Assembly: GCA_048941015.1 (NCBI GenBank)
Contig: JBHLNZ010000076.1
Location: forward strand, 1 to 13,526
Reading direction: 5' to 3'
Source of the DNA: Promethearchaeota archaeon
Lineage (GTDB): Archaea > Asgardarchaeota > Lokiarchaeia > Sigyniarchaeales > SOKP01
Length of the DNA: 13,526 bases
Below, piece by piece: positions 1 through 13,526 of the stretch. The notes beneath the pieces were generated by a model. It did no database searches and was not told where the DNA came from. It worked only from the letters and a program-made list of their open reading frames with translations. The number at the start of each line of letters is the position of its first letter. Positions within the stretch are counted from its first letter, which is position 1. Both the position numbers and the translations under genes were made by a program.

Positions 1-1100
1 TCTCCATCTGGGCTGTATCCACTTCCTGTAACTTTAAAAGTTGAACCATTAGTCCATACATATTGGATACTCATTTGATTTTTAGTTAAAGTGCCAGTTT
101 TATCCGAGCATACTACGCTTACTCGACCTAAACTGTCAACCGAAGCAAGATTTCTTATTATAACGCCATGATGAGCCATAGTTAATACTCCGGTCAATAA
201 TATAATTGTTACTAAGAGTGGAATGTTGATAGGTAGTAGATCCATAGCAGAATTGAGACTTGTAACAATATCAAGTTCACCAGTAGCACCCCATACAATC
301 ATTAAAATCACAAACCAAAATCCAATAACAATTAATCCAAGCCATTTACCAAAATTATTCATTTTTTCTCGAATGGGAATTTCACTCATTCCAGCCTCTT
401 CTAAACCCTGCGAGATTTTTCCAATTTCGGTATCTTTCCCTATTTTTACCGCAATGGCAGTCCCATTCCCAGTAGTTATATAAGTGCCATAAAATACCAT
501 ATTATAACGATCTGATATTGGTATCTCCTCTTTAATAATTGCATTCCCTATTTGCATTTTCTTTACTGGCTCACTCTCTCCTGTCAAAGAGGCTTCGTTT
601 ATTTCAAGATTTGAAGCTTGAACAATTCTCGCATCTGCAGGAATTTTATCACCTTGCGTAAGTACTAATAAATCTCCAACAACTACATTTTTCGTTGGTA
701 CGTCCAATTTTTGTCCGTTTCTTATTACTGTTGTAGTGGGGGCGGTCATTTCTCTTAAGGCATTTAGCTTTTTTGTTGCTCGATATTGTTGAATAACAGC
801 AACTGCACAATTTAATGCAACGATGACTAACGTAAGAACTATAAATGTTAAATTTCCTTGACCTCCAAAAATAGCAGCTAAAAATAAAATTAAAGCTCCG
901 ATTAAATATATTACAATTAGCCAATTAAAAAGAGGAGCTAAGTAAATCTTAATAAATCCTTTAGAAGCTTTAGGAATTTCATTATATCCATAAATTTCTA
1001 AACGTTTATTAGCCTCTTCTCTTGATAAACCAGAGGAAGGATTAGTTTGAAATTTACTAAAGATTGTATCTAACTCTAAATTATAATAAGTCTCAACCAT
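1..1100 (-). CDS. P-type ATPase (P2A-like scaffold, atypical M4 motif PINIP); N-terminal 366 codons only, continues beyond the left edge
   Basis: Not in the ORF track because there is no stop inside the window. Manual translation from ATG at 1100: MVETYYNLELDTIFSKFQTNPSSGLSREEANKRLEIYGYNEIP...GDKIPADARI...NEASLTGESEPV...DTEIGKI...AMDLLPINIPLL (219..233)...VVCSDKTGTLTKNQM (DKTGT at 90..104). It has the A-domain TGES and the phosphorylated Asp (D333). Confidence 0.95.
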   Translation of the reverse strand, partial: MVETYYNLELDTIFSKFQTNPSSGLSREEANKRLEIYGYNEIPKASKGFIKIYLAPLFNWLIVIYLIGALILFLAAIFGGQGNLTFIVLTLVIVALNCAVAVIQQYRATKKLNALREMTAPTTTVIRNGQKLDVPTKNVVVGDLLVLTQGDKIPADARIVQASNLEINEASLTGESEPVKKMQIGNAIIKEEIPISDRYNMVFYGTYITTGNGTAIAVKIGKDTEIGKISQGLEEAGMSEIPIREKMNNFGKWLGLIVIGFWFVILMIVWGATGELDIVTSLNSAMDLLPINIPLLVTIILLTGVLTMAHHGVIIRNLASVDSLGRVSVVCSDKTGTLTKNQMSIQYVWTNGSTFKVTGSGYSPDG

Positions 1101-1258
1101 AAGAGATTCTCCCGCGACTTTTTACATTTTTTATTATTAATTTTTCTTAAAATGGAATGAATATAATAAATAGACTATAAGAATACTTATTTTTATTTTA
1201 TTTCTTTTTTATATAAAAAATGAATTATCAACAGGTAAATGATTAAATACGACTCAGA

Positions 1259-2056
1259 TTATTTCTTTTTTTTCAATTTAGCCAAGATTTTTCCCCAATC
1301 TATATAAACCAATAAGAATAAGATTATAATAGTTGCTGCCCAAATTAAGGAACTTTGTATAAGATCTAGTGTAGTGCTAGGAGGAATAATTCCAGATCTT
1401 GCAGCTTCGAGATTAATACCAAATAGTCCAAAAAGAAAGTTCCCTAGTGATGTATCTGCAAACCAGATAGGCAGAGCACTACAAAGAAAACATAGAACAA
1501 ACTTTCCAATAAAACAGAAAAATAATGCTTTTATGATACTATATTGAGCAAGACCAAGGACAATTAAAAATGCATCATCAGGGAGTGGAGTCGCAGCAAA
1601 TATAAATATTAGGAAGGGCGCCCATCCTTTCTCAACATAACTTTTCATGCGTTGAATACTTTCAGAATCTCCTATAATTCCTTTTGATCCTTTTCCTATT
1701 AACCATGCTGTTGTTTCACCGATACTCGCACCTAATCCCCCAACCAATCCTAATAGTATAGGATTTACTCCTGGTATTATCGCAGATATCACAATTAAAG
1801 CAATAGTATAAGGAACTGGAAAAATTATAGTAAAATTTCCAAATATACTGATTAGAAATACTCCAATATATATTCCCCAATCACCAAATTTAGTATAAAA
1901 CCACATAACAGCATTAGCAAGCCATTGTCCAAAATTGATGTTAAGAAATGCTAAAATTATGAATAAAGCAATGATTACACTGATAAATATCAAGCCACCG
2001 TATTTCATAATGAAACTTTTTTTTATCTCTGTTTCACTTTTTTGTTCTTGGTTCAT
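1259..2056 (-). CDS. DedA/VTT (SNARE-associated Golgi protein; VMP1/TMEM41/YqaA-like) family membrane protein
   Basis: 265 aa and highly hydrophobic. It has two re-entrant-loop type Pro motifs (GNFTIIFPVPY and FIFAATPLPDD), plus GGLGASIGETTAWLIGK and FFCFIGKFVL segments typical of the DedA superfamily core. Confidence 0.8.
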   Translation of the reverse strand: MNQEQKSETEIKKSFIMKYGGLIFISVIIALFIILAFLNINFGQWLANAVMWFYTKFGDWGIYIGVFLISIFGNFTIIFPVPYTIALIVISAIIPGVNPILLGLVGGLGASIGETTAWLIGKGSKGIIGDSESIQRMKSYVEKGWAPFLIFIFAATPLPDDAFLIVLGLAQYSIIKALFFCFIGKFVLCFLCSALPIWFADTSLGNFLFGLFGINLEAARSGIIPPSTTLDLIQSSLIWAATIIILFLLVYIDWGKILAKLKKKK

Positions 2057-2092
2057 AATATTCCCAAAATTTTTTGTTATCTTTTATAAGAT

Positions 2093-4936
2093 TCAAAATT
2101 TTATATTTTTAATTCTCGCAAAATATTTTACTATTTCAATCCCAAAAATACCTGGTAAAGCGAATAAGATGCATAAAAGCCAATCTGTTCCACTAAGAAA
2201 CATAAAATTGATTTGAAAATTCAAACCAAATACATCATTTATAAAATAATTAGTCACATACGAGAAACTAATGAATAAAATATGCAATGCTAAAGTAAAT
2301 AAACTAACAACCAATAATGATAATTTAAATTCTTCTCGGATACTTTTAATTACAGATTTGTTTGGTCTCCTAAATGACCAAATGAAATTAGTTTCAGCGA
2401 TATATAGGGTTGTAATAAACATTGTTCTCGCTTTTTGAGCTATTAAATCATTTGGAGTAGAACCTATTGGGATATAACTAATTTCTGGATTTAAATTCCA
2501 AGAATTTAATGGAAATAGTCCTCCCAAAGTTAATTGTAATATTAATACTAAACCTAAACCCATTAAAAATGCCTGAATCAGTAGCAAAATCCATGTATTT
2601 CTATTTAATAATTCTTCTTGATCATGCGGGGAATCTTTCATTATATCTAAAGGATATCTATCTATTACTAAAGCTAAAGATGGAAAAGAGTGGACAATTC
2701 CAAAGATATAAAGATGCTGCCAATCTGAACTGAATAATTCAAAAGCTGGTATGAATTCATAGGTAAAGAAAATTAGAGCTTCCATTATGTTCAAACAAAT
2801 GAAAAAATAAATAATTACACGGATTTTTGCAAAGAGGCCTCTTCCAACTTTTACTCCTTCGACAATTGAGGTGAAATTATCATCAGAAATGACCATGTCT
2901 GCTGTTTCTTTCGCAACATCAGTACCAGTTATTCCCATTGCTATGCCCGCATTTGCCAGCTTAAGCGCTAAAGCATCATTAATTCCATCTCCAGTCATCG
3001 CACAGATTCGATTCTGCTTTTGATAATTTTCAACAATTATTTCTTTATCAGAAGGAGCAACTCTTGCAAATACAGAAACTTTATTAAAATCTTCTAGATT
3101 TAGACTCGAAATCTGATTTCCCTCAATAACTAAATCACCTGGTTTATAAATTCTCATTTGTGCTGCAATTGTTTGAGCAGTTGCGGGGTGATCTCCTGTA
3201 ATCATAACTACTTTTATACCACCAGATTCACACTCTTCAACAGATTCTTTCACTCCTAACCTCGGAGGATCCAGTATTGAAAAAAAGCCTAAAAAGATTA
3301 GATCTTGTTCAACACTCTCTCTTTTAATATTGTTAAAATGATCTAGGTTTTTGTAAGTTATTGCTAAAGTTCTATATCCTTGATTTGCTCGTGTTTGGAT
3401 AAGGTTTAGTATTTCAGCTTTCTTTTTATTATTAAAATTTTGAACTTTCCCATTTATTTCAATTTTGGATGAAATTTCAAGCACTTGTTCTGGAGCCCCT
3501 TTAGTAAATGCATAGATTGCTTCAGAATCCTCATTATGTTTACAAATAGTTGTCATTTTTTTAAGTTCTGAGCTAAATGAGAATTCTTTAACAAATTGAT
3601 ATTTACTTTTAATATCATAAGTAATATAACCAGCTTTCTCAGCCAAGACTAAAAGAGATGCTTCTGTTGGTGAACCTAATGCTTTCCTTATAGCCATTTC
3701 CTTTCTATCTTTTACTCGGACTTTTACATCTTCATAAATCAGTCTTGCATTGTTATTTAATACACTAGAATCAATAAATCTTAGAAACGTGGCATCATGC
3801 TGTAAGGATATTTTCTCACCATTATTCATTATCATCCCTTCCGAATCATATCCAGACCCAATTACAGTGTATTCGACATCATTAATCCAAAATTTTTCTA
3901 CAGTCATTTCATTTTTAGTAATAGTCCCAGTCTTATCAGAGCAAATTACAGAAACCCTTCCGAGAGATTCAATCGCTGATAAATTTTTAATAATAACCCC
4001 ATTTTGAGCCATATTCAGAACACCTGTTATTAGAACGAGCGTGGTTAAGATTGGCAAATTAATTGGCATAATATTCATAGATCTCAAAATAGAGCGTGAT
4101 ACTGCCTGACTAATAAATGCTCCGAAAAATCTGCCTTCAATACCTAAAACTGCTAATTTATAGATTATCAATATTGTTAAATTAACAACAACGATAATTC
4201 CGAGTATATAACCTAGCTTATTGAGTTTTTTTGTAAGTGGTATTTCTTCAATACTTCCCATTTCATTTAATTGATTTGAGATTTTACCAATTTCAGTTTT
4301 AACTCCGATATTCGTAACTAAAGCTTTCGCTCGGCCAGTATATACATAAGTACCCATAAATAGCATATTAGATTGCTTTTGAATTGGTATATCTTCTTTC
4401 TTTATTAGAACACTATTCTTTTCTACAGGTTCACTTTCTCCCGTTAGTGGGGCTTCATCAATGCTTAAATTTACAGCATCAATAATCCTTGCATCAGCAG
4501 GGATTTTATTCCCCTGTTCTAATAATAGAATATCTCCTGAAATCAACTCTCTAGTAGGTATCTCAAACTGAGTTCCGTCCCTTATCACTGTTGCTTTTAA
4601 TGCAGCAATCATTCTCAGTGATTCCAAAGCTTTCTGTGCCCTAAATTGTTGGATAATAACAGTCAATGAATTTATAATAACTACTGTAAATGTTATTACA
4701 GTTGACCCTGGAGAACCTAATATTAAAACGAGGGTTCCAGAAATAATTAAAATAACAATTAAAAAATTAAATATCGGAGCTAAGTATATTTTCCATAAGG
4801 ATTTTTTAATCTTTGGAAGCTCATTATAACCATATTTTTTATATCTAAAATTTAGTTCAGAAATAGATAATCCATGATTAAGATCTGTTTGAAATTCATG
4901 TACCAAGTCTTTTATTGATTTATTATAGTAGTTCAT
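2093..4936 (-). CDS. P-type ATPase (P2A-like scaffold, atypical M4 motif PINLP); substrate uncertain
   Basis: 947 aa with GNKIPADARI, LTGES, CSDKTGTIT (D334), KGAPE, DPPR, MITGDH, FARVAP and MTGDGINDA motifs and about 10 TM segments. M4 reads MNIMPINLP instead of IPEGLP. Confidence 0.95.
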   Translation of the reverse strand: MNYYNKSIKDLVHEFQTDLNHGLSISELNFRYKKYGYNELPKIKKSLWKIYLAPIFNFLIVILIISGTLVLILGSPGSTVITFTVVIINSLTVIIQQFRAQKALESLRMIAALKATVIRDGTQFEIPTRELISGDILLLEQGNKIPADARIIDAVNLSIDEAPLTGESEPVEKNSVLIKKEDIPIQKQSNMLFMGTYVYTGRAKALVTNIGVKTEIGKISNQLNEMGSIEEIPLTKKLNKLGYILGIIVVVNLTILIIYKLAVLGIEGRFFGAFISQAVSRSILRSMNIMPINLPILTTLVLITGVLNMAQNGVIIKNLSAIESLGRVSVICSDKTGTITKNEMTVEKFWINDVEYTVIGSGYDSEGMIMNNGEKISLQHDATFLRFIDSSVLNNNARLIYEDVKVRVKDRKEMAIRKALGSPTEASLLVLAEKAGYITYDIKSKYQFVKEFSFSSELKKMTTICKHNEDSEAIYAFTKGAPEQVLEISSKIEINGKVQNFNNKKKAEILNLIQTRANQGYRTLAITYKNLDHFNNIKRESVEQDLIFLGFFSILDPPRLGVKESVEECESGGIKVVMITGDHPATAQTIAAQMRIYKPGDLVIEGNQISSLNLEDFNKVSVFARVAPSDKEIIVENYQKQNRICAMTGDGINDALALKLANAGIAMGITGTDVAKETADMVISDDNFTSIVEGVKVGRGLFAKIRVIIYFFICLNIMEALIFFTYEFIPAFELFSSDWQHLYIFGIVHSFPSLALVIDRYPLDIMKDSPHDQEELLNRNTWILLLIQAFLMGLGLVLILQLTLGGLFPLNSWNLNPEISYIPIGSTPNDLIAQKARTMFITTLYIAETNFIWSFRRPNKSVIKSIREEFKLSLLVVSLFTLALHILFISFSYVTNYFINDVFGLNFQINFMFLSGTDWLLCILFALPGIFGIEIVKYFARIKNIKF

Positions 4937-5062
4937 GATAGAAATTTCTGATTAAATAATTTTTAAGTAAAATTTGTACAGATTAAAACAATAATAATAA
5001 TTATAGATTTAAAACTTATTAAAACTATAACCTTTTTAATTTTGATAAAATAAAATGTCTAG

Positions 5063-6025
5063 TTAAATCTCAAGAGATTGAGGATCTCCTAATAGTTCTT
5101 TTAAAAAGTTAAATTTTTTTCTTATCGTAGTACTTGAAAACTTACTACTTTTTTCAATTAGACTCTGAGTAAAAATCTTACGATTATCTAAAGTTTGACC
5201 TATATAATAAATTAATCCTGCCGTAAATGCTTTGTAATTAAAATTTTGAATCTGCTCATAAGGTATTTTATTTAATATTTTATCTACTAATAATAGCATT
5301 TCAATTTTTAATTTACTATACTCATTCTTATCGGAGAGATGATCTTTTATTATTTCATAAGAAATATTATTCAAGTCTTTTTGGAAAACAATTTTTATTT
5401 TATTTTTTATCTCTTCTTCTATTTCTTCAGTTGTTTTGAACTTTTTTAGCATTTTCTCAGTCCTTTTGACTTTGAGCATCGCATTATTCAACATTTTTTT
5501 ATTAATTTTATGTCCTAATTCTCTTGCTGCTTTTATAAATTGCTCAATACGAATATTTGTAGTGTCTTTTATCTCCATCCAGACAATTGCCAGAAAAATT
5601 ATAACCATATTCTGGTAGGTGTGTCTATGATATTTATTATATTTAAGATAACGTTCTTTAATTTCTTGATATTTAACGTTATCGATATTTAAACCAATTC
5701 TATAGCTCTTTAATAATTCTATCGTTTTTTTCTGTTCAGAAAAGCTGCTCTGATAATCTTTAAACCATTTATCTAGAGTTTTTATCTTCTCATATTTTTG
5801 TTTAATTTTAGGATCTTGAATAGCTTTAGAATCTCCAAGTTTTATTCTTCTTTCATAATCTATTTGAGAATCTGATAAAAAATCTGATGCAGAACTCTCT
5901 TCAAATGCGATATTATCTTCAAAAATTAATCCACAATCTTGACAAACAAGAAAGCCAGAATCTTGCTTTATGTTAGAATGAGAACAAGTTGAAATATCCT
6001 TTTTTTCTTTATTCTTATTACTCAA
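5063..6025 (-). CDS. Divergent transcription initiation factor IIB (TFB)-like protein
   Basis: TTG start. N-terminal Zn ribbon C14-x-H16...C28-x2-C31-G (CQDCGLIFE). The C-terminal segment AFTAGLIYYIG...TQSLIEKSSKFSSTTIRKKFNFLKE resembles the second cyclin repeat/HTH of TFB. The middle is strongly diverged. Confidence 0.7.
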   Translation of the reverse strand: MSNKNKEKKDISTCSHSNIKQDSGFLVCQDCGLIFEDNIAFEESSASDFLSDSQIDYERRIKLGDSKAIQDPKIKQKYEKIKTLDKWFKDYQSSFSEQKKTIELLKSYRIGLNIDNVKYQEIKERYLKYNKYHRHTYQNMVIIFLAIVWMEIKDTTNIRIEQFIKAARELGHKINKKMLNNAMLKVKRTEKMLKKFKTTEEIEEEIKNKIKIVFQKDLNNISYEIIKDHLSDKNEYSKLKIEMLLLVDKILNKIPYEQIQNFNYKAFTAGLIYYIGQTLDNRKIFTQSLIEKSSKFSSTTIRKKFNFLKELLGDPQSLEI

Positions 6026-6167
6026 AAATAACTCAATTAATTAATTTTTTTTATTATCAATCGCTATTATTCAAAAAAAATAATATGTTAAATTTTTATT
6101 TAAATTTTTATAATAATTCATTTAAATTATTATTATTGTAAATTTAAAAAAGTAAAACTGAGAAATA

Positions 6168-6749
6168 ATGAATCAAAAACTTATTTTAAAATATCTTAAA
6201 TTATTCGGTTTAGGTTTTATAATTGTATCTTTAATTGAATTTATTGATATTATTTTACTGAGCACAGTCATTAGAATGAATATGGATGGTGACAATTTAT
6301 CTTTAATACAAGTATTATTTAACACAGGGTTAATAACAATAGATGGTGCATTTTTATGGATAGTTTTGATGATAATTCCTTTTATTTTCATTGCGTTAGG
6401 TTTTATCTTAATTAGTTTAGCCAAAAAAGAGAATTTGAATAGATCTATTCTTTCAAAAGATATCTTACTTATTGGGCTATTTCTTTTAGTAGGTTCTTTT
6501 ATTAAAATGGTCTATATCATATTATTAGCTAATATCAAATTGAACTTGGGAATTACTGTTGAATTACAACAAGTAATGTATAATCCTCTAATTACACCAT
6601 TTATAGGTGCTGTGATGTGGATTTATATCTATGGTACAACAAGTGGTTATTTGATTTCTGGTTTGATTTTTGGAGGGGTTGGATTAAAATGGATTTTGAT
6701 AATCGAAAAAGAAAAACCTCTTAAAATTAATGATAACAGTGCGAAATAG
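6168..6749 (+). CDS. Hypothetical membrane protein (about 4 TM)
   Basis: 193 aa ORF with ATG start filling the gap between the two TFB genes. It has four long hydrophobic segments and no recognised motif. Confidence 0.8.
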   Translation: MNQKLILKYLKLFGLGFIIVSLIEFIDIILLSTVIRMNMDGDNLSLIQVLFNTGLITIDGAFLWIVLMIIPFIFIALGFILISLAKKENLNRSILSKDILLIGLFLLVGSFIKMVYIILLANIKLNLGITVELQQVMYNPLITPFIGAVMWIYIYGTTSGYLISGLIFGGVGLKWILIIEKEKPLKINDNSAK

Positions 6750-6779
6750 AAAAAGAAAAGAAAATAAGAAAAAATTTCT
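6750..6779 (-). terminator. Putative archaeal oligo-T terminator for tfb
   Basis: The 30-bp gap between convergent genes reads on the minus strand as successive T tracts (TTTTTTCTTATTTTCTTTTCTTTTT) directly after the tfb stop codon. Confidence 0.45.
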
Positions 6780-7706
6780 TTAGAATAATTTACTTTTTAT
6801 TTGTTTTGCCCTGCTTCTTAATGTAACTTCTGTTATTTTTGCTACATCAGCAACGAGTGATTGAGTTTTACGAGAACCATGGTCCTTAGCGGAAATATAA
6901 ATACAAGCTGCAGCTAAACCTTTGGGATCTTTTCCAGTACGCTTTAAGCCATTTTCAGAAGCTTTTCTAAGCATATCGATGGCACACTTTTGAATGTTCA
7001 TTGGAAGGTTTAATTCATTACCAAATCTAAATACTAAACTTTCGGCTGTAATAGGTTGATAACGTAATCCTAATTCAGGTAAAACTTCCCTGATAATCAT
7101 TGCTAAACTTTTATGTACTGTTCTTCTTGGGGTTAATGAAGCCTCACATACTTCATCTAGTAAGCGAGGAAAGTCATGTACTCTAATTGCAGCATATAGG
7201 GAACCTGCGATAAATCCATTAATAGATCTACCCATAGTTAACTTTTTCTTAGCTACTATACTATAAACTTTCCAAGCAGTTTCAGAAATATATTCTGGGA
7301 TATTTAACTTAGATGTTAGCATCTTTAATTTAGGTTTGGCTTCCCAGAAATTTCTCTCAATGCTTGAAATAAGTGAATTTTGAATTTTTGATAATCTTGA
7401 AAATAATGCTTGTTCTTTTGGACCTATTGATTTCCCTTTAGAGTCAGTTTTAGTACTTGGTAGCATAGTACGAGGGCCAAAATCTCTCCATCTTGGTTCA
7501 GTTCTCCTCCTACTTTGGATTTCTTCTACCGTATATGCTCGTCTCTCATTACCTACATATGTTCTTTCGAAAATTACTCCGCAATTCAAACACACTTTAT
7601 TACCATCACGCTCTTCAATACATGGATCTTCGCAACACTCACTCTGGGGCAAATTTTCTTCAACATTTTTATTCCGTAGCAATAGATCGCGATAGTTATT
7701 ATTCAT
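6780..7706 (-). CDS. tfb: Transcription initiation factor IIB (TFB)
   Basis: 308 aa. Zn ribbon (CCEDPC...VCLNCG), B-reader-like ERRAY..EE..RRRT, first cyclin repeat (LTMGRSINGFIAGSLYAAIR) and second repeat (GKDPKGLAAACIYI...TQSLVADVAKITEVTLRSR). Confidence 0.95.
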   Translation of the reverse strand: MNNNYRDLLLRNKNVEENLPQSECCEDPCIEERDGNKVCLNCGVIFERTYVGNERRAYTVEEIQSRRRTEPRWRDFGPRTMLPSTKTDSKGKSIGPKEQALFSRLSKIQNSLISSIERNFWEAKPKLKMLTSKLNIPEYISETAWKVYSIVAKKKLTMGRSINGFIAGSLYAAIRVHDFPRLLDEVCEASLTPRRTVHKSLAMIIREVLPELGLRYQPITAESLVFRFGNELNLPMNIQKCAIDMLRKASENGLKRTGKDPKGLAAACIYISAKDHGSRKTQSLVADVAKITEVTLRSRAKQIKSKLF

Positions 7707-7975
7707 TTTTAATCACAGGGAGTATGATAATGGTAATAATGTCTTCTTACCATGATAATTTTGATATAAAATTAGACTTTATTACACTTTTAATAATATC
7801 ATATTATCCAAGTCGCATTTATAAATCTTTGTCTCAAAATTTAAAAATTTTGATATAATTATCCCATTAGGATCCCATTTTTATTAATTTGTTCATCTAA
7901 ATATTAAAAGTATTAAAAAAATGATTAATTACATAAGAAAAAATGAAAATAAAATTATGATTAAAGTGATTTAAT

Positions 7976-8488
7976 TTGGAATTTTATGATGTTATAAAAA
8001 AAAGGAGAAGCTATCGCTTCTTTAAATCGGAAATGCCTCAAGAGGAAAAAGTCAACAGAATTTTAGAAGCGGCACGATTAGCGCCTACATGGGCTAATAA
8101 ACAAGGAATGCATTACATAGTAGTAAAGGATAAAGAAGTAGTGAAAATGGTTTGGGAAGCAATTGGTCAAAAGCAGAAGTTTGCTGATTGTCCTATATTT
8201 ATAATAGGTGCAATTGCTGAATCAGGCTCTGGAGTTAATCATGATGAAAAATATTATCCAGTTGATTTTGGAATATGTTTTGAACATTTAATATTAGCTG
8301 CAACTGCTGAAGGATTAGGTACATGTTGGATAGGATGGTTTGATGAGCAAAAAATTAAAAAAATTCTTTCGATTCCTGCGAAATATCGAGTCTTAGGGAT
8401 TACTCCTATAGGATATCCTCTCAAGCAGAAAGGAGAAGTAGAGGATCGAAAGCCTCTAAATGAGTTTGTACATTATAATAAATTCTAA
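7976..8488 (+). CDS. Nitroreductase family flavoprotein
   Basis: TTG start, 170 aa. FMN-binding motifs IKKRRSYRFF and ARLAPTWANKQ, plus LAATAEGLGTCWIG and a C-terminal IGYP...RKPL. Confidence 0.92.
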   Translation: MEFYDVIKKRRSYRFFKSEMPQEEKVNRILEAARLAPTWANKQGMHYIVVKDKEVVKMVWEAIGQKQKFADCPIFIIGAIAESGSGVNHDEKYYPVDFGICFEHLILAATAEGLGTCWIGWFDEQKIKKILSIPAKYRVLGITPIGYPLKQKGEVEDRKPLNEFVHYNKF

Positions 8489-8558
8489 TATCTTTTCTAT
8501 AAATCGTTTTTAAAGAATTAGAAGTAAATATAAAATAATTCCATATTTTATTCTATTT

Positions 8559-10289
8559 ATGAAGATCATTCGTATTAATTTAAGTTCAAGTTCAACAAAG
8601 ACTGAAGAGATAAAACAAGATTCAAAGTATTTTTTATTAGGAGCACGAGGTTTGAGTTCTCAAATCGTTTATGATGAAGTTCCACCAGACTGTAATCCTT
8701 TAGATAGTGAAAATAAACTTATTTTAGCAAATGGCTTATTAGCAGGAAGTTCTTTTCCTAATTCGGCTCGTACTTCTGTAGGAAGTAAAAGTCCATTAAC
8801 AAATGGTATAAAAGAAGCAAATGTAGGAGGAAGACCAGCAATGATGCTGGCAAGACATGGGATACGAGCGTTAATATTAGAGGGGAAATCCTTAGATCTA
8901 AAAATTATTATTATTAATCAAGATGAAATTCAAATATTATCTGGAGAAGAATATAAAGGATTAGGGAACTACAGCTTGCATGAAAAACTGAAAGCAAAAT
9001 ATGGAGATAGGATTGGAATTTATTCAATTGGTCCAGCAGGAGAGTATTTAATGAAATCTGCTACTGTTGCTGCTAATGATTTAGAAGGATTTCCCAGTAG
9101 ACATGCTGCTAGAGGGGGATTAGGAAGTGTAATGGGCTCTAAAGGAGTAAAAGCTATCATTTTAATTCCCCCGAAAGATTCAAAAATTAAAATGCATGAT
9201 ATAAAAAAATTTAAAGAAGTTGTTGGTCCATTTGCAAAAACTTTAGCTCAAACAAAACAGACCTTTTCTATTTTTGGGACTCCTTTGATGATGAAAGCAA
9301 TGAGCAGTTATGGTGGAATACCTACTAAAAATTTTGGAATGGGTTCATTTGATAAAATCGAAAACATTTCAGGAGAAAAACTTCATGAAGTTGTAGTTGA
9401 ACGAGGGGGAAGGAAACGATTAGCTTGCTGTCCAACTTGTGTAATCAGATGTTCAAATTATATTGTTGATGAGAATGGGAATCATATCACTTCGAGCTTA
9501 GAATATGAAACAATGGCACTTAATGGATCAAATCTTTTAATTGACGATATTGATAGTCTTGCTTATATAGATCATTATTGTGATGATGTTGGTATCGATA
9601 CTATTGAATTTGGAGGTACCGCAGGTGTCGCAATGGACTGTAGGGAGATTAAATGGGGAGATGCTCAAGAAGTCATTCGGATATTAGATAAAGAGATAAG
9701 AAATAACACTGAAGTTGGAAAATTGTATGGGAATGGTGTAAAAGTTATCGGTGAGAAACTCAGAGCAAAAAGAGTACCACAAGTTAAAGGACAAGGAATT
9801 TCTGCTTATGATTGTAGAGTTTTTAAAGCAATGGGCGCTACATATGCTACCTCACCAATGGGAGCGGATCATACAGCTGGAGCAGCTATTGCTGGAAGAG
9901 TTCCTAGTCAACATAAAGACTATGGTGAACTTACTGAAAATGATAAAAAATTAGATTTGTCTTTTGAACTTCAAGTATATACCGCAGTTATGGATTCTAT
10001 GGGGTGTTGTTATTTTATAGGTCCTAACTATGAGAACATGGAGATTGTCGCAAAAGCAGTAAATGCAATGTATAATTTAGATTTAACACGTGAAGATATC
10101 ATTAATATCGGAAAAATGATCCTAAGAACCGAAATAGAGTTTAATAAAAGGGCAGGTATTACTCAAGATGTAAATGATGTTCCAGAATTTTTCAGAAAAG
10201 AACCCTCATCTCCAAAAGATTTGACTTTTACCTTTGAAAAACAAGAATTAAAAGAGTTTTGGAATAGATTAAATAATCATACTTTCTGA
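8559..10289 (+). CDS. aor: Aldehyde:ferredoxin oxidoreductase family protein (W/Mo-pterin, 4Fe-4S)
   Basis: 576 aa with SKSPLTNGIKEANVGG, SIGPAGE, AARGGLGSVMGSKGVKAI, the 4Fe-4S motif C-x2-C-x3-C (CPTCVIRC), EYET, CDDVGIDTI, GADH and the fourth cluster Cys in DSMGCC. Confidence 0.95.
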   Translation: MKIIRINLSSSSTKTEEIKQDSKYFLLGARGLSSQIVYDEVPPDCNPLDSENKLILANGLLAGSSFPNSARTSVGSKSPLTNGIKEANVGGRPAMMLARHGIRALILEGKSLDLKIIIINQDEIQILSGEEYKGLGNYSLHEKLKAKYGDRIGIYSIGPAGEYLMKSATVAANDLEGFPSRHAARGGLGSVMGSKGVKAIILIPPKDSKIKMHDIKKFKEVVGPFAKTLAQTKQTFSIFGTPLMMKAMSSYGGIPTKNFGMGSFDKIENISGEKLHEVVVERGGRKRLACCPTCVIRCSNYIVDENGNHITSSLEYETMALNGSNLLIDDIDSLAYIDHYCDDVGIDTIEFGGTAGVAMDCREIKWGDAQEVIRILDKEIRNNTEVGKLYGNGVKVIGEKLRAKRVPQVKGQGISAYDCRVFKAMGATYATSPMGADHTAGAAIAGRVPSQHKDYGELTENDKKLDLSFELQVYTAVMDSMGCCYFIGPNYENMEIVAKAVNAMYNLDLTREDIINIGKMILRTEIEFNKRAGITQDVNDVPEFFRKEPSSPKDLTFTFEKQELKEFWNRLNNHTF

Positions 10290-10299
10290 TTTGAAAAGT

Positions 10300-10320
10300 T
10301 TATCTTATTTTTTTTAATTC
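10300..10320 (+). terminator. Putative oligo-T terminator after aor
   Basis: T-rich tract (TTATCTTATTTTTTTTAATTC) 10-30 nt after the aor stop, in the gap facing the convergent marR gene. Confidence 0.4.
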
Positions 10321-10404
10321 TATTTAATTCTAGCTAAAGTAATTTCACATTAGTACAACTAGATTAAAGAGAATGATTACAGGAACTCATAGTTAAATTG
10401 TCCT

Positions 10405-10905
10405 TTATTTTATATCAGGTTTCAATGAATCAAATAATTTTTGGAGTAATCCTAAAAGCATTTTAATATCAAATTCATCAAGACTTTGACAACAATTATT
10501 TAAGGAATTATCCAACTTATTTGATAATTTTTTAGCCTCAATCCCTTTTTTTGTTAGTTTAATCAAATTTTTTCTTCGATCATCTTGACTCTCTATTCTT
10601 TTAATTAACTTATTCTTTTCCATCGTATCAATAATTCCAGTAATAGTTGATTTAGAACAAGAACATCCTTTTGCTAATTCAATTTGACTTAATTCATCCC
10701 TTTCCCAAAGTTGACGTAAAATTAAATATTGAGCAGGTGTCATATTCATTTGTTGAATAGAATTACGTTGAATTCTTTCAACCCGCTTATTAATCTTGTA
10801 TATTAATCTAAAAGCTTTATTAAAACTCTCAGGATCAGAACCATTTCCACAACATGTAGATGATTTCTCATTACTTATGATGTCTTGATTTGTTTTATTG
10901 CTCAT
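10405..10905 (-). CDS. MarR family transcriptional regulator, cysteine-rich
   Basis: 166 aa winged-HTH signature: MTPAQYLILRQLW...SQIELAK...KSTITGIIDTMEKNKLIKR...DRRKNLIKLTKKG. It carries six Cys in three pairs. Confidence 0.93.
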   Translation of the reverse strand: MSNKTNQDIISNEKSSTCCGNGSDPESFNKAFRLIYKINKRVERIQRNSIQQMNMTPAQYLILRQLWERDELSQIELAKGCSCSKSTITGIIDTMEKNKLIKRIESQDDRRKNLIKLTKKGIEAKKLSNKLDNSLNNCCQSLDEFDIKMLLGLLQKLFDSLKPDIK

Positions 10906-10928
10906 AATTATTAATAGAGCTATAAAAA

Positions 10929-10990
10929 ATTTAAAGGTTTGGATCCGAATGGTTCGGATCAGAACCTTTAAATAGTTCGGATCCTTACTA
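10929..10990. promoter_or_regulatory. Divergent marR/arsM promoter-operator: 45-bp inverted repeat plus three copies of palindrome GGTTCGGATCCGAACC
   Basis: Arms 10929..10949 and 10953..10973 are reverse complements at 19/21 positions. Boxes lie at 10936..10951 (13/16 to consensus), 10951..10966 (15/16) and 10974..10989 (12/16). TTTAAA TATA-like elements sit at both ends of the inverted repeat. Confidence 0.8.
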
Positions 10991-11022
10991 TCTATTATAA
11001 TTAAAAATTATAAGTGATTAAA

Positions 11023-11847
11023 ATGAGAAGTGAGGAAAAAATAAAAGAAATTGTAAGAAAACAATATTCTAAAGTTGCCTTATCAAATAATCAAAATGAA
11101 TTTTCTGGTTGCGGATGTTCTAGTGATAAAAATGTTCTTATTAGCAAGGTTATTGGTTATAGGGATGACGATTTTAATGCCGTTCCAGAAGGGTCAAATC
11201 TGGGTTTAGGTTGTGGTAATCCAATCGCTCTTGCATCTCTAAAGGAAGGTGAGACTGTTATTGATCTTGGTTCTGGAGCAGGTTTTGATGCATTTTTGGC
11301 ATCAAAAAAAGTGGGAAAAACTGGTAAAGTAATTGGTGTCGATATGACTCCTGCTATGATTTCAAAGGCAAGAGAGAATGCAAATCAAGGAGATTTTGAA
11401 AATGTCGAATTTAGACTAGGGGAAATTGAGCATTTACCGGTTTCTGATGGTATAGCAGATATTATAATCTCGAATTGTGTTATTAATCTAGTACCTAATA
11501 AAAGAGAAGTATTTAAAGATGCCTTCAGGGTATTAAAGCCAGGCGGTAGGTTAATGATTTCTGATATTGTTGTTACAAAAAAACTTCCCGAATTTATACA
11601 GGAATCTATAGAAGCATACACTGGATGCATTTCAGGGGCAATTTTAAAAGAAGACTACATAAAACTGATGGAAGAGAGTGGTTTTCAAGAGGTAAAGATA
11701 CTAGGTGAAGTAAATTATCCCATAGATCTTTTTATGTATAGCAAAGAGATTAATGAAATTATAGAAAAGAACAAAATATCTCTCAAAGAATTGAAGGAGA
11801 TTGCAAGAACAATAGTTAGTGTAAAAATTAGTGCTTATAAACCCTAA
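11023..11847 (+). CDS. arsM: Arsenite S-adenosylmethionine methyltransferase
   Basis: Motifs GCGC, NLGLGCGNP, SAM-binding VIDLGSGAGFD, VIGVDMTPAM, IISNCVINL, RVLKPGGRL and YTGCISGA. The catalytic Cys set is present (C33/35, C67, C155, C205 in ORF-track numbering). The in-frame ATG at 11023 is preferred over GTG at 11014. Confidence 0.93.
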   Translation: MRSEEKIKEIVRKQYSKVALSNNQNEFSGCGCSSDKNVLISKVIGYRDDDFNAVPEGSNLGLGCGNPIALASLKEGETVIDLGSGAGFDAFLASKKVGKTGKVIGVDMTPAMISKARENANQGDFENVEFRLGEIEHLPVSDGIADIIISNCVINLVPNKREVFKDAFRVLKPGGRLMISDIVVTKKLPEFIQESIEAYTGCISGAILKEDYIKLMEESGFQEVKILGEVNYPIDLFMYSKEINEIIEKNKISLKELKEIARTIVSVKISAYKP

Positions 11848-11917
11848 AATATTTAATATATTTTTTTATAATTATTTTTTATTTTTAAGGACAAAAATAG
11901 AGAATGAAGTTTTTAAA

Positions 11918-12850
11918 GTGATAGGCGTTAATGAAAAGAGTCAAAATAATAAGAAAAGTAGAGAAAGAGATAAATTTAATGATATTACTTTTAATAAATC
12001 TATATTAGATATTATAAATGCACGTTTTTCAATCAGAGCATATCTCGATAAACCACTGAATCTAGATCTGAAAAAAAGCATAAGGAATATCCTAACACAT
12101 CCTAATATAAATAGTCCATTCAGAGAAAAAGTGGCAAATATTAGATTTAAACTGATAAATTTTTCAGAATTAGATCAAGACATAAATTTAAAAACTAAGA
12201 CAATTGGAGGGATATACGGAGCACATGATTATATTGTTGGAGCTATGGAGCAATCCGAATATGATTTTGAACATTATGGATATGTTTTTGAAACAATTAT
12301 TTTAAAAATGACTGAACTAAGATTAGGGACATGTTGGTTAGGAGGCTTTTTTAATCGAAAACTTTTTGCAGATAAAATTCAAAAGCGTCCAAATGAGATT
12401 ATTCCCGCAATAACACCTGTTGGAACACCTGATTATGTTAGATTAAAAGCTGGATTTGGAATGAAAACAAATTTTGATCGTATTAGACTTCCAGTGTCGC
12501 AACTTTTCTTTGAAGGAGATTTTACAAATCCAATCAATTTTATAAGTAAAGATCCTTATTCCGTATTACTTGAAATGGTCCGAATTAGTCCTTCTGCTAG
12601 TAACTTACAACCATGGAGGATAGTCAAAGATAAGAAGGAGAATATTTTTCATTTTTATACATTATCAACTAGAGATAGAGTTGGGCTTATTTATAATAAT
12701 TTTCGGCGAATTGACATAGGAATCGCTGTATGTCATTTTGATCTTGCATCGAAATTTCTAAATCTAAAAGGAAACTGGGAATTTAAGCAACAAATTATTC
12801 CATCAATAAAATATCTTAAATATATCATAAGTTGGAGTGAAAAGAATTAA
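11918..12850 (+). CDS. Nitroreductase family protein (two-lobed type)
   Basis: IINARFSIRAY, LKMTELRLGTCWLGG and ITPVG, followed by a second lobe with VRISPSASNLQPWR and RIDIGIAVCHF. The ORF is open from 11831, but 11848..11890 looks like T-rich intergenic sequence, so GTG at 11918 is the likelier start. The start remains uncertain. Confidence 0.85.
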   Translation: MIGVNEKSQNNKKSRERDKFNDITFNKSILDIINARFSIRAYLDKPLNLDLKKSIRNILTHPNINSPFREKVANIRFKLINFSELDQDINLKTKTIGGIYGAHDYIVGAMEQSEYDFEHYGYVFETIILKMTELRLGTCWLGGFFNRKLFADKIQKRPNEIIPAITPVGTPDYVRLKAGFGMKTNFDRIRLPVSQLFFEGDFTNPINFISKDPYSVLLEMVRISPSASNLQPWRIVKDKKENIFHFYTLSTRDRVGLIYNNFRRIDIGIAVCHFDLASKFLNLKGNWEFKQQIIPSIKYLKYIISWSEKN

Positions 12851-12963
12851 AAGAAGTTTAACCTATTTTCATGGATTTGTGTAGAATAAAATTTTTGTAG
12901 ATTTAATTAATATTTTAAGAAAATATAACTAAAAACCCTTTTCAATTTAAAACAAATTCAATT

Positions 12964-13521
12964 TTAAACATATCGCAACAAACCTTTTCTCATCATATAA
13001 TATTCTATTACAAGAATTAGAATAAATCCAATACTAATAAGAAAAATAGGAGTTAAACTAGTCACTGGTCCGAATAAAATCCCTAATTCACTAAATCTAC
13101 AAAATATACTCAATATTCCATATCCAACGCCTCCTAAAACGGCAATAATCTTCTCTTTCTTAAAAATAGAAATAGAAAAATGCCAACATGCAGTAAGACA
13201 AAATGTAGATATCAATATTAAAATAAATAATATTGCTATTGATAAATTAGGACTCAAAAGTAGCCCAAAGACAATAAAAATTATAAAAGAAACATATAAT
13301 ACGATTGAGATTAATTTTAAATTTTCCTTAAAATAATTAATTTCTAATTTTATAAATATACTCAATAAAATCCAGGGGATTTCAATCAATAAGGCAATAA
13401 GAGACACTGTCCATGCATCTAATATAAAAAGATCCAGAAATATTGAAGAAAATAGACCTATTAAAATAAGACATGCGCCAGCAAGTCTTAAAAGCCCTAT
13501 TTTTTTTATTTCTATCCTCAT
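12964..13521 (-). CDS. Hypothetical multi-pass membrane protein (about 6 TM)
   Basis: 185 aa, almost entirely hydrophobic helices, with no recognised motif. The start lies near the window edge. Confidence 0.75.
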   Translation of the reverse strand: MRIEIKKIGLLRLAGACLILIGLFSSIFLDLFILDAWTVSLIALLIEIPWILLSIFIKLEINYFKENLKLISIVLYVSFIIFIVFGLLLSPNLSIAILFILILISTFCLTACWHFSISIFKKEKIIAVLGGVGYGILSIFCRFSELGILFGPVTSLTPIFLISIGFILILVIEYYMMRKGLLRYV

Positions 13522-13526
13522 ATTAT

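Follow-up and report, generated by a model that had tools for sequence, protein, structure and literature searches.

Do two P-type ATPase genes that flank a DedA-type membrane protein gene in an archaeal genome encode a lipid-translocation module, a pair of ordinary Ca2+ pumps or pumps of another kind? The question arises from a window of 13,526 nucleotides (the whole stretch of DNA analysed), whose start is also the start of its contig. An earlier reading of the window, made from the letters alone (the sequence-only reading), proposed that an ATP-driven flippase system and a scramblase are encoded side by side in a probable Asgard archaeon. The gene layout that it described proved exact (Table 1): the three genes are co-oriented, with 36 bp between ATPase-A and the DedA gene and 158 bp between the latter and ATPase-B. 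The Asgard origin is likewise supported, by over 120 homologues that share at least 69% identity, the named ones being from Promethearchaeota, Lokiarchaeota or other Asgard archaea (one is labelled bacterial).

Table 1. Positions of the genes and motifs discussed, numbered along the window
Feature	Coordinates	Strand	Basis
ATPase-A, P2-like P-type ATPase (947 aa, PxN/His clade)	2093..4936	-	ORF, Pfam, NCBIfam, tree
VTT/DedA-superfamily membrane protein, 265 aa, YqaA-like	1259..2056	-	ORF, Pfam VTT_dom, source names
ATPase-B, N-terminal 366 aa	1..1100 (frame 3..1100)	-	ORF running off window start
Divergent TFB-like Zn-ribbon protein	5063..6025	-	weak TFIIB Zn-ribbon match
A-domain TGES of ATPase-A (P2/P3 type, not P4 DGET)	4433..4444	-	sequence
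M4 motif P291-I-N-L-P295 of ATPase-A	4052..4066	-	sequence, HMMER alignment
DKTGT phosphorylation motif of ATPase-A (D334)	3923..3937	-	sequence
M5 N716-I-M-E719 of ATPase-A (SERCA N768, E771)	2780..2791	-	sequence, alignment
M6 His749 of ATPase-A at SERCA D800 position	2690..2692	-	alignment
M8 Glu848 of ATPase-A (SERCA E908)	2393..2395	-	alignment
M4 motif P-I-N-I-P of ATPase-B (residues 290-294)	219..233	-	sequence
DKTGT of ATPase-B	90..104	-	sequence

The remainder of ATPase-B was located on another contig of the assembly (C128), the end of which overlaps the start of the window exactly over 77 bp; the joined gene codes for 957 residues. ATPase-A and ATPase-B are tandem paralogues, about 43% identical, and the tandem is constant, being present in all 26 informative syntenic loci. 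A GNAT gene lies 26 bp downstream of ATPase-B and is present in 20 of 24 informative loci.

Pfam recognizes all five P-type ATPase domains in ATPase-A and the two N-terminal ones in the truncated ATPase-B. Like the P2A pumps SERCA, SPCA1/PMR1 and LMCA1, the proteins show the domain order Cation_ATPase_N, E1-E2, N and P domains and Cation_ATPase_C, and they share with this group the TGES and DKTGT motifs, ten predicted transmembrane helices, the Asn/Glu pair of M5 and an M4 scaffold of the form P-x-x-L-P followed by TT..L..G. ATPase-A exceeds the cut-off of the P-type superfamily model TIGR01494 (HAD-IC; 257 bits, cut-off 62.3), and its best NCBIfam matches are PMR1 (TIGR01522, 441 bits, cut-off 798) and SERCA (TIGR01116, 428 bits, cut-off 703), followed by the P3A, P5 and P4 profiles with 322, 242 and 106 bits, respectively. 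Its nearest sequences in the PDB are those of LMCA1 (E 3e-123), SPCA1 and SERCA. The AF2 model (pLDDT 82.9) retrieved P2 pumps throughout the 50 best Foldseek matches, with TM-scores of 0.6-0.8 between this predicted structure and the leading ones, SERCA, SPCA1 and LMCA1.

The phylogeny was examined in a FastTree analysis of 135 rows, rooted on the P3A pump of the same genome, which was the sole named P3/P4/P5 reference. Thirty-one representatives (28 with an M4 P-x-N motif, three with another non-Glu M4) cluster on a single branch, with an SH-like support of 100 and a stem of 0.37, that is separate from the PEGL-type proteins, and ATPase-A and ATPase-B fall within distinct deep subclades of it. 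By profile, tree and fold, the pumps are thus P2-like and not P4-like, and the two are members of an undescribed archaeal clade of P2A-derived P-type ATPases, termed here PxN/His. The clade profile finds a strong match in 237 of 251 Asgard genomes sampled, at a threshold that may also admit ordinary Ca2+ pumps. The genome itself codes for two further pumps that serve as internal references: a separate canonical Ca2+ pump that reads PEGLP in M4 and N..TD in M6 (contig C49), and a true P3A H+-ATPase (contig C23; 984 bits, cut-off 615) whose M4 reads PVALP.

The distinctive character of the clade lies in the membrane core. The catalytic-cycle motifs TGES, DKTGT, TGD and GDGxND are intact, and LTGESEPV is kept in the orthologues of both pumps. 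The M4 motif is PINLP in ATPase-A and PINIP in ATPase-B, its proline preceding the DKTGT Asp by 43 residues, as the sequence-only reading had it. The glutamate of the PEGL motif is indeed absent from both pumps, and Ile292 of ATPase-A aligns by HMMER with the PE(A)L glutamate of Listeria LMCA1, the position of SERCA E309. This position is occupied by I/F among 27 orthologues of ATPase-A, by I/L among 25 of ATPase-B and by V/F/W in deeper members of the clade. With N796 also replaced by F/Y or S/T/G and D800 by His, Ca2+ site II has lost its ligands, whereas the site-I positions N768, E771 and E908 are retained and a new M4 Asn and M6 His are conserved. P291, N293, P295, N716, E719, H749 and E848 are invariant in the 27 ATPase-A and 25 ATPase-B orthologues; 28 diverse members of the clade all share E719 and H749, and at least 90% of them have N293 and E848. 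Unlike the P2A pumps, ATPase-A, ATPase-B and their orthologues combine a hydrophobic residue for the M4 Glu, an invariant Asn for the adjoining Gly, F/S..(V/L)H for the M6 N..TD and an invariant M8 Glu, and they diverge in the C-terminal membrane half (Cation_ATPase_C, 57 bits vs 155 in the canonical paralogue). To judge from these residues, the core resembles a polar binding site that has been remodelled.

We consider it probable, at about 60%, that the locus encodes two tandem P2A-derived pumps with a remodelled site for a substrate other than Ca2+, most plausibly a small cation, and that the DedA-type protein is an accessory neighbour. ATPase-A and ATPase-B would both be working, ATP-driven pumps, and their substrate site, still polar and charged in nature, would be built from the M4 Asn, the M5 Asn/Glu pair, the M6 His and the M8 Glu. 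Because Glu, His and Asn are conserved in the pumps, a cation would be favoured over a lipid; candidates are a transition metal or other cation, or H+ with the histidine as a built-in counter-charge. P3A H+-ATPases (the AHA2-type of plants and the copy on contig C23) offer a parallel as ion pumps that lack the M4 glutamate, and the PVALP of that copy therefore makes a hydrophobic M4 residue compatible with cation or proton transport. The likeness is limited, in that ATPase-A reaches only 322 bits on the P3A profile vs 984 for the true P3A copy, and the M6 Asp that serves the proton site of P3A pumps is His in ATPase-A and ATPase-B. The YqaA-like protein encoded between the pumps would be the accessory component, absent in many relatives.

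The principal alternative takes the pumps as P4-like archaeal flippases of lipids or lipid carriers and the DedA-type protein as their scramblase or carrier-recycling partner, the three together setting membrane asymmetry. A broader form of the same idea has the whole PxN/His clade arise from P2A pumps as lipid or lipid-carrier translocases, independent of or ancestral to the eukaryotic P4 flippases, and in some Lokiarchaeial lineages act jointly with the YqaA-like DedA protein whose gene lies between the paralogues; Asgard archaea would thereby possess an ATP-driven means of setting membrane asymmetry. Both forms seem to us unlikely. The hallmarks of P4-ATPases are an M4 PISL motif whose conserved Ile forms a hydrophobic gate, the A-domain sequence DGET and a CDC50-type beta subunit. 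The pumps resemble ATP8A2, Drs2 and Dnf1 in that the P2 Glu gives way to a hydrophobic residue (in P4 often Ile) and a small polar residue follows, and in the loss of the classical M6 Ca2+ ligands (N796 and D800), as would be expected of a lipid pump; moreover, polar residues are in part retained within the membrane core of P4 flippases as well. The correspondence between PINL and PISL is nevertheless partial, since the Ser position is an invariant Asn and the second, P2-type Pro is kept. In addition, the pumps carry TGES instead of DGET, their M4 hydrophobic residue is not fixed but varies among I, F, L, V and W, and a Glu, a His and a second Glu are conserved within the core. On the P4 profile (TIGR01652, cut-off 431) ATPase-A scores no higher than an ordinary Ca2+ pump (106 bits, where the canonical PEGLP paralogue has 101 and deep members of the clade have 113-126), and there is no P4 structure among its 50 best fold matches, all of which are P2 ion pumps. 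PF03381 (CDC50) was not found in the genome itself, which is 95% complete, in a search whose control genomes were all prokaryotes and offered no positive control. The M4 motif had been put forward as a signal of lipid transport, but a hydrophobic residue in place of the PEGL Glu is not diagnostic of it, because the P3A H+-ATPase of the same genome reads PVALP; as a lipid signal the motif is non-specific.

The second signal that had been invoked was the neighbouring gene, and its membership of the DedA superfamily holds, albeit by a VTT_dom match (PF09335, 29.1 bits, E 1.5e-6) that lies below the gathering score of 33.9. VTT_dom is the sole Pfam match in all 30 aligned homologues (best E 2.9e-10), and PF09335 is found on nearly all homologues in precomputed Pfam assignments. 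The superfamily takes in scramblases and UndP flippases (PMC10127716, PMC8077175), which would suit the lipid interpretation. Like members of the YqaA/COG1238 subfamily, however, the protein has both the VTT domain and the source names to match: NCBI and JGI name its homologues YqaA family (COG1238-type) or VTT domain-containing. In hhalign comparisons, E. coli YqaA gave an E-value of 0.0043 over 98 columns, against 0.11 and 0.33 for YdjZ and YdjX, the COG0398 members used for comparison, all three matches being weak; relative to E. coli YqaA (142 aa), the protein is longer (265 aa) and has extra N- and C-terminal helices. The 2023 analysis considers the COG1238 subfamily unlikely to flip polyprenyl phosphate, describes it as having no basic residues in the second re-entrant loop, and places VMP1 and TMEM41B nearest COG0398 and not COG1238 (PMC10127716). 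An acidic PLPDD occurs at residues 157-161 of the protein, about where this loop is expected.

Conservation of gene order in relatives was the check that the sequence-only reading had suggested, and its outcome is divided: the tandem of the two pumps is constant, but of the 27 syntenic loci 14 have the DedA gene, which lies between the pumps in all of these except one, where it is upstream of ATPase-A, and the presence and absence of the gene require at least four gains or losses on the ATPase-A tree. Five genomes without the gene at the locus have no orthologue elsewhere that could replace it, just paralogues at 30-37% identity, and the 6-7 kb around six distant members of the clade contain no called VTT gene. 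Four more distant YqaA-like homologues were found in other gene contexts. Lineages that have the gene keep it in place between the pumps and its product well conserved (71-76% identity), so there may be some functional link in them. We infer that the DedA-type protein is a dispensable accessory neighbour, missing from many relatives, and not an obligate partner. With P2-like pumps that carry TGES, no excess on the P4 profile, a polar core and a patchy DedA gene, the proposed module of flippase and scramblase is not supported; transport of lipids by the pumps is the less favoured reading.

Less probable still is that the two pumps transport a polyamine or some other organic cation, in the manner of P5B, and that the conserved GNAT protein acetylates the same amine. 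The GNAT gene is a steadier neighbour than DedA, following ATPase-B in the 20 of 24 loci given above, the best sub-threshold NCBIfam matches of its product are PseH (70 bits) and spermidine N1-acetyltransferase (64 bits), and a cationic amine would fit the acidic and aromatic residues conserved in M5, M6 and M8. These scores are, however, far under the respective cut-offs of 93 and 218 bits, the M4 motif is not the PPALP of P5B, the P5 profile yields just 242 bits for ATPase-A, no polyamine genes were seen nearby, and the shared neighbourhood may be synteny inherited among related genomes.

It is very improbable that the database annotation is correct and that the pair are conventional P2A exporters of Ca2+ (or Mn2+) whose site is a little out of the ordinary: the JGI name is "Ca2+-transporting ATPase", Ca2+ pumps are the nearest profiles and structures, and the site-I M5 Asn/Glu pair and M8 Glu are kept, but every side-chain ligand of site II (LMCA1, SPCA and PMCA, as examples of single-site pumps, use this site only) is altered, D800, which is common to both Ca2+ sites, is replaced by His, ATPase-A scores far below all Ca2+ equivalog cut-offs, and the genome carries its separate canonical PEGLP / N..TD pump. 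On this point the sequence-only reading holds: they are not ordinary Ca2+ pumps, although JGI gives them that name.

The distinction has consequences beyond this locus. To judge from the profile matches, PxN/His pumps occur in most of the Asgard genomes sampled, annotated as Ca2+ or generic cation ATPases. In a survey of Asgard transporters, universal "Ca2+ ATPase" orthologues were cited as support for eukaryote-like Ca2+ signalling (PMC7997004). If those orthologues belong to the PxN/His clade, the signalling inference would need to be re-examined, because the PxN/His proteins are without the Ca2+ site. A P2 scaffold in which site II is erased and site I is kept and rebuilt around a histidine represents an unexplored P-type solution, and identification of the substrate would add a new specificity class to the P-type pumps. 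Should it be a lipid, the minority reading on present data, the clade would bear on the origin of the eukaryotic flippases.

The conserved neighbourhood also includes the gene for the TFB-like Zn-ribbon protein, which is co-oriented with ATPase-A, lies 126 bp upstream of it and is there in 23 of 24 informative loci.

ATPase-A and ATPase-B, the paired P-type pumps at the start of the window, are probably functional pumps (we put the probability at about 0.6) of an undescribed P2A-derived archaeal clade, whose substrate would be other than Ca2+ and most likely a small cation carried at a rebuilt site. ORF calling locates the two pump genes and the DedA gene between them exactly where the sequence-only reading had placed them, with intergenic gaps of 36 and 158 bp, and Pfam identifies the complete P-type ATPase domain set in ATPase-A and the first two domains in the cut ATPase-B. 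Bases 1-77 of the window, which is the start of contig C17, match exactly the last 77 bases of contig C128 of the same genome (G000:C128:20156-20232), the kind of k-mer overlap that assemblers typically leave. Joined there, the contigs give a complete ATPase-B of 957 aa. The source organism, earlier taken for a probable Asgard archaeon, is assigned by homologue names to Promethearchaeota/Lokiarchaeia.

Features of the pump locus, of the rest of the window and of related pumps in the same genome (G000). Locus L011 corresponds to contig C128.
Feature	Location	Strand	Remarks
ATPase-B	window 3..1100	-	ORF, N-terminal 366 aa; frame leaves window
Middle DedA gene	window 1259..2056	-	ORF, 265 aa
ATPase-A	window 2093..4936	-	ORF, 947 aa
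Divergent TFB-like Zn-ribbon protein	window 5063-6025	-	upstream of ATPase-A
Small ORF, no family	window 6168-6749	+	opposite strand
Canonical TFB	window 6780-7706	-	upstream of ATPase-A
Two nitroreductase-family genes	within window 7976-13521
Aldehyde:ferredoxin oxidoreductase	window 8559-10289
MarR regulator	window 10405-10905	-	divergent from SAM methyltransferase
SAM methyltransferase	window 11014-11847
ORF, no family	window 12964-13521	-
GNAT acetyltransferase (Acetyltransf_3)	L011:11763-12356 (G000:C128)	-	26 bp downstream of ATPase-B
True P3A-type H+-ATPase	G000:C23:3222-5708	+	984 bits (cut-off 615.5), M4 PVALP
Canonical P2A pump	G000:C49:7056-9881	+	PEGLP, N..TD

The affinities of the pumps lie with the P2 ATPases. 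Among the NCBIfam models, ATPase-A scores highest with the PMR1-type (441 bits), SERCA-type (428), P2D (406), PMCA (387) and Na/K (339) pumps, followed by P3A (322), P3B (303), P5 (242) and P4 (106), all of these scores being below the family cut-offs, which only the generic P-type model exceeds. The solved proteins nearest in sequence are LMCA1, SPCA1 and SERCA, the top 50 Foldseek matches of the AlphaFold2 model (pLDDT 82.9) are all P2 pumps, and an ESM Atlas look-up returned the Promethearchaeota-rich cluster to which the protein itself belongs, together with generic cation ATPases and nothing else.

A HMMER scan covered 1.8 billion cluster representatives in full, and among the best 150, which were inspected, about 35 proteins combine P-[IVFLW]-N-[LIF]-[PVI] in M4 with a His in M6, at the place where PEGL-type proteins (the ordinary calcium pumps) have N..TD. 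In a FastTree phylogeny of 135 rows, 31 of them (28 with the P-x-N M4 and three with another non-Glu M4) group on a single branch separate from the PEGL proteins, with an SH-like support of 100 and a stem of 0.37. ATPase-A and ATPase-B fall into separate deep subclades of this tree, which makes their duplication an old one. The members with names are from Promethearchaeota, Helarchaeota and Odinarchaeota and from one contig labelled Korarchaeota (L136, from GCA_012974725.1, with clade member P0142). The latter contig also carries an Arf/Ras/Roc-family small GTPase gene; the label is doubtful on account of such Arf/Ras-family genes and may stem from misbinning or misnaming of an Asgard contig. 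Strong matches to a clade profile, many of them above 1200 bits, occurred in 237 of the 251 genomes sampled in the phylum, a count that may include PEGL pumps admitted by the E-value threshold. When an alignment of deep members, with degenerate patterns that are generic P-type motifs, served as the query against species-representative genomes, 79 of the 80 loci returned were devoid of the P-x-N M4 (77 had PE-type motifs only), and a single Promethearchaeota locus showed PINLP/PINIP. Literature searches on Asgard or Lokiarchaeota P-type ATPases or flippases, FUPA families and prokaryotic P4 origins yielded no published description of the clade, such absence being no proof; a survey of Asgard transporters mentions only universal putative Ca2+-ATPase orthologues (PMC7997004). 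From these comparisons, ATPase-A and ATPase-B are read as members of a P2A-derived archaeal clade, apparently undescribed in the literature searched.

The sequence-only reading had proposed a lipid flippase and scramblase module instead, citing the M4 motif and the DedA neighbour. The motif itself was correctly observed: M4 reads PINLP in ATPase-A and PINIP in ATPase-B, with the Pro 43 residues ahead of the phosphorylated Asp. Lack of the M4 glutamate does not identify a lipid transporter, however, since the true P3A proton pump of the same genome reads PVALP. Unlike P4 flippases, which carry DGET in the A-domain, ATPase-A reads TGES. Its P4 profile score holds no signal: the ordinary PEGLP pump on contig C49 reaches 101 bits, and scores of 113-126 are seen in deep clade members. 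A search for CDC50 in the genome found none, and the control genomes were equally silent, so that this null is uninformative.

The gene neighbourhood was compared in 27 related loci, which share a block of TFB, the divergent small ORF, the TFB-like gene, ATPase-A, ATPase-B and GNAT. ATPase-B follows ATPase-A in all 26 informative loci, and the TFB-like gene lies upstream of ATPase-A in 23 of 24. The DedA gene is present in 14 of the 27 loci, between the pumps in 13 and upstream of ATPase-A in one, and its distribution on the ATPase-A tree requires at least four gains or losses. In five genomes where it is missing from this position, including two complete chromosomes, the only counterparts elsewhere are paralogues of 30-37% identity. 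Near six more distant clade members, neither a VTT gene (within 6-7 kb) nor a tandem ATPase partner was called, and four more distant YqaA-like homologues occur in unrelated gene contexts. The order proposed for the module, whose loss in relatives the sequence-only reading had named as a refutation, is thus missing from roughly half of the near relatives and from all six distant ones examined; by these comparisons the DedA gene appears to be an accessory neighbour, and the pump pair is the constant feature. The place of the DedA gene in the neighbourhood is mobile: in locus L034 it precedes ATPase-A, and in L040 about 2 kb of extra sequence (L040:9097-11133) separates it from ATPase-B. The three intergenic spacers are of extreme AT content. 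TATA-like stretches lie about 25-30 nt ahead of every ATG, and a T-run follows the stop codon of DedA; against the AT-rich background of a genome with about 30% G+C, such features are not decisive on co-transcription either way.

The assignment of the middle protein to the DedA/VTT group stands, with a Pfam VTT match of 29.1 bits (slightly below the gathering score of 33.9), VTT_dom as the sole Pfam match in 30 of 30 aligned homologues, and homologue names such as "YqaA family protein", "VTT domain-containing protein" and "membrane protein YqaA with SNARE-associated domain". Profile comparisons with the E. coli paralogues were weak throughout, with YqaA in first place (E-values of 0.004 for YqaA, 0.11 for YdjZ and 0.33 for YdjX). 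The PDB, in which there is no DedA structure for comparison, gave no match to the DedA model at E <=0.001 and none by sequence. According to Todor, Herrera and Gross, undecaprenyl phosphate flipping is unlikely for the YqaA/COG1238 subfamily, whose function is unknown and of which one member is tied to indium resistance, and the eukaryotic VMP1 and TMEM41B are nearest to COG0398, not COG1238 (PMC10127716). More distant YqaA-like VTT proteins (43-48% identity) were observed in three Asgard genomes (L049, L051 and L052, at about 4250-7840 in each), in a row of CBS-domain, double-zinc-ribbon and VTT genes adjoining PHO4/PhoU, apparently a different, stable context for this DedA subfamily. With TGES in place of DGET, a P4 score at control level, a P3A proton pump that likewise has no M4 glutamate, and an accessory DedA gene, the lipid module is possible as a minority reading.

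The GNAT gene accompanies the pumps more constantly than DedA does: it follows ATPase-B in 20 of the 24 informative loci (14 of 27 for DedA), and its best sub-threshold matches are PseH and spermidine N1-acetyltransferase. This one conserved gene suggests a pump for organic cations or polyamines, a speculative and rather improbable reading. DUF362 and DUF3795 genes come after GNAT.

The small-cation reading draws on the transport site. In a HMMER alignment with Listeria LMCA1, Ile292 of ATPase-A falls on the PE(A)L glutamate and His749 on the M6 aspartate. Throughout 27 ATPase-A and 25 ATPase-B orthologues, P291, N293 and P295 in M4, N716 and E719 in M5 (SERCA N768 and E771), H749 in M6 (at the D800 position) and E848 in M8 (E908) are invariant, while the residue at the E309 position is I/F in ATPase-A and I/L in ATPase-B, and that at the N796 position F/Y and S/T/G, respectively. 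E719 and H749 also show no variation across a diverse set of 28 clade members, in which N293 and E848 are kept in at least 90%. Judging from this conservation, Ca2+ site II is erased and the site-I positions are kept, rebuilt around the histidine; an ordinary Ca2+ pump, as annotation has it, is very unlikely. Two conserved Glu and an invariant His in the membrane core would fit a cation or proton site, and a lipid groove less well. The substrate, likely a small cation, would thus be bound at the site rebuilt around the histidine.

The open frames of ATPase-B, measured stop to stop, are longest in L017:11777-14887 (1037 codons) and L039:11088-14174 (1029), compared with 962-989 at the other loci; by tblastn, both contain one additional stretch of about 35 residues, placed differently in the two proteins. 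The order of the TFB-like gene, small ORF and TFB is kept in nearly all 27 loci, with identities of 58-75% for the TFB-like protein and 72-92% for TFB. The genes at 7976-13521 of the window have no link to the pump and DedA finding. Three further P-type ATPase matches in the genome, on contigs C123, C62 and C143, are heavy-metal or Kdp-like.

What the first reader, a model, noticed from the sequence alone, without database searches (positions are those of the whole stretch)
4052..4078. M4 motif N-I-M-P-I-N-L on a P2A scaffold: resembles P4 flippase N-L-I-P-I-S-L
Seen: MNIMPINLP, with P291 exactly 43 residues before the phosphorylated D334. This is the spacing of SERCA P308 to D351, so Ile292 occupies the position of Ca2+-binding E309. 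Established: M4 is PEGL in P2 pumps, PISL in P4 flippases (the Ile is the hydrophobic gate, with a functionally important Asn three residues before the Pro) and PPAL in P5. The upstream Asn is also present here. However, the A domain keeps TGES (P4 has DGET), and KGAPE/DPPR are P2-like. Inference: a mosaic that is either an intermediate on the path from cation pump to flippase or a convergent new subfamily.
Basis: partly seen in the sequence, partly recalled or inferred. Interest (0 to 1): 0.88.

Follow-up and report, generated by a model that had tools for sequence, protein, structure and literature searches.

The report
Asgard P2-type pump with rebuilt ion site
The motif is real and marks an apparently undescribed group of Asgard-archaeal ATP-driven membrane pumps that look like calcium pumps but have a rebuilt binding pocket, so they probably carry a different ion, and nothing beyond one shared isoleucine ties them to eukaryotic lipid flippases.

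Summary
Observation confirmed. MNIMPINLP lies at window 4052-4078 (minus strand) in an intact 947-aa P-type ATPase, with P291 43 residues before D334.

The motif is conserved. About 120 close Asgard homologues and about 35 further 50%-identity clusters read P-[IFVWL]-N-[LIF]-P. The changes in this clade are coordinated:
- SERCA E309 becomes hydrophobic, and G310 becomes Asn.
- N796 becomes Phe/Tyr, T799 becomes Val, and D800 becomes His (69/70).
- N768, E771 and E908 are kept (66-70/70).

So Ca2+ site II is dismantled and a site-I-like pocket with an added His remains.

Sequence profiles, predicted fold and tree all place the clade beside prokaryotic P2A pumps. P4 and P5B sit on very long separate branches. 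The flippase reading is weak:
- The P3A proton pump AHA2 also has Pro-Ile in M4.
- The upstream Asn is not conserved (30/70).
- The P4 hallmarks DGET, M5 Lys and M6 Asn are absent.
- However, an AU test does not formally reject a grouping with P4 (p 0.08).

My best reading is a single-site cation pump (H+ or a transition metal), substrate unknown.

The gene sits in a conserved tandem pair with a paralogue. The DedA/VTT gene between them is present in only some lineages. This scan has flagged the same family on other genomes, and one earlier follow-up favoured a lipid substrate.

The parts
2093..4936 (-). Paralogue A: an intact 947-aa P2-type P-type ATPase of the 'P-phi-N' Asgard clade (P0001)
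   Evidence: Pfam finds Cation_ATPase_N, E1-E2_ATPase, Cation_ATPase, Hydrolase and Cation_ATPase_C. All NCBIfam equivalog cut-offs are missed.
4052..4078 (-). M4 motif M-N-I-M-P-I-N-L-P. I292 sits at the SERCA E309 position and N293 at G310.
   Evidence: The model shows the helix unwound at 290-293.
2780..2791 (-). M5 N716-I-M-E719, equivalent to SERCA N768 and E771. Both are retained.
   Evidence: N is present in 66/70 and E in 70/70 clade members.
2669..2716 (-). M6 HLYIFGIVHSFPSLAL. F745 sits at N796, V748 at T799 and H749 (2690-2692) at D800.
   Evidence: His is present in 69/70 clade members; PEGL relatives have Asp or Glu in 43/45.
2393..2395 (-). M8 E848, equivalent to SERCA E908. Retained.
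   Evidence: Glu is present in 68/70.
3923..3937 (-). DKTGT phosphorylation motif (D334)
   Evidence: Invariant in A1.
4433..4444 (-). TGES A-domain dephosphorylation motif
   Evidence: G166 and E167 are invariant; T165 and S168 are at least 90% conserved.
3..1100 (-). Paralogue B: a second ATPase of the same clade, cut by the contig end (first 366 aa). Its M4 reads LLPINIPLL.
   Evidence: Full-length orthologues B9 and B10 share the M5 N..E, M6 His and M8 Glu.
1259..2056 (-). DedA/VTT-domain membrane protein (265 aa) between the two ATPases. The gaps are 36 and 158 bp and all three genes are co-oriented.
   Evidence: PF09335, E 1.5e-6, below the gathering score. The same A-VTT-B order occurs in G057 and G008. 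In G019 and G030 the VTT orthologue lies on a different contig from the ATPase pair. No orthologue was found in G071, G040 or G049 (only 37%-identical matches in G071 and G040, none in G049).

Best explanation
The motif is the unwound M4 substrate-site segment of a member of a distinct, mostly Asgard-archaeal clade of P2-type P-type ATPases.

Shown:
- The catalytic machinery is P2-like and complete (DKTGT, TGES, KGAPE, DPPR, TGDGxNDA).
- Every side-chain ligand of Ca2+ site II has been replaced: E309 by Ile/Phe/Val/Trp/Leu, N796 by Phe/Tyr, D800 by His.
- T799, a site I ligand, has become Val.
- The other site I ligands N768, E771 and E908 are kept almost invariantly.
- Two new polar residues, Asn293 in M4 and His749 in M6, are fixed.
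- Acidic residues of the M1/M2 entry region are neutralised (Gln97 and Gln101 for Glu; Pro54 for Gln).

Inferred: the protein still runs the normal E1-E2 phosphoenzyme cycle. It binds one small cation in a site-I-like pocket made of Glu719, Glu848, Asn716, His749 and Asn293, with Ile292 acting as a hydrophobic lid in place of the gating Glu.

The His, the two carboxylates and the Met/Cys enrichment of the pocket fit either a divalent transition metal (Mn, Fe, Zn, Co or Ni) or a proton relay. Ca2+ is unlikely.

The gene forms an old tandem pair with a paralogue that has the same pocket. It is a derived sister lineage of prokaryotic P2A pumps, not a demonstrable relative of P4 flippases.
For: Motif and register.

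Clade-wide residue counts (70 clade members against 45 PEGL relatives):
- Position 292 is hydrophobic in 70/70.
- N293 67/70, N716 66/70, E719 70/70, H749 69/70, E848 68/70.

M1/M2 changes.

Pocket composition over 62 core positions:
- Met+Cys+His 6.1 against 2.4 per protein.
- Asp+Glu 2.0 against 3.7.

P2 affinity:
- NCBIfam PMR1-type 441 bits and SERCA-type 428 bits, against P5 242 and P4 106.
- Best PDB sequence hits are LMCA1 at E 3e-123, then SPCA1 and SERCA.
- AF2 model pLDDT is 83. The top 50 Foldseek hits are all P2A/P2C pumps, with TM-score up to 0.82.

Tree:
- The clade has SH-aLRT 99.
- It is grouped with PEGL P2A and a P3A-like pump at SH-aLRT 91.
- P4 and P5B lie outside on stems of 5.0 and 2.9 substitutions per site.

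The earliest-branching clade members still read LAVAAIP-[WFV]-NFP, which is a PEGL-like context. This points to derivation from a P2A-like ancestor.

Tandem A-B pair.

The genome also carries an ordinary PEGLP Ca-type pump and a P3A-like pump, so this clade is an additional function and not a replacement.
Against: No substrate was tested, and the ion assignment rests only on residue chemistry.
- The pocket is more hydrophobic and more aromatic than in cation pumps.
- The clade's profile scores P4 flippases 20-29 bits better than the PEGL profile does. The excess is concentrated in M5-M6, with 2-5 bits in M3-M4.
- P-I-N-L differs from the flippase P-I-S-L only by Asn for Ser, both polar and uncharged.
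- The Met enrichment could partly reflect the AT-rich genome (GC 29.8%).
- In three genomes a DedA/VTT gene sits between the two pumps.
- An earlier follow-up of this scan on another genome favoured a lipid substrate.
Confidence: 0.55

Rival explanations
1. Convergent flippase-like transporter. The clade moves a lipid or another amphipathic or large substrate, for example an archaeal ether lipid or a polyprenyl-phosphate carrier. Transport would run along an M2-M4-M6 groove, with Ile292 as a hydrophobic gate and Asn293 contacting the head group as Ser does in P-I-S-L. It would have arisen independently of eukaryotic P4 ATPases.
For: - M4 P-I-N-L against P4 P-I-S-L in the same register.
- All site II ligands are lost and the M1/M2 acidic entry residues are neutralised.
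- The core is more hydrophobic and aromatic.
- The clade profile scores P4 proteins 20-29 bits above the PEGL profile, with the excess concentrated in M5-M6 and 2-5 bits in M3-M4.
- A DedA/VTT gene lies between the paralogues in G000, G057 and G008.
Against: - Two buried carboxylates (E719 70/70, E848 68/70) and a fixed His are kept. P4 has Leu at the E719 position and no acidic residue aligned with E848.
- The P4 M5 Lys and M6 Asn are absent.
- Pro followed by a hydrophobic residue also occurs in P3A proton pumps.
- The VTT linkage is not conserved. The gene is unlinked in G019 and G030 and has no orthologue in G071, G040 or G049. It is absent from L009 and L010 and from 15 other loci.
- VTT proteins are also reported as SERCA modulators and Ca2+ release channels (titles and abstracts of PMC9900977, PMC10060355 and PMC13262637). 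The neighbour therefore does not discriminate between the readings.
Confidence: 0.2
2. Stem lineage of eukaryotic P4 flippases. The clade would be the prokaryotic sister or ancestor from which P4 ATPases evolved in the archaeal ancestor of eukaryotes.
For: - The clade is Asgard-centred.
- The M4 Ile is shared with P4.
- The AU test does not reject clade+P4 (log-likelihood difference 8.98, p 0.0805).
- The profile shows a modest excess score towards P4.
Against: - There are no shared derived residues: 0 of 3 informative columns.
- TGES is present rather than DGET, and there is no P4 M5 Lys or M6 Asn.
- No P4 N- or C-terminal Pfam domains were found. TIGR01652 scores 106 bits against a cut-off of 431.
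- The full tree groups the clade with P2A/P3A at SH-aLRT 91.
- The P4 stem is about 5 substitutions per site, so the non-rejection mostly reflects lack of signal.
- The P4-like upstream Asn is a late acquisition within the clade.
Confidence: 0.04
3. Organic-cation pump. The aromatic-plus-acidic pocket would bind a polyamine or other organic cation, by analogy with P5B ATPases.
For: Conserved Glu719 and Glu848 are surrounded by an excess of aromatic residues (FWY 9.6 against 6.3 per 62 core positions). Small-ion site II is lost.
Against: - There is no P5 motif (PPALP). TIGR01657 scores 242 bits against a cut-off of 618.
- In the M3-M4 and M5-M6 regions the clade profile scores P5B worse than the PEGL profile does.
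- Gly/Ala are replaced by bulkier residues, which suggests a smaller cavity and not a larger one.
Confidence: 0.1
4. Ordinary Ca2+ (or Mn2+) P2A pump, as database names say ('Ca2+-transporting ATPase').
For: Source annotations, overall best similarity to LMCA1, SPCA and SERCA, and an earlier survey that lists a putative Ca2+-ATPase in all Asgard proteomes (PMC7997004).
Against: - E309, N796 and D800 equivalents are all replaced. These are the residues that single-site Ca pumps such as LMCA1, SPCA and PMCA keep; that comparison is from my own knowledge.
- All Ca-ATPase equivalog cut-offs are missed by a wide margin.
- The genome has a separate canonical PEGLP pump.
Confidence: 0.03

Closest known systems
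Prokaryotic P2A Ca2+-ATPases (Listeria LMCA1) and eukaryotic SPCA1/SERCA
   Same: Domain architecture, the catalytic motifs TGES, DKTGT, KGAPE, DPPR and TGDGxNDA, the 43-residue Pro-to-Asp spacing, M5 Asn/Glu and M8 Glu, and a 10-helix fold. These are the best sequence hits (E 3e-123) and the best fold hits (TM-score 0.78-0.82).
   Different: The M4 Glu is Ile and the following Gly is Asn. In M6, Asn is Phe, Thr is Val and Asp is His. The M1/M2 acidic residues are neutralised. Known single-site Ca pumps keep site II and lose site I; this clade does the reverse. It misses every NCBIfam equivalog cut-off.
P4 lipid flippases (ATP8A1 type)
   Same: M4 Pro-Ile-(polar)-Leu in the same register, a hydrophobic transport core, and no acidic residue at the E309 position.
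   Different: P4 has DGET where this protein has TGES, a Lys in M5 where the clade has Leu/Ile, and Leu where the clade keeps Glu719. P4 has Asn in M6 where the clade has Phe, and Thr where the clade has His. The P4-specific N- and C-terminal domains are absent here. TIGR01652 scores 106 bits against a cut-off of 431. P4 sits on a separate long branch in the tree.
P3A plasma-membrane H+-ATPases (AHA2, PMA1)
   Same: A hydrophobic residue directly after the M4 Pro (AHA2 GIPIAMP; own-genome homologue AIPVALP), consistent with a single small-cation or proton site.
   Different: P3A uses an M6 Asp as proton acceptor where this clade has His. TIGR01647 scores 322 bits against a cut-off of 615. P3A lacks the SERCA-type M5 Glu/M8 Glu pair: the own-genome P3A-like protein has Arg and Gly/His at those columns.
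P1B-4 type heavy-metal ATPases (from my own knowledge: an M6 His-Glu-Gly-x-Thr metal site)
   Same: His plus Glu, and Met/Cys, as candidate ligands in the membrane site. This is a resemblance in ligand chemistry only.
   Different: There is no CPx/SPC motif in M4, the topology and N-terminus differ, and the own-genome P1B pumps lie far away as outgroup in the tree.

Membership tests
P-type ATPase superfamily (HAD-IC) | DKTGT phosphorylation site, TGES-type A-domain loop and GDGxND hinge | tested here: met
   TIGR01494 scores 257 bits against a cut-off of 62.
P2 type (P2A-like scaffold) | Cation_ATPase_N and Cation_ATPase_C domains, KGAPE and DPPR motifs, and best profile and fold similarity to P2 pumps | tested here: met
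P2A Ca2+-ATPase (SERCA/PMR1/LMCA1) | M4 P-E-G-L Glu (SERCA E309) | tested here: not met
   Ile292 is in that position. The position is hydrophobic in 70/70 clade members, against Glu in 45/45 PEGL relatives.
P2A Ca2+-ATPase (SERCA/PMR1/LMCA1) | M6 Asn796, Thr799 and Asp800 ligands | tested here: not met
   They are Phe745, Val748 and His749.
P2A Ca2+-ATPase (SERCA/PMR1/LMCA1) | Score above the NCBIfam equivalog cut-off | tested here: not met
   TIGR01522 scores 441 against a cut-off of 798, and TIGR01116 scores 428 against 703.
P2A Ca2+-ATPase (SERCA/PMR1/LMCA1) | Phylogenetic placement inside the prokaryotic P2A clade | tested here: inconclusive
   The clade forms its own branch (SH-aLRT 99) in a polytomy with PEGL P2A groups and a P3A-like pump. 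It is not nested inside them. No eukaryotic P2A-D or P3 references were available.
P4 lipid flippase | A-domain DGET motif | tested here: not met
   TGES is at residue 165. T165 and S168 are at least 90% conserved.
P4 lipid flippase | M4 P-I-S-L with Asn residues three and four positions before the Pro | tested here: inconclusive
   The motif here is P-I-N-L, with 3 of 4 residues identical and Asn in place of Ser. The Asn three positions before the Pro is present in this protein but in only 30/70 clade members, and is absent from the basal members.
P4 lipid flippase | M5 Lys (ATP8A2 K873 position) and the M6 Asn | tested here: not met
   The aligned residues are Leu715 and Phe745. The clade keeps Glu719 where P4 has Leu.
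P4 lipid flippase | P4-specific N- and C-terminal domains (PF16209, PF16212) and the TIGR01652 cut-off | tested here: not met
   Neither domain appears among the Pfam hits, while both are present on the P4 references. TIGR01652 scores 106 bits against a cut-off of 431.
P4 lipid flippase | CDC50 beta subunit (P4A only) | tested here: inconclusive
   PF03381 was not found in the own genome (95% complete). The control genomes contain no CDC50 either, so the search is unvalidated.
P4 lipid flippase | Groups with P4 in a phylogeny | tested here: inconclusive
   It does not group with P4 in the free trees. Clade+P4 is nevertheless not rejected by the AU test (p 0.0805).
P3A H+-ATPase | M6 Asp proton acceptor and the TIGR01647 cut-off | tested here: not met
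   His749 is at that position. TIGR01647 scores 322 bits against a cut-off of 615.
P5 ATPase | M4 P-P-(E/A)-L-P and the TIGR01657 cut-off | tested here: not met
   M4 is P-I-N-L-P. TIGR01657 scores 242 bits against a cut-off of 618.
Any transporter class | Identity of the transported substrate | not testable with these tools
   This needs biochemistry.

The most novel reading that the evidence does not exclude
An Asgard-specific branch of P2 pumps has been converted, independently of or ancestrally to eukaryotic P4/P5 ATPases, into a transporter of a non-ionic or amphipathic substrate such as an archaeal membrane lipid or lipid carrier. Ile292 would act as a hydrophobic gate. This would make it the first prokaryotic flippase-like P-type ATPase and a living model for how cation pumps became flippases.
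Probability: 0.15. Interest if true: 0.9.

Novelty: new variant of a known kind. Interest (0 to 1): 0.58.

Why it matters
P-type ATPase subfamilies are defined by their membrane binding sites. Every characterised single-site Ca-type P2 pump keeps site II. This clade does the opposite and adds an invariant His, so its substrate cannot be read from any characterised relative.

It is widespread and highly conserved in Asgard archaea. In the window's own family 9 of 9 genomes carry it, usually as a tandem pair. Of 81 sampled Asgard genomes, 45 have a match at E <= 1e-160, though the hits checked in one lineage (G001 directly, G013 by similar score) are ordinary PEGLP pumps. Databases label these proteins Ca2+-ATPases.

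Identifying the substrate would correct the inferred ion and lipid physiology of the closest archaeal relatives of eukaryotes. If the substrate were not an inorganic ion, the origin of flippases could be tested experimentally.

Tried and rejected
1. The AU test of clade+P4 on the full 71-row alignment never finished in three 300-s runs. It was done on a 32-row subset instead.
2. A control AU test (PEGL+P4) stalled and was abandoned. It is therefore unknown whether p 0.08 is any better than for another arbitrary partner.
3. Neighbour analysis of 15 loci from other Asgard families found no recurrent Pfam family next to the pump. There was no VTT gene, metal regulator or chaperone, so context gives no substrate clue outside the window's own family.
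4. The DedA/VTT neighbour was rejected as evidence for lipid transport, because the linkage is lineage-specific and VTT proteins are also linked to SERCA and Ca2+ handling.
5. The CDC50 search was empty, but the controls were empty too.
6. Literature searches for this clade, for Asgard P-type ATPases related to flippases, for FUPA families and for the motif strings found no description. Subscription journals are not covered.
Only ATP8A1-like and ATP13A2-like animal sequences came back, so P4B/C, P5A, and eukaryotic P2A-D and P3 are missing from the trees.
8. Model coordinates are not exposed, so no pocket-geometry or groove analysis was possible.
9. One script call returned no answer and was repeated.
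Full report
**1. Observation**

The window (13,526 bp, GC 29.8%) is the start of contig C17 of a 3.59-Mb, 95%-complete genome. ORF 2093..4936 on the minus strand encodes an intact 947-aa protein, P0001.

- MNIMPINLP is residues 287-295, which is window 4052-4078.
- P291 lies 43 residues before D334 of DKTGT.
- TGES (165), KGAPE (479), DPPR (556) and TGDGINDA (648) are all present.
- An ungapped phmmer alignment to the Listeria Ca2+-ATPase LMCA1 puts P-I-N-L on P-E-A-L.
- In a 115-sequence alignment (A1), all 45 PEGL-type relatives have Glu in the column of I292.
- The AlphaFold model (pLDDT 83, pTM 0.72) shows M4 unwound at residues 290-293.

The observation and its register are correct.

**2. 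What the protein belongs to**

Pfam finds the P2/P3-type architecture: Cation_ATPase_N, E1-E2_ATPase, Cation_ATPase, Hydrolase and Cation_ATPase_C.

NCBIfam ranks the subfamily models as follows, all below their equivalog cut-offs:

| Model | Bits |
|---|---|
| PMR1-type | 441 |
| SERCA-type | 428 |
| P2D | 406 |
| PMCA | 387 |
| P2C | 339 |
| P3A | 322 |
| P3B | 303 |
| P5 | 242 |
| P4 | 106 |

The best solved relatives by sequence are LMCA1 (E 3e-123), SPCA1 and SERCA. The 50 best Foldseek hits to the model are all P2A or P2C pumps, with TM-score up to 0.82, and no P4 or P5 structure appears among them.

**3. The motif defines a clade**

- All 120 closest database homologues (69-91% identity) read x-x-x-x-x-P-[IF]-N-L-P. 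Those that carry names are labelled Lokiarchaeota, Promethearchaeota, Hodarchaeota, Hermodarchaeota or Thorarchaeota, apart from one record labelled Nanopelagicaceae bacterium.
- An exhaustive search of 50%-identity representatives shows a sharp break. Nearly all full-length hits above about 510 bits read P-[IVFLW]-N-[LIF]-[PV], with rare S, M or T at the Asn position. These are about 35 clusters, down to 36% identity. Below the break almost everything is PEGLP.
- Named representatives are Helarchaeota and Promethearchaeota, plus one Korarchaeota.
- In 81 sampled genomes of the phylum, 45 have a hit at E <= 1e-160. The window's own family scores 9 of 9.
- One lineage (f4) reads P-I-T-I-P. The hit checked in the small-genome lineage f2 (G001) is an ordinary PEGLP pump, so that survey slightly over-counts.

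**4. The whole pocket is rebuilt in a coordinated way**

Counts are for 70 clade members against 45 PEGL relatives.

| Helix | SERCA residue | Clade |
|---|---|---|
| M4 | E309 | I/F/V/W/L in 70/70 |
| M4 | G310 | Asn in 67/70 |
| M5 | N768 | kept, 66/70 |
| M5 | E771 | kept, 70/70 |
| M6 | N796 | Phe/Tyr |
| M6 | T799 | Val |
| M6 | D800 | His in 69/70 |
| M8 | E908 | kept, 68/70 |

- In M1 and M2 the clade has Y-L-A-P-I-F-N and Q-Q-(Y/F)-R-A-Q, where PEGL pumps have F-x-x-Q-F and Q-E-Y-K-A-E.
- Over 62 core positions the clade carries 6.1 Met+Cys+His against 2.4, 2.0 acidic residues against 3.7, 9.6 aromatic against 6.3, and 5.0 Gly/Ala against 11.4.
- All side-chain ligands of Ca2+ site II are therefore gone. 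Four of the five site I positions stay polar, and the shared Asp has become His.
- From my own knowledge, known single-site Ca pumps (LMCA1, SPCA, PMCA) do the reverse.
It is Ala in the earliest-branching members, which still read LAVAAIP-[WFV]-NFP. It is a late, lineage-specific change.

**5. Phylogeny**

No curated references were available. I used own-genome paralogues as references:
- a canonical PEGLP pump on C49;
- a P3A-like pump on C23, whose best PDB hit is AHA2 at E 8.5e-183;
- three P1B pumps.

P4 and P5B sequences were fetched by baiting the database with short typed motifs.

A 71-row IQ-TREE (LG+C20 PMSF, quick search) gives the following:
- the clade is monophyletic (SH-aLRT 99);
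- paralogues A and B fall in separate subclades;
- the clade sits in a 60-row group (SH-aLRT 91) with the PEGL P2A pumps and the P3A-like pump;
- P4 and P5B lie outside on stems of 5.0 and 2.9 substitutions per site.

In a 32-row subset the backbone collapses to a polytomy. An AU test of clade+P4 held together gives a log-likelihood difference of 8.98 and p 0.0805, which is not a rejection.

At columns where the clade and PEGL consensus differ and P4 is invariant, P4 agrees with PEGL 3:0.

One result points the other way. A profile of the clade scores the four P4 proteins 20-29 bits higher than a PEGL profile does, while it scores P5B, the P3A-like pump and two of the three P1B pumps lower. 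The excess is concentrated in M5-M6 (8-11 bits in three of the four P4 proteins), with 2-5 bits in M3-M4. Inspection shows it comes from generic hydrophobic matches. The P4 M5 Lys and M6 Asn are not shared, and P4 has Leu where the clade keeps Glu719.

**6. The flippase inference**

The premise that Pro-Ile in M4 is a P4 signature is incomplete. The P3A proton pump AHA2 reads GGIPIAMP and the own-genome P3A-like pump reads AAIPVALP in the same register. A hydrophobic residue at the E309 position is therefore also a feature of a small-cation pump.

DGET and the P4-specific terminal domains are absent. No CDC50 was found, but that search had no positive control.

P4 ancestry is unsupported, though not formally excluded. 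Convergence on a hydrophobic gate remains possible.

**7. Context**

The window also holds the first 366 aa of a second pump of the same clade (3..1100, minus strand, M4 LLPINIPLL), cut by the contig end.

Full-length orthologues show the same pocket: PIN, N..E, His and Glu.

The A-then-B tandem is conserved in Lokiarchaeial contigs with the same upstream synteny and in 8 of the 9 other sampled genomes of the family. The ninth (G065) shows only a B-type copy at a contig end.

Between A and B lies a 265-aa DedA/VTT-domain gene. Its distribution is patchy:
- The same A-VTT-B order occurs in G057 (same genus) and G008 (another genus), with VTT orthologues at E about 1e-132.
- In G019 and G030 the VTT orthologue lies on a different contig from the ATPase pair.
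- G071, G040 and G049 have no orthologue; G071 and G040 have only 37%-identical matches and G049 has none.
- In the other A-B pairs examined the two pump genes are directly adjacent, with no VTT gene between them.
- Fifteen loci from other families share no recurrent neighbour.

VTT proteins are reported as lipid scramblases, and also as SERCA modulators and Ca2+ release channels (titles and abstracts only). The neighbour does not decide between ion and lipid.

**8. Mechanism**

Shown: a complete P2-type catalytic apparatus, and a conserved, rebuilt membrane pocket.

Inferred: a normal E1-E2 cycle that moves one small cation. The cation would be bound by Glu719, Glu848, Asn716, His749 and Asn293 under a hydrophobic lid formed by Ile292 and Phe745.

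Two nearly invariant buried carboxylates plus a fixed His are hard to explain for a lipid path. They fit a divalent transition metal or a proton relay. I put this reading at about 0.55 and Ca2+ at 0.03.

The rivals are a convergent flippase-like or large-substrate transporter (0.2), an organic-cation pump (0.1) and a P4 stem lineage (0.04).

**9. Novelty**

I found no paper describing this clade. A transporter survey simply lists a putative Ca2+-ATPase in Asgard proteomes (PMC7997004).

This scan has flagged the same family on several other genomes. One earlier follow-up there judged a lipid substrate most plausible. My evidence leans towards a cation but does not exclude the lipid reading.

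I class it as a new variant of a known kind: a P2-type pump with an unprecedented 'site-I-plus-His' pocket.

Noticed in passing
window 3-1100 (-): A second P-type ATPase of the same clade (paralogue B, M4 LLPINIPLL, TGES at 173, D333), truncated by the contig end. Full-length orthologues are 953-981 aa and always lie directly downstream of A in the family.
   Followed up: yes
window 1259-2056 (-): A 265-aa DedA/VTT-domain protein (PF09335, E 1.5e-6, below the gathering score) lies between the two pumps. The same order occurs in G057 and G008. In G019 and G030 the orthologue lies on a different contig from the ATPase pair. G071, G040 and G049 have no orthologue (at most a 37%-identical match).
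   Followed up: partly
window 5063-6025 (-) and 6780-7706 (-): A 320-aa protein with only a weak TFIIB-type Zn-ribbon match sits directly upstream of pump A and is co-oriented with it. It is conserved in that position in L009 and L010 (320 and 287 aa). A canonical TFIIB (308 aa) lies nearby.
   Followed up: no
G000:C23 (locus L004:1276-3720) and G000:C49: The genome also encodes a P3A-type pump very similar to the plant H+-ATPase AHA2 (E 8.5e-183, M4 AIPVALP) and a canonical PEGLP P2A pump, plus three P1B pumps (CPC, CPH, CPC).
   Followed up: partly
L018 and L019 (G026, G003; family f4): This lineage of the clade reads P-I-T-I-P in M4, with Thr in place of the otherwise near-invariant Asn. 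Rare representatives read P-I-M-I-P or P-V-S-I-P.
   Followed up: no
L013 (G025:C86): A tandem of two B-like clade members (both xMSVMPINIPLL) separated by 470 bp, in another Asgard family. This suggests independent or older duplications.
   Followed up: no
alignment of 71 P-type ATPases (/scratch): The clade's HMM scores P4 flippases 20-29 bits higher than the PEGL HMM does. The excess is concentrated in M5-M6, with 2-5 bits in M3-M4. P5B and the P3A-like pump score lower with it. It appears to come from hydrophobic composition but is not fully explained.
   Followed up: partly
window 7976-13521: Other genes in the window are two nitroreductase-family genes, an aldehyde:ferredoxin oxidoreductase, and a MarR regulator divergent from a SAM methyltransferase. 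The AFOR, nitroreductase and TFIIB genes are syntenic with other Lokiarchaeial contigs.
   Followed up: no
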